Positions 1-54,968 of a stretch of 54,968 bases of DNA are shown here, one piece after another. The stretch comes from Verrucomicrobia bacterium UBA1263 (GTDB lineage Bacteria > Verrucomicrobiota > Verrucomicrobiia > Limisphaerales > UBA1412): positions 16,177 through 71,144 of the forward strand of contig DBVN01000028.1 in assembly GCA_002308515.1 (NCBI GenBank), given 5' to 3'. A program made the position numbers and the translations under genes. How positions within the stretch are numbered: position 1 is the first letter of the stretch; every line of letters starts with the position of its first letter. The notes below the pieces were generated by a model that saw only the letters and a program-made list of their open reading frames with translations, was not told the DNA's origin and did not search any database.

Positions 1-2
1 CT

Positions 3-1292
3 CGTGACATGCGGGAGGATCTTTACAATAAGAACCAGCAGCCGAACAGTTTTGTTGAATACAACTACGACTGGCGCAACTTCAATTTCAATGTGCTGGC
101 TCAGCCCAGAGTGAACGATTTTTTCCAAACCGTTGAGCGACTGCCGGATATTAAATTTGACGCTTACCGCCAGCAATTAGGTGTATCCCCGCTCTACTAT
201 GAAAGCCAGAGCCAGGCCGGTTATTTTAACTATCGCTATTCCAACATGGATAAGTTCCGGCCGGATGACTACAGTGCCTTCCGCGCGGACACATATCACC
301 AGATCACCTTGCCTGTCACATCGTTCGGGTGGCTCAACTTTACACCCCGTATCGGCGGACGCGGTTCTTTTTACAGCGAAAGTGAAGGCTCTTACAAAAA
401 GACAGCCAACGTAGGCCGTGCCATTTTCAATACAGGCGCGGAAACTTCATTCAAACTGACCCGTACCTGGAAGAACGCCGAGAATAAATTCTGGGATGTC
501 AGCGGTCTGCGTCACATTATAGAACCCTCTTTCAATTATATCTTTGTGCCGGATCCTTCCCGCAATTTGGATGAGATACCGCAATTTGATGAGATATTGG
601 AAACCTATCGCATGGTACCGTTGGATTATCCTGACTATACCGCGGTGGATTCCATTGACAGCGAAAACGTAATGCGTCTGGGACTGAGGAACCGCATTCA
701 GACCGAGCGCAAGCGCAGAGATGAAAACCAATCCCGGCTGGTCAATCTCATCAACTGGGCCATGTACACAGACTGGAGACTGGATCCCAGAGAAGATCAA
801 ACCCGTTTCTCGGATTTTTACAGCAGTTTGGGTTTCGCGCCGCGAGACTGGCTTTCTTTGACCACGGAAAACCGAGTCTCCACAGAAAACGGTGATATGC
901 GCGAATCCAGCAACTATCTGACCCTTTATCCCAGCCCGGACTGGAGTTTTGCTTTCGGTTACCGTTTCATGGAAAAACGAGTCATCCCGGACTGGCCGGA
1001 ACTTTACAGTAACAATCTGTTCATGGGACGCTTCACCGTGCGGCTCAATGAAAATTACGCGTTCCGCACCCGCCTCCAGTTTGAAGCCAGAGACGGCACT
1101 CTGGAAGAGCAGGAGTACACCCTTTACCGTGATATGACCTCCTGGGTCGGCGCGTTACGTTTTAAGATCAGTGAAAACCGCAACGGCCCCACTGACTTCT
1201 CAGTCTCACTGGGATTCCAGCTGAAAGTAATGGCATCCCCCAACCTGGGCGGAGATGTAGATAAGTTGAATTTTTATCAAACGATGTACTAA
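3..1292 (+). CDS. lptD: LPS-assembly outer-membrane protein LptD, C-terminal beta-barrel part (5'-partial, frame open to window edge)
   Basis: No stop between position 3 and the ATG at 9, so the gene probably continues upstream. The translation shows an LptD/OstA_C-like pattern (FQTVERLPDIKFDAY..., then alternating aromatic/polar beta-strand segments to the C-terminus). Envelope lipid genes psd and pssA follow. Confidence 0.7.
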   Translation, partial: RDMREDLYNKNQQPNSFVEYNYDWRNFNFNVLAQPRVNDFFQTVERLPDIKFDAYRQQLGVSPLYYESQSQAGYFNYRYSNMDKFRPDDYSAFRADTYHQITLPVTSFGWLNFTPRIGGRGSFYSESEGSYKKTANVGRAIFNTGAETSFKLTRTWKNAENKFWDVSGLRHIIEPSFNYIFVPDPSRNLDEIPQFDEILETYRMVPLDYPDYTAVDSIDSENVMRLGLRNRIQTERKRRDENQSRLVNLINWAMYTDWRLDPREDQTRFSDFYSSLGFAPRDWLSLTTENRVSTENGDMRESSNYLTLYPSPDWSFAFGYRFMEKRVIPDWPELYSNNLFMGRFTVRLNENYAFRTRLQFEARDGTLEEQEYTLYRDMTSWVGALRFKISENRNGPTDFSVSLGFQLKVMASPNLGGDVDKLNFYQTMY

Positions 1293-1294
1293 TT

Positions 1295-1981
1295 ATGAAC
1301 ACTGAAAAACACGCGGGCAAAGCCAATATCGCAGGCAGAAGGATGCTGTGGAAAGTGATCATTCTCGTCTTTGCGCTGATCGCGGGCGGTGTCGTTGCCA
1401 AAGCCGTAGGCAGCTTTCTCGTCGCCATCACCGGTGTTGTTATTTTTCTATGGATCCTCCTGAGCGGATTCATCCTCTACTTCTTTCGGGATCCGACTCC
1501 CGTTGTTCCCACACTGCCGGGCATCATCGTCTCTCCGGGACATGGAACCGTGGACTTCATAGGTGAAACCACTGAATCTGAATATGTCGGCGGGCGGTGT
1601 AAACGTGTCTCCATATTCCTCTCCATTTTTGATGTCCATGTCCAAAACGCCCCCGTAAGTGGTCAAGTAGAGTTTATGAAACATACCAACGGGCAGTTCG
1701 TCAACGCTATGAGACTGGAATCCTCCGCCACGAATGAAAACCTGCTGATTGGTTTCCATACGCCGGAAGGACGGAAAATATCTATCCGGCTCATCGCCGG
1801 ACTGATCGCGCGTCGGATCGTTCCCTGGGTACAGGAATATGAAACCGTTGAACAAGGCGAGCGTATCAGCCTGATACAGTTCGGCTCCAGAGTAGACATC
1901 TATCTGCCGTTGGACGCGGATATCGCGGTTCGTCCCGGAGATAAAGTTCGCGGCGGAGAAACGATCCTGGCCAAGTACTAA
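1295..1981 (+). CDS. psd: phosphatidylserine decarboxylase proenzyme (short Psd family)
   Basis: 228 aa with N-terminal TM segments. Motifs GHGTVDFI and C-terminal LIQFGSRVDIYLP (G-S self-cleavage region of short Psd proteins). Starts 2 nt after the lptD stop and is followed by pssA. Confidence 0.85.
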   Translation: MNTEKHAGKANIAGRRMLWKVIILVFALIAGGVVAKAVGSFLVAITGVVIFLWILLSGFILYFFRDPTPVVPTLPGIIVSPGHGTVDFIGETTESEYVGGRCKRVSIFLSIFDVHVQNAPVSGQVEFMKHTNGQFVNAMRLESSATNENLLIGFHTPEGRKISIRLIAGLIARRIVPWVQEYETVEQGERISLIQFGSRVDIYLPLDADIAVRPGDKVRGGETILAKY

Positions 1982-2007
1982 TAACATTTATACTTTTCAA
2001 AATCACT

Positions 2008-2934
2008 GTGAAATATAGACCCTTTCGTTCAGAAAAAAATCAGGAAAACGAGTCACGTCGTTCCGAACAGGAAATCGCAGAAAACAAAGATGTTAAAATC
2101 TATTTTCTGCCCAGTTTGATGACTGTGGGCAATCTCTTTTGCGGTTTTCTGGCACTTACCAAAATCGTTGAGGCCGACATTGCTTCCGCTAACTTCGCGG
2201 CAGTGATCCGTCAGGCTCTTTGCTTCATCCTGCTGGCGTGCATTTTTGATGCTTTGGATGGCCGTGTGGCACGCATGGGCGGTGAGGAAAGCCCCTTTGG
2301 ACGGGAACTGGATTCACTGGCGGATTTGATTTCTTTTGGCGCGGCTCCGGCATTTCTGGTCCATCGCATCGTACTGGAACCCGTCTTCAGGGAAACTCCG
2401 GAAATCGGCTGGTTTGTGGCTTCCATCTATCTGGTTTGCGGTGCGCTCAGACTGGCTCGCTTCAACTGTGTCGCGGCACTGCCATCGCACAGCAGCAAAC
2501 CACCTTCCAAAGATTTTGTTGGCTTCCCTATTCCCGCGGCAGCCGGGCTTGTCGCTTCCCTGACCTTGTTCATGCTCTGGTTCCAGGATCGTGATTTTGT
2601 GGTCGGCTACTGGCGTTATTCCCTGCCGTTCATCATGGTTTTTCTTTCCTATATGATGGTCAGCAATGTACGTTATCCTTCATTTAAGCACATCAATTTG
2701 CGTACACGCACACGCAAGAATTCCTTTATATGGATCGTAGTGGCAGCGCTGGTGATCGGAGGATGCATGGTGATGAGAAGACACGTTCTGCCTGTTTTGC
2801 TGCCGATCACTTTTATGAGTTACCTGGCTTATGGTCTGATCCGTACTTGGTTCGACCAGAAAAAATCTAAGAAAAATGCTGAAGATACCCCGAAGGATCC
2901 TTCGGATAATTCCAACAACCCTGTTCATTCTTAG
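2008..2934 (+). CDS. pssA: CDP-diacylglycerol--serine O-phosphatidyltransferase
   Basis: GTG start. CDP-alcohol phosphatidyltransferase motif DALDGRVARMGGEESPFGRELDSLAD (D-G-x2-A-R-x8-G-x3-D-x3-D). Multi-TM protein adjacent to psd. Confidence 0.85.
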   Translation: MKYRPFRSEKNQENESRRSEQEIAENKDVKIYFLPSLMTVGNLFCGFLALTKIVEADIASANFAAVIRQALCFILLACIFDALDGRVARMGGEESPFGRELDSLADLISFGAAPAFLVHRIVLEPVFRETPEIGWFVASIYLVCGALRLARFNCVAALPSHSSKPPSKDFVGFPIPAAAGLVASLTLFMLWFQDRDFVVGYWRYSLPFIMVFLSYMMVSNVRYPSFKHINLRTRTRKNSFIWIVVAALVIGGCMVMRRHVLPVLLPITFMSYLAYGLIRTWFDQKKSKKNAEDTPKDPSDNSNNPVHS

Positions 2935-3014
2935 TTATTAGCACCGCATCCCTTCTTTTTATTCTCAAACCGCTTTTCGCGGGTTTCCTCAGCGGACTGA
3001 TCACATCTGTTCCC

Positions 3015-3608
3015 GTGGGGCCTATCAATGTCACAATCGTGAATGAAGGCGCTAAAATGGGATTCGGTTCCGCGTTCGCTGTTGGTGTGGGCGCGGTCAC
3101 CATGGAACTGATCTACTGCATGACAGCCTTTACGGGATTCGCGCATCTGTTTGATTCCAACATGATACGAGCCATCATGGAACTGATGAGTTTTTTGCTG
3201 GTTTCCATTCTGGGGCTGAACTACCTTCTGGCACGAAGAATTGCAGTTAAGAATTTGGGAGCTAAGTATATCGAAAATAAACTGCATCTGAGGGACGCGT
3301 TCACGGTCGGTTTTGTGCGCATTCTGCTCAACCCGGTAGTCCTGCTTTTCTGGATCACAATGGCCAGCACAGTCATCGCGCATGAATTTGTGGATATCCA
3401 CTTTACCAGCAAGTGTATATATATCACAGGAGTTGGTATGGGCTGTCTGGCCTGGTTCTGGTTCCTCGCCTATGAAGTTGCCAAGCGTATGCACAAATTT
3501 TCTCATAAAACTCTTCTGAATATTTCACGTGTCTCCGGGGCTCTGCTGCTTATCATGGCTGTGATCGTAGGACGGGATTTGACTTTAGAGCTTATGAAAC
3601 TGCAATAA
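3015..3608 (+). CDS. LysE/RhtB-family amino-acid exporter (true start probably upstream of 3015)
   Basis: About six hydrophobic helices with LysE-type organisation. The family-typical N-terminal segment (FAGFLSGLITSVPVGPINV) is encoded in frame upstream of the GTG at 3015, with no ATG/GTG/TTG available there (see findings). Confidence 0.6.
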   Translation: MGPINVTIVNEGAKMGFGSAFAVGVGAVTMELIYCMTAFTGFAHLFDSNMIRAIMELMSFLLVSILGLNYLLARRIAVKNLGAKYIENKLHLRDAFTVGFVRILLNPVVLLFWITMASTVIAHEFVDIHFTSKCIYITGVGMGCLAWFWFLAYEVAKRMHKFSHKTLLNISRVSGALLLIMAVIVGRDLTLELMKLQ

Positions 3609-3622
3609 AGATAAACCCGTTC

Positions 3623-3651
3623 TTGACCTGGCAGGCCGGATGGAGTAAGTT
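3623..3651 (+). promoter_or_regulatory. candidate sigma70-type promoter for the MFS gene
   Basis: TTGACC (3623-3628), 17-nt spacer, TAAGTT (3646-3651), about 50 nt upstream of the ATG at 3703. Consensus match only. Confidence 0.3.
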
Positions 3652-3702
3652 TGCGGGAGATAAGTTATCGAATGATCTTATTGCTTACGCTTTTACAGCT
3701 TT

Positions 3703-5043
3703 ATGAAAAATAATATCCTTTATTGGTCTATTGTCTCTTCATTAGCCGGATTCATTTTCGGTTTTGATACGATCGTCATCTCCGGCGCAGAACAGCAGAT
3801 ACAGTCTCTTTGGCATCTTAGCTCCGGGATGCATGGGGTAGCGATCGCGTCCGCCTTGTACGGAACCATTATTGGTTCTCTGTTAAGTGCCTGGCCTTCT
3901 GACAGGTTTGGGCGAAAGAAAACTCTGCTGTGGATCGGTATTTTGTATTTCGTCTCTGCTGTGTGGTCCGGTTTGGCGCATAATGTTTACGCCCTGATCC
4001 TGGCTCGCGCCATCGGTGGTCTAGGCATCGGCATTTCCACTGTAGCCGCTCCACTTTATATCGCAGAAATCGCTCCGGCTGAGACACGTGGACGTTTGAC
4101 CGCTCTGTTCCAGTTCAATCTTGTGTTCGGCATTCTGATTGCCTTCCTCTCCAATTACTTCTTAGGAAAATATCTGGATGTTTCCGTTGCCTGGCGCTGG
4201 ATGCTCGGTGTGGAAGGTATTCCCGCCATTATCTACACTCTGCTCTGCTTCAAGATCCCTGAAAGTCCCCGTTGGCTCATCGGTAAACGCAACAACCGCG
4301 CCGAAGCCAAGACCGTTCTTCAGGCCATTCGTCCCAAGGCAACAGAACAGGAACTGGAAGCACAAATGGATGAGATCGCACTTTCCTTCACCAGCAAAGC
4401 CTCCACAGAACGTTTCTGGACCTGGAAACTGCATCTGCCCATTTTACTGGCCTTTTTCATTGCCTTTTTCAATCAGCTTTCCGGTGTGAACGCGATCCTC
4501 TATTTCGCGCCCCGCATTTTTGAAATGACCGGTTTAGGCTCCAGTGCCGCGCTGTTGCAGTCCGTTGGCATTGGTATTTTCAATTTCATCTTCACCTTTG
4601 CGGGCGTTTGGTTGATAGATCGTCTGGGGCGGAAAACTCTTCTTTACATCGGCGCGTTTGGTTATATCGCCTCTTTGACACTGATCGGATGGGCATTCCA
4701 TACCGGACACATGGCGATCGTCCCCTACTGCACATTCGCCTTTATCGCCTCTCATGCCGTAGGGCAAGGCGCGGTCATCTGGGTCTTTATCTCCGAAATA
4801 TTCCCCAACCGCTTCCGTGCAGAAGGCACTTCGCTGGGCTGTTCCACTCACTGGATATTCGCGGCTTTGATCACCACTTTCTTCCCGAAAGCGGTCACCG
4901 CGTTCCAGCCGGAACATATCTTCTTCTTCTTCGCGGGAATGATGGTACTGGAAGTCATCTGGATCAAGACCATGGTTATTGAAACCAGAGGCGTTCCTCT
5001 GGAAGAGATCCAAAAACGCCTGGGCATTAGTTCAATGAAATAG
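3703..5043 (+). CDS. MFS sugar porter (sugar:H+ symporter family)
   Basis: 446 aa with 12-TM organisation. Sugar-porter signatures DRFGRKKTLL, PESPRWL, PETRGxxLEE-like C-terminal VIETRGVPLEEI, and RLGRKTLL in the second half. Confidence 0.85.
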   Translation: MKNNILYWSIVSSLAGFIFGFDTIVISGAEQQIQSLWHLSSGMHGVAIASALYGTIIGSLLSAWPSDRFGRKKTLLWIGILYFVSAVWSGLAHNVYALILARAIGGLGIGISTVAAPLYIAEIAPAETRGRLTALFQFNLVFGILIAFLSNYFLGKYLDVSVAWRWMLGVEGIPAIIYTLLCFKIPESPRWLIGKRNNRAEAKTVLQAIRPKATEQELEAQMDEIALSFTSKASTERFWTWKLHLPILLAFFIAFFNQLSGVNAILYFAPRIFEMTGLGSSAALLQSVGIGIFNFIFTFAGVWLIDRLGRKTLLYIGAFGYIASLTLIGWAFHTGHMAIVPYCTFAFIASHAVGQGAVIWVFISEIFPNRFRAEGTSLGCSTHWIFAALITTFFPKAVTAFQPEHIFFFFAGMMVLEVIWIKTMVIETRGVPLEEIQKRLGISSMK

Positions 5044-5060
5044 CCCGATTCAAAACCACA

Positions 5061-5097
5061 AAAAATCCCCGGCAAAACGTCGGGGATTTTTTGTTTT
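5061..5097. terminator. rho-independent terminator (bidirectional) between the MFS gene and the orphan gene
   Basis: Stem AAAAATCCCCG / CGGGGATTTTT (5061-5071 / 5081-5091), 9-nt loop, T-run on plus and A-run before it. Lies between convergent genes. Confidence 0.75.
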
Positions 5098-5156
5098 CAA
5101 ATGGTTTTATTCCAAAGTCACAATTAGAAATTCCTCTTCAAATAACGATTTTGGAT

Positions 5157-5942
5157 TTAAGGAAAACAGAAAATTTCTTCTATTCGCTTATAAACAAACT
5201 GTATTTCCATTCCTATTTCACTCTGTAAAAACTGATTTGATTCACCTCGCAGATATAGGTAGAACCACCAAATAATATCATCACTTAACCATTTTAACTC
5301 TTCTGAATACCCTTTCTGATATATCTGCTGGAATTTAAAAACATAATTCTTCAAATCGTTATGTTCAGGGAATGGTTCATTTTCCAATGTTGCAATGATC
5401 GCGTCCAATTTGGGCAAGATAGTCTGCTTCAATTCTTTTATCATATAACGATCACGATCCTCATAAGATACTATTTCCAATGAAGGAATAAAACGATGAA
5501 GTATTTCATATTCTTCCTTTGATATATTCAAATGAGTTGTGTAATCGTAAGGCATGATATATAAAACATCTTCCTTGCTGTTTCTTTCAAATACAATGGT
5601 ATTGATTGAACAACCAAACAGTGTTCTTGCATATAGATCGGCAGTGTATAATCCTGAATCCTGAGTTTTGAGCAACTGGATTATTTCATCGGATATTTTG
5701 CACCGCGCTAATGTTTGTTGTGTTGCGTCTTTAGATTTGTTTGAAGAAGTAAATTGGATTGCTTCCAGATGGAGTAAATCTTTGAAAAAATTCGGTACTT
5801 TGGATAAATCTGTTTTCCCTAAATCAAGGAACTCAAATAAAATGCTAGATGAGAATCGCTGTGCAAATTCGATCAACTGCTGATAGATAACACCAACAGG
5901 TTCTTTCATTACCCAAAACTCTTTCAAATTATTTTTTAGCAT
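5157..5942 (-). CDS. hypothetical protein (AT-rich orphan, no recognisable family)
   Basis: 261-aa ORF that is visibly AT-rich compared with both neighbours. No TM segment, signal peptide or catalytic motif recognised. Confidence 0.6.
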   Translation of the reverse strand: MLKNNLKEFWVMKEPVGVIYQQLIEFAQRFSSSILFEFLDLGKTDLSKVPNFFKDLLHLEAIQFTSSNKSKDATQQTLARCKISDEIIQLLKTQDSGLYTADLYARTLFGCSINTIVFERNSKEDVLYIMPYDYTTHLNISKEEYEILHRFIPSLEIVSYEDRDRYMIKELKQTILPKLDAIIATLENEPFPEHNDLKNYVFKFQQIYQKGYSEELKWLSDDIIWWFYLYLRGESNQFLQSEIGMEIQFVYKRIEEIFCFP

Positions 5943-5987
5943 TTTTATTTAATTTTAGTAATAGAAAGAGACCCCTTTTCCTTGGTA

Positions 5988-7097
5988 TCAGAGCCACTCG
6001 GATTCAGGATAGGAACCAAGGATCTTGACGTAAGCGCCCAAATGTTCCAGTTCATCGATCGCAAGCGCCACTTCCGTATCCTCAGTATGTCCTTCAATGT
6101 CCAGGAAGAAATAGTATTCCCACGCTTTGCGCTTGTTAGGACGGGACTCGATACGGGTCATATTCACCTTGTGACGTGTGAAAGGTTCCAAAGCCTTGAA
6201 CAAGGAACCAACTCTGTCCGGAACACTGATCATCAAACTGCTGCGATCCTTACCTGTTCGGGGCGGACACTGGCGGCCTAAGACCAGGAACCGGGTGCAG
6301 TTCGCCTGACTATCCTGAACATTATCCTCCAGAATATCCAAATCATAAGTTTCAGCGGCCATCGAGCTAGCCAGCGCCGCTCCTTCCGGATCTTTAGAGG
6401 TCAGCTCCGCCGCGCGCGCGGTGGAAGATGTCTCCATAATCTCCACATGCGACAAACTTCGCTGAATCCAAAAACGACACTGAGCCAGCGCCTGCGGATG
6501 GGAATACACACGCTTGACTTGATCCCGGCGGCAGCGCCCGATGAGACATTGACGGATGGGCATCATGATCTGAGCCACGATCTTCAAATGGGTATCCACC
6601 AGCATATCCAGTGTATTGTTCACAATACCTTCTGTCGAATTCTCAACAGGAGCTACACCGTAATCCGCACGGCCTTTGCCGACTTCGGTAAAGACATCCG
6701 CTACTGTCCTCTGCGGGATATACGTTAAACTGGTGCCAAAGCGTTTTAACGCAGCCTGATGCGTAAAGGTTGCCTCTGGTCCCAGGTAAGCCACCACCAG
6801 CGTCTTCTGCAACGACAACGCAGCTGACATCACTTCCCGGTAAATGGCGCACAAGGATTCATCTTTCATCGGACCTTGGTTCAGGGACTTTACACGATCA
6901 AAAACATCCCTCTCACGGTGCGGAGCGTAGATTTCCTGACCATTTCTGATTTTGATCTCACCAATGCCCAGCGCGTGGCGGATCCGTTCATTCAGCAGCT
7001 GAACGATTTCTGCGTCCAGACGATTAATTTCCTTACGATGGAGTGTCAATTCTTGCTCAATCGAGGAACTTGTTAAAGGATTTTCCGGGGAAGACAT
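5988..7097 (-). CDS. pheA: bifunctional chorismate mutase / prephenate dehydratase (P-protein)
   Basis: N-terminal CM_2-like helix (LHRKEINRLDAEIVQLLNERI), PDT domain (VAYLGPEATFTHQAA, TRFLVLG) and C-terminal ACT domain (ESRPNKR, YYFFLDIEGH). Confidence 0.9.
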   Translation of the reverse strand: MSSPENPLTSSSIEQELTLHRKEINRLDAEIVQLLNERIRHALGIGEIKIRNGQEIYAPHRERDVFDRVKSLNQGPMKDESLCAIYREVMSAALSLQKTLVVAYLGPEATFTHQAALKRFGTSLTYIPQRTVADVFTEVGKGRADYGVAPVENSTEGIVNNTLDMLVDTHLKIVAQIMMPIRQCLIGRCRRDQVKRVYSHPQALAQCRFWIQRSLSHVEIMETSSTARAAELTSKDPEGAALASSMAAETYDLDILEDNVQDSQANCTRFLVLGRQCPPRTGKDRSSLMISVPDRVGSLFKALEPFTRHKVNMTRIESRPNKRKAWEYYFFLDIEGHTEDTEVALAIDELEHLGAYVKILGSYPESEWL

Positions 7098-7102
7098 AAA
7101 AA

Positions 7103-7858
7103 CTATTCTTGGTTAGAGTTTGAATCAGTATTCGGTTCTGTATTTTTCGCTTCTTCCGAATTTTCAGTTTCGGGCACATTATCTATCGGTTTGCCAGAAG
7201 GATCTAAAGGCAATTCGGTTTGAGCCGTTTCTTCGCTATCCGTATCAGGGACAACTGTCTGGAGCGGAGCCGGTGTATAGCGCCGTAATTCGGAAGCGTC
7301 GGGCAAATCATCCAGCGAGGCTATCCCAAAGTATTGTAGGAAATCAGATGTCGTTCCATATAAAGTAGGTCTCCCCGGCAAATCGGCTTTGCCTCGTTGC
7401 TCCACCAGTTTGCGTTCCAGTAAAGTTCCAATCACTCCATCCACGGAAACGCCGCGAATCTCTTCCATCTCCGCTCGTGTCATGGGCTGACGATAGGCAA
7501 TGATAGCCAATGTTTCCAGCGCTGGCAGTGTCAAACGAGGCGGACGAGGTTTTTCTCCCGTGAGAAAACGAATCCAAGGCGCGTATTCAGATTGGCAAAC
7601 AAACTGCCAACTGCCTGCCACACAGGTCAATCTCCAGGATCTTCCCAGTGCTTCATATTCATCCCTGAGAATATTCAGTTCCTGTTCGATCTCATTCGGT
7701 TTGAGTTTTTTGAATGCCTTGATCGCGAGATCTTCGCTTTTATCCGCGACTCCGCTGAATACTTGTCTGATCTCGCCTATAGAGAGAGGTCTCGGAGATG
7801 CGAAAAGAAGGGATTCAAGGATTGATTTTACTTCGTAATTCATATTATTCAGCGGCAT
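7103..7858 (-). CDS. scpB: segregation and condensation protein B
   Basis: SILESLLFASPRPLSIGEI..., LETLAIIAYRQPMTRAEMEEIRGV and GRPTLYGTTSDFLQYFG are typical ScpB winged-helix repeats. Acidic low-complexity tail. Overlaps scpA by 14 nt. Confidence 0.9.
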   Translation of the reverse strand: MPLNNMNYEVKSILESLLFASPRPLSIGEIRQVFSGVADKSEDLAIKAFKKLKPNEIEQELNILRDEYEALGRSWRLTCVAGSWQFVCQSEYAPWIRFLTGEKPRPPRLTLPALETLAIIAYRQPMTRAEMEEIRGVSVDGVIGTLLERKLVEQRGKADLPGRPTLYGTTSDFLQYFGIASLDDLPDASELRRYTPAPLQTVVPDTDSEETAQTELPLDPSGKPIDNVPETENSEEAKNTEPNTDSNSNQE

Positions 7859-8588
7859 CTAAAATATCTATTTCACCAAAGGCATGAGACTGCTCCACCC
7901 GAATCTCATGCAAACGCGCCAGTTCCAAAACAGCCAGAAAAGTCACCACCACTTCAAAACGAGTATAAGACTGCTCCAGAAGTTCCAGGAAATTTACCTT
8001 TTTCTTCTCTCTCAGCACGTTTTTGAGAAACGTTATCTTCTCGCGAACAGTCCAGCGTTCTCCCACGATCTCCTGTGGGACACCCCGTTCCTTCATCCGT
8101 GCCAGGACATCATTGACAGCTTGCAGGAGATCCATCAATGTGATCTTAGGTCCTTGCTGTTCAAAATCATCCGGAGGAAATTCCTGTTTTACGGATTGAT
8201 GCGGAAAACAATTTTCCTGTTCAGCTTCACAGCGCTGGAGTTCACTTGCAGCTTCTTTAAACTTCTTGTATTCAACAAGCTTACGAATCAATTCCCAACG
8301 AGGATCCACATTATTTTCCTCGTCCAGATCCGTCAGCGGTCGCTGATCTACCGGCAGCAACTCTTTGCTTTTGATCCAAATCAAAGTAGCCGCCATCACA
8401 ACAAACTCTCCAGCAACATCCAGATCCAGACGTTTCATCTGTTCCAGGTATTCCACAAACTGAGTCGCAATCCGTGTGAGGTTGACCTCGTAAATATCCA
8501 CTTCCTCCTTTTTGATGAGATAAAGGAGCAAGTCCAGAGGACCTTCAAAAACAGGTAGTTGTATCTTGTACTCAGCCATGGTGAACAC
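7845..8588 (-). CDS. scpA: segregation and condensation protein A
   Basis: FEGPLDLLLYLIKKEEVDIYEVNLTRI N-terminus and C-terminal VVTFLAVLELARL. The track start is GTG at 8588; an ATG at 8579 (MAEYKIQLPVFEGPLDLL) is an equally good start. Confidence 0.9.
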   Translation of the reverse strand: MFTMAEYKIQLPVFEGPLDLLLYLIKKEEVDIYEVNLTRIATQFVEYLEQMKRLDLDVAGEFVVMAATLIWIKSKELLPVDQRPLTDLDEENNVDPRWELIRKLVEYKKFKEAASELQRCEAEQENCFPHQSVKQEFPPDDFEQQGPKITLMDLLQAVNDVLARMKERGVPQEIVGERWTVREKITFLKNVLREKKKVNFLELLEQSYTRFEVVVTFLAVLELARLHEIRVEQSHAFGEIDILDAAE

Positions 8589-8649
8589 ATTTCGGCAAAA
8601 AGCCGTGACTATTTTTTCACAGAGAACGGGAAAATGCGAGCATTCTCAT

Positions 8650-10149
8650 TTATAAGTTATCCACAACGGATTCCACCTGACCATCTTGGAGCATAGTCCT
8701 GATTCGAGTGCCTGGTGTGATCTCTTTCACACCTCGGACGATCTTGCCGTTTTTCACATCCACGGTAATGGTGTATCCCCTTTTGAGACTTGCCTTTGGA
8801 TCCAGCAAATTCAATGATTGCTTCAATAGTTCCAGCTCCGCGCGTTTGTCGTGAAAAGCATGACTCCATTGATTCTCTAATCGGAGACGCAGCATTTGCA
8901 ATTCTCTTCGGGGCTGCTCTGTTTTCCCGGAAAGTCGGATATTTTTGAAACGCAGTTGGATATCCCGAAATTTATCATAATCTTCCGTCAGCTTTCGTTT
9001 CATTGCCTTGTCCAGGCTTTGACTGATGTCGTCCAGCCTCAACCAAAAATCTTCCAGTTTGCGTTTCGGAGATAAAAGCGAAAGATGTTTTTTTACAGTT
9101 TCGATCCGTTCTCTGCAGGAGTCCAAAGTCCGATCCATCCATAACTGTATCCGTCTCAAGGCTTCATCCAGTTCATCGCGAATATCTTCCAAATTCTGGA
9201 TCAGGAAACGAGCCGCCGCCGTAGGAGTAGCGCAACGGACATCCGCAACAAAGTCACTGATGCAGAAATCTATCTCATGCCCCACCGCGGAAATGACCGG
9301 CAAAGCGGAAGCCGCGATGGCTCTGGCGACGATCTCCTCATTGAAGCACCAGAGATCCTCTATGCTCCCGCCGCCGCGTGTGACCAGGATCACATCCAAT
9401 CCCGGCTGTCCTTTTTTCTGTTGGGCTTGATGATAACGATTCAGCAGATCTATGGCCGCTACGATATCTTCCGCCGCTCCTTCGCCCTGAACTTTGCTGG
9501 GAGCTAAAATGACATCCACCTCCAAACGGCCGGAAGGAGTCCGCAATACCTTTAAAATATCCTGTAACGCCGCTCCTGTTGGAGAAGTAACGATCCCCAC
9601 CCGACGAGGATAAGCCGGAACAGGACGCTTGCGCTCTTCATCAAAGAGACCTTCCGCCTCCAGCTTTTGTTTCAGCTGCTCAAAGGCGATCGCCAGATTT
9701 CCTTGCCCCGCTTCTTCCAGCTCACGCACGATCAACTGATACTGACCTCTGGGCTCATAAACGCTTAGCTCGCCGCGAAGGATGAGTTTTTTCCCGTCCT
9801 CCACCAATGAGCGTTTGACACCTGTCGTTCCTTTGAACAAAACGCACTGGATCTGTGCTCCCGCATCCTTCAATGTGAAATAGCGGTGTCCGGAACTCTG
9901 TACCCTCAGACCGGAAACCTCGCCGGAAACCCAAACCTCTCCAAACTGTTTTTCTAAAAGAAACTTGATCTCTCCGGTCAACTCCTCGACCGTATAGACT
10001 TTGCGATCAAGCTCCAAGGAAGCATCGATCCCTATCGGTTCGCTTGTTTTGTGGGCAGAACCTGTCCTTGTTCCCTTGGCAGGCGGAGGTGTTTCGCTCT
10101 TTCCAAGGAGCATATCACCAAAATCCCATTGAATATATTCTTCCCCCAT
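8650..10149 (-). CDS. xseA: exodeoxyribonuclease VII large subunit
   Basis: OB-fold N-domain (VWVSGEVSG...SGHRYFTLKD), catalytic core (ILVTRGGGSIEDLWCFNEE, SAVGHEIDF) and a long coiled-coil C-terminus. ATG at 10149 lies 5 nt after the ymdB stop; the track uses an overlapping TTG at 10158. About 50 aa precede the OB fold. Confidence 0.9.
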   Translation of the reverse strand: MGEEYIQWDFGDMLLGKSETPPPAKGTRTGSAHKTSEPIGIDASLELDRKVYTVEELTGEIKFLLEKQFGEVWVSGEVSGLRVQSSGHRYFTLKDAGAQIQCVLFKGTTGVKRSLVEDGKKLILRGELSVYEPRGQYQLIVRELEEAGQGNLAIAFEQLKQKLEAEGLFDEERKRPVPAYPRRVGIVTSPTGAALQDILKVLRTPSGRLEVDVILAPSKVQGEGAAEDIVAAIDLLNRYHQAQQKKGQPGLDVILVTRGGGSIEDLWCFNEEIVARAIAASALPVISAVGHEIDFCISDFVADVRCATPTAAARFLIQNLEDIRDELDEALRRIQLWMDRTLDSCRERIETVKKHLSLLSPKRKLEDFWLRLDDISQSLDKAMKRKLTEDYDKFRDIQLRFKNIRLSGKTEQPRRELQMLRLRLENQWSHAFHDKRAELELLKQSLNLLDPKASLKRGYTITVDVKNGKIVRGVKEITPGTRIRTMLQDGQVESVVDNL

Positions 10150-10154
10150 AGAAA

Positions 10155-10958
10155 TCAATTCTGGTTTTCGCTATCGTCCCATTTTCGTGAAACCCGTTCG
10201 ATCGAAACTGCCCGTCCCGTTTCATTATCCACTGTCACAATGACTCCGTTCAGGCGGACATCCGTGGAAGCGATCTCAAAACGCTGAGGCATTCCGGTCG
10301 TAAAACCTTTTACAACAGCCTCGATATTCCGGCCGATCACACTTTCATGCGCTCCCGTAAAACCAGCATCACAAAGAAAAGCCGTTCCTCCGGGGAAGAT
10401 CTCTTCATCCGCGGTCTGCACATGGGTATGTGTCCCGATCACCGCGGAAACTTTTCCATCCAGGAACCGACCCATCGCAATTTTTTCGCTGGTTGCTTCC
10501 GCGTGGAAATCCAGAAAGATGACAGGCGTTTGCTTGCGCAGTTCTCCCACAATGGAAAGCACCACCTGAAACGGATCGTCCACAGGCTTCATAAACGTCC
10601 TTCCCATCAGATTGATCACACCTATCGGCGGACAGACACCTCTTACCTCGAAGATATTCCAGCCCGATCCGGGTGTCCCGGCTGGATAATTCGCCGGACG
10701 CAGCAGACGAGGCTCTTTTTCCAGTAATCCCGCCGTTTCCTTCTGATCCCAAACATGATCGCCCAATGTGATCACCTGAGCGCCATACTTAAACAGTTCG
10801 GCCGCCGTCATCGCAGTGATCCCAGAACCCCCGGCTGAATTTTCTCCGTTCACAATAACAAACTCGATATCATGCTCTTTCACCAAAGAAGGCACAATAT
10901 CTCTCACCGCGTTTCGTCCCGGTCTTCCAACGACATCACCAACAAACAGTATCCGCAT
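10155..10958 (-). CDS. ymdB: YmdB-family metallophosphoesterase (TIGR00282-type 2',3'-cyclic-nucleotide phosphodiesterase)
   Basis: MRILFVGDVVGRPGR N-terminus, then GENSAGG, GDHVWD, DFHAEATSEK and GTHTHVQTAD metal-ligand motifs. Confidence 0.85.
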   Translation of the reverse strand: MRILFVGDVVGRPGRNAVRDIVPSLVKEHDIEFVIVNGENSAGGSGITAMTAAELFKYGAQVITLGDHVWDQKETAGLLEKEPRLLRPANYPAGTPGSGWNIFEVRGVCPPIGVINLMGRTFMKPVDDPFQVVLSIVGELRKQTPVIFLDFHAEATSEKIAMGRFLDGKVSAVIGTHTHVQTADEEIFPGGTAFLCDAGFTGAHESVIGRNIEAVVKGFTTGMPQRFEIASTDVRLNGVIVTVDNETGRAVSIERVSRKWDDSENQN

Positions 10959-11044
10959 ACTACGTCACCCAGATATTACCTCACAATCTGTCTGCGAAAA
11001 AGGTAAATATCTGGCCGAAATCGATAAAACAGTATCCCTTTTTC

Positions 11045-11073
11045 TTGACCTTCACGAACAGAGGCTTTTTACT
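11045..11073 (+). promoter_or_regulatory. candidate sigma70-type promoter for the SNF transporter gene
   Basis: TTGACC (11045-11050), 17-nt spacer, TTTACT (11068-11073). Only 11 nt before the ATG at 11085, so it would give a very short leader. Consensus match only. Confidence 0.25.
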
Positions 11074-11084
11074 TTTCTTGCTTT

Positions 11085-12434
11085 ATGAGTGATCGAGGTC
11101 ATTGGTCTGGAAGTTACGGTTTTACGCTCGCAGCTATCGGTTCCGCTGTCGGTTTGGGAAATCTATGGCGTTTTCCCTATTTGGCCGGCATGAACGGCGG
11201 CGGCGCGTTCGTTCTTCTTTATTTGTTCTTATCCATCATCTTAGGTGTCAGTTTGCTGATCGCGGAACAGGCTTTAGGCCGACACTTTGCGACAAGTCCT
11301 TACGGGGCATTTCGTTCCATCCATCCCAAGTTCGGCTTTACCGGGACTATCGCTATTCTGGCCAACGTCCTTATTTTTTCCTTCTACGGCATGATTGGCG
11401 GCTGGGTCATTTTTTATCTGGTCACTTCTATCTTCTGCCCATCCATCCAAACGCCCGAAGGCTTCGCACAATTCTCAGGCGGGATCGCTCTGCCCATTAT
11501 CGCACAGCTAATTTTTATGTTCCTGACCGCTCTGCTGGTCTGGTTCGGCATATCCAAAGGCATTGAAAAAGGAAACCGCGTGATGATGCCGCTTCTTTTT
11601 ATCATCTTGATATTGATGTGCATACGATCTCTGACACTGCCAGGCGCGTGGGAAGGCGCTATCTTCCTGTTCAAACCGGACTTCTCGAAAATCTCCGCCG
11701 CGACGGTCGTGGCCGCCACGGGACAAGTCTTTTTCTCCATGAGTGTCGGTTTCGGCATCATGCTGACGTATGCCAGTTATCTCAAGAAGGATACAAATAT
11801 CGTCAAGACCAGCTGGGCCGTCGCCTTGAGCAACTGCCTGGTCGCGGTACTGGCCGGACTGGCCATTCTGCCGGCGGTATTCGCTTTCCACATGGAACCG
11901 GCACAGGGGCCGGGACTTATGTTCGTGGTTATTCCGGAAGTATTCCGCATGATGACGGGCGGTTACTGGTTTGGCATCCTGTTTTTTGTCCTTGTTTTCT
12001 TTGCCGCTCTGAGTTCCTCCATTTCGATTCTGGAAGTTCCCGTCACCTATCTGGTGGATGAGCATAAGATCTCACGCAAGAAGGCTGTCGTGATCGCCAG
12101 CTGTATCTGCACGGCTCTGGGCATCCTCTGCACTCTGTCCATGGGCAGCACTTTGGGATGGTTCAAGGTCGGAGGTCTGGGGATCTTTGACCTGATGGAC
12201 TTCATCAGCAACAACATGCTGCTGCCGGTCGGAGGCGTGCTGCTGTGTATCCTGATCGCATACGTCTGGGGAATGAAAGGTGTTTTGGCTGAAGTCACAC
12301 AGGACGGTCAAATACCTTTTCACGGTCAAAAATGCTGGTGCTTCATCATCCGTTATCTGGCACCACTGGCTATCATCTGCATCCTGCTAAGTGGAACAGG
12401 GATATTAGAGATCATCAGTGCTTTTGCGGAATAG
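11085..12434 (+). CDS. sodium-dependent transporter, neurotransmitter:sodium symporter (SNF) family
   Basis: Hallmark N-terminus AAIGSAVGLGNLWRFPYLAGMNGGGAF. About 11-12 TM segments. Confidence 0.9.
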   Translation: MSDRGHWSGSYGFTLAAIGSAVGLGNLWRFPYLAGMNGGGAFVLLYLFLSIILGVSLLIAEQALGRHFATSPYGAFRSIHPKFGFTGTIAILANVLIFSFYGMIGGWVIFYLVTSIFCPSIQTPEGFAQFSGGIALPIIAQLIFMFLTALLVWFGISKGIEKGNRVMMPLLFIILILMCIRSLTLPGAWEGAIFLFKPDFSKISAATVVAATGQVFFSMSVGFGIMLTYASYLKKDTNIVKTSWAVALSNCLVAVLAGLAILPAVFAFHMEPAQGPGLMFVVIPEVFRMMTGGYWFGILFFVLVFFAALSSSISILEVPVTYLVDEHKISRKKAVVIASCICTALGILCTLSMGSTLGWFKVGGLGIFDLMDFISNNMLLPVGGVLLCILIAYVWGMKGVLAEVTQDGQIPFHGQKCWCFIIRYLAPLAIICILLSGTGILEIISAFAE

Positions 12435-12501
12435 CCCCGCATCCATGCATTTCGCAAAAAGAATTGATATCCGGGCGGTTTCAGCGGATAATCCCTTCTG
12501 T

Positions 12502-13542
12502 ATGAAGCAAACATTCGCTTTAACTTTGGGAGCAGTCCTGCTGACACTTGGTTCACAGGCATCCGCTCAGAACGCCGCGGATCCTTTCTATGGAGACTGG
12601 GAAGGAACGGTCAAATACAATGGACAAAACCAACAAGTGGCTGTCTGCATGATCCCCTTGGGCAACAACCGCTATGAAGCCCGGTTCTTTAAAGAATTCG
12701 GCAAACAGGATGATCCCCTCTTTTTCATCACAGGCGAGATCAAAGACGGCTCCGCTAAATTCATTGATCATGGCGCTTTCAGCTTTGATAAGGTAAAGTA
12801 TGACACTCAAGACGGGATCGTACTGGATTCGACCCTCTGGACCGGTGAAGTCAAAAACAACACCCTGAAAGGCAAGCTGGGAGGCAAGGACAAGGGCACC
12901 TTCGATCTGAAGAAAACACTGAGGACTTCCCCGACCATGGGCAAAGCGGCACCCAAAAACGCGAGGATCCTTTTAGATGGAACCGAAGCCTCCAAAGAAA
13001 ACTTTTTGGATAACGGTACTAAGAATTCCATTCGCTGGGAATTAAAGGATAACGGAGCCCTGGAAGTCAACGGCGGCGACATTATTCCCAAGAAAGGTTT
13101 CAACGACTGTGTGATGCACATCGAATTCCGCTCTCCTTATTATCCGGATCGTTTCGGTCAGGCACGCGGCAACAGCGGCGTTTATGTCAACGGTGCCTAC
13201 GAGATCCAGGTGCTGGACAGCTATGGATTGCCCGGTCTGGACAATGACTGTGCCGGCATCTATCAGATCCAGCGTCCCGCGGTCAACGTCTGTTTTCCGC
13301 CTGACTATTGGCAGACTTACGATATCGACTTCACTATGCCTCGCTTTGACGCGGACGGCAAGAAAACCGCCAACGCCCGTCTGACACTGCTGCACAACGG
13401 GGTCAAAGTCTATGACAATCTGGAGCTGCCGCACGCGACTCCGGGAGCCATCAATCCGGGTGAACGGGATCAGGTCGGACTCCTTCTGCAGGATCATGGG
13501 GATAAAGTCCAGTATCGCAATATCTGGGTTCTGGAGAAATAA
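12502..13542 (+). CDS. DUF1080 (3-keto-disaccharide hydrolase-like) domain protein, secreted
   Basis: Chosen start is ATG 12502, giving signal peptide MKQTFALTLGAVLLTLGSQASAQ; the track start 12418 overlaps the SNF gene. C-terminal DUF1080 pattern: NSGVYVNGAYEIQVLDS, ...LLLQDHGDKVQYRNIWV. Confidence 0.8.
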   Translation: MKQTFALTLGAVLLTLGSQASAQNAADPFYGDWEGTVKYNGQNQQVAVCMIPLGNNRYEARFFKEFGKQDDPLFFITGEIKDGSAKFIDHGAFSFDKVKYDTQDGIVLDSTLWTGEVKNNTLKGKLGGKDKGTFDLKKTLRTSPTMGKAAPKNARILLDGTEASKENFLDNGTKNSIRWELKDNGALEVNGGDIIPKKGFNDCVMHIEFRSPYYPDRFGQARGNSGVYVNGAYEIQVLDSYGLPGLDNDCAGIYQIQRPAVNVCFPPDYWQTYDIDFTMPRFDADGKKTANARLTLLHNGVKVYDNLELPHATPGAINPGERDQVGLLLQDHGDKVQYRNIWVLEK

Positions 13543-13562
13543 GATCTCCACTCCATAAAGCA

Positions 13563-13593
13563 AAAGAGACGGGATGTTTTCTCGTCTCTTTTA
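13563..13593. terminator. rho-independent terminator shared by convergent genes
   Basis: Stem AAAGAGACG / CGTCTCTTT (13563-13571 / 13583-13591), 11-nt loop, T-rich tail on plus. Overlaps the stop codon of the minus-strand gene ending at 13591. Confidence 0.7.
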
Positions 13594-14037
13594 TTTCTGA
13601 TCCTCTTCTAAGAAATCTGCCAAGGGCTTCATTTGACGTATTTCTTTTTTATCGATTTGTTTTAATGTACGATCACCATAAATTCCCCAATACTGTTTAT
13701 TCCAGCGGATGCGGATCGCAAAAAAAAGTGCATCAGGAGAAACAGCCTCATTGGTTGAGAGAAAAATCCCTGAAGGTTCTAAAAAAGTTCTTACTCCCGA
13801 TTCAGTGGCCAAAAATTTCACCTTATCTTGAAATACCATTGGTGAGGATTTCTCATAGTAAATATCGTAATACCGATACATCTCGCTTTGTAAAGCTCCT
13901 AACATTTCCTGTCGGCAGTGTCTACATTGCATATAGCTTGCAAAGACCCCCATCCCAAATATAATAGACAGGATGATTCCTACTACGATCAATTCTTCCT
14001 TTGTTCGATGATTCATAACATTTTTATAAAAAGGCAC
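13591..14037 (-). CDS. hypothetical membrane-anchored protein (AT-rich cassette, gene 4)
   Basis: 148 aa with one N-terminal TM helix (LIVVGIILSIIFGMGVFASY) and CRHC just after it. GTG at 14037 or ATG at 14016. No family recognised. Confidence 0.55.
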   Translation of the reverse strand: MPFYKNVMNHRTKEELIVVGIILSIIFGMGVFASYMQCRHCRQEMLGALQSEMYRYYDIYYEKSSPMVFQDKVKFLATESGVRTFLEPSGIFLSTNEAVSPDALFFAIRIRWNKQYWGIYGDRTLKQIDKKEIRQMKPLADFLEEDQK

Positions 14038-14083
14038 TAATTAAAATCATAAAGCACCATTAGTTTTTATACAAACACTCCGC

Positions 14084-14344
14084 TTATTGGCTCAAACTTA
14101 TTGTCGATAATATCAATCCAACTATCAGTACCATCCACACAATAAAGGTAACACCATACCCATTCAATTTGTCGCGGTATTTCTTTGAAATTATACCTAT
14201 TCCGAAAAGCATATTGTAAAATATTACTGATATGATCAGTGCTCTATTACTATAGGCATTACTGAAACAAAAAGCTATCGTCATTGAAATCAGAACACAA
14301 ATGGCGACCTGAACAGCATATTTATTCTTTAAATCCAATTTCAT
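14084..14344 (-). CDS. hypothetical small 3-TM membrane protein (AT-rich cassette, gene 3)
   Basis: 86 aa, ATG start, three hydrophobic helices. No family recognised. Confidence 0.5.
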   Translation of the reverse strand: MKLDLKNKYAVQVAICVLISMTIAFCFSNAYSNRALIISVIFYNMLFGIGIISKKYRDKLNGYGVTFIVWMVLIVGLILSTISLSQ

Positions 14345-14360
14345 TCTTTCTCATCAAATA

Positions 14361-14642
14361 TCACATAAACACCTTTTCAAAAGGAATTGAAAGAATTGCG
14401 CCAATAAAACTTATGAGGGTCACAAATAAGATTAATGAATATTTGAATTTGGAAAGGAACCAATCAAAATACCAGCCTGCCATCAAGATTAAATAGCCAA
14501 CGCAAACAAACATTAGTGGCTGCGCAGTAATCAATAAGGAACCCATGAAAAATAATACAAACAGTATATTTATTGAAAAATATAAAGTACATTTTGATTC
14601 TTTTTTATCCATAAAATAAACGCAATCTTTAGTATAACTCAT
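14361..14642 (-). CDS. hypothetical small 3-TM membrane protein (AT-rich cassette, gene 2)
   Basis: 93 aa with three hydrophobic helices. Its ATG (14640-14642) overlaps the stop of the upstream gene (14639-14641) in an ATGA-type junction. Confidence 0.5.
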   Translation of the reverse strand: MSYTKDCVYFMDKKESKCTLYFSINILFVLFFMGSLLITAQPLMFVCVGYLILMAGWYFDWFLSKFKYSLILFVTLISFIGAILSIPFEKVFM

Positions 14643-15787
14643 TCATATAAACGATTGAGCATTGAGATAAGCATCTTGCCTTCCGGGGTCAATGTGTAAT
14701 TATCAGAGATTTCATATTTCCCCTCATCCCGAACATAAAGCCGCCCATCCATAGACATACGGCCTCCCGCAAAGGCATATTCATAAATCAAGTAAAGGAG
14801 ATACTTTTTGTAAAACTGTATTTTATGTGAATAGTCTAATAAAATGATATGACATTTTTTTTCATTCTGTTTGGCTTCTGCTAAAATCTCAAAATATGTA
14901 TTCTCATTTGTTTTTAATAATCCCCCTGGATGAGTTGACGGTTTGTATTCTTCTTGGTGAAGCAGCAAAAATTGAAATTCTTTTTCTGTAAGAACCATTT
15001 TCCCAGAAAAAGTATTCCTCTTTAATTTTCTTAGCAAGAGACGTTCGTTCATATCCTCTTTTATTTGTGGAACTCCCCCAGCCAAACATATTTTTGCGGA
15101 TCTTAGATTATAGAGCATACACAATCTTCTGGGATCTCCATTCAGCATATCGTACATCGAATATGCTCCAATACATCCCCCCAAAACAGCAGCACATCCT
15201 GCAATCAGCAGAAAGATGAAAATTTCAATCTTTGTAAAAAGCAATCCCCAAAACATAATAAGGAGAATTCCAACAGCTGCACCACCAGCCACACCACTGA
15301 TGAATATCTTTTCCTTTCTCTCTTGTTTTTGATTAATCGAAAAACATACATCTTTTAGGATACCTCCACTTTGTGCCACTGTATTATAAATTTTAAGGAT
15401 CAGATTAATGGCAAGAAAATTTCCCAATTCTATTTCCATTCCATTCATTGATACCTTACGAAGGTACTCCTTTTTATTCCTTCCACAAGCTCCATTCCAT
15501 AAATAACCTCTTAGGAAATATATAAGAGCTCCACTTACTATAAAAAAGTATACGCGATTATTTGAAAAAAGGTGAAAACATTGGTCTATAGTGCAAACTC
15601 GACCTGGTATTATCTTCCCTTCCAGCCAACAGTTTCCATGGATCTCCATCGTAAGAAATCTTTCTTCATCTTTTGTAAGCTCCATCACACAAAATTCGTC
15701 ATCCATTTTACGAATAGATTTAAAATCCATGTCTTCCGTGTAAATGACTTCATCCGGTAAGAGTCCTCTTATATATCGAATATCCAT
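14639..15787 (-). CDS. hypothetical membrane protein with central Gly-rich TM hairpin (AT-rich cassette, gene 1)
   Basis: Start re-assigned to ATG 15787 (MDIRYIRGLL...), 20 nt after the stop of the upstream gene. Track residues 1-112 (TTG at 16123) are an out-of-frame read through the 3' end of gene 15808-17295. The central hairpin is ISGVAGGAAVGILLIMFWGLLF / IFLLIAGCAAVLGGCIGAY. Confidence 0.6.
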   Translation of the reverse strand: MDIRYIRGLLPDEVIYTEDMDFKSIRKMDDEFCVMELTKDEERFLTMEIHGNCWLEGKIIPGRVCTIDQCFHLFSNNRVYFFIVSGALIYFLRGYLWNGACGRNKKEYLRKVSMNGMEIELGNFLAINLILKIYNTVAQSGGILKDVCFSINQKQERKEKIFISGVAGGAAVGILLIMFWGLLFTKIEIFIFLLIAGCAAVLGGCIGAYSMYDMLNGDPRRLCMLYNLRSAKICLAGGVPQIKEDMNERLLLRKLKRNTFSGKMVLTEKEFQFLLLHQEEYKPSTHPGGLLKTNENTYFEILAEAKQNEKKCHIILLDYSHKIQFYKKYLLYLIYEYAFAGGRMSMDGRLYVRDEGKYEISDNYTLTPEGKMLISMLNRLYE

Positions 15788-15807
15788 GGCAATTTTGTAC
15801 AAAAGAT

Positions 15808-17295
15808 CTACTTTGAATTTGTGGAAACAAGCCAGGGATGGATCTCTTCCCATTCCTTGACACGGATATGATAGTTTGTTCCCAAGTTGGTAGAACTCCC
15901 CTCCAAAGGCAATTGGATCGCCAGACGATCTCCTGTAAAGCGGGTATCCGGATGGAAGGTCACCTTGCCGCCGACCAGCATTCCGGAGTAACTGAGCGCG
16001 TTTGTGAAAATGATTTCGCTGTAAGGCGCATAGATACGCGCGCAAAGCAGAGTATCCGGATTTCCCATGAAAATGAGCTTCTGCTCGGTATTGGTACCGC
16101 CCCATATCGTCAGGCGCTTCCAATTCTTTTCAACCGCGGCAAAGGATTTCGCGCCCAATGTCATATCCGCCGCCGGAAACAGTGTCAATTCCGATTTTTC
16201 TTCCATCGTCACAGGCGGTTCCGTCAGAACATAACCGGCAGGAATACGCAAATTCACCACGGCACCCGTTTTCAAAATGATTGGATAGAGTTCCGCAGCG
16301 GTGATTTTATAATCCCCGGAGGCATCAAACTGGTAAACCATCTGCGGAGCCTCTTTTGTCCCGATATTGACGATAGGCGCGTCTTTGCAATTCGCTTCCG
16401 CGGGACCTGACTTCGGAGGAAACAAAGCCCAATTCAGCCGTGTCAATAAATGATTGGTTTCATATCCCCAAACCGCGTTAGTAAGGAATGCCTCACTTCC
16501 AACTTTAAGGACATCCGCCGGGATCTGAACGAGATTAGTTTGGATCAGATTGGTATCTGTTTCCAACGGAAGCTGCAATCCCTGGGGCAAATAAGAAGAA
16601 GCCAGTGAATAGGTTCCCTGAATAACATTGCTGCCTTTGAAAGAATCTATATTGGGGTATGCGGCGGAAATGACCCGGACACCGTCATTCACATTCGTAT
16701 CAGTCCCCGCGACATTGGTGCCGGCAACAATCACATTTCCTAAAAAATCCAGTTGTCTGGAGGCGATCAGTTCACCCTGCAAAAATCCTTTATGCGCAAA
16801 AGTCTCATACTCCGTTTTTATCCGCAGGAACCGAATCAAAGGATTCGTCCCATTCAATGGATAATATCCGCCCAGAGCATAGATCTCCATCTCCGCGTCA
16901 GAAACAGGATGGAATCCCGTCACATAAAAAGCCCGCCCCTCATCCAGCGGTTCCGGTTCCGCCAGTATCGTCAGCTCACTGTTCGTGGGAAATCCCCAGT
17001 ATTCATAGCGGCCGTCATTCGTGATCCAGCGGCTCTTCAGAGCGTCGGACGAAGGAGCTGTCTCGCGGATAGCTGGGATCGTCTTCTGTGAAATCAGATA
17101 TTGAACAGTCTCATTCGCTCCGGATTCCGCGGCGGTCAATGCCAGCCGCTGCTGCATGGCCGCCATTTCGACACGAGTCTGCCCCGACACCAGAGCGATG
17201 AAGGATAATATCGTCACTGATGTCAGCAGCAAAAGCGCCAGCACGAAAACTAAAACAAAGCTCCTCTGGCGCTGGAATCCGGTTTTGATCCTCAA
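15808..17295 (-). CDS. PilX-N-like (pseudopilin-type N-terminus) exported protein
   Basis: The N-terminus QRQRSFVLVFVLALLLLTSVTILSFIALVSGQTRVEMAAMQQRLALTAAESGANE resembles the PilX_N domain (basic stretch, hydrophobic helix, AExG). The remaining roughly 430 aa have no motif I recognise. Confidence 0.45.
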   Translation of the reverse strand: MRIKTGFQRQRSFVLVFVLALLLLTSVTILSFIALVSGQTRVEMAAMQQRLALTAAESGANETVQYLISQKTIPAIRETAPSSDALKSRWITNDGRYEYWGFPTNSELTILAEPEPLDEGRAFYVTGFHPVSDAEMEIYALGGYYPLNGTNPLIRFLRIKTEYETFAHKGFLQGELIASRQLDFLGNVIVAGTNVAGTDTNVNDGVRVISAAYPNIDSFKGSNVIQGTYSLASSYLPQGLQLPLETDTNLIQTNLVQIPADVLKVGSEAFLTNAVWGYETNHLLTRLNWALFPPKSGPAEANCKDAPIVNIGTKEAPQMVYQFDASGDYKITAAELYPIILKTGAVVNLRIPAGYVLTEPPVTMEEKSELTLFPAADMTLGAKSFAAVEKNWKRLTIWGGTNTEQKLIFMGNPDTLLCARIYAPYSEIIFTNALSYSGMLVGGKVTFHPDTRFTGDRLAIQLPLEGSSTNLGTNYHIRVKEWEEIHPWLVSTNSK

Positions 17296-17307
17296 CTTAA
17301 TATCTGG

Positions 17308-18141
17308 CTAGGCATTGCACTTGAGAACACCGTTGAAATATCCGATAGACTCCGCCACACCCGGCAGAACATCGCTCATATCCTTCGCGTATTCCAGGCT
17401 GCAAACACCGGTGTAATTGACCTCTCTCAAGGTATTGAACAACTTCGCGAAATCGATCAGCCCGCGTCCGGCCTCAATACACCAGCCCGACTTATCGGCT
17501 TTGTTGACATCCCAGACATGCATATCATAAATGCGGGAACTGTATTTCTTCACATCCTCAATGAGATCCAATCCCGAACGCACCGTGTGACCAATATCCA
17601 GGCAGATACCCAACCGTTCGTCCAGGTCTTTTACATGCTCCCATACATCAGACGCGACCGGGAAAACTTTGATATCCGGCCCATGGATGTGGATGGCGAC
17701 TTTGAAATCATATTCTTTCACCTTCTTTTCCACCAGCGGCAGGAGTTCATAATCAGGCACTCCGATGATGAGCTTTACTCCCACCTTTTTCGCGTATGCA
17801 AAGGCATTATTCACCTCAGCTTCACTCTTCATATAGATGGGACCTACGCCATAAGGAGTGATCTTGCGATCTTTGAATTTACCCAGAACTTCCGCGATCT
17901 TTTCATCACTGGCATTGATAGGCAGATGAAAATCCTTCAAAGACATATAGCGTACATTCACACGATCCATCATTTTCAGAGAATCGTCTAAATTGTATTT
18001 CGCGAAAGTATATCCGGCGCATCCGATCTTGAATGGCCAGGGCTTGCCGTTTTCCTTAGCGGAAACGTTTTGTGTTACGGACGAAAGGCTCAGACCGCCT
18101 AATCCCACGGCAGCCATCTTAAAAAAATGTCGTCTATTCAT
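17308..18141 (-). CDS. sugar phosphate isomerase/epimerase (xylose-isomerase-like TIM barrel) with Tat signal
   Basis: Twin-arginine signal MNRRHFFKMAAVGLGGLSLSSVTQNVSA. AP_endonuc_2/TIM-barrel pattern (VAIHIHG, LDIGH, SLEY). Confidence 0.75.
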   Translation of the reverse strand: MNRRHFFKMAAVGLGGLSLSSVTQNVSAKENGKPWPFKIGCAGYTFAKYNLDDSLKMMDRVNVRYMSLKDFHLPINASDEKIAEVLGKFKDRKITPYGVGPIYMKSEAEVNNAFAYAKKVGVKLIIGVPDYELLPLVEKKVKEYDFKVAIHIHGPDIKVFPVASDVWEHVKDLDERLGICLDIGHTVRSGLDLIEDVKKYSSRIYDMHVWDVNKADKSGWCIEAGRGLIDFAKLFNTLREVNYTGVCSLEYAKDMSDVLPGVAESIGYFNGVLKCNA

Positions 18142-18188
18142 AATAAATCCATTATTAGTTAAAAATTAAAAACACCATTCAGTAAATT

Positions 18189-18564
18189 GGCTAAGGGGAA
18201 ACTGTAAGCCGAATTCTGTCTGCACTCTTACGAATGGAGAAGATCATTTCTCTAAGCAACCTAACCCGAAATCCCGGTTTTCACCATGAAACGGACCACT
18301 TCCAAGGATTCCCTATTTGGTCTTGCGCCGGATGGGGTTTTCCCTGCCCCGTAAATTACTCCACGGGCGGTAGTCTCTTAAGCTACCTTTTCACCCTTAC
18401 CTCTCGCGAGGCGGTATATTCTCTGCGGCACTCTCCGTGAAACAGCCTTGACGCTGTCCCCCCGTCTGTATCCTGTTCGCACAGGTTAGACGGCATCCTG
18501 TCCTGCGGCGTTCGGACTTTCCTCCCATGATTTCTCATGAGCGACCTTCCGTTACCCCAAAGCC
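18189..18564 (-). ncRNA. rnpB: RNase P RNA, bacterial type A
   Basis: The minus strand reads GGGAGGAAAGUCCGAACGCC (universal P4 5' strand) near the 5' end and ACAGAAUUCGGCUUACAG (P4 3' strand, consensus ACAGAAcccGGCUUA) near the 3' end. Also AGGGUGAAAAGGUAGCUUAAGAGACUACCGCCCGUGGAG. Terminal P1 pairing is GGCU..GGGG / CCCC..AGCC. End coordinates are approximate, within a few nt. Confidence 0.9.
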
Positions 18565-18678
18565 AACACTAAGTTACAGCGACACGCAAGGTTAAGCAAG
18601 CCTAATCTGACATTTTCAAGGAAACATGAATTCCGAATTGTACAACGGTGCTTTGCTGGGCTATACTTGGGAAAGGAT

Positions 18679-19308
18679 ATGAGCGCGCCTCGTCATATAT
18701 GGACCTCTCCGAGAGGGATTTTAGAGCTCGGTTTCCAAGGGTATTCCTGCAACTGGGGAACCTCTATTGCCATTCTCTATGAGGATCTGGATTCCGTACT
18801 GCCGTCGATCATGAGAATCCTTCACGCGGGATTACTGGCCGAAAACCGGCAAAACTGTTTTCTTTCGGAGCCGGTTCAGGAAGCCTTGATACACCTTTAC
18901 GAAAAAAAACATCCCGCGGAGGCAGTTCATCTTCAAGAGCCGGAACATTTTTCCTTTACGGATCCGACCAAAGCCGAAATCATTTTCAACCCTGATGATC
19001 CTTTGCAGATCAGCGATCATATCGATAATTTCTACTATGCCAGCCAAATCGATAAGGAAACCCCTATCCGCTCCATCCTGGATATCCGGCAAGCTCTGCC
19101 TTTCTATAAGAAACCGACTCAGCTGGCCGAAATGATCTTCCATATCAATTTCACCATTTGCAGCAAAGACTGGCTGCAAATCGTTCTCTATGACTTGAAT
19201 GAGATCAGCGCGACTTTCCTGATGGCGGCCTTGGAATACCACGCTTTTGTCCTGCGCAATAATAAATTGATCCAAAACACTCTTTATAAAGAGGATAAAA
19301 AGAAATAG
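18679..19308 (+). CDS. hypothetical protein (possibly MEDS-like sensory domain)
   Basis: ATG at 18679 preceded by AAAGGA; the track uses TTG at 18667. 209 aa and soluble. Weak resemblance to MEDS domains at the N-terminus (WGTSIAILYEDLDSVLPSIMRILHAGL). Not verifiable here. Confidence 0.4.
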   Translation: MSAPRHIWTSPRGILELGFQGYSCNWGTSIAILYEDLDSVLPSIMRILHAGLLAENRQNCFLSEPVQEALIHLYEKKHPAEAVHLQEPEHFSFTDPTKAEIIFNPDDPLQISDHIDNFYYASQIDKETPIRSILDIRQALPFYKKPTQLAEMIFHINFTICSKDWLQIVLYDLNEISATFLMAALEYHAFVLRNNKLIQNTLYKEDKKK

Positions 19309-19340
19309 AGACTACTCCCCCATGAAGCTGCAATGAGACC

Positions 19341-21155
19341 ATGATCCCGGATGTCATCATAGATCAAATTCGTGACGCTAATGATATTGTCGAAGTCATC
19401 AGCGCCTATCTGCCCCTGAAAAAGAAAGGCCGGGAATTTGTCGCGCTGTGTCCCTTCCATAATGAAAAGACCCCCAGCTTCAACGTCATTCCTCAGAAAC
19501 AGATCTTTTACTGTTTTGGATGTCACAAAGGAGGAGATGTTTTCAAATTTCTGTGTGAGTATGAACACATTCCCTATCCTGAAGCTATACGCCGTCTGGG
19601 AGAAAGAGCCGGCATTGAAGTTCCGGAAGACAACAGCGTATCTTCACTGAACCGCTCCGTCAAAGAATCTATGCTGAGGATCCATGAGGAGTTCACTCAA
19701 TACTGGCATCGCCAGCTGCTGAGCAGTCCGGAAGGGCAAATCGCCCGCGACTACCTGGCAAAGAGAGGTGTCTCAGAGCAATCCATCGAAGATTTCCGCC
19801 TGGGTTACACTCCTAAGCTCTGGGAAGATACCCCCGTTATGGCACAGCGCCTCCATCTGGATATGGATCATCTGGTCGAATCGGGACTTGCCCTCGCTCG
19901 CCAATCTGATGGGAAAAACAGCTCCGGACTCTATGGACGATTCCGAGGCCGGTTGATGTTCCCCATCTGCAATGATCAGGGACAAGTGATCGCCTTCAGT
20001 GCCCGTGTCCTCTATCCCGATGACAAAATGGGGAAATATGTCAATTCCCCTGAAACTCCTCTTTTTCACAAAGGAAAAGTCATTTATGGACTCGACCGGG
20101 CCAAACGGGAAATCACGGAGAAGAAATTCTCCATTATCTGCGAAGGTCAGCTGGACCTCATCAGTTGCCATGCCGCGGGTTTTCGGAACGCCGTCGCACC
20201 GCAGGGAACCGCCTTCACCGAGGATCAGGCCCGTCTGCTCAAACGCTTTGCTCCCGAAGTTGTCCTGTGCTTTGATGGTGACAACGCCGGTCAAAATGCT
20301 GTCATAAAGGCTTTTGACATTCTCATTAAATCAGAACTCAGCATGAAGGTCCTCTTCCTGCCCGACCAGCATGACCCGGATTCATTTATCAAAGCTTATG
20401 GAGCGGAAGCCTTTGGAAAACTGCTCAACACATCCCGGCAATTTTTCGATTTCTATCTTGCCTATCTTTGTCAGCACCACAACAAAGACTCTGACACAGG
20501 CCGCTTGCAGATCGTACAGGCAATGGGTGAAGCCTTGAACAAGGCAGACCAGCCGCTGCTGACAGATACTTATGCTCAGAAAACCGCCAACCTGCTCAAT
20601 GTCAGCACTCAAACGATTTTAGATCAATTCAAGCGCATTCCTCAGTACTCTGAAAGAAGATATGCTGAAGCACCTGCTCCGGAACAGTTTGATGATGCCG
20701 GAGAACCTATGGATGAAGAAGAATTCATCCCCCCCTCCAAACAGGATCGCTGGCTTCTGAAACTCCTCCTCATGAATAAGGATCAATGGGATAGGGTCTG
20801 CCAGTGTTTTCAGCCGGAATGGGTCGAAAACAAATCTGTAAGAGAGATCATCACTTATATACTGGATCTCCACACCGCTGGCGATTGGTCACAAGACGCT
20901 TTACTAAAAGCATTTCCATCTCCGAATATCCAACAGCTTCTTTATGAGATACTGGTGCAGACAGTAGAAAACATCCCGGAAAAGGAACGTCAACTGAAGG
21001 AACTCCTCATGACCTTACGCAATAAACACTGCAATCAGCTGTTGAGAAACATCAACCAGCAGCTGCTGAAACCTGGAATTTCTTTAGATGAACAACTTCA
21101 ATTACTCCAGCAAAAAGAACGTATCCGGCAAATCAAAAGCACACCCTTGATATGA
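19341..21155 (+). CDS. dnaG: DNA primase
   Basis: Zinc ribbon CPFHNEKTPSFNV...FYCFGCHKGGDVFKF, RNA-polymerase core, and Toprim (ICEGQLDLIS, LCFDGDNAGQNA). Confidence 0.95.
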   Translation: MIPDVIIDQIRDANDIVEVISAYLPLKKKGREFVALCPFHNEKTPSFNVIPQKQIFYCFGCHKGGDVFKFLCEYEHIPYPEAIRRLGERAGIEVPEDNSVSSLNRSVKESMLRIHEEFTQYWHRQLLSSPEGQIARDYLAKRGVSEQSIEDFRLGYTPKLWEDTPVMAQRLHLDMDHLVESGLALARQSDGKNSSGLYGRFRGRLMFPICNDQGQVIAFSARVLYPDDKMGKYVNSPETPLFHKGKVIYGLDRAKREITEKKFSIICEGQLDLISCHAAGFRNAVAPQGTAFTEDQARLLKRFAPEVVLCFDGDNAGQNAVIKAFDILIKSELSMKVLFLPDQHDPDSFIKAYGAEAFGKLLNTSRQFFDFYLAYLCQHHNKDSDTGRLQIVQAMGEALNKADQPLLTDTYAQKTANLLNVSTQTILDQFKRIPQYSERRYAEAPAPEQFDDAGEPMDEEEFIPPSKQDRWLLKLLLMNKDQWDRVCQCFQPEWVENKSVREIITYILDLHTAGDWSQDALLKAFPSPNIQQLLYEILVQTVENIPEKERQLKELLMTLRNKHCNQLLRNINQQLLKPGISLDEQLQLLQQKERIRQIKSTPLI

Positions 21156-21156
21156 T

Positions 21157-21188
21157 GTTATTCACAACGGGTTGTGAATAACTTTTTC
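21157..21188 (+). terminator. rho-independent terminator after dnaG
   Basis: Inverted repeat GTTATTCACAAC / GTTGTGAATAAC (21157-21168 / 21171-21182) followed by TTTTT. Confidence 0.6.
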
Positions 21189-21234
21189 GTTCATCTTTTT
21201 GACATCCCCGGTTCATTATGCAAAGCTCTGATTC

Positions 21235-22848
21235 GTGAGTGTGACGAGTGACAATCCAAACAATGAAGTTCCTGATGAAATCCCCGCGAATCCACCGGAA
21301 TCCTCTGAATACAACTATGTTCCAGAGGAGGAAGTGAATCCGCTCCCGGCAGAGGAAATGGTACCTCCTCCCGTCAAAAAAGGAACACGTGGACGCGGAC
21401 GTAAAAGTCACACAGCATCCTCCCGTTCAGATACAAACGCCATTCACCCTCCTCAAAGGCAAACTCCCTGTTCTATTGAGGCGGAACAAGGTGTTTTGGG
21501 ATGTATCATGCTCGACCCCAGAAACAATCTTGCTTTATTCATTTCAAAACTCAGTGGCAAAGACAACTTGGAAAATATTTTCTATGACGTTCGTCATCAG
21601 ACTTTGATCTCCCAGATCATAGCCATGAACGAGGAATCCACCCCCATTGATGACCTGACTCTGATCCAGCGTTTGAACGATCGCGGGCTTCTTGACGCGG
21701 CCGGCGGTATTGCCTATGTATCCAGTCTAAAAGACGCGCCACCTTCTCCGCTGAATATGGAATACTATCTGGATATCGTGCGAGAGAAGTATCTTTTGCG
21801 CAGTCTTGTCCAAACCTGCACGGTTTTGGCGGAAGATGTATATTCTAATCCATCAGATGTGGAAGCTCTTATGGATAAAGCGGAAAAAGAGATCCTGCGC
21901 ATCAACGGTGAATGGGTTCATGCTTCTTCCACCACAATGCAGGATCTCGTAAGGAATGCCTTTCAAACCATCGAAAACTATTTTAACCGCAAAGGCGATC
22001 TTACCGGTCTGGCTACAGGATTTCCTCAGCTGGATAAAATGACTTCCGGTCTGCACGAGGGAGAAATGATCGTGATCGCGGCTCGTCCTTCTATGGGCAA
22101 AACGTCCCTGGCCATGAACATCGCTGAACACGCTGCCATCGAATTAAATCAACCGGTAGGTGTGTTCAGTCTGGAAATGACCGCAGACTCTCTGGTCATG
22201 CGTATGCTTTGTTCACGGGCTCAAGTCAGTATGCAGTCCATCCGCAACGGAACTTTGACTAACCAGGACTTTATGCACATGACCACAGAAGCCAGAAGAC
22301 TGGCTTCTGCTCCGGTCTATATTGATGACACTCCGGGACTGAGTATTTTGAATCTGCGAAGCCGGGCGCGCCGCATGATGGAAAAAGGCATCAAACTTTT
22401 CGTGATAGACTATTTGCAGCTGCTGCACTCCTCCGTGAATCAAAAAGGAGACAACCGTCAACAGGAAATCGCGGATATTTCAAACAACATCAAAAGCTTA
22501 GCTAAAGAACTCAAAGTCCCGGTCATCGTCCTGAGTCAGCTCAACCGTGACGTGGAAAAAGAGAAGAACCGCGCTCCTCGCCTGTCAGACCTCCGTGAAT
22601 CCGGTGCCATCGAGCAGGACGCGGATATCGTTTTGCTGATCTATCGTCCTAATAATAAGGCAGAAGGACACTATTCCAAAGATGAAGATGAGGAACCGAA
22701 CTCACAAAACGCGGAAACCACGGTCCCCATCAAACTGATCATCGCCAAACAAAGAAATGGTCCAACCGGTGATGTCGACCTTATTTTCTTGAAAAATTAC
22801 ACTCGATTTGTTAATCCTACCCGTGTACGTCCAGAAGACGTACAATAA
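21235..22848 (+). CDS. dnaB: replicative DNA helicase
   Basis: SIEAEQGVLGCIML N-domain, Walker A ARPSMGKTS, Walker B FVIDYLQLL, and SQLNR, ESGAIEQDAD, AKQRNGPTG. GTG start at 21235 is uncertain. About 78 aa of acidic/Pro-rich sequence precede the conserved domain. Confidence 0.9.
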   Translation: MSVTSDNPNNEVPDEIPANPPESSEYNYVPEEEVNPLPAEEMVPPPVKKGTRGRGRKSHTASSRSDTNAIHPPQRQTPCSIEAEQGVLGCIMLDPRNNLALFISKLSGKDNLENIFYDVRHQTLISQIIAMNEESTPIDDLTLIQRLNDRGLLDAAGGIAYVSSLKDAPPSPLNMEYYLDIVREKYLLRSLVQTCTVLAEDVYSNPSDVEALMDKAEKEILRINGEWVHASSTTMQDLVRNAFQTIENYFNRKGDLTGLATGFPQLDKMTSGLHEGEMIVIAARPSMGKTSLAMNIAEHAAIELNQPVGVFSLEMTADSLVMRMLCSRAQVSMQSIRNGTLTNQDFMHMTTEARRLASAPVYIDDTPGLSILNLRSRARRMMEKGIKLFVIDYLQLLHSSVNQKGDNRQQEIADISNNIKSLAKELKVPVIVLSQLNRDVEKEKNRAPRLSDLRESGAIEQDADIVLLIYRPNNKAEGHYSKDEDEEPNSQNAETTVPIKLIIAKQRNGPTGDVDLIFLKNYTRFVNPTRVRPEDVQ

Positions 22849-22917
22849 CCGTAGAACCACATAGAATCGAGGCCACTATGCGAGAAACTTCGTATAGCGG
22901 AACTCAGAGAACCTCAG

Positions 22918-25305
22918 ATGAAGAAAAAAATCAGACTCTGTGCTGTTGTTGCCGCTCTGCTATTGCTTAGCGGACAACCTCTTGCATGGGCACAAGGACA
23001 GTCCTCCTACGAGAATACGACCGTCCAGAAGATCACTATCACCCATGTGGGACCGCAAGCTGTTAATGATGACTACATCCGCTCCAATATTCGCATCAAA
23101 CCTGGGGACACCTATGTACGGACGGTTATAGACGACAGTATCAAAAACCTCTATTCCACAGGATATTTCTACAATATCCGCGTGGGTGAAGAGGATGCCG
23201 GAGCCGGAGATGTCAACCTTACATTCTTTGTTCAGGCAAAGCCCATCATCACAGACATTCAATTTGTTGGAAATGAACATATCAAGAGACGCGCATTGAT
23301 GAAAAAAGTCTCTTCAAAAGTGGGCGCTCCCCTGGATGAACACAAACTTTTCAAAGATACCCGTGATATTTTAAAGAAATACCAACGCAGCGGCCGTCAG
23401 AAAACAACCGTTAAATATACTACTAATGTAGATGAAAAAGCCGGCCGCGCCAGTGTGGTATTTGAAATCGTAGAAGCACCGAAAATCAAAATCAAAAAGG
23501 TTCTCTTCGATGGGGCCAGCGCTTTTAAACAGAAGAAATTACGCAAAGTCGTTAAGACTCGCAAATTCTGGTTCCTCTCCTTCATTACCGGCAGCGGTAC
23601 ACTGAAAGATGATCAGGTGGCTGAAGATCAGGAAAAACTGACAACCTTCTATCACAACGAGGGTTATCTCGATTTCAAGATCAATGACATCAATTCCGAT
23701 GTGATTAGCGAAAAACGCATGATCGTCCACTTTGATATCGAAGAAGGCCAGCAGTATCATGTGGGCAAGATATCCTTTGAAGGAAATAAGCTCTTCAGTT
23801 CTGATGAGATCCTGCGTGGTGTTTACACAGAAGGAAATCTGTCCAAGATGTCTATGCTGGAAGGCAGTGTTTTCTCTCCAAAAGGACTCACCGCTGATAT
23901 CGAAGCTATTGAGGATTACTACGGCTCCCGCGGTTATATCGATGTCATCGTCAACGCTGTAAAGATCCCTAATGTAGAAAACTCTACGATGGATCTTATC
24001 TATCGGGTCGAGGAATTTGATAAATCCTACGTTGAGAAAATCGAGATACGAGGCAATACCAAAACCAAAGACAAGGTCATCCGCAGGGAATTAGCCATCA
24101 CACCGGGTGAAGTTTTTGACATGACTCGTGTCAAACTGAGCAAACGCCGTCTGGAAGGTCTGCAATATTTCTCCAAGGTGGATCCTCAGCCGGAGCCGAC
24201 CGATATTCCTGATCGTAAGGACTTGGTTATCAACATTGATGAAAAGGATACCGCCAATTTCATGGTGGGCGCGGGCTTCAGCACCGTTGATAATCTATTC
24301 GGTTACGCGGAAGTTTCTCAAAGCAATTTTGATTTGTTCAAACCACCCTACTTCATGGGCGGAGGTCAAAAGATGCGTTTGCGCGCTACCATCGGCACAA
24401 AGCGGCATGACTACATCCTGTCCTTTGTCGAACCGTGGCTTTTTGGCCGTAAGCTCGCGTTGAGTACAGACTTATACTGGAGACAAATCAGTTACTATTC
24501 TGATGAATATGAAGAGGAGATCCTGGGCGGCAAGGTTGGTCTGACCCGTACCCTTTGGAACGACTTCTGGATAGGCGGTATTGCTTACTCTCTTGAAAAT
24601 GTGAACATCAATCATGTCACATCAAAAGCGCCGTATGTCATCCGCCAGGATCAGGGTTCCAATCTGATTTCCAAGGTCATGCCCTCCATCGCATACGACA
24701 CACGCAATTCCACAATGCTGCCCAATGGCGGTCAGCGCACTGAATTCCTTCCGCAAGTAGCAGGCGGTCCTTTCGGAGGTGATTTCAGTTTCTATAAACT
24801 GGAATTGAGAACTTCCTGGTATTTCAAAGGCTTTGGCGAAGGTGATGTGCTGGAAGTGATGGGACGCATCGGCACTATGGATAATTATGATAATTCCGAC
24901 CATATCCCCTTCTACGAAAAATACTATTTAGGCGGTGCCTACGATATGCGCGGCTATAAATACCGTCACTTAGGTCCCCTCATTGAAGGCGAACCTGTTG
25001 GCGGTCAAACTTATGTCTTCGGCAGCTTGGAATACTCTGTTCCTATCATCGAGGAATATCTGCGTGTTGCGGCATTCTATGATATCGGCTGGGTCAACCC
25101 GGACGCCTACGATTTCAATCCCTCTCACAGAAAAGATCCTCTGTATGGCAAGTTAGGATGGGCAGATGACGTGGGTCTCGGTGTCCGCTTGAACATCCCG
25201 ATGCTCGGACCTCTGCGCTTTGACTATGGTATTCCCATCAACGGCAGGAACGAAGGCAGCAGCGGACGATTCAATTTCAGCGTGGGTTATACCCGTGAAT
25301 TCTAA
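22918..25305 (+). CDS. bamA: outer membrane protein assembly factor BamA
   Basis: Signal peptide, five POTRA-like repeats (I..I.F.GN....), and a C-terminal Omp85 barrel ending ...RFNFSVGYTREF. Confidence 0.9.
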   Translation: MKKKIRLCAVVAALLLLSGQPLAWAQGQSSYENTTVQKITITHVGPQAVNDDYIRSNIRIKPGDTYVRTVIDDSIKNLYSTGYFYNIRVGEEDAGAGDVNLTFFVQAKPIITDIQFVGNEHIKRRALMKKVSSKVGAPLDEHKLFKDTRDILKKYQRSGRQKTTVKYTTNVDEKAGRASVVFEIVEAPKIKIKKVLFDGASAFKQKKLRKVVKTRKFWFLSFITGSGTLKDDQVAEDQEKLTTFYHNEGYLDFKINDINSDVISEKRMIVHFDIEEGQQYHVGKISFEGNKLFSSDEILRGVYTEGNLSKMSMLEGSVFSPKGLTADIEAIEDYYGSRGYIDVIVNAVKIPNVENSTMDLIYRVEEFDKSYVEKIEIRGNTKTKDKVIRRELAITPGEVFDMTRVKLSKRRLEGLQYFSKVDPQPEPTDIPDRKDLVINIDEKDTANFMVGAGFSTVDNLFGYAEVSQSNFDLFKPPYFMGGGQKMRLRATIGTKRHDYILSFVEPWLFGRKLALSTDLYWRQISYYSDEYEEEILGGKVGLTRTLWNDFWIGGIAYSLENVNINHVTSKAPYVIRQDQGSNLISKVMPSIAYDTRNSTMLPNGGQRTEFLPQVAGGPFGGDFSFYKLELRTSWYFKGFGEGDVLEVMGRIGTMDNYDNSDHIPFYEKYYLGGAYDMRGYKYRHLGPLIEGEPVGGQTYVFGSLEYSVPIIEEYLRVAAFYDIGWVNPDAYDFNPSHRKDPLYGKLGWADDVGLGVRLNIPMLGPLRFDYGIPINGRNEGSSGRFNFSVGYTREF

Positions 25306-25329
25306 TCTATTGAGAATAAAGTTTTTTGT

Positions 25330-25935
25330 ATGAAAAAATTAGTCGCAACATTGGCAGTCTGCAAAGTTATTTGCGCGCTTGCAGTCTGTTTCACACTCAC
25401 CTTTGGTGCCAATGCTCAATCCCAAAAGATTGCTACCATTGACATGGTCAAAGTCTTCAATGAGTATTACAAAACAGCTCAGGTCAATAAACAGATATCT
25501 GAACTGTCCGAGAAATACAACGCGGAATGGATCCAATTTGAATCGGATCTGAAAGTGATAAAAGAAGAATACCTTGAAGTCATTAAAAGACTCCAGGATC
25601 CCGCCGCAACAGAAGAGGCAAAAGCCAAAGATACGGAGCTGGCAAAACAGCTCAATGAAAAAGGTAAAAAACAAGAAACTGATATGGCTCAATTCAAAGC
25701 CGACGGTCTTCGCACTCTCGACAGCGAGAAAAAACGACTGAGAGCCAAAATCATCAGCGAAATCTCAGAAGTCGTTTCAAAACGCGCTCAAAGCGAAGGT
25801 TATACTCTTGTTTTGAATACAGCCTATAATGAAGACGACCCCAAACGTCCTATTATTTTCACATCCGGAAAAAATGATATCACACAAGAGGTTCTGGATA
25901 TTTTAAACGCGGATGCTGATAAAAAAACTGAATAA
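25330..25935 (+). CDS. skp: OmpH/Skp-family periplasmic chaperone (copy 1)
   Basis: Signal peptide, then KIATIDMVKVFNEY and a long Lys/Glu coiled-coil. Located directly after bamA. Confidence 0.8.
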   Translation: MKKLVATLAVCKVICALAVCFTLTFGANAQSQKIATIDMVKVFNEYYKTAQVNKQISELSEKYNAEWIQFESDLKVIKEEYLEVIKRLQDPAATEEAKAKDTELAKQLNEKGKKQETDMAQFKADGLRTLDSEKKRLRAKIISEISEVVSKRAQSEGYTLVLNTAYNEDDPKRPIIFTSGKNDITQEVLDILNADADKKTE

Positions 25936-25946
25936 ACTATTTTTAT

Positions 25947-26579
25947 ATGAAAAAAATCATTCCTGTACTCATTACCTGTTTGACTCTTTGTTTCTGCTGT
26001 GAAACAACGGCTATAGCTCAAACAACACAAAAAATCGCTACCATCAATCTTCGTAAAGTCTTTGATGGATATTTTAAGACCAAGCAAGCGGATATCCAAA
26101 TCAAGGAACTCGCAGCGGGATATGACGCCGAAAGTAAAAAGTATCAAGATGAGTATAAAAAGCTCACCGATGATTACAGTGTGGCTTTCGCAAAAATCGA
26201 TGATCCCACGATCACCGAAGAGGTAAAAGCTCAGCGTCGTGCCGCCGCAGAAGATCTTCGCGTTGAAATCAAAAAGATGGAGACAATGATCACCCAGTTT
26301 GAACGCAGTGCCCGCACCGCTCTCTCAGAACAGCAGCGCCGCTATCGCAAGAACATCATGGATGAGATCACGGAACTTGTGGCCAAACGCGCGAAGAGCG
26401 AACAGTATTCCATGGTTTTTGATGTGGGAGCGGACAGCGCTGACCGCAGTCGTATCCTCCTGTACACGGATGGTCAATATGACCTGACCGAAGATATCCT
26501 CAAACAGCTCAATGCCAATGCCCCCGCGGACATCCTTGAGAAGATGAAAGAGGAACCCATTGAATCTGAAGAACCTTAA
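25947..26579 (+). CDS. skp: OmpH/Skp-family periplasmic chaperone (copy 2)
   Basis: Signal peptide, then KIATINLRKVFDGY and a coiled-coil. Paralogous layout to copy 1. Confidence 0.8.
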   Translation: MKKIIPVLITCLTLCFCCETTAIAQTTQKIATINLRKVFDGYFKTKQADIQIKELAAGYDAESKKYQDEYKKLTDDYSVAFAKIDDPTITEEVKAQRRAAAEDLRVEIKKMETMITQFERSARTALSEQQRRYRKNIMDEITELVAKRAKSEQYSMVFDVGADSADRSRILLYTDGQYDLTEDILKQLNANAPADILEKMKEEPIESEEP

Positions 26580-26592
26580 CAGATGATGGATG

Positions 26593-26625
26593 ACGAATGC
26601 CGTAAAGAATGAAAGCGGCATTCGT
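26593..26625 (+). other. stem-loop after the second skp gene (possible weak terminator)
   Basis: 10-bp stem ACGAATGCCG / CGGCATTCGT with a 13-nt loop. The tail is AUAAAAUG, not a clean U-tract. Confidence 0.35.
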
Positions 26626-26630
26626 ATAAA

Positions 26631-27089
26631 ATGCGGCATACCATGTATAAACTCATCATCGTGCTTCTAATCGGACTCATATTGGAGGCCATTGGAGTTG
26701 TATTCCTAAACCGCGGACTTCACCAAATCGGAGAAGTAAGTCAGGTCAACTTACAAGAAATCGCCCGAATCATCCTAAAAGGTATCTGCAACGGCAACAT
26801 CCTGTTAGGAGTTCTCTTCGAGGCTATGTTCTTTGGCGCTCTTCTCTATCTGATGAGCCAGGCTCAGGTGAGTTTTATATGGCCAATGACCAGTTTGGGA
26901 TTTGTGTTCACAACTCTCGCGGCATGGCTGATTCTCCGTGAAGAGATCGTTCCCCTGCGCTGGTTTGGGGTTCTGTTGATCGTCGCAGGCGCGGGAATCA
27001 TCACCTGGACAGAAAAAGCGCACGAGATGCAGAAAACAAATCAGGACACTCCCCCTTTAGTAGAAAATAATACATTAGATCAAAAATAA
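26631..27089 (+). CDS. small EamA/DMT-superfamily membrane protein (half-size, 4 TM)
   Basis: 152 aa with four TM helices. EamA-like C-terminal helix VPLRWFGVLLIVAGAGII. Confidence 0.6.
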   Translation: MRHTMYKLIIVLLIGLILEAIGVVFLNRGLHQIGEVSQVNLQEIARIILKGICNGNILLGVLFEAMFFGALLYLMSQAQVSFIWPMTSLGFVFTTLAAWLILREEIVPLRWFGVLLIVAGAGIITWTEKAHEMQKTNQDTPPLVENNTLDQK

Positions 27090-27098
27090 TTAAATATT

Positions 27099-27821
27099 AT
27101 GGCCGGACATAGTAAATGGGCAAAAGTTAAACACTTCAAAGGAGCCATTGATGCCAAGCGCTCCAAGTTGTTTGGAAAAATCGCGAAAGAGATCATGATC
27201 GCCGTCAAGATGGGATCCAGCGGCGATCCAGATATGAATCCCCGATTGCGTATGGCTTTGCTCAAAGCTCGCATGGCAAGTATGCCTCGCGATAATATCG
27301 AACGTGCCATCAAAAAAGCCTCCGGTGAAGGTGCCGCCGTCAGCTATGAAGATCTGGTGTATGAAGTCTATGGTCCCTCTGGAGTCGCCATTCTGATCGA
27401 GCTCAGTACAGACAACCGTAACCGCACTTCCGCGGAGATCCGTGCCATCCTGACACGCCACAACGGCAGCATGGCTACATCGGGAGCTGTTTCCCGCCTG
27501 TTCCAAAAGAAAGGACAATTTATTATTGAACGTGAAGCCGCTGACGAAGACAAGCTCATGGAAGTGGCTATGAACGCGGGTGCCGAAGATTTCAAGTCAG
27601 AACCCGAAGGTTATGAAATCATTACCGAGCCGGGTGATTTTGAAGCTGTCTCCAAAGCTTTAGACGAGGCCGGCATCACCTGCGCGAACGCTTCTATTAC
27701 TCAACTCCCCACAATGGTAACGCCTGTCGCGCCGGATATGGTGGAAACCGTTCAAAAACTGATAGACGCGCTGGAAGATCAGGACGATGTCCAAGAGGTC
27801 TTCACAAACGCGGATATGTAA
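27099..27821 (+). CDS. yebC: YebC/PmpR-family DNA-binding transcriptional regulator
   Basis: MAGHSKWAKVKHFKGAIDAKRSKLF...NPRLR...A...NMP-type N-terminus is diagnostic. 240 aa. Confidence 0.95.
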   Translation: MAGHSKWAKVKHFKGAIDAKRSKLFGKIAKEIMIAVKMGSSGDPDMNPRLRMALLKARMASMPRDNIERAIKKASGEGAAVSYEDLVYEVYGPSGVAILIELSTDNRNRTSAEIRAILTRHNGSMATSGAVSRLFQKKGQFIIEREAADEDKLMEVAMNAGAEDFKSEPEGYEIITEPGDFEAVSKALDEAGITCANASITQLPTMVTPVAPDMVETVQKLIDALEDQDDVQEVFTNADM

Positions 27822-27840
27822 AATTTTATCAAAAATCAAT

Positions 27841-29562
27841 ATGCGTTGGACTAAATCACTGATACCGACACTCCGTGAATCCCCTGCAGAGGCAGAGATT
27901 CTTTCTCATCAACTTTTGCTTCGCGCGGGCATCATTCGGAAACTCGCCGCGGGACTTTATAATTTTATGCCGCTGGGTATGCGCTCTCTGCGCAAAGTCC
28001 AGCAGATCGTCCGCGAAGAAATGGATCGCGCCGGTGCTTTGGAAATACTGATGCCGGCACTGCAACCGCCTGAAATATGGCAAAAGAGCGGCCGCTATGA
28101 TGCCGCGGGTGATACCCTTTTTAAAGTCAATGACCACGGTAAACGTGAATGGGTACTGGGTCCCACTCATGAAGAGGTCGTGACGACCCTGGCCGCCGGA
28201 GAAATCAGCAGCTATCGTCAGCTTCCCATCAATCTTTATCAGATCCAAACCAAATTCCGTGACGAGATCCGTCCCCGTTTTGGTCTGATGCGTGCCCGTG
28301 AGTTCATCATGAAGGACGCTTACAGCTTTGATCTGAATGATGAAGCCTCCATGGCCAGTTATCGTTTGATGTATGATACATACACTAAGATCTTCCGCCG
28401 CTGCGGTCTGAAAGCGTTCCCCGTGGAAGCCGACGCTGGTGTCATGGGAGGAAAACATACTCATGAATTCGTTGTTCCGGCGGATACAGGTGAATGTGAG
28501 ATCGCTTTCTGCGACGCTTGCGGTTATGCCGCCAATGTGGAGAAAGCGGACAGCCAAGTCGAAGCGTCCTATACAAAAGACACTGCCGCGGCAGAGGCTT
28601 TTGAAACACCGGGAGTGAAAACCATTGAAGATCTCAGCAAAGCACCTTTCAATGTTCCCGCTTCTCAACAGATCAAAACTCTTATCTTCACAGCCGAAGA
28701 CAAACCGGCTATCCTTCTGCTTCGCGGGGATTATCAGCTGAATGAAGCCAAGCTGGCTGGTATTCTTGGAACAGTCCTGTTCCGTCCGGCAACTGATGAA
28801 GAAATCGTCGCACTGATGGGCGCGCATCCCGGCAGTCTGGGCGCGGTTGGAGTCAATGGAACTCCCATCTATGCCGACCTGCTCCTTCAGGGAGCCAGCG
28901 GGATGGTCACCGGAGCAAATAAAGACGGACAGCATCTGCGTCATGTGGATATTGCCCGTGATATTCCTTCGGCCAAGTTCGTGGATATCCGCACGGTCAA
29001 AGACGGTGAAGCCTGTCCCAAGTGCGGCAAGCCCTTGTGCATCCGTCACGCCATCGAAGTCGGCCAAGTGTTCAAACTAGGTACCAAATACAGTGTCGCT
29101 TTGGGCGCTGTTTATTCTGATGAAAAAGGTGAACAGAAACCTTGCGTCATGGGTTGCTACGGTATTGGTGTCACTCGCACACTCCAAGCCATTATTGAAC
29201 AGAATTTTGACAAAGACGGCATCAACTGGCCTATGTCAGTCGCTCCATACCAGGTCTGTATCACTCCGCTGAATATCGCCGCGGACAGTGAACCAATGAA
29301 ATGGGCAGAGAAATTCTACGCGGAACTGACAGCCGCCGGTATTGAAGTGCTGATGGATGATCGTGATGAACGTCCTGGCGTTAAATTCAAAGATTCTGAA
29401 CTGATCGGTATTCCTCTGCGTTTGGCCATTGGAGAAAAATCTCTGGCCAAGGGAGTCGTGGAATTAAAACGCCGCGGCGGAGATTTGATCACTCTCAAAC
29501 CGGAAGAAGCCGTGGCAGAAGTGATCAAGCTGGTCAAAGAGGAACTCCAAAAACTCCAATAA
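27841..29562 (+). CDS. proS: proline--tRNA ligase (bacterial type with editing insertion)
   Basis: Start taken at ATG 27841 (MRWTKSLIPTLRE), because the track start 27787 overlaps yebC. Class II motifs FRDEIRPRFGLMRAREFIMKDAYSF and GCYGIGVTR, plus a C-terminal anticodon-binding domain. Confidence 0.95.
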   Translation: MRWTKSLIPTLRESPAEAEILSHQLLLRAGIIRKLAAGLYNFMPLGMRSLRKVQQIVREEMDRAGALEILMPALQPPEIWQKSGRYDAAGDTLFKVNDHGKREWVLGPTHEEVVTTLAAGEISSYRQLPINLYQIQTKFRDEIRPRFGLMRAREFIMKDAYSFDLNDEASMASYRLMYDTYTKIFRRCGLKAFPVEADAGVMGGKHTHEFVVPADTGECEIAFCDACGYAANVEKADSQVEASYTKDTAAAEAFETPGVKTIEDLSKAPFNVPASQQIKTLIFTAEDKPAILLLRGDYQLNEAKLAGILGTVLFRPATDEEIVALMGAHPGSLGAVGVNGTPIYADLLLQGASGMVTGANKDGQHLRHVDIARDIPSAKFVDIRTVKDGEACPKCGKPLCIRHAIEVGQVFKLGTKYSVALGAVYSDEKGEQKPCVMGCYGIGVTRTLQAIIEQNFDKDGINWPMSVAPYQVCITPLNIAADSEPMKWAEKFYAELTAAGIEVLMDDRDERPGVKFKDSELIGIPLRLAIGEKSLAKGVVELKRRGGDLITLKPEEAVAEVIKLVKEELQKLQ

Positions 29563-29568
29563 GCCGTT

Positions 29569-30069
29569 ATGGAACCGCTTCATGCCCCGTGGCGAATCCA
29601 GTATATCCTGGGACCGAAACCGGCTCCCTCGGATGAATCCATCTTTAGTCGAATCGCTAAAGAGCAGAATGATGAAAAAAATCACGTGATCGCACGCGGC
29701 AAAACATGTTTCGCGATTCTCAATAATTATCCTTATAACGGGGGCCATCTGATGGTGATCCCCTATCGTCAAGTCCCCGCTATCGGGGATTTGACGGATG
29801 AAGAACTTCTGGAAATGATGCACTTGGTTCAAACCTGTCAGACAGCTTTGACCGAAACAATGCATCCCCAGGGGTTCAATATCGGCATCAATCAGGGAAA
29901 GGTTGCCGGTGCCGGTATCGTTGAACATCTTCACATTCATGTGGTTCCCCGCTGGAACGGTGATTCCAACTTTATGCCGGTCATTGGTCAAACATCTATC
30001 CTGCCGCAGGCACTTTCCGAAGTAGCCGAGAACCTCCGCAAGGCCATCCGCAAACTCCAGAGTAATTAA
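29569..30069 (+). CDS. HIT-family nucleotide hydrolase/transferase
   Basis: Histidine triad EHLHIHVVPRW. Also YPYNGGHLMVIP. Confidence 0.85.
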   Translation: MEPLHAPWRIQYILGPKPAPSDESIFSRIAKEQNDEKNHVIARGKTCFAILNNYPYNGGHLMVIPYRQVPAIGDLTDEELLEMMHLVQTCQTALTETMHPQGFNIGINQGKVAGAGIVEHLHIHVVPRWNGDSNFMPVIGQTSILPQALSEVAENLRKAIRKLQSN

Positions 30070-30088
30070 AGATTTCTCGTTCCGGATC

Positions 30089-31063
30089 ATGAGCGAAACA
30101 ACTTATTACTTTGAAAACATCAGACTGGCTCAGCAGCTTTTTCACGGAAACATCCCTAATCTCAAGGCTCTTGAAACCCAATTTGATGTTAAAACAGTCG
30201 CGCGGGATAACTGGATCCGAATCGAAGGAGAACCTGCTGTTGTTGAAAGAGTCGAAAAGATCCTTCAGATGATCGAAGACTCGGTCAAAAACGGTATCAT
30301 CGTTCGAGCCAGCGACTTCTCTCATGCCATCAAAGTTGCTGAGCAAGACGGCTTGGAAACACTGCGCACACTTCAGGCATCCCGTATTTATACCTCCGCG
30401 CGCAAGCCTGTTATCATTCCCAAAACTCTTGGTCAACGCCAGTATGTGGAACTCATTCGCCAAAATGATATTACATTTGGAGTAGGTCCGGCCGGAACCG
30501 GCAAAACCTATCTGGCTATGGCTATGGCGGTCGCGGCTCTCAAAGAAGAGAAATGCACACGGCTCATTTTAACACGTCCAGCAGTGGAAGCCGGCGAGGC
30601 TTTGGGATTCCTTCCCGGAGATCTTCAGGAGAAAATCACTCCCTATCTGCGTCCTCTTTATGACGCGCTTTATGACATGATGCCTTCCGAGGACGTTCTC
30701 AAACATCAGGAACGCGCCACCATTGAGATCGCTCCTCTGGCTTATATGCGCGGACGTACACTGAACAACTCCTTTGTCATACTGGACGAAGCACAGAACG
30801 CGACACGGGAACAGATCCTCATGTTCCTCACCCGTATGGGAATCAATACTAAGATCGTGATCACGGGTGATCCTTCTCAAGTGGATCTGCCGTATCCCCG
30901 GAAATCCGGTCTTCCGGAAGCTCTCTATCTGCTGAAAAATATTCCCGGCATCGGTATCAAAGAATTTCAGAAACGTGACGTGGTGCGCCATCCTCTGGTT
31001 CAACGCATCATCCAGGCTTATGAAACCGAAAAAGCTCAAACATCCCGATCTTCCGGCCATTAA
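30089..31063 (+). CDS. phoH: PhoH-family ATPase
   Basis: Walker A GPAGTGKTYLAMA, plus ILTRPAVEAGEALGFLPGD, FVILDEAQN and GDPSQVDLP. Confidence 0.95.
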   Translation: MSETTYYFENIRLAQQLFHGNIPNLKALETQFDVKTVARDNWIRIEGEPAVVERVEKILQMIEDSVKNGIIVRASDFSHAIKVAEQDGLETLRTLQASRIYTSARKPVIIPKTLGQRQYVELIRQNDITFGVGPAGTGKTYLAMAMAVAALKEEKCTRLILTRPAVEAGEALGFLPGDLQEKITPYLRPLYDALYDMMPSEDVLKHQERATIEIAPLAYMRGRTLNNSFVILDEAQNATREQILMFLTRMGINTKIVITGDPSQVDLPYPRKSGLPEALYLLKNIPGIGIKEFQKRDVVRHPLVQRIIQAYETEKAQTSRSSGH

Positions 31064-31544
31064 GACACAACCACCGGCTGACAGTTTTATCTTAACCTTT
31101 CGCAATCTTCACCCTGGGTTTCGTTTCAATATCCCTCTTTGCCGTCCTGTCGTTCTGCTGCTGCTTTCCCGAATGGGTGTTAAAAAAGCGGAACTCAGCT
31201 GGTATTTCGTAAACGCCAAACGCATGGCCTGTGTGAATGAAAAATACCTGGGGCACGAAGGTTCCACAGATGTCATTACTTTTCAGTATCTCCAACATCC
31301 CCAAAAAGATATTCTCTTTGGCGATGTCTTCATCTGTATTGATGAAGCGCACTATTACGCAAAAGAGTTCCAGACGACACCTCAAAGCGAAACTCTCCGC
31401 TATCTCATTCATTCTATCCTTCATTTACAGGATTTTGATGATATTGATCCCGCAGATAGAAAAATCATGAAATCACATGAAAACAAGTGGGTTAAATGGA
31501 TCGAATCCCAATTAAACATGGACCAGATTCTTTTAAAACGCTGA
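31020..31544 (+). CDS. ybeY: rRNA maturation endoribonuclease YbeY
   Basis: TDVITFQY and the zinc motif HSILHLQDFDD (H-x3-H-x5-D/H). ATG 31020 chosen; it overlaps the phoH end by 44 nt and the start is uncertain. Confidence 0.85.
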   Translation: MKPKKLKHPDLPAIKTQPPADSFILTFRNLHPGFRFNIPLCRPVVLLLLSRMGVKKAELSWYFVNAKRMACVNEKYLGHEGSTDVITFQYLQHPQKDILFGDVFICIDEAHYYAKEFQTTPQSETLRYLIHSILHLQDFDDIDPADRKIMKSHENKWVKWIESQLNMDQILLKR

Positions 31545-31744
31545 TTTTTTCATTTTTCAGAAAAAAATTAAGATTCTTGTTGTTTTCAATAAGCCCAGAG
31601 CTTGACCAGTCAAGTTATTTGCTTCCAAATAAAAGCCTTGCAAGCTTATTGCAAGCGTGAAAAAGGAAAGCTGATCTTGTGTTTTTTAGTCTTTTGATCC
31701 GTGATCTTTTTCTGATCCACACGGAGACACCATGCAGAAAACAA

Positions 31745-31775
31745 AAAAAGCCTTTCTAGGGCTTTTGCTTTCTTT
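31745..31775 (+). terminator. candidate terminator about 200 nt downstream of ybeY
   Basis: Stem AAAGCC / GGCTTT (31747-31752 / about 31760-31765) followed by TGCTTTCTTTTGTGTGTTT. Confidence 0.4.
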
Positions 31776-31792
31776 TGTGTGTTTGTGTCCAG

Positions 31793-31830
31793 GTAACAAA
31801 AAAAGCCCTTCAAAAAGGGCTTTCTGTTTT
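31793..31830 (-). terminator. rho-independent terminator of the minus-strand cassette (also usable on plus)
   Basis: Stem AAGCCCTT / AAGGGCTT (31803-31810 / 31815-31822) with a 4-nt loop. An A-run on plus before it gives a U-tract on the minus strand. It sits 13-20 nt downstream of the stop at 31843. Confidence 0.75.
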
Positions 31831-31842
31831 CTGATCTACTTT

Positions 31843-32169
31843 TTAAGGAACGCGCGGCACTCCATACTTTCTGTGTCTTGCTTCCTCTGTTTGCCAGCTC
31901 ATTTTATAGTAGGTGCTGTTTGTGTGAACGGGGTCTGTTTTGGGGTCTTTTGGCTGTCCGTCTAGTGGTTTGAATAATTCAGCAAAAGGCGGATCTTTTT
32001 TCTCTTCAAAAGCGCTTGCTATTGCTCCAATTATTAGAAGCAAAGCAAAAAAACCAATAATCGGAGCCCAAACAATCAGCACAAGCCGGTTCTGTTGCTT
32101 GTCGTTCAATGTTGAGCAGACGGCAACACCGGCGGCAATGTCTTTTTTAAGTGAATGCTTTTTACCCAT
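31843..32169 (-). CDS. hypothetical single-pass membrane protein (cassette gene 5)
   Basis: 108 aa. TM helix LVLIVWAPIIGFFALLLIIGAIASAF and a Pro/Lys-rich C-terminal tail. Starts 2 nt after the stop of the ligase-like gene. Confidence 0.55.
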   Translation of the reverse strand: MGKKHSLKKDIAAGVAVCSTLNDKQQNRLVLIVWAPIIGFFALLLIIGAIASAFEEKKDPPFAELFKPLDGQPKDPKTDPVHTNSTYYKMSWQTEEARHRKYGVPRVP

Positions 32170-32171
32170 AA

Positions 32172-32816
32172 CTACAACACACCCCCTTTATAAGCAAATT
32201 TCTGCCCATCTGCAAGCTGAATCACCCATCCATCGCAAGGCGTACCGTTCCAATCTGTGGGAATTTCCCGCGGTGGGTGTCCCTCCTCTGTCCCCGTGCA
32301 CCAGTGAGACTTGAGCCACCAGGCACCAGGCTTCAGAAAGCCCTTGCATATATCCGCACAGAGTTGCGCACGTCCTCCGGCCTCTATGGTGTATAAAAGT
32401 TCAAATTCAAAAACCGTGTTACTACACGGGGCCGGAGAGCTGATAATCCTCGCCAGGTCTTTTCCAATTCTTCCGTTTCCCCTGGTAACCCAATGATCCC
32501 CTTTTTCATCAGAAAAAGTCTGTAAAAAGATTCCATCATGCTTGGGCCAATAGCGGATCGCTTTCCTGGCTATTTCCCAGGATACTTTTTTTAATCCGTA
32601 ATTAGGTACTGCAAGCTTGTAGTCTGGATACCTTGCCCAACCTTTGAGCGTTCGCGGTGGCTTGCAAATATTGCCACAATCCGCGCTCATTGCGTCATAA
32701 TCAGCATCAGAAAGCCCAGTTTCTTTCCCTTGCCAGTAAAGCGCGTCCGCTTTTTTTAATTCGTTCCGCTCCCAGCGGATCGCATCCAATGGTGCACTCT
32801 CAAAACTCATACTCAT
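32172..32816 (-). CDS. stand-alone NAD+-dependent-ligase (LigA)-like adenylation domain protein, 214 aa
   Basis: Domain-Ia-like ALYWQGKETGLSDADYD. Motif I WPKHDGIF (KxDG), followed by VTRGNGRIGKDL (compare LigA TRGDGxxGEDI). FEFELLY resembles motif III, DGWVIQ motif IV and FAYKGG motif V. No OB, Zn-finger, HhH or BRCT region. Confidence 0.6.
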   Translation of the reverse strand: MSMSFESAPLDAIRWERNELKKADALYWQGKETGLSDADYDAMSADCGNICKPPRTLKGWARYPDYKLAVPNYGLKKVSWEIARKAIRYWPKHDGIFLQTFSDEKGDHWVTRGNGRIGKDLARIISSPAPCSNTVFEFELLYTIEAGGRAQLCADICKGFLKPGAWWLKSHWCTGTEEGHPPREIPTDWNGTPCDGWVIQLADGQKFAYKGGVL

Positions 32817-32884
32817 ACTTTTTCCTTTTTAAAGTTAGGGGAGCTTTTCAGCTCCCCTTGTGTTGCTGTGTTTAACCCCGGCTT

Positions 32885-32968
32885 TTATATCCTCTTAGTT
32901 ATTAAAAACTTGAGAAGGTTAAAAAGCCAGTTGATGCAAAAGGCCACACTGATCAATAACTTCATCAT
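32885..32968 (-). CDS. candidate 27-aa hydrophobic peptide (not in ORF track)
   Basis: The minus strand translates to MMKLLISVAFCINWLFNLLKFLITKRI: one hydrophobic helix plus a basic C-terminus. No clear SD. Lies between cassette genes. Confidence 0.25.
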   Translation of the reverse strand: MMKLLISVAFCINWLFNLLKFLITKRI

Positions 32969-33023
32969 CAGAATTCAGTAAATTTATTCCAACGCACCCC
33001 TCGACAGCCAATCCATCTTGATC

Positions 33024-33515
33024 CTAATCGTTTAATGTCATGGAATCAGCGATATTCTCAGACGCAACAAAATCTTTAAAACGCCGGAAAAGTGCCCAAT
33101 TCTTTGTATGATAACAAAATGCGAGTAACCAATCCTCACGCAAGAAATACAACCGCGCGCCCAACACGTTCCAGCAATAAAAATCTGAACCAAAGTTTGT
33201 CAAATAATGCTCATCACCAAACTTCGCTGGGAACGCTGAATAAGGCATTGCGCCTGGTGTGATCAAATAATAATCGCCTTCAATTTCTGCTATATTTACT
33301 TCATACTCACCAACCTCAACCGTTGCAAGCACTTTTGGTAGACATTCCTTGAGATCAATATATTCTCCTGAATAGGGATGTCGAATAATTCCATCAATGC
33401 AATTAAAATTGACTTTTTTTACAATAACGACATTTTCACTTTTTACATTTTCCATATTATCTATTCTTTCTAGGTCTTTTTTGTGGCTGGGGAAAAGACC
33501 TAAACCCCTCGGCAT
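33024..33515 (-). CDS. hypothetical protein (cassette gene 2), no recognisable family
   Basis: 163 aa and soluble. ATG 33515 preceded by AGAGG. Alternative ATG at 33455 (MENVK). Confidence 0.55.
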   Translation of the reverse strand: MPRGLGLFPSHKKDLERIDNMENVKSENVVIVKKVNFNCIDGIIRHPYSGEYIDLKECLPKVLATVEVGEYEVNIAEIEGDYYLITPGAMPYSAFPAKFGDEHYLTNFGSDFYCWNVLGARLYFLREDWLLAFCYHTKNWALFRRFKDFVASENIADSMTLND

Positions 33516-33617
33516 TTATTTGCCTCTGAACCGCTTAATCAGCTTCCAGAGCCCGCTGGCTAAAAAGGCCATTGTGGCCGTCAAATTCGCCAGCAAGAAA
33601 AGTTTTAATAAAATCAT
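33516..33617 (-). CDS. candidate 33-aa hydrophobic peptide (not in ORF track), stop abuts the next ATG
   Basis: The minus strand translates to MILLKLFLLANLTATMAFLASGLWKLIKRFRGK. AAAGG lies 8-9 nt before the ATG (33615-33617). Its TAA (33516-33518) is immediately followed by the ATG of gene 33024-33515. Confidence 0.4.
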   Translation of the reverse strand: MILLKLFLLANLTATMAFLASGLWKLIKRFRGK

Positions 33618-33947
33618 ATTTTAACCTTTCCATTTACGAGCACTGTTGCTACCATTTCGCCCGTGAATTTTATTTCATAGCCCCTTTGCAAGTGATCCAC
33701 ACCGCGGGGGCTCTTTTTTACCCTCGCTCAGCCCGCGAGCATTGCGCACACACGCAACGGAAAAAATCTACAACAAAAACAAAAAAAATCAATATGCCTG
33801 ACCTTCTAACGCCCTTGACATCAAAAAGATGCGTTTTTATTTACCGTAAAGCATTTTATATACCATTGGTAGATTTTAGCCGAAATTTTGACGCAAAAAG
33901 GAACGGATCCAAAAAATCGAGTTTGCTCTTTTTTTGGAGCTTTTTCC

Positions 33948-34012
33948 GCGCGAATAGAAACGAGCAGGCGAGTAGAACGACCAGGCGAATAGCAGACGAT
34001 TCAGGCGACTGA
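33948..34012 (+). repeat. four direct copies of a (A/G)(G/C)GCGA-N-T-R-R decamer at 17-20 nt spacing
   Basis: GCGCGAATAG (33948), AGGCGAGTAG (33966), AGGCGAATAG (33983), AGGCGACTGA (34003). Located about 140 nt upstream of the efflux-operon start. Confidence 0.6.
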
Positions 34013-34153
34013 TACAGATTAAAAAAAAATTTTTACACAAAATCATCCTATCCTGGTTCTTTATAAGGTGGCGGACATTGTTATTGTCTTCGCCACAGTT
34101 AGAAATTATTATGGTTTCGGGTTCATGGTAAGAATCTAAAACGGGATATAAAT

Positions 34154-35401
34154 ATGAGTAAGAAGAAAAAATCAAAATTCTTTTACATTTTCTGGACGAT
34201 CATTTTGCTGTTCATCATCGGAAACGTAGTCGCGTACTTCCTGATGAAAGCGGAAAAGCCTATTGAAGTACAAACCGATACCGTTCAAAAGCGTAATATC
34301 ACGGAAATCGTCACCGCCAATGGGAAGATCCAGCCTGTTACTTATGTAAAAATCAGCTCTGAAGTCTCCGGTGAGATCATTCAGCTGCCGGTCAGCGAAG
34401 GTCAGATGGTACACAAAGGTGACCTGCTTTTCAGTGTGAAACCGGATCTTTACATTGCCAGCAGTAATTCCGCGGCGGCCAGCTTACAGTCAGCTTTGGG
34501 CAGCCGGGATATCTCTTTGGCTTCGCTGAAAAAATGGGAAGCGGAATGGGAACGCGCTAAAGGTCTTTATGAGAATAATCTGCTTTCCAAGGCCAATTAT
34601 GATGATATCGTCAATTCTTACACCGCCGCCAAATTCACTTATACTAATTCCATTCACCAGGTTACCATGTCTCAGGCGGCTCTGGATCGCGCTTCAGAGG
34701 ATCTGAGCAAATGTATCATCTATTCCCCTCTGGACGGCACCGTCTCCAAGTTGAATTCCGAATTAGGTGAACGAGTGGTCGGAACAGGAACTTACAGCGG
34801 TACAGAAGTCATGACGATTTCAGACTTGAATCACATGGAAGCCCGTGTGGACATCGGCGAAATGGATATCAATCTTATCTCTCTGGGACAGAAAGCCTGG
34901 CTGGATGTAGATGCTTTTCATGATCAAAAGTTTGTCGGCACCGTTTCTCAAATTGCGAATACCGCAAACAGCAGCAGCACCACTGAGGCTACTAAATTTG
35001 AGGTTCGTATCCTTATCACAGACAAAGAAGCTTTTCGTCCGGGAATGTCTGTCACCTCTGAAATCGAGACACGCTACCGGACAAATGTCCTGTCTGTGCC
35101 GATCCAATCCGTGACTACTCGTCTGAAAGCTCAGGCAACCAATACCACAGCCGATGTAAAACCGCCGACCGTCTCTGAGGATCCCACCAAGTCAAAATCC
35201 ATGGAAAGCCTTATTGAGGAAGTCGTCTTTGTCGTAAATGGCGATCGGGTCGAAAAACGCCTGGTCAAGCGCGGCATCAGCGATGACAATTACACGGAAA
35301 TCCTTGAAGGACTTCAAGAAGGAGAGGAAATCGTCAGCGGCGGCTATAAGGCCATCAGCAAGGATCTTGAAGACGGCAAACTCATCCTGGTCAAACCCTA
35401 G
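34154..35401 (+). CDS. efflux transporter periplasmic adaptor (HlyD/MacA-type membrane fusion protein)
   Basis: N-terminal TM anchor, lipoyl/hairpin/beta-barrel pattern ([23 protein letters not shown], ...[10 protein letters not shown]...), followed by ABC genes. Confidence 0.85.
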
Positions 35402-35402
35402 T

Positions 35403-36098
35403 ATGTCCCTTCCGCTCATTCAAATCGAAAATGTTTGTAAAGCCTACAACATGGGCGCGGAAACTGTCCATGCCCTGAGAGGTGTCAATTTAGAGATTTT
35501 CAAAGGCGAATATGTCGCTATCATGGGCCCCAGCGGTTCCGGTAAATCCACTCTGATGAACATCCTGGGATGTTTGGATACCCCCACTTCCGGCAGTTTT
35601 ATCCTGAACGGACACGCTGTGGATCAAATGGATGATGATGAACTGGCGGACATCCGCAATCGGGAGATCGGGTTTGTCTTTCAAACTTTTAATCTGCTTC
35701 CCCGGAGCACTTCCTTGCACAATGTGGAACTTCCTCTTATCTACGCGGGAGTTGATTTGGATGAGCGGTTGGAAATCGCCAGAAACGCGTTGATCCAAGT
35801 AGGTCTCAAAGAGCGTATGAACCACAAACCTAATGAGCTTTCCGGTGGTCAGCGTCAGCGTGTTGCCGTAGCGCGCGCCCTTGTAAATAATCCATCCATT
35901 CTGCTGGCAGACGAACCAACCGGCAATCTTGATACCGCTACCGGTGATGAGATCATGCTTTTGTTTGATGAACTTTATAAGAAGGGCAATACTATCATTC
36001 TGGTAACACATGAAGAGGATATCGCGCAAAGAGCACGGCGCATCATCCGTATTCGTGACGGCAGGATCGCTTCCGATGAACCGCATCAGGTGAGTTAA
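35403..36098 (+). CDS. ABC transporter ATP-binding protein (MacB/LolD-type)
   Basis: ATG 35403 lies 1 nt after the adaptor stop; the track start 35238 is an overlap artefact. Walker [10 protein letters not shown], signature [15 protein letters not shown], Walker [13 protein letters not shown]. Confidence 0.95.
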
Positions 36099-36105
36099 AT
36101 ACGCT

Positions 36106-37329
36106 ATGAAGCTCAAAAATGAATTGTCAGAGAGTTTCCGCATCGCGTTTGACGCTATCAACGCTAATAAGATGCGGTCTATCCTGACAACTTTGGGCAT
36201 CGTGATCGGTGTGGTCACCGTTTCCCTGATGAGCATGGCCATTGACGGCGTATCCAAAAGCTTCGTTCAAAGTATCTCTGTATTAGGTTCAGATATCCTT
36301 TATATCGAAAAGGAATCCTGGATGGATCATTCAGACTGGTGGAAACGCAGAGGCCGCAGAGATATTGAACTGTCTCAGGCCAAAGAACTCGTGCGTTTAG
36401 CGGGAGATCGCTATATCATTTCCCCCTACGTTTCTCATCAAGTCTGCACCGTGAAATATAAAGAAGAGAGCATCACAGGAGTCTTCATGGATGGAGGCTC
36501 CGCGGCACACCAAGCCGTAAATAAATACACTTTTTCAGAAGGACGATTCTTTGACGCAAATGAAGTGGACGGATCCCGACCAGTCTGCGTATTAGGCTAC
36601 GATGCCGTGCATTCCCTTTTCAAAGGAGACAACGCTGTCGGCAAAAAAGTGAAGCTCAATGATATTACTTATGAAGTCATCGGAGCTATGGAAAAACGCG
36701 GAACTTTCATGGGATTCAGCATGGATAACACCGTTTACATCCCGGTGACCCGAATGCTCAGTGATTTTGCCAATCGTCCCAATGTCAGTATCCTCGTCAA
36801 AGCACCGGATATGAAAAACATAGATGAAATGACGGAGGAAATTCGGGGACTCATGCGCAAAGTACGCCATCTTCAACCAGGTGAAGAAGATGACTTCGCC
36901 ATCAATAAACAGGGATCATTGATAGACACTTTCAACAAGGTCAACAGGATCATTTCCAGCTGCGGACTTTTCATTACCGGGCTTTCTTTGTTCGTGGGCG
37001 GTATTGGCATCATGAACATCATGTTCGTATCTGTAGCGGAACGCACAAAGGAGATCGGTTTGAGAAAAGCGCTCGGTGCCCGGCGCAGAACTATCCTGCT
37101 CCAATTCATGTTGGAAGCGCTTCTGATCTGTCTCTTTGGAGGTGTTATTGGTCTTCTTATTGCATTTGCATTCCAACCAATTGTCAGTATTTATATACCA
37201 GCTTCGATCTCACTTAAAACTGTTGTGATAGCTCTGTTGATCGCGGCAGCAACTGGTGTTATTTCTGGCTATATCCCGGCTCGAAGAGCGGCTGAAATGG
37301 ATCCTGTGGATTCCTTACGTAACGAATGA
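36106..37329 (+). CDS. ABC transporter permease, MacB_PCD + FtsX domains (copy 1)
   Basis: N-terminal TM (MRSILTTLGIVIGV), a large periplasmic domain, and a C-terminal FtsX block (ERTKEIGLRKALGARR). Confidence 0.9.
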   Translation: MKLKNELSESFRIAFDAINANKMRSILTTLGIVIGVVTVSLMSMAIDGVSKSFVQSISVLGSDILYIEKESWMDHSDWWKRRGRRDIELSQAKELVRLAGDRYIISPYVSHQVCTVKYKEESITGVFMDGGSAAHQAVNKYTFSEGRFFDANEVDGSRPVCVLGYDAVHSLFKGDNAVGKKVKLNDITYEVIGAMEKRGTFMGFSMDNTVYIPVTRMLSDFANRPNVSILVKAPDMKNIDEMTEEIRGLMRKVRHLQPGEEDDFAINKQGSLIDTFNKVNRIISSCGLFITGLSLFVGGIGIMNIMFVSVAERTKEIGLRKALGARRRTILLQFMLEALLICLFGGVIGLLIAFAFQPIVSIYIPASISLKTVVIALLIAAATGVISGYIPARRAAEMDPVDSLRNE

Positions 37330-37397
37330 TTCATGGAACGATTTGTTTATAACCCAGCAAAATTTGAATATTTCAAACCAACTTGGAGGTACGCGCT

Positions 37398-38624
37398 ATG
37401 AATTTTGAGTTGCTGAAAATATCCATTCAATCCATTCTGGCACACAAGCTCCGCTCCATCCTGACCTTGCTGGGCATTCTGGTGGGGGTATTCTCTATTA
37501 TCCTCGTAATGACCACAATGAGGGCACTGCAGGGTTCGATAGAAACTGAGATTTCCAGTTTGGGAGCCAATACCGTCCAAATCAAAAAATGGCCTACGAT
37601 CAGCTTTGGCGGTCCGGGAACCTGGGAAAAATACAGACGTCGTCATGATCTGGATTATGAGCAGTACAAAAAACTGCGTTTAGCACTTCCCTCAGTCAAA
37701 GGTATCGGTATTATCAATCACTTTGATACCGATGAAGTTTCTTCCCGGTATGATACGACTAACCCCGATATTTCTCTCTATGGAGTCACTTACCCCACCT
37801 TTTCAGCACGCAATATGGTAGTCGAAGAAGGCCGGGCTATCACTGACACAGATGTGGAGAACCGTCGCAATGTCTGTGTATTAGGAAATCCTTTGGCTAA
37901 AAAACTCTTCCCTTACGGTTCCGCTATTTCACAGCGTGTTCGTTTCAACAGCATCAACTATACTGTGATCGGAGTTTTAAAAGAAAAAGGTTCTCTTTTT
38001 GATGCCGGAGCAGATAATATGATCCTGATCCCTATCACGACCGCTATGAATTATTACGGACACCGTCGTTCACTGGATTTTTTGGTAGAAGCCGTAAATT
38101 CAAAAGAATTTGACGACACCATTGAACAAGTCCGTGGAGTCTTGCGCTCCATTCGGCATATCAAACCGATCGAGGAAGATGATTTTGAAATCGAAACCAA
38201 TGACACTCTGATTACACAGTTTCAAAATGTTACGCTTACTATCCGTATCGGCATCACAGTGGTAAGTTCTATCGCCCTGCTCGCAGCCGGGATCGGCATT
38301 ATGAATATCATGCTGGTATCCGTTACCGAACGCACGAGAGAGATCGGCATTCGCCGCGCTATCGGCGCTAAAAAGCGGAATATCCTGACTCAGTTCATTA
38401 TGGAAGCCATCGTCCTTTGTCAGATAGGAGGGATAGCCGGTGTTATTCTGGGTGTTTTAGGAGGGAATCTTGCCGCGGTTGTTCTCAAAGTACCAATGAC
38501 TGTCCCTGTTGACTGGGTCATCATTGGACTGGTGATTTGTTCTGTAGTGGGTATTCTTTTTGGATCTTACCCGGCATGGAAAGCCGCAAACCTTGATCCC
38601 ATTGAAAGTCTGCGGCACGAATAA
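37398..38624 (+). CDS. ABC transporter permease, MacB_PCD + FtsX domains (copy 2)
   Basis: ATG 37398 is preceded by GGAGG (37385-37389). Same architecture as copy 1 (ERTREIGIRRAIGAKK). Confidence 0.9.
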   Translation: MNFELLKISIQSILAHKLRSILTLLGILVGVFSIILVMTTMRALQGSIETEISSLGANTVQIKKWPTISFGGPGTWEKYRRRHDLDYEQYKKLRLALPSVKGIGIINHFDTDEVSSRYDTTNPDISLYGVTYPTFSARNMVVEEGRAITDTDVENRRNVCVLGNPLAKKLFPYGSAISQRVRFNSINYTVIGVLKEKGSLFDAGADNMILIPITTAMNYYGHRRSLDFLVEAVNSKEFDDTIEQVRGVLRSIRHIKPIEEDDFEIETNDTLITQFQNVTLTIRIGITVVSSIALLAAGIGIMNIMLVSVTERTREIGIRRAIGAKKRNILTQFIMEAIVLCQIGGIAGVILGVLGGNLAAVVLKVPMTVPVDWVIIGLVICSVVGILFGSYPAWKAANLDPIESLRHE

Positions 38625-38630
38625 ATTCTT

Positions 38631-39917
38631 TTAAATCTCTTTAGAAATCCTCATGGAGCAGAACTCCGGGCCGCACATAGTGCAGTATTGTGCCCGTTTA
38701 TCATGATCTGGAGAGCGTCCTCCTTCTCTCAGAGCTTCCGCTCTCAGCTCTCTTGCCTTATCAGGATCCAGTGCCAATTCAAACTGTTTCTCCCAATCAA
38801 AATCCGCGCGTGCCTGGGAAATCGCGTCATCTCTATCTCTCGCGTGAGGTTTGCCTAAAGCGATATCCGCCGCGTGAGCCGCTATTTTATACGCAATAAC
38901 ACCATCCCGGACATCTCTGGCGTTCGGCAGTCCTAAATGTTCCTTTGGTGTCACATAGCACAGCATTGCCGCTCCGGAATAGGCACCCATCGTCGCTCCG
39001 ATCGCGCTGGTGATATGATCATAACCGGGAGCACAATCTGTCACGACCGGGCCTAAAATATAAAACGGCGCGTCATCACAAACTTCCCGTTCCCGACGCA
39101 TATTCATTTCGATCTGATCGAATGGGATATGACCGGGACCTTCGACCATGGCCTGCACTCCGGCTTTCCGACAGCGCCGCACAAGCTCACCTAATGTTTC
39201 CAATTCGGCAAACTGAGCCGCATCGCTTGCGTCAGCCAGACATCCGGGGCGCATACCATCGCCTAATGAAAGTGTGACATCATGTTCCAGACAAATTTTC
39301 AGGATCTCATCAAAAGCCGTATAAAAAGGATTCTCCCGTTGGTTTTGTCTCATCCAGCGGGCAAGAATAGAACCTCCTCTGCTGACAATGCGAAGGAGGC
39401 GTTTCTTTGCGAAATCTATGTGTTTCAGCAGTATCCCGGAATGGACTGTCATATAATCCACTCCTTGCTCAGCTTGTTCACGGATCACCTGCAGGATCAA
39501 TGATTCACTTAACCCCTGGCTGCCGCCGGCTCTGGCCAGTGCTTCATAAATAGGAACGGTACCAACCGGAACAGAACTGTTCTCAATGATCTTCTGGCGG
39601 ATCTGGATAATGTTTTCCCCAGTACTCAGATCCATCACAGTATCCGCACCATACTTGACCGCGTTATTCAGTTTTTCAAGCTCCTGCATGGGACAGCTTG
39701 AAAGAGCGGAGTTACCGATATTGGCATTTATTTTTGTTCGCAACAGTCGTCCGATCCCCATCGGTTTCAAATTTTTATGATGGATATTCGCAGGAATGAC
39801 TATCTTTCCCTCGGCTACATGGAGACGGATCTCCTCCGGGGTACGATATTCTATCGCCGCTACCTGTTCGATCTGCGGCGTGATTTCACCTGCGTTCGCA
39901 CGCTGTAACTGAGTCAT
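38631..39917 (-). CDS. thiC: phosphomethylpyrimidine synthase ThiC (short form); a BzaF-type paralog cannot be excluded
   Basis: Radical-SAM ThiC core: [41 protein letters not shown], and the C-terminal cluster [11 protein letters not shown]. Confidence 0.85.
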
Positions 39918-39940
39918 AATTGCTTGCCCTGTAAAGGATA

Positions 39941-41188
39941 CTAAAACTCAAATTTCACATCACCAAGACGTTTGGCGATTTCTTCGAGAATGAGTTTTTC
40001 GTCGGCCACTGTCGGAGCGGCAAAGGTCACACTAAAGCGCAGATAGGCACCTGCGTCATCCCAAGGTACAGTAGAAATCAATTTCTCTGTGATCAGCCAT
40101 TGAGAAACAGCTTCCGCCGTCACAAATTCTATGTGGGAACCATCCTTTTTAACAGCGGCTTTGGGAGCTTTGGTATAAAGGAAAAAGGAACCTTTGGGTT
40201 TGCGGGCTTTGAATCCCAGAGACTTTAATGTCCTCACAAGCCCCGTCATACGACGAGAGTATTTGCTGACAATACGCTTGGTGAAGGATGGATTTAACAA
40301 ACCTTCCGCGACGGCGTGCTGGATAGCCAGGAACTGACCCGAGTCTGTATTATCTTTGACATCACCATAGGCTTTGACCAACAGCGGATTACCCACAACA
40401 AAACCACAGCGCCAACCGGTCATATTGAACATTTTGCTGGCGGAATGAAGTTCCACACCCACATCCACCGCGCCGGGAGTCGCCAGGAAGGAAAGAGGTT
40501 TATCCTGAAATACCAGTGCCGCGTAGGCCGCGTCATGGATCACCACGATGTTGTTCTTCTTGGCAAATGCCACGACTTTGGCAAAAAACTCAGGAGTCGC
40601 GCTGGCACCTGTGGGATTATTGGGATAGTTTAAAACCATCACTTTGGCCTTGGTCAGAATATCCGCGGGAACAGCATCCAGATCCGGCAGGAAGTGCTTC
40701 TTTTCCAAAAGAGGCATATTATAAACCTTGCCGCCGTAATACTTGGCATGGGTTCCAAAAACGGGATATCCCGGTGTGGTCATTAAAACATAATCACCCG
40801 GATTGATCAAAACCGCGGGGAGAATAGAAAGAGCCGCTTTGCTGCCGATGCTATGAATGACTTGAGTCTGTGGATCGATCCCTTTCACACCGCAAACCTG
40901 TTCCATATACCTGGCAGCGGCTTCTTTCAAAACAGCATCACCATTATCCGCGTAACCACGATTCTCCGGTTTGCGTGCTTCACGATAGAGAGCATTCACT
41001 AATTTGGTTGGAGCCATTGCGTCCGGCTCTCCCACTCCCATATCGATCAGTTTGACTTTCGGGTTCGCCGCCATCGCGGCACGCTTTGCGCGTTTGATTT
41101 TTTCAAATTTATAGATCGCGGTATCTTTACCGTAATTAGCTCCACCGATCCTCTCGGCAAATAATCCTTGTATATAAGATTCTTTCAT
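39941..41188 (-). CDS. class I/II PLP-dependent aminotransferase (possibly LL-diaminopimelate-aminotransferase-like)
   Basis: 415 aa. [17 protein letters not shown], and PLP-lysine context [14 protein letters not shown]. Substrate not assignable from sequence alone. Confidence 0.7.
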
Positions 41189-41228
41189 TCTTCTTTAAAT
41201 TGTTAGTAGTAATTGATTAAATAACGAC

Positions 41229-42404
41229 TTACTTAGCGATTTTCTTACAAAAACGCTCCATACGGTCCATTCCCTTTTCGATCACCTGCATCGAAGTCGC
41301 GTAGCTGAGACGGATATTTGCATCCGAGCCAAAGGCGATACCCGGCACCACAGCCACTTTTTCTTCCTCAAGCAAACGAGCGGCAAACTCCACAGATTTC
41401 ATCCCGGTCGCCGAGATATTAGGGAACAGATAAAACGCGCCTTTTGCGTTTACACAGGAAACTCCCGGCATCTGATTGAGTCTCTCATAAATATATGTAC
41501 GGCGACGGCTGTATTCCTGAAGCCACACAGGCAAATGATCCTGAGGACCATTCAACGCGGCTACCGCGCCCATCTGGGCAAAGGACACCGGGTTGCTGGT
41601 GCTGTGACTTTGCATCGCTCCAACCGCTTTGGCTATCACCAGCGGAGCAGCCGTGATACCAATCCTCCATCCCGTCATAGAATATGCTTTGGACAAACCA
41701 CTTACGATAACTGTTCTTTCCGCGGTCTGAGGTGAAACAGTCGCGATACTGACGTGCTGAGCTCCATCGTAACAAAGTTTTTCATAGATCTCATCACTCA
41801 TAATGTAGAGATCTTTCTCAACACAAACATCTGCCAGAGCTTTCAGCTCTTCACGGGTATAAACACTGCCTGTTGGATTGCAGGGAGAATTCAAAATAAG
41901 CAGCTTTGTTCTGGGTGTGATCGCGTTACGAAGTTGTTCAGCTGTGATTTTAAACTCCGTGGCTTCAGCCCCCTGCACAAAAACAGGAGTCGCCCCAGCC
42001 ATTTTGACCATTTCAGGATAACTCACCCAGTAAGGAGACGGAATGATGACTTCATCGCCTTCCTGACAAAGAGCCATGATCGTATTGAAGCAGGAATGTT
42101 TACCGCCACAGGAAATAACGATTTGATTGGGCTCGAAAGTCAGTCCTAAATCTCTCTTGAATTTATCAGCAACAGCTTGACGCAGAACAAGCAATCCACT
42201 GCTTGGAGTGTACTTGGTCATTCCTTTGCGCATGGCATCTACTGCCGCGTCCTGAATATGCTGCGGAGTTGAAAAATCAGGCTCCCCTGCCCCAAAGCCG
42301 ACAACATCCAGCCCCTCGGCTTTCATCTGTTTTGCTTTTGCATCAATAGCCAGCGTCAGAGAAGGAGTTACGCCGGCAGCTCTTTTAGATATCCTATAAT
42401 CCAT
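41229..42404 (-). CDS. aspartate/aromatic-type class I aminotransferase
   Basis: 391 aa. GFGAGEPDF, NSPCNPTG, and GLSKAYSMTGWRIG (PLP lysine). Confidence 0.85.
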   Translation of the reverse strand: MDYRISKRAAGVTPSLTLAIDAKAKQMKAEGLDVVGFGAGEPDFSTPQHIQDAAVDAMRKGMTKYTPSSGLLVLRQAVADKFKRDLGLTFEPNQIVISCGGKHSCFNTIMALCQEGDEVIIPSPYWVSYPEMVKMAGATPVFVQGAEATEFKITAEQLRNAITPRTKLLILNSPCNPTGSVYTREELKALADVCVEKDLYIMSDEIYEKLCYDGAQHVSIATVSPQTAERTVIVSGLSKAYSMTGWRIGITAAPLVIAKAVGAMQSHSTSNPVSFAQMGAVAALNGPQDHLPVWLQEYSRRRTYIYERLNQMPGVSCVNAKGAFYLFPNISATGMKSVEFAARLLEEEKVAVVPGIAFGSDANIRLSYATSMQVIEKGMDRMERFCKKIAK

Positions 42405-42689
42405 ATCCCGCCCCTATTGAACACAAGGCAGACCTAAATCTCAAGCTAAAAGATAAAAAATAAACAATAGAATTAGAAATCCTAATAAAACAAACTGCTT
42501 TGTTACAAAATTTAAGACTCGGTGAGATAAAATTAAAAAATCAGCGATAAATACCGGGAACTCTTTCCCATAGACAAATAACTATAGAATCACTACAATC
42601 CTTGAAAAGGCGCAAGCCGTAGTTGTAAAATCAGAGGTTTGATGCGTCTTAGCACTAAAATTATAATGAATTGTTATTAAAGATGGATT

Positions 42690-43043
42690 ATGGATTCAAA
42701 AACTTGGACAAATGAAGAAATTATTCAGGCTTTTCACCTTATGTGGGATAATTTCCCTGAACCAGTCATGATCACACAAAAAAGTCGGGAGATGATCGCG
42801 GTCAATAAGAAAGGTCAAGAGCTGGGCTTAAAACCAGGGTTCAAATGCTCTGCTATCGGAAAACCAGAAAATCATAAAGGCTGTCGCTGCAACCAAGCGT
42901 TAAACAGCAACTCCCCCGTTTATATCACTTACAATGGAGCTTTTGGCAAAGCGTTCGGATATTGGATCCCCATTCCGGGAAAGCCCGATTGGATAATTCA
43001 CTTTAGCGCTGGCAATACATTTGATTACGAAAAACAAAATTAG
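42690..43043 (+). CDS. hypothetical small Cys-containing protein (PAS-like N-terminal pattern)
   Basis: 117 aa. PEPVMITQKSREMIAVNKKGQELGL resembles the start of a PAS fold. Cys residues in KCSAIGKPENHKGCRC. Preceded by a 285-bp AT-rich intergenic region. Confidence 0.45.
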   Translation: MDSKTWTNEEIIQAFHLMWDNFPEPVMITQKSREMIAVNKKGQELGLKPGFKCSAIGKPENHKGCRCNQALNSNSPVYITYNGAFGKAFGYWIPIPGKPDWIIHFSAGNTFDYEKQN

Positions 43044-43056
43044 CTAAATAATTCAG

Positions 43057-43092
43057 AATGCCATTGGAATGAGAAATTTCCAATGGCATTTT
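43057..43092. terminator. rho-independent terminator between convergent genes
   Basis: 12-bp stem AATGCCATTGGA / TCCAATGGCATT (43057-43068 / 43079-43090), 10-nt loop, then TT. Confidence 0.7.
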
Positions 43093-43138
43093 AAGGTGCA
43101 GCAACCTATCCGCAACCGTTTATAGCATCAAGGAAGTT

Positions 43139-44956
43139 TTATTGAGCAGATTCTACCTTCTGCCGGGTTTTGTCACGAAGCGCTTTGTCGCGTGGTGAAA
43201 TGGGTTTGATTTGTTCGTACTGCTCCAGAGCTTTTTTCCAAGCTTCGACAGCTTCATTCTTTTTACCCAAGGCATTATAAATATCACCCAAGTGATCGTT
43301 GTACACAGCGCCCGTTTCCGGACTCAATTCCGGGGATAATTCTAAAACCTTTAACTGATGAGGCAGTGCTTCTTCCGATTTGCCCAGCTTGTATAAAACC
43401 CAGGCTAAGCTATCCAAATAAGCCTCGTTATCAGGAGATTCCTGTACCGCTTTTTGAATCATTTCCAAGGCTTTTTCCAGATGGATACCCTGTTCGGCAT
43501 AGATATATCCCAAAGAGTTCAGGACTTCCGCAGAATCCGGATTTTTTTCATAGACAGATTCCACAAGAGCCAGAGACTCTTCCGTCTTTCCAATCTGATC
43601 ATACAGATCCGCTAATGATAAATAGAATACAGGCTGAAGATTTTCTCCGCCAGATTCTTTATCCACTTCTTCAGCAGCCAGCATACATCTGAGTGCGTCT
43701 TCATAACGCCCCATATCCATGTAAGCCTTTACCGATAAACATTCCAGACGGTATGAACGAGCCCCCGCGTTCCGGGCCAGCTCCAAAGCATCTAAGGCTT
43801 TTTGCGGCATTTCCTCCATTAGCCGCATATATGCCGCCATCACATAAAATTCCGGATTGCCGGGACTGATAGTCGCCGCGTAATAGTAGAAATCACCGGC
43901 TTCTTTATACTGCTGACGCTGCTGGTAGATATCTCCCAACAGCAGACAGTAGCGCTGATTCGTGGGATTCTCTCTTAACAGCAGACGCAATTCCAACTCC
44001 GCTCTGGACATATCCCCCAAAGCAAGAAAAGTCAATGCGCGTTTTTCACGCAGCTGGGGATTCCGAGGATATTGTTTGAGAAGTTTCTCATAAGTATCAT
44101 GTGCCTTTTGAGATTCGTTCACACGGGCATAAATATCCCCCAGACCCTCTATGACCTCCGGTCTTACTTCGGAAGTTTTTTCTAACAGAGGTTCGATGGT
44201 CGCCAGTTGGCGTTTTGCTGCAGCTACGGAGTCAACTCCCAATGGATCGATCTTATCGCTGTTATTCAGATACAGCTGAGCCAGATCCACCAGGAATGGA
44301 ATGGAATTCTGAGCTTCCCGCTCCGCATTCTCCAGCACATTTAAGGCTTCTTTGGTATTACCGGCATCCACATAAAGCCCAAACAACACTTGATAGGCCA
44401 AAGCCGTCTCTTTCGATCTTTTGATAGCCTGTTTCGCTATTTTGACAGCAGACTTGCTGTCCCCTGTAGCGGCAAGAGCTAATGCCCTCCAAGAATAGAT
44501 ATTGGCACTGGCATCTTTACGATCGCAGGAGAGTTTGAGCAGCTTGGCCGCGTCATCAGCTTTTTCCATCGAGATCAGCTCATGGCAAATACGAATGACC
44601 AATGCCTCATTTCCCGGATCAGCGTTAGCGGCCTGGAGAAATTCCACAAAAGCAGCCTCCGGGGAATCTGATGGATTGATCTCTTGACTGATCCCCGCCG
44701 CATATCGCGCCAGCGCGTTGACACGCTGCTCCTCCGCGCAAAGAGTTTTAAATTCAGTGCGCTTCTGTGTTGTGTCAAAAGGATCCGAAACAGGTACTAT
44801 CTCAATCAATGAATCATCAGAAGCATTCTCTGCCGCAACGGATTCTGAATTTCCTTCCGTATCTGTCTTACCCTCTGGATGGGTCTTGCATCCGCTCTGC
44901 AGTACGGTCAAAGCAAGAACAACCACCAAACTGAACCAAAATCGTTTTTGTTTCAT
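43139..44956 (-). CDS. tetratricopeptide-repeat (TPR) lipoprotein
   Basis: Lipobox LTVLQSGC at the N-terminus, then many 34-aa TPR units (A..Y..LG..Y...G....A...). Confidence 0.85.
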   Translation of the reverse strand: MKQKRFWFSLVVVLALTVLQSGCKTHPEGKTDTEGNSESVAAENASDDSLIEIVPVSDPFDTTQKRTEFKTLCAEEQRVNALARYAAGISQEINPSDSPEAAFVEFLQAANADPGNEALVIRICHELISMEKADDAAKLLKLSCDRKDASANIYSWRALALAATGDSKSAVKIAKQAIKRSKETALAYQVLFGLYVDAGNTKEALNVLENAEREAQNSIPFLVDLAQLYLNNSDKIDPLGVDSVAAAKRQLATIEPLLEKTSEVRPEVIEGLGDIYARVNESQKAHDTYEKLLKQYPRNPQLREKRALTFLALGDMSRAELELRLLLRENPTNQRYCLLLGDIYQQRQQYKEAGDFYYYAATISPGNPEFYVMAAYMRLMEEMPQKALDALELARNAGARSYRLECLSVKAYMDMGRYEDALRCMLAAEEVDKESGGENLQPVFYLSLADLYDQIGKTEESLALVESVYEKNPDSAEVLNSLGYIYAEQGIHLEKALEMIQKAVQESPDNEAYLDSLAWVLYKLGKSEEALPHQLKVLELSPELSPETGAVYNDHLGDIYNALGKKNEAVEAWKKALEQYEQIKPISPRDKALRDKTRQKVESAQ

Positions 44957-45014
44957 CCCTTAAAAAAGATACACGCTGCCAGCCGATGAATCAAGGTTGA
45001 CAACGTGAAAGTCG

Positions 45015-45057
45015 AAAAAAAATGCACTCCGCGTCTTTTTAGACATCATCGTGCATC
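45015..45057 (-). terminator. rho-independent terminator after the bS22-like gene
   Basis: The minus strand forms GAUGCAC ... GUGCAU with an inner GUCU/AGAC pairing, followed by U8 (plus-strand A-run 45015-45022). Confidence 0.6.
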
Positions 45058-45069
45058 ACGAATTACAAA

Positions 45070-45171
45070 TTACTTCTGCCAAGTGCGCTTCTTATGGCGA
45101 TTTTCACGCATCTTCTTACGGCGCTTGTGCTTATTGATCTTCGATTTACGACGTTTTTTCAGTGATCCCAT
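45070..45171 (-). CDS. bS22-like small ribosomal protein (AURKAIP1/COX24-type basic peptide), 33 aa, not in ORF track
   Basis: The minus strand translates to MGSLKKRRKSKINKHKRRKKMRENRHKKRTWQK. This is close to the MGSxxKKRRxxMxKKKHRK pattern of bacterial bS22. It starts 19 nt after the hisG stop and is followed by a terminator. Confidence 0.6.
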   Translation of the reverse strand: MGSLKKRRKSKINKHKRRKKMRENRHKKRTWQK

Positions 45172-45190
45172 AGTTAATCAATTTCTTCTG

Positions 45191-46072
45191 TTAAAATACA
45201 ATCTTATTCAAAGGATATTCAATAATCCCCTCCCCGCCAGCATTTTTAAGCTGAGGAATCAGCTCTCTGACGGCAGATTCGTCTATGATTGTTTCGACAG
45301 CCACCCACCCGGGGAGGCTCAACTCGGCTATTGTAGGATTTTTGAGGGCAGGAAGTCCAGCAAGTAATTTATCTAAATTTTTTCTTTCGACATTTAATTT
45401 GAGTCCAACCTTGCGCTCCGCGGCCAAAGCTCCGTTCAGCATCATCACTATCGTGTTGATTTTCTGACGCTTCCAATCATCCTTCCAAGAATCATGATTC
45501 ACAATCAGTCTCGGGGTGGATTCCAGGAGGGTATCAATTATTTTTAATCTCGCCGCTCTCAAACTGCTTCCGGTTTCGGTCACATCTACGATGGCATCCA
45601 CCAATTCACGGGCTTTTACCTCTGTCGCGCCCCAAGAGAACTCGACCTCCGCGGTCACCCCGTTTTTAGCAAGGTAATCTTTCGTCAAATTAACGACTTC
45701 TGTTGCTATTCTCTTTCCTTGCAAATCCTTAACAGTTTGAATAGGAGATTCCTCCGGCACAGCCAGGACCCAGCGAGCCGGGCGGCTGCTGACTTTGCTG
45801 AAACAAAATTCTCCTATTTCCTTGACGTTGGAGCGGTTCTCACAGATCCAGTCATAACCGGTCAAACCACAATCCAAATATCCATGCTCCACATAACGGC
45901 TGATCTCCTGAGCGCGGAAAAGGCGAACATCCAGTTCATCATCATCCACATGAGGTGTATAAGAACGGCTGGAAGTCTGGATATGCCATCCGGCTTTAGC
46001 CATTTTCTCGAAGGTTGCTTCCTGTAAGCTCCCCTTGGGGAGTCCCAATCTCAAAACATTCTTGTCGCTCAT
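45191..46072 (-). CDS. hisG: ATP phosphoribosyltransferase, long form with C-terminal regulatory domain
   Basis: LRLGLPKGSLQE N-terminus, DLVDAIVDVTETGSSLRAA-type PRPP region (ELVDAIVDVTETGSSLRAARL), and a roughly 80-aa C-terminal domain. Confidence 0.9.
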   Translation of the reverse strand: MSDKNVLRLGLPKGSLQEATFEKMAKAGWHIQTSSRSYTPHVDDDELDVRLFRAQEISRYVEHGYLDCGLTGYDWICENRSNVKEIGEFCFSKVSSRPARWVLAVPEESPIQTVKDLQGKRIATEVVNLTKDYLAKNGVTAEVEFSWGATEVKARELVDAIVDVTETGSSLRAARLKIIDTLLESTPRLIVNHDSWKDDWKRQKINTIVMMLNGALAAERKVGLKLNVERKNLDKLLAGLPALKNPTIAELSLPGWVAVETIIDESAVRELIPQLKNAGGEGIIEYPLNKIVF

Positions 46073-46169
46073 AGTTCTATACCGTCAGCCATTGCAGCCT
46101 CAGGCTATCAATGGCAGTAGCGTATAAAAGCTACTGCCAAATTTCAACTCTGAAAGCAGGATTCCTTTG

Positions 46170-48215
46170 TTATTTCAATAACTCCGGATCGATTTCCATG
46201 AAATCCGCCGCCGCGTTCAGGAAGTGCGCAGTGATCCAAAACACCGTCCATCCTTCCGCGTAACCGCCTCGGAATTTGTAAATATTGCTCATATTGCCAT
46301 GCTGGGCAAAATTCGTATGCTGCAGCTGTTCCCCTTGAGAACCAAACGGATCTATCATTTGACCACAAGATCTGTACATCAGAAGAGCGACACGCTTCAG
46401 AGATTCCTTATTGAGATAAACTCCCAGCTTGTACAGATGCGGCGTGTACATCACGCCAAATACATCCAAATGCATATTCTGCGGAGAAACCGCCGTCCAG
46501 CCACGGGATTTAAACGCGTGGTTCCCCATCCGGGATGCCGGCATCGGAATATCCCACACAACTGTATAACATAAGGCGTTGTAAGCCGCGTGTTCCGCAT
46601 AGGCCAGATATTTAGCCTCATGAGTCAGCTCATAGGCAGCAAGAAAACCCTGGAACGCGGCCCAGGCACCTTCTTTATCTTCGCCGGTCGCGTCCAATGT
46701 TCCGCCCCAATAAGGTTCATCCATAGACAAATGACGTTTTGCATAATAATCCGCGGCCTTTAAAGCAGCCTGTCTGTATAGCGGCTCATTATATAACTCA
46801 CTGGCAATGCACAATGGAGAAATCAGAAAACCCTCATTTGTGGAAACCGGATTCCAGTCATCTGAAAGGATCCGTTTGGCATGGCAATCACACGCTTTCC
46901 GCAGAAAAGTTTCCCACTTACTGGTATCGTATTGAAATTTTCCTTCTTTGGCGACAATGATCGCCTTAGCCACATTATTCATTCCCTGTCCTTGAGAAAG
47001 AGGATCCTGTCCCTCCCAGCGATCATCATTTACGACATAATGGATCAGAAACCCTGATTCATTGAAAGGAGCCTCTGAGAGCTTATCCAATGATTTCTGG
47101 ATCTTTTCATCCACCTTGGGATCATCCAGGAAGGGTTTCAATCTTTGCAACGCGTAACCGGGCACGGCAGCCTGGCCACACCAGCCAAACACATAATGCG
47201 GACCGTAATTCTCTGGATACATGCAAAAACCCGCACCTTTGTCATTCTCAAAATACCGTTTGCAGGCAAACCTGTACTTCTCATGAATGATTTCAGAAAA
47301 TGACGGCATATCCTCCACATAGTAAGGTTTGAAAATATCCATACTGGTATCCACGGAATGAATAAATCCGCTGCCTCGCTGTTTCACAGGATACGTTTCC
47401 ACATAAAACGTTTTTTCGATGATGCCACCCGGTTCCACATTCATCCAGGTATCGCCATACTTCATAGGCGCTCTTTGCAGAGCTTTCGCGAAACTTCTCT
47501 TGCCATTCCAAGCCACCGGCCCGGATAGAAGGGTCAGCTGTGTTGAATCCTCCTGAGCGATCGTTCCCAGAGACCACCACATATCCGGGATATTACTCTC
47601 CGGAACCAAAGTCGGAAGCGTATGCAATGCCACTCCGTAAAGAGTACCGTCTGCCTCTACTTCCGCGGAAACAAAAGGCATGGGAAAATGATGTTCCTCA
47701 AACATCGCTTCGGGCGCGACTTTCTTATCAAAAGTAGGCATCCAGCCGCCATGCTTATAACCGGAAGGATTACCATAATTGATGACACCCGGCAGCATCA
47801 CTCGATCCGTATAGGAAGGTGTTTGCCATTTGATGGAAAGAGTTACTTCTTTCAGAGTCTCTTTTCCTGTCCATTCAAACCGGCGTATACACTTCACACG
47901 ATCCCCTTCCGCACGGTATGCGTCCCGCAGATTCCAGGTTCCTTCCGGCAACTGGATCGAACCGTATAGAATAGTCCAATCGCCGTTCTTTTCAAAACGA
48001 TCCGCTTGCGCGTATTTCCAGTCAGCAGGCCAGTCATTCTCCCAATGTGCAGAAATAGACCAGAGACCTTCCGGGGAAGGCGTTAGCAACACCTTCCCGT
48101 TTTTACTGAAACAAGGGATGTATTTTTCATTCGATTTGTTGACACTGAAATCCGTCGCCGCGGCGTTGAAACCCAGTGTCAGCAAACCAAGCAATATCCA
48201 TTGAGTTTGTTTCAT
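46170..48215 (-). CDS. secreted protein of unknown family, probable helical-barrel glycan-active enzyme
   Basis: Signal peptide MKQTQWILLGLLTLGFNAAA. The C-terminal half is rich in paired amphipathic helices with aromatic/acidic loops (WGGTLDATGEDKEGAWAAFQGFLAAYELT). Sits in an operon with GH127 and the NPCBM protein. The family call is a guess. Confidence 0.4.
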   Translation of the reverse strand: MKQTQWILLGLLTLGFNAAATDFSVNKSNEKYIPCFSKNGKVLLTPSPEGLWSISAHWENDWPADWKYAQADRFEKNGDWTILYGSIQLPEGTWNLRDAYRAEGDRVKCIRRFEWTGKETLKEVTLSIKWQTPSYTDRVMLPGVINYGNPSGYKHGGWMPTFDKKVAPEAMFEEHHFPMPFVSAEVEADGTLYGVALHTLPTLVPESNIPDMWWSLGTIAQEDSTQLTLLSGPVAWNGKRSFAKALQRAPMKYGDTWMNVEPGGIIEKTFYVETYPVKQRGSGFIHSVDTSMDIFKPYYVEDMPSFSEIIHEKYRFACKRYFENDKGAGFCMYPENYGPHYVFGWCGQAAVPGYALQRLKPFLDDPKVDEKIQKSLDKLSEAPFNESGFLIHYVVNDDRWEGQDPLSQGQGMNNVAKAIIVAKEGKFQYDTSKWETFLRKACDCHAKRILSDDWNPVSTNEGFLISPLCIASELYNEPLYRQAALKAADYYAKRHLSMDEPYWGGTLDATGEDKEGAWAAFQGFLAAYELTHEAKYLAYAEHAAYNALCYTVVWDIPMPASRMGNHAFKSRGWTAVSPQNMHLDVFGVMYTPHLYKLGVYLNKESLKRVALLMYRSCGQMIDPFGSQGEQLQHTNFAQHGNMSNIYKFRGGYAEGWTVFWITAHFLNAAADFMEIDPELLK

Positions 48216-48226
48216 TTCATGAATTT

Positions 48227-50257
48227 CTATTTCTCTGCTGTAGGAAACGCGGAAATTCTTAAACGAGCCGCCCCCATCGGAACCAGAGTGATATTCTCCA
48301 CTTTCTCCGAACGAGGATCATCTTCATAAGGCAGAACAGCGCACAACTTATATTCATCCAGCGTCCAGGAAGGCACCTTCCGTCCTTTCGCTGTAAAGCT
48401 CAGCGGCACTGTTGACAGAGTGAAAGGATTATTATCTGCAGGCCATTCGGATTTCTGCACCTTGATGGGCGCGTCCGTCACTAGCGCGTAATTCCAATCG
48501 GAATCCGGATAGATCTCGTATGAAGGCCAAGCGGAAGGATCCGCGTTCGGCTGCCATTTTGAATCTCTGATCGCAGTTTCCTTACTGTCCTTCTTTTCAT
48601 AGCGTTCCGCGATCTTGAGAGAAAGAGTCAATGGGCCGTAATTTACACTGACGCTGTTCTTATTTACCTGCCAGGTGTGGTATGTGATCTCCATCGGCAG
48701 CACCAGTTTCACCGTATCGCCATTATCCCATTTGCGAGAGATACAAACATACCCCTTGCCATCCAGTTTGGATTTGACCCGCTTCCCATTCACATAAACA
48801 GACGCTGATTTTGTCCAGGACGGGATCCTCAAATAAAGCGGAAAATCAACTGTTTTGAGTGTACGGACATTGAATTCGACACTTTCTTCAAATGGATAGT
48901 TGGTCGTCTGTTCCAAAATGACCTGAGTCCCGTCACCTACTCTGGCTTTGGTCATGCTGGAGCTGTAAAGAACAGCCGCCAAACCATTATCCGGTGTGGC
49001 ATAAACCAAATGCTCCGCGTAATACGGCCATGCAAAGCCGTGATTGTGTTGACAGCAGCGGCTGCTGAACGGATTCATAGCCAGGAAGGGACCGCCATTC
49101 TGGATGCCGGGACTGTGGTTCTCTGAATCACTCAGTACATGATTGGGACAAGTTATATAACGCAGAGATTTATAATCCGGCATGAACGCGGCAGGATAGC
49201 TGTTGAAAGCGACATCTTCGCAATTCTCCGCCCAGTAAGGATCCCCTGTGATCTGAAGCATGATCTCATCCGAGGACATCTGCTCGGCAAAACCACAGGT
49301 TTCCGTTCCCTGGCGTGGATCAAAGAAACCGATTCGACAATTTTCATCCGAGCCAAACATACCGCCGGGAACCTGACCATAAGCGCGGCGCACCAGACTT
49401 TGAACATTGTAGCTGGCTTTGCGCATCTTCTCATCTCCGTTAAAAAGATACCAGGTCGCCGGCTCACGGAAACACTGAGCTATATTAACATTGTGCCAGT
49501 TCGGAAGCTCTGTGGAGCGTGTCCAGTTCGCGGTATTCTTGTGGATTTTTTCACCCAGCTTAAGCAGTTCAGGATCTTTTGTGCGATTATACAGCCAGAC
49601 CACACTCCAGAGATTATCACCGCCGCGGCTGTTCTCCCAGTAACTGGAAAGAAAATCCTCATCTTTGACGCTCAGCTGATAATGAGCGTACTTGGTCATG
49701 AACGGAATAACACGGGAATCCCCGGTATATTCATAATAATCCTGAAGGATCCACAGCGCGATCATGTTCGGCCAGAAATCCTGCTTGCCTTTATACGCGG
49801 GACCAAAATTGCCATCCTCACGCTGGCTGTCCAGAATAGCGTCGATCCAGTATTTCGCTTCCTTGAACATATCCTCATTCCCGGTAGCGTCCTTCATGAT
49901 GTAAGACAAGCTCGCGTAACCGCGAAGCCAGTAGGGAACTTCCTCCCAGCCCCACTTGCCGCCGGACTTCAGCCAGGCATTATCATCTTTTTGGAGCCAG
50001 GCACTGATTTCTCCCAAATGGCCATTCAAACCATCTCGCTGGAGCTCCAGCTGACGCATCAGCCATCCGCCGGGAATAATGCTTCCATTGGGCAGCTTGA
50101 TCAAACTCTGTGCCTGCAAAGGAGCTTGATTGCTCACATAATAGCTGTTAGATGCCGTTGTCGGGATCGTGTCAACGACCGTAACGGTTGTTTCGACAGC
50201 CTGGCCAGCTAAACAGGAGGCCAGCGCTACAAGTATCATTGTTAATGTTTTTTTCAT
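48227..50257 (-). CDS. glycoside hydrolase family 127/146-like (beta-L-arabinofuranosidase fold, DUF1680)
   Basis: Signal peptide. Zn/catalytic signature E-T-C (GTETCGF), and 80 aa later C-C (SSRCCQHNHG). This matches the Glu338/Cys340 ... Cys417/Cys418 arrangement of characterised GH127. Confidence 0.75.
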   Translation of the reverse strand: MKKTLTMILVALASCLAGQAVETTVTVVDTIPTTASNSYYVSNQAPLQAQSLIKLPNGSIIPGGWLMRQLELQRDGLNGHLGEISAWLQKDDNAWLKSGGKWGWEEVPYWLRGYASLSYIMKDATGNEDMFKEAKYWIDAILDSQREDGNFGPAYKGKQDFWPNMIALWILQDYYEYTGDSRVIPFMTKYAHYQLSVKDEDFLSSYWENSRGGDNLWSVVWLYNRTKDPELLKLGEKIHKNTANWTRSTELPNWHNVNIAQCFREPATWYLFNGDEKMRKASYNVQSLVRRAYGQVPGGMFGSDENCRIGFFDPRQGTETCGFAEQMSSDEIMLQITGDPYWAENCEDVAFNSYPAAFMPDYKSLRYITCPNHVLSDSENHSPGIQNGGPFLAMNPFSSRCCQHNHGFAWPYYAEHLVYATPDNGLAAVLYSSSMTKARVGDGTQVILEQTTNYPFEESVEFNVRTLKTVDFPLYLRIPSWTKSASVYVNGKRVKSKLDGKGYVCISRKWDNGDTVKLVLPMEITYHTWQVNKNSVSVNYGPLTLSLKIAERYEKKDSKETAIRDSKWQPNADPSAWPSYEIYPDSDWNYALVTDAPIKVQKSEWPADNNPFTLSTVPLSFTAKGRKVPSWTLDEYKLCAVLPYEDDPRSEKVENITLVPMGAARLRISAFPTAEK

Positions 50258-50276
50258 ATTTATGGATATTTTAAAT

Positions 50277-53090
50277 TTATTCTATCACGAGCCAGGTGCA
50301 ACCATTTGCAGGAATTTTTACTTTCAGTTCCACGGTATAATCCCGATTGAGTTTATACACCTGGGCAGGATTCTCCCCTTCGCGAATATTCGCTTCTTCA
50401 CTCAATCCTGTGTAATAAAGCGGCAAACGGATATTTCTCTCTATGTCCTCATCTAAAGGATTAAACAAAAGAGCAAAGCCTTTTTCTTTCTCATTCGGAT
50501 TCACATGCAGAAATCCATCCCAATCCCGTCCATCCGCCTTACGAAGGTGAATGATATCACTGTTCAGGATATTGCGATACTTTTTGTACCAGGCGATCGT
50601 TTCTTTCACCACGGCTTTCGTCTCATCCGTATCATATAACCTGGGGCCGCGATAACAAGCTTGGACAGCGGCACCATAGTTTTGGATCATGTGCATTCTA
50701 TACGCGTCCAGGTGTTCTGAAAGAGGTTCCAGTGTCGCGGCTGCTCCGCCTCCATGATACTGCACCAATGGGACAAACGTCCAGCAGGCGGAAGCCGGAC
50801 GATCGTAAGTTCCCATAAAATTGATCTGCCGTCCATGGATCAGTTGACGGTCACGCGGCAGTGACCAGTTTGTCTCACGATAACCGATCCCCACCTTGGT
50901 AGAACCGCTTAAAAGATAAAAATCAGGCACGTTGATGTATATCCCGTTCTCACACATCCAGCGGTAAAGTTCCGTGATTTTTTGAAATTGCTTCCACTGG
51001 GAATCTTCCAGCCCCACATGATAGGTGTGATTAGTCGATGCACAGACATTTCCGGGATAGGAACCATCATGCTCGAAAACCGTCATGCCTGTTTTTGTGA
51101 AAAAGTTTTTGATCTTATCAAAATAATCATATCCCCAATCACTGCAAAGGCAGGGTGAACTTCCAAAAATCATCCCACCTCTTTTCCCGGTTTTGGGATT
51201 GATCACATCCACTTCGTCACTGATCCATCTGCTGGACAGCAGCGAATATCCGCCCATTTCTATGCCTTTGCTTTTTGCGTAATCCACAAATTCCTTGAAA
51301 TGAGCGTAGTATTCTTCCTCAGTCTTTTCCATGTTCAGACCAGATCCAAAACTCAGGATGATCATTTCATATCCCACTTCAGCACACTGATCCACCGCTC
51401 TTTTCACCACTTCCGGATCTGTCGAGGTCAAATGAAGAAAGATAGGATTCTCTGTCACCCACGGAGCGATCGTCGTGTACATTCTGCGTTTGAACAAACC
51501 CTGCCGCTCCCGGTCATCGCTGTCCATCGGCATTTCATAGACATCAAAGGAAGAAAAAGCACTTCCGGCTTTCAATATCTCACCCGGCCCCAAAGGCGGT
51601 TTCACTTCCAGGATACAAGGTGTCACCCTGGGATAATTGCACTGGGAAGAATAATCTGGATCGATCACCCAATTCTCTGTTTTATCCGCTTCTTTCTCGG
51701 TAAAACCGTGGAAACCGTAATTGCTTTCCACATGGATATTAGGTAGACGGAATTTGTCAGGCCGGGTCTCTTCGACCGGCGATTCCGGCTCGGAAAAAGC
51801 CAGAGATTCCAGCTTGAAACTGTCCACCTTGATAGACTCACCAGCTCCGTTGAAAACCTCCATACTCTTTCTGATCACAGGCAGACGATCATACAGCGCG
51901 TAATGCAGCTTCACTGTCACATCCTTTATCTTCTCCGGCCCAGCCAAAACAAAAGTCAGCACTTTCCCGGTCGGCGCGGTCTTATTCAACGCCCATCTGC
52001 TGCGTGCCCAGTGGATATTCTCCTGGATATCACTGATTTCAAAATCGATCACATGAAATGAATTTGTCAGTTTCTGCATTTGCTCCAGCCATTCACGTCT
52101 GATATATCCCCTTTCCGGCTGACCGGATAAGCCTCCCAGGCTATAATTCACACCATTGATAGAAACAAAACCTTCCGGGCTGACTGCTCGCAACATATTT
52201 TCCTCTGTCATCCGGTTGACGATATCCACCGTTGCCAAATCAGGCGTTATCTTGAAAACACGAGCCACCAGATCATTCGCCAAAACCAAACTTGTCCCTT
52301 GATCCGCGCTGTAAACTCCTGCTTTTGAACTCTCGGAATGGATCAGCCAATCATACGAAACACGGGACAGCGGCCACTCGACAGACGGCAAAGCCAGAGC
52401 TTTGGTCTGGAGTCTCTGCTGGATCTCGCCCTGATCAACATCCCGACTCTGTGTATAATCAGCATCCACCACAACAGGAGCCTCTCCCGTATATTCAATA
52501 ACAGGATGGATCCACAGAGCATGATCTCCACTGGGACCTTTTTCGCCGGAATCCACCGTCAGCTCCAAAATTTCAATTCCTTTCAGATCCAGGTCGATTT
52601 CTTTGGGCGTATCTCCCTGAGAAATGATTCCACTGGTATAAAGCTCCCGACCATCTCCCAGCACTCGGAAAAGAACCTCACCCCGATCGACCGTACCGTT
52701 TTCCCCTTCGATCCCTGCGAAAAACTTTTCATTTCCCAAAGTATGATAAAACACACGTTTTCCATCAGCCAAAGGAACCGTTGTTACCCCTTTATCGGTA
52801 TAATCTGTCTTGTTGTCCGCGACTCCGACCAGTCCCTTGAAACGGAGAGCATTCTTTTTCAAATCCAGCTTGATCACGCTTTTGGAATGCACCCCGATAA
52901 CATCCGAATAAAGAGTACCCGCAACATACGCGGCATCTCCTGTAACACTCTTATTGACCTGAAGCACTCCATACTGCTGATACGCCTTGGACAAGTCCAT
53001 CTGTGTCAACGAAATATCTTCTGCCCTTAAAAATGAGGAAAACAAAAACGCGAAAACAGCCCAAACTATAACACTCGTTCTTTTGATCAT
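50277..53090 (-). CDS. NPCBM-domain protein with large uncharacterised TIM-barrel-like catalytic region
   Basis: ATG 53090 is preceded by GAGG and gives signal peptide MIKRTSVIVWAVFAFLFSSFLRA; an alternative ATG lies at 53117. The N-terminal NPCBM/NEW2-like module is GVLQVNKSVTGDAAYVAGTLYSDVIGVHSKSVIKLDL...FKGLVGVADN. The catalytic family was not recognised. Confidence 0.6.
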   Translation of the reverse strand: MIKRTSVIVWAVFAFLFSSFLRAEDISLTQMDLSKAYQQYGVLQVNKSVTGDAAYVAGTLYSDVIGVHSKSVIKLDLKKNALRFKGLVGVADNKTDYTDKGVTTVPLADGKRVFYHTLGNEKFFAGIEGENGTVDRGEVLFRVLGDGRELYTSGIISQGDTPKEIDLDLKGIEILELTVDSGEKGPSGDHALWIHPVIEYTGEAPVVVDADYTQSRDVDQGEIQQRLQTKALALPSVEWPLSRVSYDWLIHSESSKAGVYSADQGTSLVLANDLVARVFKITPDLATVDIVNRMTEENMLRAVSPEGFVSINGVNYSLGGLSGQPERGYIRREWLEQMQKLTNSFHVIDFEISDIQENIHWARSRWALNKTAPTGKVLTFVLAGPEKIKDVTVKLHYALYDRLPVIRKSMEVFNGAGESIKVDSFKLESLAFSEPESPVEETRPDKFRLPNIHVESNYGFHGFTEKEADKTENWVIDPDYSSQCNYPRVTPCILEVKPPLGPGEILKAGSAFSSFDVYEMPMDSDDRERQGLFKRRMYTTIAPWVTENPIFLHLTSTDPEVVKRAVDQCAEVGYEMIILSFGSGLNMEKTEEEYYAHFKEFVDYAKSKGIEMGGYSLLSSRWISDEVDVINPKTGKRGGMIFGSSPCLCSDWGYDYFDKIKNFFTKTGMTVFEHDGSYPGNVCASTNHTYHVGLEDSQWKQFQKITELYRWMCENGIYINVPDFYLLSGSTKVGIGYRETNWSLPRDRQLIHGRQINFMGTYDRPASACWTFVPLVQYHGGGAAATLEPLSEHLDAYRMHMIQNYGAAVQACYRGPRLYDTDETKAVVKETIAWYKKYRNILNSDIIHLRKADGRDWDGFLHVNPNEKEKGFALLFNPLDEDIERNIRLPLYYTGLSEEANIREGENPAQVYKLNRDYTVELKVKIPANGCTWLVIE

Positions 53091-53154
53091 ACTGAACCTC
53101 AACAAACCGGCCTCCATGATACTCCAAAAGAACCATTATCGTCAACTATACTCC

Positions 53155-53196
53155 CAAAAACAAAAAACTGGCTCCGTTATAAAATGGAGCCAGTTC
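53155..53196 (-). terminator. rho-independent terminator after the LRR gene
   Basis: Stem AACTGGCTCC / GGAGCCAGTT (53166-53175 / 53186-53195). The minus-strand tail is UUUUUUGUUUUU. Confidence 0.75.
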
Positions 53197-53212
53197 CAAT
53201 CAATTTAAAAAC

Positions 53213-54886
53213 CTATTGAACTACAGTGCGATAGTATTTCTTACCTTGTGCGGTATTTACAATATAAAAATCATGAGCATCTGGAATAGTATTCCAATTC
53301 ACTGCATCATCGCTCTCCTCCAAATTCCCCTTAAAGTTCAATATGAAAATACTCTCCTCTCTGCAGAGGCTATACGCGATCTCTGTTTCAGAACAACGTG
53401 TCGGATTCCATGTTCCAGTCTTTTTATTCTGCCATTGTCCGTCAACAACAACAGCCTCCCAACTGGCATTTCCCTCCGGATAATAATTGATCAATGCGTT
53501 TGAAGCATCATATGCATAAGAATCAACATTCGGCACATTTCCTTGATAAAAAATATGTTCCAGATTCATACAACTATCAAATGCCCACATTCCGATAGAG
53601 CTTGCACCCGCGGAAATAATTATACTCACCAGGTTGTAGCACTCACAAAATGCCGCGTTCCCTACCGAAGTTACACTATCCGGAATAACATAAGTTATAT
53701 CCTTTTTTCCGGCAGGATATTGGATCAACACCGTCTGATCTTTATTAAACAGAACACCATCTACACTGCTGTAAGCCTTGTTACCTGGACTTACAGATAT
53801 TTCTGCAAGATTCTGATTAAACTGAAATGCATCCTCACCAATGAAAGTTACACCACTGCCTATCGTAATATTGCTCAAACTGTGACACCAAGTAAAAGCA
53901 TCATCGCCGATAAAAGCAACACTGTCAGGAATAATAACTCTCTCCAGACTGCTGCAGTGGGAAAAGGCATAAATTCCTATAGAAGTTACACTATCTGGGA
54001 TAATTATATCTTTTAGATTAACGCAATTAGAAAATAAAGCGTATGCAATAGACGTTACACTATCGGGAATAATTACACTCTCCAGACCGCTGCAAGCATC
54101 AAATGCGTATGAACCAATAGAAGTCACATTATCGGGGATTGTGATATGCTTCAGACTACTGCAACTCTCAAATGCACGATCTCCAATAGAAGTTATCCCT
54201 TTACCCAAAGTCACATCCGTCAAACCAGCACACCACATAAATGCCCAACCAGCAATAGAAATCACACTATCGGGAATGTCGATATTCTTTAAATGACTGC
54301 ATCCCAGAAATGCCCCTGAATCAATGGAAGTCACATTATCTGTTATCGTTATATCAATCAAATTGATACACTCCTCAAAAGCCCTCTTGCCAATAGTGAC
54401 CACCGTATCCGGTATCTCATAAAAATTCCCCTCCTTCGTTTTGGGATACTTAACCAAAACCGTCTGTTGCTTATTGAATAAAACACCATCCTTACTGCTA
54501 TAATTCACATTGTCAGGACTGACAGATATTTCAGCCAGATTATCACAAGAAACGAAAGCGTAATCTGTAATCGCAGTCAAATGACTGCCAATCACCACAT
54601 TTTTCACTGTACTAGTTCTAAGATCTTTAATCTCAGTCACCTCATAAGTAATGCCATCACATTCAACAAAATCCGGTATCGTGAGTGTTTCATCAGCTCT
54701 TGAGGCAGACATAACAGCAACAGTTCCTGTGGAATCTGTCCTGGTAAGGACCTGATAATACAGGTCACCTGCCAAAAAATAATCTTGATATACTTTATTC
54801 CATCCCAGTACTTGAAAAGAAATACAAAAAAATAACAAACCAATTAGGTTATATTCTATCAATGACTTATAACTGATTTCTTTCAT
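53213..54886 (-). CDS. BspA-type leucine-rich repeat (LRR_5) surface protein
   Basis: N-terminal hydrophobic anchor or signal. More than 10 units of about 23 aa of the form IPDSVTSIGxxAFxxCxxLxxI. Confidence 0.85.
   Translation of the reverse strand: MKEISYKSLIEYNLIGLLFFCISFQVLGWNKVYQDYFLAGDLYYQVLTRTDSTGTVAVMSASRADETLTIPDFVECDGITYEVTEIKDLRTSTVKNVVIGSHLTAITDYAFVSCDNLAEISVSPDNVNYSSKDGVLFNKQQTVLVKYPKTKEGNFYEIPDTVVTIGKRAFEECINLIDITITDNVTSIDSGAFLGCSHLKNIDIPDSVISIAGWAFMWCAGLTDVTLGKGITSIGDRAFESCSSLKHITIPDNVTSIGSYAFDACSGLESVIIPDSVTSIAYALFSNCVNLKDIIIPDSVTSIGIYAFSHCSSLERVIIPDSVAFIGDDAFTWCHSLSNITIGSGVTFIGEDAFQFNQNLAEISVSPGNKAYSSVDGVLFNKDQTVLIQYPAGKKDITYVIPDSVTSVGNAAFCECYNLVSIIISAGASSIGMWAFDSCMNLEHIFYQGNVPNVDSYAYDASNALINYYPEGNASWEAVVVDGQWQNKKTGTWNPTRCSETEIAYSLCREESIFILNFKGNLEESDDAVNWNTIPDAHDFYIVNTAQGKKYYRTVVQ
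53790..54420 (-). repeat. tandem coding repeats of about 69 nt (23 aa) within the LRR gene
   Basis: Successive units: ITDNVTSIDSGAFLGCSHLKNID, IPDSVISIAGWAFMWCAGLTDVT, IPDNVTSIGSYAFDACSGLESVI, IPDSVTSIAYALFSNCVNLKDII, IPDSVTSIGIYAFSHCSSLERVI. Boundaries approximate. Confidence 0.7.
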
Positions 54887-54968
54887 AATAAGATATTTCT
54901 ATTGTTTTTACATCATATTTTCTTCGGTATACATATCCAAAACACTAGCATCCCATAGAGATGGGAAA

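Follow-up and report, generated by a model that had tools for sequence, protein, structure and literature searches.

The window analyzed here is a stretch of 54,968 nucleotides from a contig of Verrucomicrobia bacterium UBA1263. Within it, a string of five minus-strand ORFs lies between ybeY (31020–31544, plus strand) and an efflux operon whose first gene encodes a MacA/HlyD-like periplasmic adaptor (34154–35401, plus strand). These flanks, which had been named in an earlier reading made from the sequence only (hereafter the sequence-only reading), were confirmed by Pfam: PF02130 was present on a product identical to that of ybeY, BSH_RND and Beta-barrel_YknX were found in the adaptor, and the adaptor gene is followed by ABC_tran and MacB_PCD/FtsX genes, as in an ABC/MacB-type efflux operon. 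The five ORFs were also found where that reading had placed them, with products of 33 aa (33516–33617), 163 aa (33024–33515), 27 aa (32885–32968), 214 aa (32172–32816) and 108 aa (31843–32169). Its claim of gene junctions of 0–2 nt stood for the 2-nt gap between the 214-aa and 108-aa genes. The 0-nt gap between the 33-aa and 163-aa genes holds only with the upstream ATG, as the start chosen by NCBI (ATG at 33455, product of 143 aa) would give a gap of 60 nt.

Alignment to contigs with an empty site delimited the insert to 31558–34029 (2,472 bp) and showed it to be polymorphic, some strains being filled and others empty. The empty-site contig L089 aligns with the window through position 31557 and resumes at 34030, with flanks 98.4–99.4% identical, and the same 31557/31558–34029/34030 junction was present in at least five empty-site contigs (L089 and four more, among the matches listed). 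In the empty state ybeY is followed, across a 135-bp spacer, by the efflux operon. Such close relatives bear out the proposal that the ORF string is an inserted module; the extent proposed for it, about 2 kb bounded by two decamers, did not hold, as the true insert is larger and its ends lie beyond the decamers. The GC content of the insert is 42.5%, versus 46.5% for the whole window. Both true junctions are A/T homopolymer runs, and a T5 run is the sole sequence they have in common. Apart from this T5 run the junctions show no duplication, nor do they have inverted repeats, and searches of the insert and its junctions found no integrase fragment, tRNA or att-like repeat; the module was confirmed to carry neither an integrase nor a transposase, as had been noted. 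The empty junction reads T7 then C, not quite the sequence expected from a simple event mediated by T5, which leaves the details of the crossover ambiguous.

The 214-aa protein had been described as LigA-like, and profile, Foldseek and hhalign analyses all agreed. The AlphaFold2 model had a pLDDT of 85.5, all 35 Foldseek matches in the PDB with E < 0.001 were entries for NAD+-dependent DNA ligases, and hhalign against a 613-aa LigA-like protein gave a probability of 97.9% (E 3e-13). By comparison, no Pfam domain was found in the protein, and no ligase model of Pfam or NCBIfam scored. The residues invariant in the family are K92-x-D94-G95 (K92-H-D-G, the active-site motif, in the 214-aa protein), T111-R-G-x-G115, E139, D195-G-x-V198, K206 and Y209-K-G211, including K210. 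In domain Ia, ADALYW..(9)..SDADYD aligns to AYY...SDAEFD of LigA; Y27 and D37 do not vary, conservation of D41 is at least 90%, and either Y or F occupies position 40. Family members are 195–224 aa long, and the 214-aa protein terminates 3–8 residues past motif V. No OB fold follows the nucleotidyltransferase (NTase) domain, and the length leaves no place for a Zn finger, helix-hairpin-helix or BRCT domain. At the position of the motif IV lysine of LigA (DGVVIK), nearly all family members have E or Q (DGWVI[EQ]L), so catalysis may differ from that of LigA or be impaired. Based on its motifs and structural matches, we assign the 214-aa protein as a minimal LigA-type NTase, consisting of domain Ia and the NTase domain only; it represents the adenylation module of an NAD+ ligase and belongs to a very rare, unannotated family.

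In every context, the NTase gene is followed by a small gene that begins between 14 nt before and 15 nt after its end, and eight of the nine scored genes directly downstream of the NTase encode a strong hydrophobic or transmembrane segment. Several of these downstream proteins have a common basic N-terminus of the K.L.KN..AG.A type. The 108-aa protein is the partner in the window, a predicted single-pass membrane protein whose Kyte-Doolittle hydropathy peaks at 2.96 over residues 29–47; identity to it is 97% for the counterpart in the phage-type contig L096 and 75% for that in the phage contig L100.

The 33-aa ORF, the first of the operon, encodes a hydrophobic peptide with homologues at the same position. 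Intact homologues of 33–36 aa were identified in L088, L001 and L097, with a common M(I/V)(L/I)(L/F)...NL(T/V)A(T/S) pattern, Kyte-Doolittle maxima of 1.9–2.3 and a basic C-terminus. The 163-aa ORF occupies a variable cargo slot that holds unrelated genes in other copies. It is an orphan, matching itself alone among 5.8 billion proteins and no entry of Pfam, PHROG, NCBIfam or PADLOC. The 27-aa ORF is a remnant, truncated at the 5′ end, of a second allele of the gene for the small peptide. Its sequence is contained in the 36-aa peptide of L097, MIFLFEAFLLVNLVASVAFCINWLLNLLKFLITKKI (tblastn identity of 74% across 27 aa), and the DNA match at 32874–32971 abuts the promoter region in L097. Co-occurrence of the five ORFs elsewhere had been put forward as a check; as a set they do not co-occur, and only the pair of NTase and membrane-protein genes and the small peptide recur. 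The further statement that the cassette fits no nameable system was consistent with a comparison against the defence models of PADLOC-DB 2.0, in which none of the five ORFs had a match at E up to 1.

Three terminator-like hairpins lie downstream of the 108-aa gene. The first (31802–31823) directly follows that gene, where the sequence-only reading had put a terminator (31793–31830), and is conserved in L007, L088 and L096. The second (31746–31766) is bidirectional and is kept in all aligned copies. The third (31637–31655, minus strand), CTTGCAA-GCTTA-TTGCAAG, is formed by the two TTGCAAGC words on the left of the module, which are its two arms; it is conserved in L001, L088, L091, L096, L097 and L100, and L002 and L003 have a related form. 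At the 5′ end of the module are tandem repeats of 17–18 nt, GCGAATAGAAACGACCAG (33950–33992; 2.4 copies by TRF, about four by eye), which are conserved in L001, L088, L096 and L097. A palindrome, TTGCG-N6-CGCAA (33742–33757), lies downstream of a conserved T-rich block and is present in the window, in both L088 copies and in L097. A sigma-70 consensus scan of the gene strand in the right arm passed no promoter, so the operon promoter was placed by conservation, with the T-rich block and palindrome as the candidate promoter/operator region.

Upstream of the peptide ORF, the opposite strand has the hairpin AGCCCC...GGGGCT with T6 after it (33679–33720, plus strand). A hairpin with a T-run was present on this strand at the same place, 60–100 nt upstream of the peptide start, in all five copies, with differing stems. 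A promoter-like site on the same strand (33587–33614, plus strand; TCGCCA, 16-nt spacer, TAAAAT) falls within peptide codons 2–11, and by eye there appear to be comparable hexamers in other copies. We considered whether the peptide and a cis-antisense RNA might form a switch like those of type I toxin-antitoxin loci, which would stabilise the island or gate the operon. The hydrophobic ORF with its basic C-terminus is intact in four of the five copies, and the antisense hairpins and the promoter-like site in the first codons fit such an arrangement. However, only five sequences bear on it, including two pairs of close relatives, the covariation term was unfavourable (+1.36 kcal/mol, with double changes in 3 of 15 pairs), there was no match to an Rfam family, and a peptide leading a multi-gene operon is atypical of type I toxins. 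In addition, the conservation of the first codons may stem from the antisense promoter, or the reverse. We regard the switch as a tentative possibility. It concerns regulation and is compatible with the phage-unit explanation given below.

Homologues of the island were found in phage contigs. The island, arms included, is collinear with L001, L096, L097 and L100, the arms being 73–90% identical, and this homology ends at the same two points as the chromosomal insert. The chromosomal copy and those of five phage-type contigs have identical end points, with a T-run/A-run motif at each end, and in phage DNA the terminator of the preceding gene lies immediately next to the 5′ end of the module. 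The unit in the phage-type contigs consists of the 5′ arm, the peptide of 33–36 aa, variable cargo, an NTase of about 200 aa, the membrane protein and three terminators. In L001 and L100 the NTase gene is upstream of terS and genes for a GpA terminase, portal and ClpP. In L002, L005 and L094 it follows DUF2958 and ArdC and precedes an integrase, which in L094 adjoins a tRNA. The two longest contigs with the NTase gene are about 50 kb, and the gene is near one end of each. This phage family was not found in IMG/VR, GenBank phages or PLSDB, and its assignment thus rests on metagenomic contigs with terminase, portal or integrase genes. An empty-site host contig (L106) and the phage contig L001 came from one sequencing run. 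The same operon in phages can include the anti-restriction gene ardC, as in L097, L002, L005 and L094. A phage lysis cassette (holin, endolysin, spanin) was considered owing to the location upstream of terS and was rejected, as the central protein is a LigA-type NTase and not a lysozyme, amidase or transglycosylase.

The chromosomal site was found to have at least three mosaic alleles beside a commoner empty state. Alleles B (L088, L090 and L091) and C (L109 and L110) agree with the insert of the window in their junctions and conserved arms, whereas their cores are divergent. A 37-nt hairpin-forming block (33464–33500) is 100% identical in allele B (L088, 8581–8617), although the internal segment surrounding it is divergent. 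In the right flank, five SNPs split all filled contigs from all empty ones; the left-flank haplotypes are common to both states.

Together, the empty sites and the collinear phage contigs point to 31558–34029 as a complete transcription unit of phage type, and we consider it highly probable that it is an accessory unit of a temperate phage that entered the ybeY-macA spacer a single time, in one lineage, and was later reshuffled. From the observed junctions and collinearity, we infer how it was acquired. The greater frequency of the empty site and the phage context of the genes suggest transfer from phage to chromosome. As there is no recombinase gene, no inverted repeat and only a T5 duplication, phage DNA would have been captured by illegitimate recombination of the microhomology type. 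The island would then have moved between strains, its core being exchanged by homologous recombination via the conserved arms, and such core swapping would account for the three or more mosaic alleles beside the commoner empty site. The 5′ arm of the unit contains the 17-nt tandem repeats, the presumed promoter/operator formed by the T-rich block and palindrome, and a structured leader. After the leader come the genes for the 33-aa peptide, the cargo (the orphan ORF and the peptide-gene remnant), the NTase and the membrane protein, the last two genes being so tightly linked that they may be translationally coupled or overlapping, and the three terminator hairpins would insulate ybeY from the unit.

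An alternative origin is a prophage remnant, in which a whole temperate phage integrated via its integrase and deletions left 2.5 kb. The NTase and membrane-protein genes of L002, L005 and L094 adjoin an integrase and a prophage att end, so decay of such a prophage could leave exactly those genes. The island is, however, collinear with an internal, unpermuted segment of a phage of the L001/L096/L097 type, its ends are those of one transcription unit and not an integrase-proximal att, and its arms have no homology to the phage type with the adjacent integrase except for one hairpin. The junctions are moreover plain A/T runs, with no integrase fragment, tRNA or att-like repeat. These features make a prophage remnant very unlikely.

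A small recombinase-free mobile cassette, moving by means of its conserved ends and perhaps aided by its own ligase-like enzyme or a helper phage, would explain why the end points with their T-run/A-run motifs are the same in the chromosome and the phages, and why variable cargo lies between conserved arms and several alleles occupy one chromosomal site. Against this, every phage copy is at one position of related phages, so the phage copies attest no independent insertion event; a single chromosomal site is known, and the common right-flank SNPs indicate one chromosomal insertion. Terminal inverted repeats and a clear duplication are also lacking, and we know of no strand-transfer activity for a nucleotidyltransferase of the ligase superfamily acting alone. 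We consider the cassette very unlikely as well.

The sequence-only reading had drawn attention to the direct repeat of TGATCCACAC at 31713–31722 and 33693–33702, to TTGCAAG at 33686–33692 and to the two TTGCAAGC words within 31638–31656, and all of these were present. The decamer occurs only twice in the whole window. Its copies were, however, said to lie just outside both ends of the coding string and to look like a target-site or att duplication around an inserted module. Comparison with the empty sites bore out neither a place at the ends of the insert nor a duplication, since both copies are internal to the indel. The left copy (plus strand) belongs to the conserved 3′ arm and is separated from the true left junction by 155 bp, and the right copy, which together with TTGCAAG falls in the loop of the antisense hairpin at 33679–33720, is 327 bp inside the true right junction. 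An empty site had also been predicted that would hold one copy of the decamer; the site exists, but in five empty-site contigs it reads GATTTTTTCATTTTTTTCACACAAAATC and holds no copy of TGATCCACAC. Alleles B and C have TTTTTCTGTTTTCCTCAGTGT in place of the right decamer, which is missing from the phage copies as well, and at the left position the phage copies have GTGTGGATCA, GTGCGGATCA or TTCTGATCA (gene orientation). That a 10-mer match could arise by chance had been conceded from the outset, and shuffling agreed. When the non-coding arms, of 298 and 536 bp, were shuffled with dinucleotides preserved, 37% of the shuffles gave them an exact word of at least 10 bases in common; a naive estimate for 10-mers is about 0.15 expected. 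The whole-window count of the word, 2 observed versus 0.09 expected, is not the relevant test as the word was picked after being seen. The repeat is a chance match without a role in the insertion. Site-specific or transpositional insertion of an element of about 2 kb, with the decamers as attL/attR or a target-site duplication, drew on an exact repeat with one copy on each side of the coding string in 55 kb, but the empty sites refute any decamer-bounded insertion, and with the right copy absent from the other alleles and phages and the left position variable it retains next to no probability.

The captured phage unit would most likely serve to handle or protect the ends of nucleic acids as the phage enters, or act in conflict between phage and host. 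The 214-aa enzyme would bind NAD+ via domain Ia, K92 would be self-adenylylated with release of NMN, and the AMP would then pass to a 5′-phosphate or another acceptor. As the enzyme has no DNA-clamping ligase domain, it is unlikely to seal nicks alone. Anchoring at the inner membrane is probably provided by its membrane partner. We can further speculate, while regarding it as doubtful, that the mini-LigA and its partner constitute an undescribed NAD+-dependent phage-host conflict module, in which a membrane-tethered adenylyltransferase marks or processes 5′ ends at DNA entry, encoded by a recombinase-free operon whose arms permit cargo swaps between phage and chromosome and which is governed by a type I-like peptide/antisense-RNA switch.

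The island has much in common with phage morons and phage-derived accessory islands, a concept reportedly due to Hendrix, Juhala and colleagues. Such units are transcribed autonomously, each having a promoter and a terminator to itself, and sit between other genes. Like them, the island is a discrete presence/absence unit with terminator hairpins at its end, somewhat lower GC and no recombinase, and its homologues are in phage genomes, in the same gene order and with variable cargo. Unlike morons, it resides in a bacterial chromosome without any remaining prophage, has the same end points in phage and chromosome, and occurs as at least three mosaic alleles at one site.

Type I toxin-antitoxin loci such as symE/symR and hok/sok encode an antisense RNA that covers the 5′ end of the toxin gene. 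The island resembles them in its small hydrophobic peptide ORF, and on the antisense strand a promoter-like site and a terminator-like hairpin bracket the ribosome-binding region. It differs in that the peptide gene opens an operon of four or five genes, and no family match was found.

The 214-aa protein is similar in fold and motif order to the adenylation domain of LigA (PDB 7k72, 1tae and 5tt5), with the Ia motif Y..(8-9)..D..[YF]D, GLKKV resembling PMLSL, KxDG, TRG[DN]G, E-L, DG.V and K..YKG all recognizable in its family. In contrast to LigA, it is about 100 residues shorter than the Ia and NTase region, the motif IV lysine is E or Q in nearly the whole family, and a small membrane protein invariably accompanies the enzyme. 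The split NAD+ ligase of phage PR1 (PDB 9hu3 and 9i5i), which was among its Foldseek and profile matches, likewise has a phage-encoded LigA adenylation subunit as a separate polypeptide. That subunit, however, is about 335 aa and acts with a second, DNA-binding subunit, whereas the family of about 200 aa has no conserved OB/HhH partner gene, the membrane protein being its only conserved neighbour. In one survey (PMC9503650), stand-alone phage NLig-Ia domain proteins were proposed to be NAD+ sensors, and catalytic modules of NAD+ ligases were confined to viruses of more than about 68 kb. By comparison, the two longest contigs bearing the NTase gene of the present family are about 50 kb. Like the NLig-Ia proteins, the 214-aa protein is a phage-borne fragment of an NAD+ ligase that keeps the NAD+-binding residues of domain Ia and occurs in phages that lack a full ligase. 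Unlike them, its family retains the NTase core needed for catalysis, in which the KxDG lysine is invariant, and is thus more than a binding domain.

Empty sites for comparison were obtained by exact-protein look-ups of MacA and YbeY; a scan of GTDB genomes with PhoH gave relatives of at most 62% identity among the matches listed, which were of no use for this purpose. The look-up of the adaptor protein returned L089, a contig with flanks 98.4–99.4% identical to the window, in which ybeY is followed after 135 bp by the efflux operon with no insert. The YbeY look-up returned eleven contigs, and 4/4 among the matches listed were empty (the seven others were similar). The junction GATTTTTTCATTTTTTTCACACAAAATC was identical in all five empty contigs. 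Alignment placed the indel at window 31558–34029 (2,472 bp), with ybeY on one side and the adaptor/ABC/MacB-type efflux operon on the other, as the sequence-only reading had named them. The left junction reads CATTTTT/CAGAAAAAAATT and the right junction AAAAAAATTTTT/ACACAAAATC (slashes mark the end points); a T5 run was the only sequence common to both, and no inverted repeats were found at the junctions. Contig L093 was rejected as a second empty site, being the window's own right arm, and its "135-aa gene" is a spurious plus-strand ORF. The corresponding 146-aa plus-strand ORF of the window (33572–34012), over the right arm, is most likely spurious and overlies conserved non-coding features.

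These boundaries bear directly on an exact 10-bp direct repeat, TGATCCACAC, which had been taken as an att-type or target-site duplication around the five minus-strand ORFs. The underlying observations were all reproduced. The ORFs encode a 33-aa peptide (33516–33617), a 163-aa protein (33024–33515), a 27-aa peptide (32885–32968), a 214-aa nucleotidyltransferase (NTase; 32172–32816) and a 108-aa membrane protein (31843–32169), and a terminator-like hairpin follows the last of them. The decamer is present at 31713–31722 and 33693–33702 with no third copy in the window, the right copy has TTGCAAG directly before it, and two TTGCAAGC words lie within 31638–31656. The interpretation did not survive. 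Both decamers lie inside the indel, 155 bp from its left end and 327 bp from its right end, there is none in the empty site, and the real junctions are elsewhere; the module therefore has boundaries different from those proposed, ending at 31558 and 34029 and not at the decamers. The predicted succession of ybeY and the efflux operon was found in the empty site, but the single decamer copy expected there was not. What stands, with the boundaries corrected to 31558–34029, is a passively acquired inserted module without an integrase.

The decamer itself is a chance match and an ordinary feature. In 37% of dinucleotide-preserving shuffles, the 298- and 536-bp non-coding arms had an exact match of 10 or more bases, and a naive calculation predicts ~0.15 10-mer matches between the two arms. 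Both left-side TTGCAAGC words are the two arms of one hairpin, CTTGCAA-GCTTA-TTGCAAG, and a second allele of the island (allele B) reads TTTTTCTGTTTTCCTCAGTGT at the position of TTGCAAG-TGATCCACAC in the window. An exact 10-mer bracketing a gene string can thus mislead where no empty-site comparison is made. A likeness of the left decamer region in L007, a 1,105-bp contig carrying TTTTCTGATCACATGG, was rejected on its opposite orientation relative to the gene and the frequency of CTGATC (60 copies in the window, both strands counted). Separately, the 3' arm holds four GATC sites in ~45 bp (31674–31719), part of which (GATCAGAAAAAGATCAC) is kept in phage copies; L095, a related phage contig, encodes a Dam-type methyltransferase (PF02086), and its Dam-type methylase and dUTPase genes lie upstream of the NTase.

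The origin of the module was indicated by four phage-type contigs (L001, L096, L097 and L100), whose DNA matches both island arms at 73–90% identity. The phage-island homology ends at two points identical to the chromosomal ends. In gene orientation, the phage sequence reads ...GAGACGG-loop-CCGTCTC-T9-GA/AAAAATTTTTT...TTTTTTCTA/AAAAAACACAAGATCAC and the chromosome GTGT/AAAAATTTTTTTTT...TTTTTTTCTG/AAAAATGAAAAAATC. This coincidence of end points argues that the island is one whole phage transcription unit, running from just past the terminator of the upstream gene to just past its own third terminator. The NTase gene of L001 and L100 lies upstream of a 1.2-kb gene-free stretch that is followed by terS, a GpA-type terminase, portal and ClpP, and L096 combines phage-type flanks with a 108-aa protein 97% identical to that of the window. 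L001 and the empty-site host contig L106 came from one sequencing run. A lysis cassette, suggested by the position upstream of terS, was rejected on the central enzyme being a nucleotidyltransferase. Between the module and terS are repeated CAAACAACACG units (L001 7310–7400; also the 3' flanks of L096, L097 and L100) that may be part of a packaging (cos/pac) region.

A further context is found in three integrase-type contigs (L002, L005 and L094), where the NTase ends a block with LRR_5, DUF2958 and ArdC and adjoins an integrase, itself next to a tRNA in L094. Gene-free gaps of 1.7–1.8 kb precede the 211-aa/DUF2958/ArdC/NTase operon of these prophages (L002 1925–3743, L005 2110–3784, L094 3246–5077), in which Rfam identified no family at gathering score; its sole match on the phage loci was the tRNA beside the L094 integrase. 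Searches of IMG/VR yielded neither an NTase relative nor a match for either arm probe, JGI metagenomes contained no exact match for the right-arm probe, and GenBank phages and PLSDB plasmids gave no tblastn match. Elsewhere in the window, the lowest GC (35%, against a mean of 46.5%) is at 13000–16000, where three long minus-strand ORFs (13591–14037, 14639–16123 and 15808–17295) have no Pfam match; this stretch may be a further horizontally acquired segment. A full-length bacterial class A RNase P RNA is encoded at 18189–18560 on the minus strand (208.9 bits).

Comparison of the copies revealed a common order of parts. The unit opens with a 5' arm containing 17–18-nt tandem repeats, a conserved T-rich block, a TTGCG-N6-CGCAA palindrome and hairpins, followed by a hydrophobic peptide ORF (33–36 aa), a variable slot, the NTase, the small membrane protein and three terminator hairpins. 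Contents of the variable slot differ from copy to copy: the window has its orphan ORF, alleles B and C have unrelated ORFs, L001 has a DUF7659 protein and L096 three unknown proteins, and L097 carries DUF2958 and ArdC together with an endonuclease-like protein. The sequence-only reading had raised co-occurrence of all five ORFs; the pair of NTase and membrane protein proved universal, but the other ORFs did not. Spacing within the pair was −14 to +15 nt in all contexts, a strong hydrophobic segment was present in 8/9 scored genes downstream of the NTase, and several of these partners have a basic N-terminal motif, K.L.KN..AG.A, in common. None of the five ORFs had a significant match in Pfam, NCBIfam or PADLOC.

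The 163-aa ORF of the window had no homologue among 5.8 billion proteins, and its 143-aa form gave a pLDDT of 42 with AlphaFold2 (single sequence). NCBI calls this ORF as 143 aa, and a 37-nt hairpin block, which in allele B is outside that ORF, extends over the first 20 codons of the longer form; the 0-nt junction between the 33-aa and 163-aa ORFs is therefore uncertain. The 27-aa ORF corresponds to the 3' two-thirds of a second allele of the small-peptide gene, of which an intact 36-aa form is present in L097. Three to five copies of the tandem unit (CTANTCGCCYRGTCGTT, gene orientation) stand at 33950–34015, at the very 5' end of the module, and they are kept between phage and chromosome (also L001 4920–4990, L088, L096 and L097); these repeats look like protein-binding sites. 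The short contig L007 has the 108-aa gene at 86% identity, together with the terminator; upstream of the gene are only the last ~17 codons of the NTase and a non-coding stretch, and downstream is a convergent gene whose product has an HNH-like C-terminus (DADHV...NRAKGN). The gene for the membrane protein therefore also occurs in other surroundings, where no intact NTase accompanies it.

Two further alleles occupy the same chromosomal site. Allele B (L088, L090 and L091) has the same junctions as the window, a left arm (31558–31942) ~99% identical and a right arm that is recognisable and more divergent. Its core is divergent, with a 207-aa NTase, a different 108-aa partner and an unrelated 163-aa ORF, and it has a second, internal copy of the leader region. 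In allele C (L109 and L110), the allele B right half is combined with a further version of the NTase 3' part, and the partner protein has 102 aa; the same NTase is present in L111 with a 163-aa gene upstream. The 37-nt block (33464–33500), with the potential for a 9-bp hairpin (AGGTCTTTT...AAAAGACCT), shows 100% identity between the window and an internal segment of allele B (L088 8581–8617) in surroundings of only ~73%. Left-flank haplotypes are common to filled and empty contigs. Five SNPs in the 300 bp of right flank nearest the island split all filled from all empty contigs, and those at 34063, 34065, 34090 and 34122, at most 95 bp from the right junction, were present in every island-bearing contig and in no empty one. 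The flank piece with these four SNPs was probably co-transferred with the island by homologous recombination. The simplest reading of the alleles would be a single insertion, then spread and core replacement via homologous recombination.

The leader region is a candidate for antisense control. On the antisense strand, a hairpin and T-run lie 60–100 nt upstream of the small ORF start in 5/5 copies, with differing stem sequences and weak covariation across the five; in the window, the hairpin loop contains the right decamer and TTGCAAG. Inside the first codons of the small ORF, the antisense strand also has a promoter-like site, which could give with the hairpin a ~100-nt antisense RNA over the ribosome-binding site. 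Such a putative RNA over a small-peptide ORF would resemble the arrangement of a type I toxin-antitoxin locus, and we tentatively suggest control of that kind. Rfam searches of the island identified nothing at the gathering threshold, with sub-threshold noise at E up to 1.

Together, these comparisons identify the island as a phage-derived, moron-like accessory operon, which would have been captured into the chromosome by illegitimate recombination within A/T runs, with homologous recombination reshuffling it afterwards. The case is cleanly delimited, a whole phage transcription unit apparently captured in a chromosome with the empty site, three mosaic alleles and phage counterpart all known, and the locus would be a good natural system for the gain and exchange of recombinase-free phage modules. 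The conserved payload of the operon is a minimal and new form of the NAD+-ligase adenylation module, with a membrane protein as its partner. Because ArdC shares the operon in four phage contexts, we favour, with modest confidence, a role in nucleic-acid end handling or in phage-host conflict at the membrane.

The description of the 214-aa protein as LigA-like was borne out by profile and structural comparisons. Among 5.8 billion cluster representatives it had only 21 relatives (48–80% identity), all of 195–224 aa and none with a Pfam domain. The family comprises 21 clusters at 90% identity and four compact-type clusters at 50% identity (1.84 billion representatives searched), beyond which the next matches were mostly ~600-aa proteins, the length expected of full-length ligases. 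Invariant positions are K92-x-D94-G95, T111-R-G-x-G115, G118-K119, E139-L-x-Y142, R149, D195-G-x-V198, K206 and Y209-K-G211, and conservation extends to an N-terminal segment, A-D-x-x-Y-W...D..[YF]-D. Of 13 PDB sequences recovered in a profile search, 11 were NAD+-dependent ligases, and the alignments all covered KxDG-TRGDG; hhalign against a 613-aa LigA-like protein (probability 97.9%, 183 columns) aligned domain Ia, a PMLSL-like GLKKV, KxDG, TRG[DN]G and DG.V. The AlphaFold2 model was confident (pLDDT 85.5), and all 35 of its Foldseek matches in the PDB at E < 0.001 were NAD+-dependent DNA ligase entries; the best was M. tuberculosis LigA with NAD+ bound (E 1e-7, TM-score 0.54–0.56 relative to the query), and the PR1 phage heterodimeric ligase subunit was among the PDB matches. 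In PHROGs, the 214-aa protein had only weak matches, to ligases.

In contrast to LigA, the protein ends a few residues past motif V, which leaves no room for an OB, Zn-finger, HhH or BRCT domain, and where LigA has its motif IV lysine, nearly all family members have E or Q. From established LigA enzymology, we infer a protein capable of NAD+ binding and of self-adenylylation on K92, but unlikely to seal nicks alone. This very rare, unannotated ~200-aa family retains an NAD+-binding and lysine-adenylylation core without DNA-binding domains and, if active, would broaden the range of the NAD+-ligase fold beyond its known use in nick sealing. In a published survey, 81 phages had stand-alone Ia domains, proposed there as NAD+ sensors, and NAD+ ligase catalytic modules were reported only in viruses larger than ~68 kb (PMC9503650). 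The form found here, Ia with a minimal NTase on ~50-kb contigs, was not described in that survey.

Follow-up and report, generated by a model that had tools for sequence, protein, structure and literature searches.

A miniature stand-alone LigA-like adenylation module on a phage-derived cassette of Verrucomicrobiota

Introduction

LigA, the NAD+-dependent DNA ligase, is a textbook example of an enzyme built from several domains. Taken by itself, its adenylation module is considered incapable of DNA joining. Fragments consisting of domain Ia and the nucleotidyltransferase (NTase) domain adenylylate themselves but do not seal nicks. What, then, would be the role of a gene that encodes just such a module in an even smaller form? 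We met this question in a 54,968-nt stretch of a Verrucomicrobiota contig (the window; all coordinates refer to it). Here we describe a conserved stand-alone Ia+NTase miniature, smaller than the LigA adenylation module. Its independent maintenance under purifying selection and its mobility on phage cassettes imply a clamp-free, NAD+-dependent adenylyl-transfer function. Once worked out, this function could tell us what the minimal catalytic core of the ligase superfamily is, uncover an NAD+-linked step that is new to phage DNA handling or to phage-host conflict, or supply a compact NAD+-binding and adenylylating module for biosensor or enzyme engineering.

Results

The gene and its motifs

A first-pass annotation, made from the sequence alone, had described a 214-aa LigA-like protein with the ligase motifs in their usual order. 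The ORF is present exactly as described, on the minus strand and with an ATG start codon, and each motif was found where it had been placed.

32172..32816, minus strand: gene for the 214-aa stand-alone LigA-like protein (domain Ia and reduced NTase), from the ORF, LigA homology, fold, relatives and dN/dS
32676..32789, minus strand: helices of domain Ia, residues 10-47, with the NMN-binding signature Y27, W28, D37, Y40 and D41, from the E. coli LigA alignment, conservation and model helices
32529..32546, minus strand: motif I PKHDGI, residues 91-96, with K92 as the predicted AMP-accepting lysine, D94 and G95, aligned to LigA KLDG/KYDG
32454..32489, minus strand: VTRGNGRIGKDL, residues 110-121, counterpart of LigA TRGDGxxGEDI in the alignments, R112 matching E. 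coli Arg136
32391..32411, minus strand: motif III strand FEFELLY, residues 136-142, with invariant E139, paired by hhalign with the Glu of LigA RGE; model strand 136-141
32346..32378, minus strand: helix GGRAQLCADIC with invariant R149, hhalign counterpart of LigA NPRNAAAG (E. coli Arg200); model helix 148-157
32217..32237, minus strand: motif IV CDGWVIQ, residues 194-200, aligned to IDGxVIK, with D195-G196 conserved and the canonical Lys replaced by Gln
32184..32204, minus strand: candidate motif V QKFAYKG, residues 205-211, with K210 invariant and K206 nearly invariant, from the A-[FY]-K pattern, position and model hairpin

Residues 27-41 read YWQGKETGLSDADYD. Their Y-x9-D-x2-Y-D spacing had been equated with the NMN-binding residues of LigA, and the profile alignment with E. 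coli LigA bears this out, placing Y27/W28/D37/Y40/D41 on Tyr22/His23/Asp32/Tyr35/Asp36. It also places K92 on Lys115 and T111-R112 on Thr135-Arg136. The spacings quoted earlier were correct: D41 to K92 spans 51 residues compared with 79 in E. coli LigA, and K92 to T111 spans 19 compared with 20. Since the profile alignment stops short of motif V, the assignment of this motif is inferred only from its position, its pattern (compare LigA AFKFP) and the modelled β-hairpin after motif IV.

Compared with the LigA adenylation module (Ia + NTase, about residues 1-316; EC 6.5.1.2; PF01653), the fold and the order of elements are the same: the NMN-binding Tyr/Asp/Tyr/Asp set, KxDG, TRGxG, the motif III Glu, an NPRN-type Arg, the motif IV Asp-Gly and the motif V Lys. 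However, the 214-aa protein is about 100 residues shorter and every loop is trimmed, with 71 residues from E139 to K210 instead of 141 (Glu173 to Lys314) in E. coli LigA. The protein ends 4 residues past K210 and the model holds no further domain, so the OB, Zn-finger, HhH and BRCT domains are missing, as had been noted.

Homology to NAD+-dependent ligases

The Pfam scan of the 214-aa protein gave no family even at E <= 10, and PF01653 (DNA_ligase_aden) was silent; unlike the LigA module, the protein stays below the Pfam threshold. None of the relatives has a precomputed Pfam domain, neither Pfam nor NCBIfam yielded anything of use for the three proteins of the cassette, and a single-sequence search of PDB sequences returned only a spurious YkoF match. 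The NAD-ligase families of PHROGs matched weakly (E about 1e-4, residues 18-125). Because the family is absent from Pfam and NCBIfam and only grazed by PHROGs, annotation pipelines currently call it hypothetical.

The ligase relationship proposed in the first-pass annotation thus went undetected by PF01653, but it was recovered by BLASTP, hhalign and Foldseek. BLASTP against a 626-aa full-length phage LigA gave E = 8e-12 and 31% identity over residues 10-122. When the family profile was compared with a small alignment of LigA N-termini, hhalign aligned 199 columns with a probability of 97.6% (E = 3.9e-12), pairing E139 with the motif III Glu, R149 with the NPRN Arg and DGWVI with IDGxVIK.

The AlphaFold model of the protein (pLDDT 85.5) has helices at residues 10-28 and 37-47 in domain Ia and strands at 192-200 and 206-209 in the motif IV/V region. 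Together with Foldseek and hhalign it assigns residues 65-214 to an NTase domain with the catalytic motifs. The best 35 PDB matches in Foldseek were all NAD+-ligase adenylation domains (probability 1.00, E down to 1.2e-7), the closest fits being closed, NAD+-bound LigA (7k72, 1tae, 5tt5; TM 0.52-0.56). Among viral structures, the best 30 matches likewise consisted of NAD+ ligases alone (E as low as 4e-9, TM up to 0.60). The LigA resemblance is far beyond chance, and the protein is homologous to LigA domain Ia plus NTase. As modelled, it has the NTase fold with a KxDG nucleophile that characterises the covalent nucleotidyltransferase superfamily of ligases and capping enzymes.

A conserved family under purifying selection

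The search for homologues gave 35 relatives (90%-identity clusters) in two clades, which are only about 32% identical to each other. All are 161-224 aa long, each ends 0-8 residues past motif V, and no full-length or intermediate-length relative was recovered among the 35. One further hit of the representative search, P0025 (1846 aa), is a repetitive surface protein and was treated as a false positive. The gene family has a dN/dS of 0.08-0.28 and is under purifying selection.

These data bear on two other readings of the ORF, as the decayed 5' part of a full-length ligA that was disrupted, or as the product of chance. Only the missing C-terminal domains would speak for this. The uniform length of the relatives with their conserved C-terminus, the dN/dS well below 1, loops that are shortened consistently across the family, and the unrelated small proteins encoded downstream, where no OB, Zn or HhH remnants are found, all speak against it. 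A truncated ligA pseudogene is refuted by these observations, and decay or chance in any form is hardly conceivable. The earlier view of a distinct minimal Ia+NTase protein therefore holds, and close relatives do not show it to be the remnant of a full-length gene. That no known protein has such an architecture also agrees with our searches, since we found no natural protein of this kind in searchable databases and literature.

Across 24 aligned sequences Y27 and D37 are invariant, D41 is nearly so (>= 90%) and position 40 is Y or F. K92, D94, G95, T111, R112, G113, G115, G118 and E139 are invariant as well. Across both clades, Y27, D37, D41, K92, D94, G95, T111-R112-G113, E139, R149, D195-G196 and K210 are invariant or nearly so; clade 2 keeps YGRNDLVR in the R149 region, and K206 is absent from part of this clade. 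Pseudo-enzymes usually lose their nucleophile, whereas K92 is retained across the family.

Two canonical pocket residues are lost. Lys290 and Glu113 are both important for the activity of E. coli LigA. The Gln noted earlier in place of the motif IV Lys (E. coli Lys290) turned out to be a family trait, with E or Q throughout and a single Gly in P0022. The counterpart of Glu113, which reads adenine N6 in LigA, is replaced by an aromatic or variable residue. For motif IIIa, no conserved aromatic residue could be assigned in the family alignment. Since both lost residues matter in LigA, the chemistry or the nucleotide specificity may differ. K206 might substitute for the motif IV lysine.

These changes could also point to another acceptor, with the protein acting as an adenylyltransferase on a non-nucleic-acid target (AMPylation of proteins or small molecules by NAD+) or as an RNA-specific ligase for tRNA or RNA repair. 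The loss of the DNA-clamping domains together with the altered pocket would fit, as would the weaker Foldseek matches to T4 Rnl1 and capping enzymes. However, we know of no ligase-superfamily member that AMPylates proteins, no end-healing kinase/phosphatase or RNA-repair gene was found among the neighbours, and the counterpart of Arg200, a residue that reportedly contacts the DNA nick in LigA, is kept. We consider such an acceptor quite unlikely.

Family members were found only in temperate phages or prophages of uncultured Verrucomicrobiota, plus the phage-derived chromosomal cassette described below. Among GenBank phages, tblastn produced no more than a marginal match to a Campylobacter phage (E = 0.3), PLSDB plasmids had no match to the protein, and no family member turned up when the GTDB representative genomes were scanned by pattern.

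A strain-variable cassette in the window

The gene had been placed in an accessory cassette next to a small membrane protein. We indeed found it in a strain-variable island inserted directly after the ybeY stop codon, with three genes in all.

31558..34029, no strand: entire strain-variable phage-derived cassette, 2.47 kb, from the empty site in L019 and ends that match phage contig L004
33024..33515, minus strand: first cassette gene, 163 aa, with no detectable relatives, in a slot that varies between alleles
31843..32169, minus strand: gene for a 108-aa single-pass membrane protein, abutting downstream (TAG-TT-ATG, 2-nt spacer), from the ORF and the relatives' contexts
31746..31823, no strand: two terminator-like hairpins 3' of the membrane-protein gene, from a pattern scan only
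32838..32858, minus strand: stable hairpin GGGGAGCU-GAAA-AGCUCCCC, about 22 nt 5' of the NTase start codon (fold energy z = -3.0)

In the sister strain L019 the site is empty. Strains with flanks that are 97-99% identical differ in whether they carry the cassette, lack it or have another in its place. Both of its noncoding ends have homologous counterparts in phage contig L004, where the similarity breaks off at the same positions. The host chromosome keeps the cassette, in divergent alleles, while the remainder of the phage is absent. Such a pattern is commoner among conflict (defence or addiction) genes than among helpers of phage DNA replication, and it counts against the enzyme that we favour below.

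The membrane protein has a homologue, 45% identical, at the equivalent position in L009/L010. The slot of the 163-aa gene holds non-homologous genes in L009, L020 and L004. The 163-aa protein had no Pfam, PHROG, NCBIfam or PADLOC match, and its single-sequence AlphaFold model is unusable (pLDDT 37.7). An Rfam scan of the cassette gave no credible RNA family. PADLOC-DB v2 at E <= 1 matched none of the three cassette proteins.

We also considered whether the island is an att-site remnant that a prophage left behind in one integrase-mediated event, and rejected this, as the island has no integrase. Its ends coincide with those of the homologous L004 segment and the junctions share only a T5 run, which further disfavours such an origin.

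Genomic contexts in phages

We compared 12 contexts, with neighbours within 6-8 kb. In 7 of the 12 the gene comes after an endonuclease-like gene (phrog_4225, an assignment tested in L001), DUF2958 and ArdC; the ArdC-like neighbour combines a single-stranded DNA-binding ArdcN domain with a PolyVal metallopeptidase. ArdC is missing from the window and from L009, L020, L003, L004 and L023. In L004 and L023 the gene ends a replication/recombination block (RuvC, DnaC-like), just 5' of terS and a GpA-type (cos-cutting) large terminase. The position of the gene points to DNA metabolism.

A separate OB/HhH subunit could complete a nick-sealing enzyme, in which case the protein would be the catalytic subunit of a split NAD+-dependent DNA ligase. 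Chains of the PR1 phage heterodimeric ligase do appear among both the structural and the profile matches, PHROG 3359 (profile length 325, 'NAD-dependent DNA ligase') matches weakly, and phage 'putative DNA ligase' proteins of 308-332 aa are among the viral fold matches. Yet no OB, HhH, Zn-finger or BRCT ligase domain was found in the neighbours of the 12 contexts within 6-8 kb by Pfam and PHROGs, unannotated genes included. No neighbour is conserved in all 12, the window cassette has three genes only, and the NTase is about 100 residues shorter than split-ligase subunits. A split ligase is very unlikely.

The small membrane-protein partner is clearly present in 9 of the 12 contexts, its gene overlapping or separated by a 2-14 nt spacer, so the abutment reported for the window is frequent and not universal. 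L001 and L018 have an acidic 39-48 aa protein and a 259-aa protein instead. In the prophage contexts with ArdC upstream, the gene adjoins the integrase.

This arrangement would also suit a different function: the protein could sense NAD+ or act as an NAD+ switch within a module of phage-host conflict, serving defence, superinfection exclusion, addiction or counter-defence. Its LigA-like fold would bind NAD+ or become adenylylated and report NAD+ status or an infection cue, and its output would run through the co-translated membrane protein or another partner rather than through joining of nucleic acids. The coupling to the membrane-protein gene is tight although the partner is very divergent in sequence among contexts. 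The cassette is moron-like, with conserved noncoding ends and terminator-like hairpins, and is swapped between strains. The integrase-adjacent site is shared with other conflict genes (CTD10/DUF2326/MC6 in L007; RVT_1+HRDC in L005 and L017). The two lost pocket residues fit a sensor too. Moreover, the seventh Foldseek match, PDB 8jyd ('A genetically encoded sensor based on a bacterial DNA ligase'), shows that a LigA domain is able to work as a sensor, and solo NLig-Ia proteins in 81 phages have been proposed as NAD+ sensors or shields (PMC9503650). On the other hand, PADLOC is silent on all three cassette proteins and two contexts do without the membrane partner. The nucleophile Lys, the motif III Glu, the Arg200 counterpart and the motif V Lys are strictly conserved, which argues for full nucleotidyl transfer and not mere binding. 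We regard a sensor as rather unlikely.

Discussion

We favour an NAD+-dependent, self-adenylylating phage enzyme, derived from LigA and acting on nucleic-acid 5'-phosphate ends, and give this reading a probability of roughly 45%. A phage NAD+-dependent DNA ligase would have been pared down to the NMN-binding domain Ia and an NTase core of ~145 residues. Domain Ia would close on the NTase pocket and position NAD+, and Lys92 of the KxDG motif would attack the adenylyl phosphate to give covalent Lys-AMP and release NMN. The AMP would then be handed to a nucleic-acid 5'-phosphate, at a nick or at a cohesive or broken DNA end, in the manner of ligase step 2, possibly followed by sealing. We infer the use of NAD+ and the adenylylation of the lysine, while the identity of the acceptor and the occurrence of step 3 sealing are speculative. 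NAD+-dependent self-adenylylation is a reasonable prediction, and nick sealing by the protein alone is unlikely.

The protein lacks OB, HhH and Zn domains and would therefore contact its substrate through its own small surface or through another protein. A candidate partner for substrate engagement is the ssDNA-binding ArdC-like protein, which is encoded just upstream in most prophages. Its absence from several contexts leaves no universally conserved DNA-binding partner, and this counts against the enzyme.

A bolder version of these ideas seems unlikely to us. The protein could be the smallest natural polynucleotide-end adenylyltransferase/ligase (200 residues, NAD+, clamp-free) for phage DNA ends, or NAD+-dependent adenylylation could work with the membrane partner as a new exclusion or counter-defence switch. 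In the DNA-end version the setting would be temperate cos-type phages and the derived cassette, with targets such as cohesive ends and nicks.

Among known systems, the nearest full-length relatives are phage LigAs, in which the linker from Ia to motif I is already shortened. The same short linker, with the lysine near residue 84-92, is seen in phiKZ-like ligase pieces of 308-332 aa and in T5-like split ligases. The split T5-like NAD+ ligases (9hu3/9i5i, 'PR1 phage heterodimeric DNA ligase') and the phiKZ-like pieces also resemble the 214-aa protein in having a phage LigA-type catalytic chain without the C-terminal DNA-binding domains. However, the T5-like and phiKZ-like chains measure about 310-340 aa, contain an NTase of full size and act together with a second ligase-derived subunit, whereas the gene described here has no such partner within 6-8 kb.

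Phages also encode solo NLig-Ia domain proteins, for which a role in conflict or NAD+ sensing was proposed (Iyer, Burroughs, Anantharaman and Aravind 2022, PMC9503650). These are likewise autonomous pieces of LigA with the NAD+-binding residues kept. They consist of Ia alone, whereas in our family Ia is fused to a catalytic NTase with a lysine nucleophile. According to the same authors, the phages in which they found an NAD+ ligase all exceed about 68 kb (Iyer et al. 2022, PMC9503650). In contrast, the carriers of the 214-aa family are temperate phages of roughly the 40-kb class, or cassettes.

Small catalytic cores are familiar from ATP-dependent ligases.

T4 RNA ligase 2 (1-249) is an autonomous NTase that carries out lysine adenylylation and phosphodiester formation at a pre-adenylylated nick. 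Chlorella virus ligase (298 aa) is a minimal ATP-dependent ligase, in which a near-bare NTase adenylylates its lysine. Unlike the 214-aa protein, both use ATP, lack domain Ia and keep the motif IV lysine, and both are larger.

Sequence and motifs of the 214-aa protein

The first-pass annotation had proposed a miniature NAD+-dependent ligase domain, and this ORF was confirmed on the minus strand with an ATG start; every motif claimed for it was found at the residues proposed. The gene (the NTase gene below) is followed, as also claimed, by an abutting gene for a small membrane protein, with a TAG-TT-ATG junction that leaves a 2-nt spacer after the NTase stop codon.

32172-32816 (-), NTase gene, 214 aa, domain Ia and a reduced nucleotidyltransferase domain
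31843-32169, downstream gene, protein of 108 aa that has a single, strongly hydrophobic segment

The nucleotidyltransferase core after motif III is about half the size of that in LigA, with 71 residues separating the Glu of motif III from the Lys of motif V, versus 141. In the NTase family the motif IV lysine position is occupied by E or Q (Gly in one member), and the equivalent of E. coli Glu113, two residues before the catalytic Lys, is aromatic or variable.

In the gap between the gene for a 163-aa protein and the NTase gene, some 22 nt ahead of the NTase ATG, there is a stable GAAA-loop hairpin (GGGGAGCU-GAAA-AGCUCCCC, window 32838-32858 (-), fold z-score -3.0). No clear T-tract accompanies it, and the phage contig L004 lacks it.

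Relationship to LigA

The resemblance of the 214-aa protein to LigA is real, although curated libraries missed it. The suggested Pfam HMM search reported no family even at E <= 10, and NCBIfam and PADLOC scans gave nothing relevant. Two PHROG 'NAD-dependent DNA ligase' families matched residues 18-125 (E about 1e-4). When the family profile was compared with PDB sequences, the best matches were LigA adenylation domains (4glw, E = 0.004), and the PDB LigAs aligned in three collinear segments corresponding to Ia, motif I with TRGDG, and motif IV. A scan of viral contigs recovered full-length phage LigAs. Against the 626-aa phage LigA of contig L012 the window protein gave a BLASTP E of 8e-12 (31% identity, residues 10-122) and the family profile an hhalign probability of 96.8%. 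With a small set of aligned LigA N-termini as the target, the probability was 97.6% (E = 3.9e-12, 199 columns); here E139 was paired with the Glu of motif III, R149 with the NPRN Arg (E. coli Arg200) and DGWVI with IDGxVIK. In the alignment with E. coli LigA, Y27/W28/D37/Y40/D41 fall on Tyr22/His23/Asp32/Tyr35/Asp36, and K92 on Lys115.

The AlphaFold2 model built from the family alignment was confident (pLDDT 85.5, pTM 0.76). In the structural comparison, which had also been suggested, each of the top 35 PDB matches was a LigA adenylation domain (lowest E 1.2e-7), and the best TM-scores, 0.52-0.56, belonged to the closed NAD+-bound states 7k72, 1tae and 5tt5. Among predicted viral structures every one of the top 30 matches was an NAD+ ligase (lowest E 4e-9, highest TM 0.60). 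The protein has a LigA-derived Ia+NTase fold, and its NMN-binding and nucleotidyl-transfer residues are conserved under selection.

A family of stand-alone proteins

Searching 5.8 billion proteins through a word index gave 21 relatives, and a profile search extended these to 35 clusters. Scanned exhaustively with HMMER, 1.84 billion representatives returned only four 50%-identity clusters and one false positive. As far as sampled, the family is rare and confined to Verrucomicrobiota phages. It comprises two clades with about 32% identity between them, and clade 2 is closer still to LigA in detail (ITRGDGRTGLDIS, YGRNDLVR, DIDGWV, VAFKK). In 24 aligned sequences Y27, D37, K92, D94, G95, T111, R112, G113, G115, G118, E139, R149, H171, D195, G196, V198 and K210 are invariant.

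All members are 161-224 aa long and end 0-8 residues past motif V. Neither the 5.8-billion-protein search nor the HMMER scan yielded a significant relative of full or intermediate length, and pairwise dN/dS is 0.08-0.28, with synonymous sites close to saturation. These findings bear out the view of a distinct minimal protein and exclude a ligA pseudogene.

The 214-aa protein descends from the LigA adenylation module and is predicted to work alike. Compared with LigA, it is without the OB, Zn, HhH and BRCT domains, stays below the Pfam threshold and no longer carries the motif IV Lys. Solo NLig-Ia proteins consist of Ia alone, whereas this one keeps the NTase. In Iyer et al. 2022 (PMC9503650) the only phages reported to carry NAD+ ligases exceed about 68 kb, and solo Ia domains are the only form described besides full ligases. 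We found no description of a stand-alone Ia plus reduced NTase architecture in the libraries or literature searched. Such a mini-LigA would surprise a ligase specialist and is readily testable; its biological role is conjectural.

Genomic contexts

Names on the PhoH cluster and on P0021 place the host among uncultured Verrucomicrobiota bacteria. We read 12 genomic contexts of the NTase gene. Seven are prophage-like, with the order DUF2958, ArdC (ArdcN+MPTase-PolyVal), a protein of about 95 aa, NTase and a small protein. The gene before DUF2958 is the endonuclease-like phrog_4225 (tested in prophage L001), and where the contig is long enough an opposite-strand integrase comes next, sometimes followed by a tRNA gene. 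In two phage contigs, L004 and L023 (one per clade), the NTase gene ends a replication/recombination block directly upstream of the small terminase, beyond which lie a GpA-type large terminase, portal and ClpP. Contig L003 carries a dUTPase and many small ORFs, and the other contexts are chromosomal, as in the window.

A ligase-derived partner gene was not found nearby in the contexts read, so a role as one subunit of a split ligase (compare PDB 9hu3/9i5i) is unlikely; the protein is also about 100 residues smaller than the split phage ligases and is without their companion subunit. The small gene 3' of the NTase encodes a membrane protein in 9/12 contexts, either of about 110-130 aa with one TM or of about 55-62 aa with two TM. 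In two prophages (L001, 6591-7538; L018, 3373-4319) it is replaced by genes for a conserved acidic protein of 39-48 aa (MRDMEKNIYYYIEEPEIPVDWDEVERAV...) and a 259-aa protein without a family match.

Working as LigA does, the protein would bind NAD+ between Ia and the NTase, form Lys-AMP on K92 with release of NMN, and then transfer the AMP to a polynucleotide 5'-phosphate. This acceptor is proposed because the Arg200 equivalent is kept and because neighbouring genes handle DNA (ArdC, endonuclease-like, RuvC, cos-type terminase).

A strain-variable cassette behind ybeY

The flanks of the window cassette are nearly identical in same-species strains (PhoH protein 98.8-100%, MacA protein 99.5%, flank DNA 97-99%), and the strains differ in the segment between ybeY and a macA-like gene. 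The insertion hotspot lies right behind the ybeY stop codon.

Contents of the site in the window and sister strains
L019, 7454-7480: empty site, spacer of about 135 bp
Window, 31558-34029: 2.47-kb cassette
L009/L010 (L009 7067-9019): divergent allele; NTase 54% and membrane protein 45% identical, first gene non-homologous
L020, 7470-10560: 3.2-kb version with extra genes, including the phrog_4225 endonuclease-like gene; mosaic NTase

The L020 NTase (8049-8681 (-)) has an N-terminus like the L004 phage allele and a remainder with 95% DNA identity to the L009 allele, which indicates recombination inside the gene. The cassette is a discrete, moron-like unit, since its noncoding ends (31558-31822, 33700-34029) are 74-87% identical to L004 noncoding DNA flanking the same gene set (9046-9310, 6942-7242) and the homology breaks off at matching positions in both phage and host; these shared limits also suggest that it is exchangeable. 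No integrase, transposase or other recombinase gene is present within it, and a T5 run is the only sequence common to its two junctions. It carries terminator-like hairpins and, at its upstream end, 2.4-4 copies of 17-nt iteron-like tandem repeats (consensus GCGAATAGAAACGACCAG), which may be a protein-binding site.

33950-33992 (extending to about 34010), 17-nt tandem repeats, conserved in L004 at about 6900-7000

A cassette that varies between strains, swaps alleles and is maintained without a phage fits the main rival explanation, an NAD+-sensing conflict module in which the NTase acts together with the membrane protein. The frequent translational coupling of the two genes points the same way, as does the proposal of Iyer et al. 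2022 (PMC9503650) that solo NLig-Ia domains serve as NAD+ sensors. However, the catalytic residues are strictly conserved, the membrane partner is absent from L001 and L018, and PADLOC gave no match; these points count against the rival.

Other observations

Read from a GTG start, the longest form of the ybeY-like ORF (30975-31544 (+)) shares 89 nt with the 3' part of the PhoH gene, and its real start is probably further downstream; on sister contigs gene callers give a 106-aa opposite-strand ORF instead. Further conflict-type genes are grouped near the integrase beside the cassette: those for CTD10/DUF2326/MC6 proteins in L007 (6941-9853) and, past the integrase, those for a reverse transcriptase (RVT_1) and an HRDC protein in L005 (9296-10758) and L017 (5838-7288). 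On the 241-kb viral contig L015 (10007-12023) a LigA gene of phage type breaks off after 304 aa, which cover Ia, the NTase and the start of OB, and a 338-aa homing-endonuclease-like ORF comes next; this LigA appears to be split by a mobile insertion.
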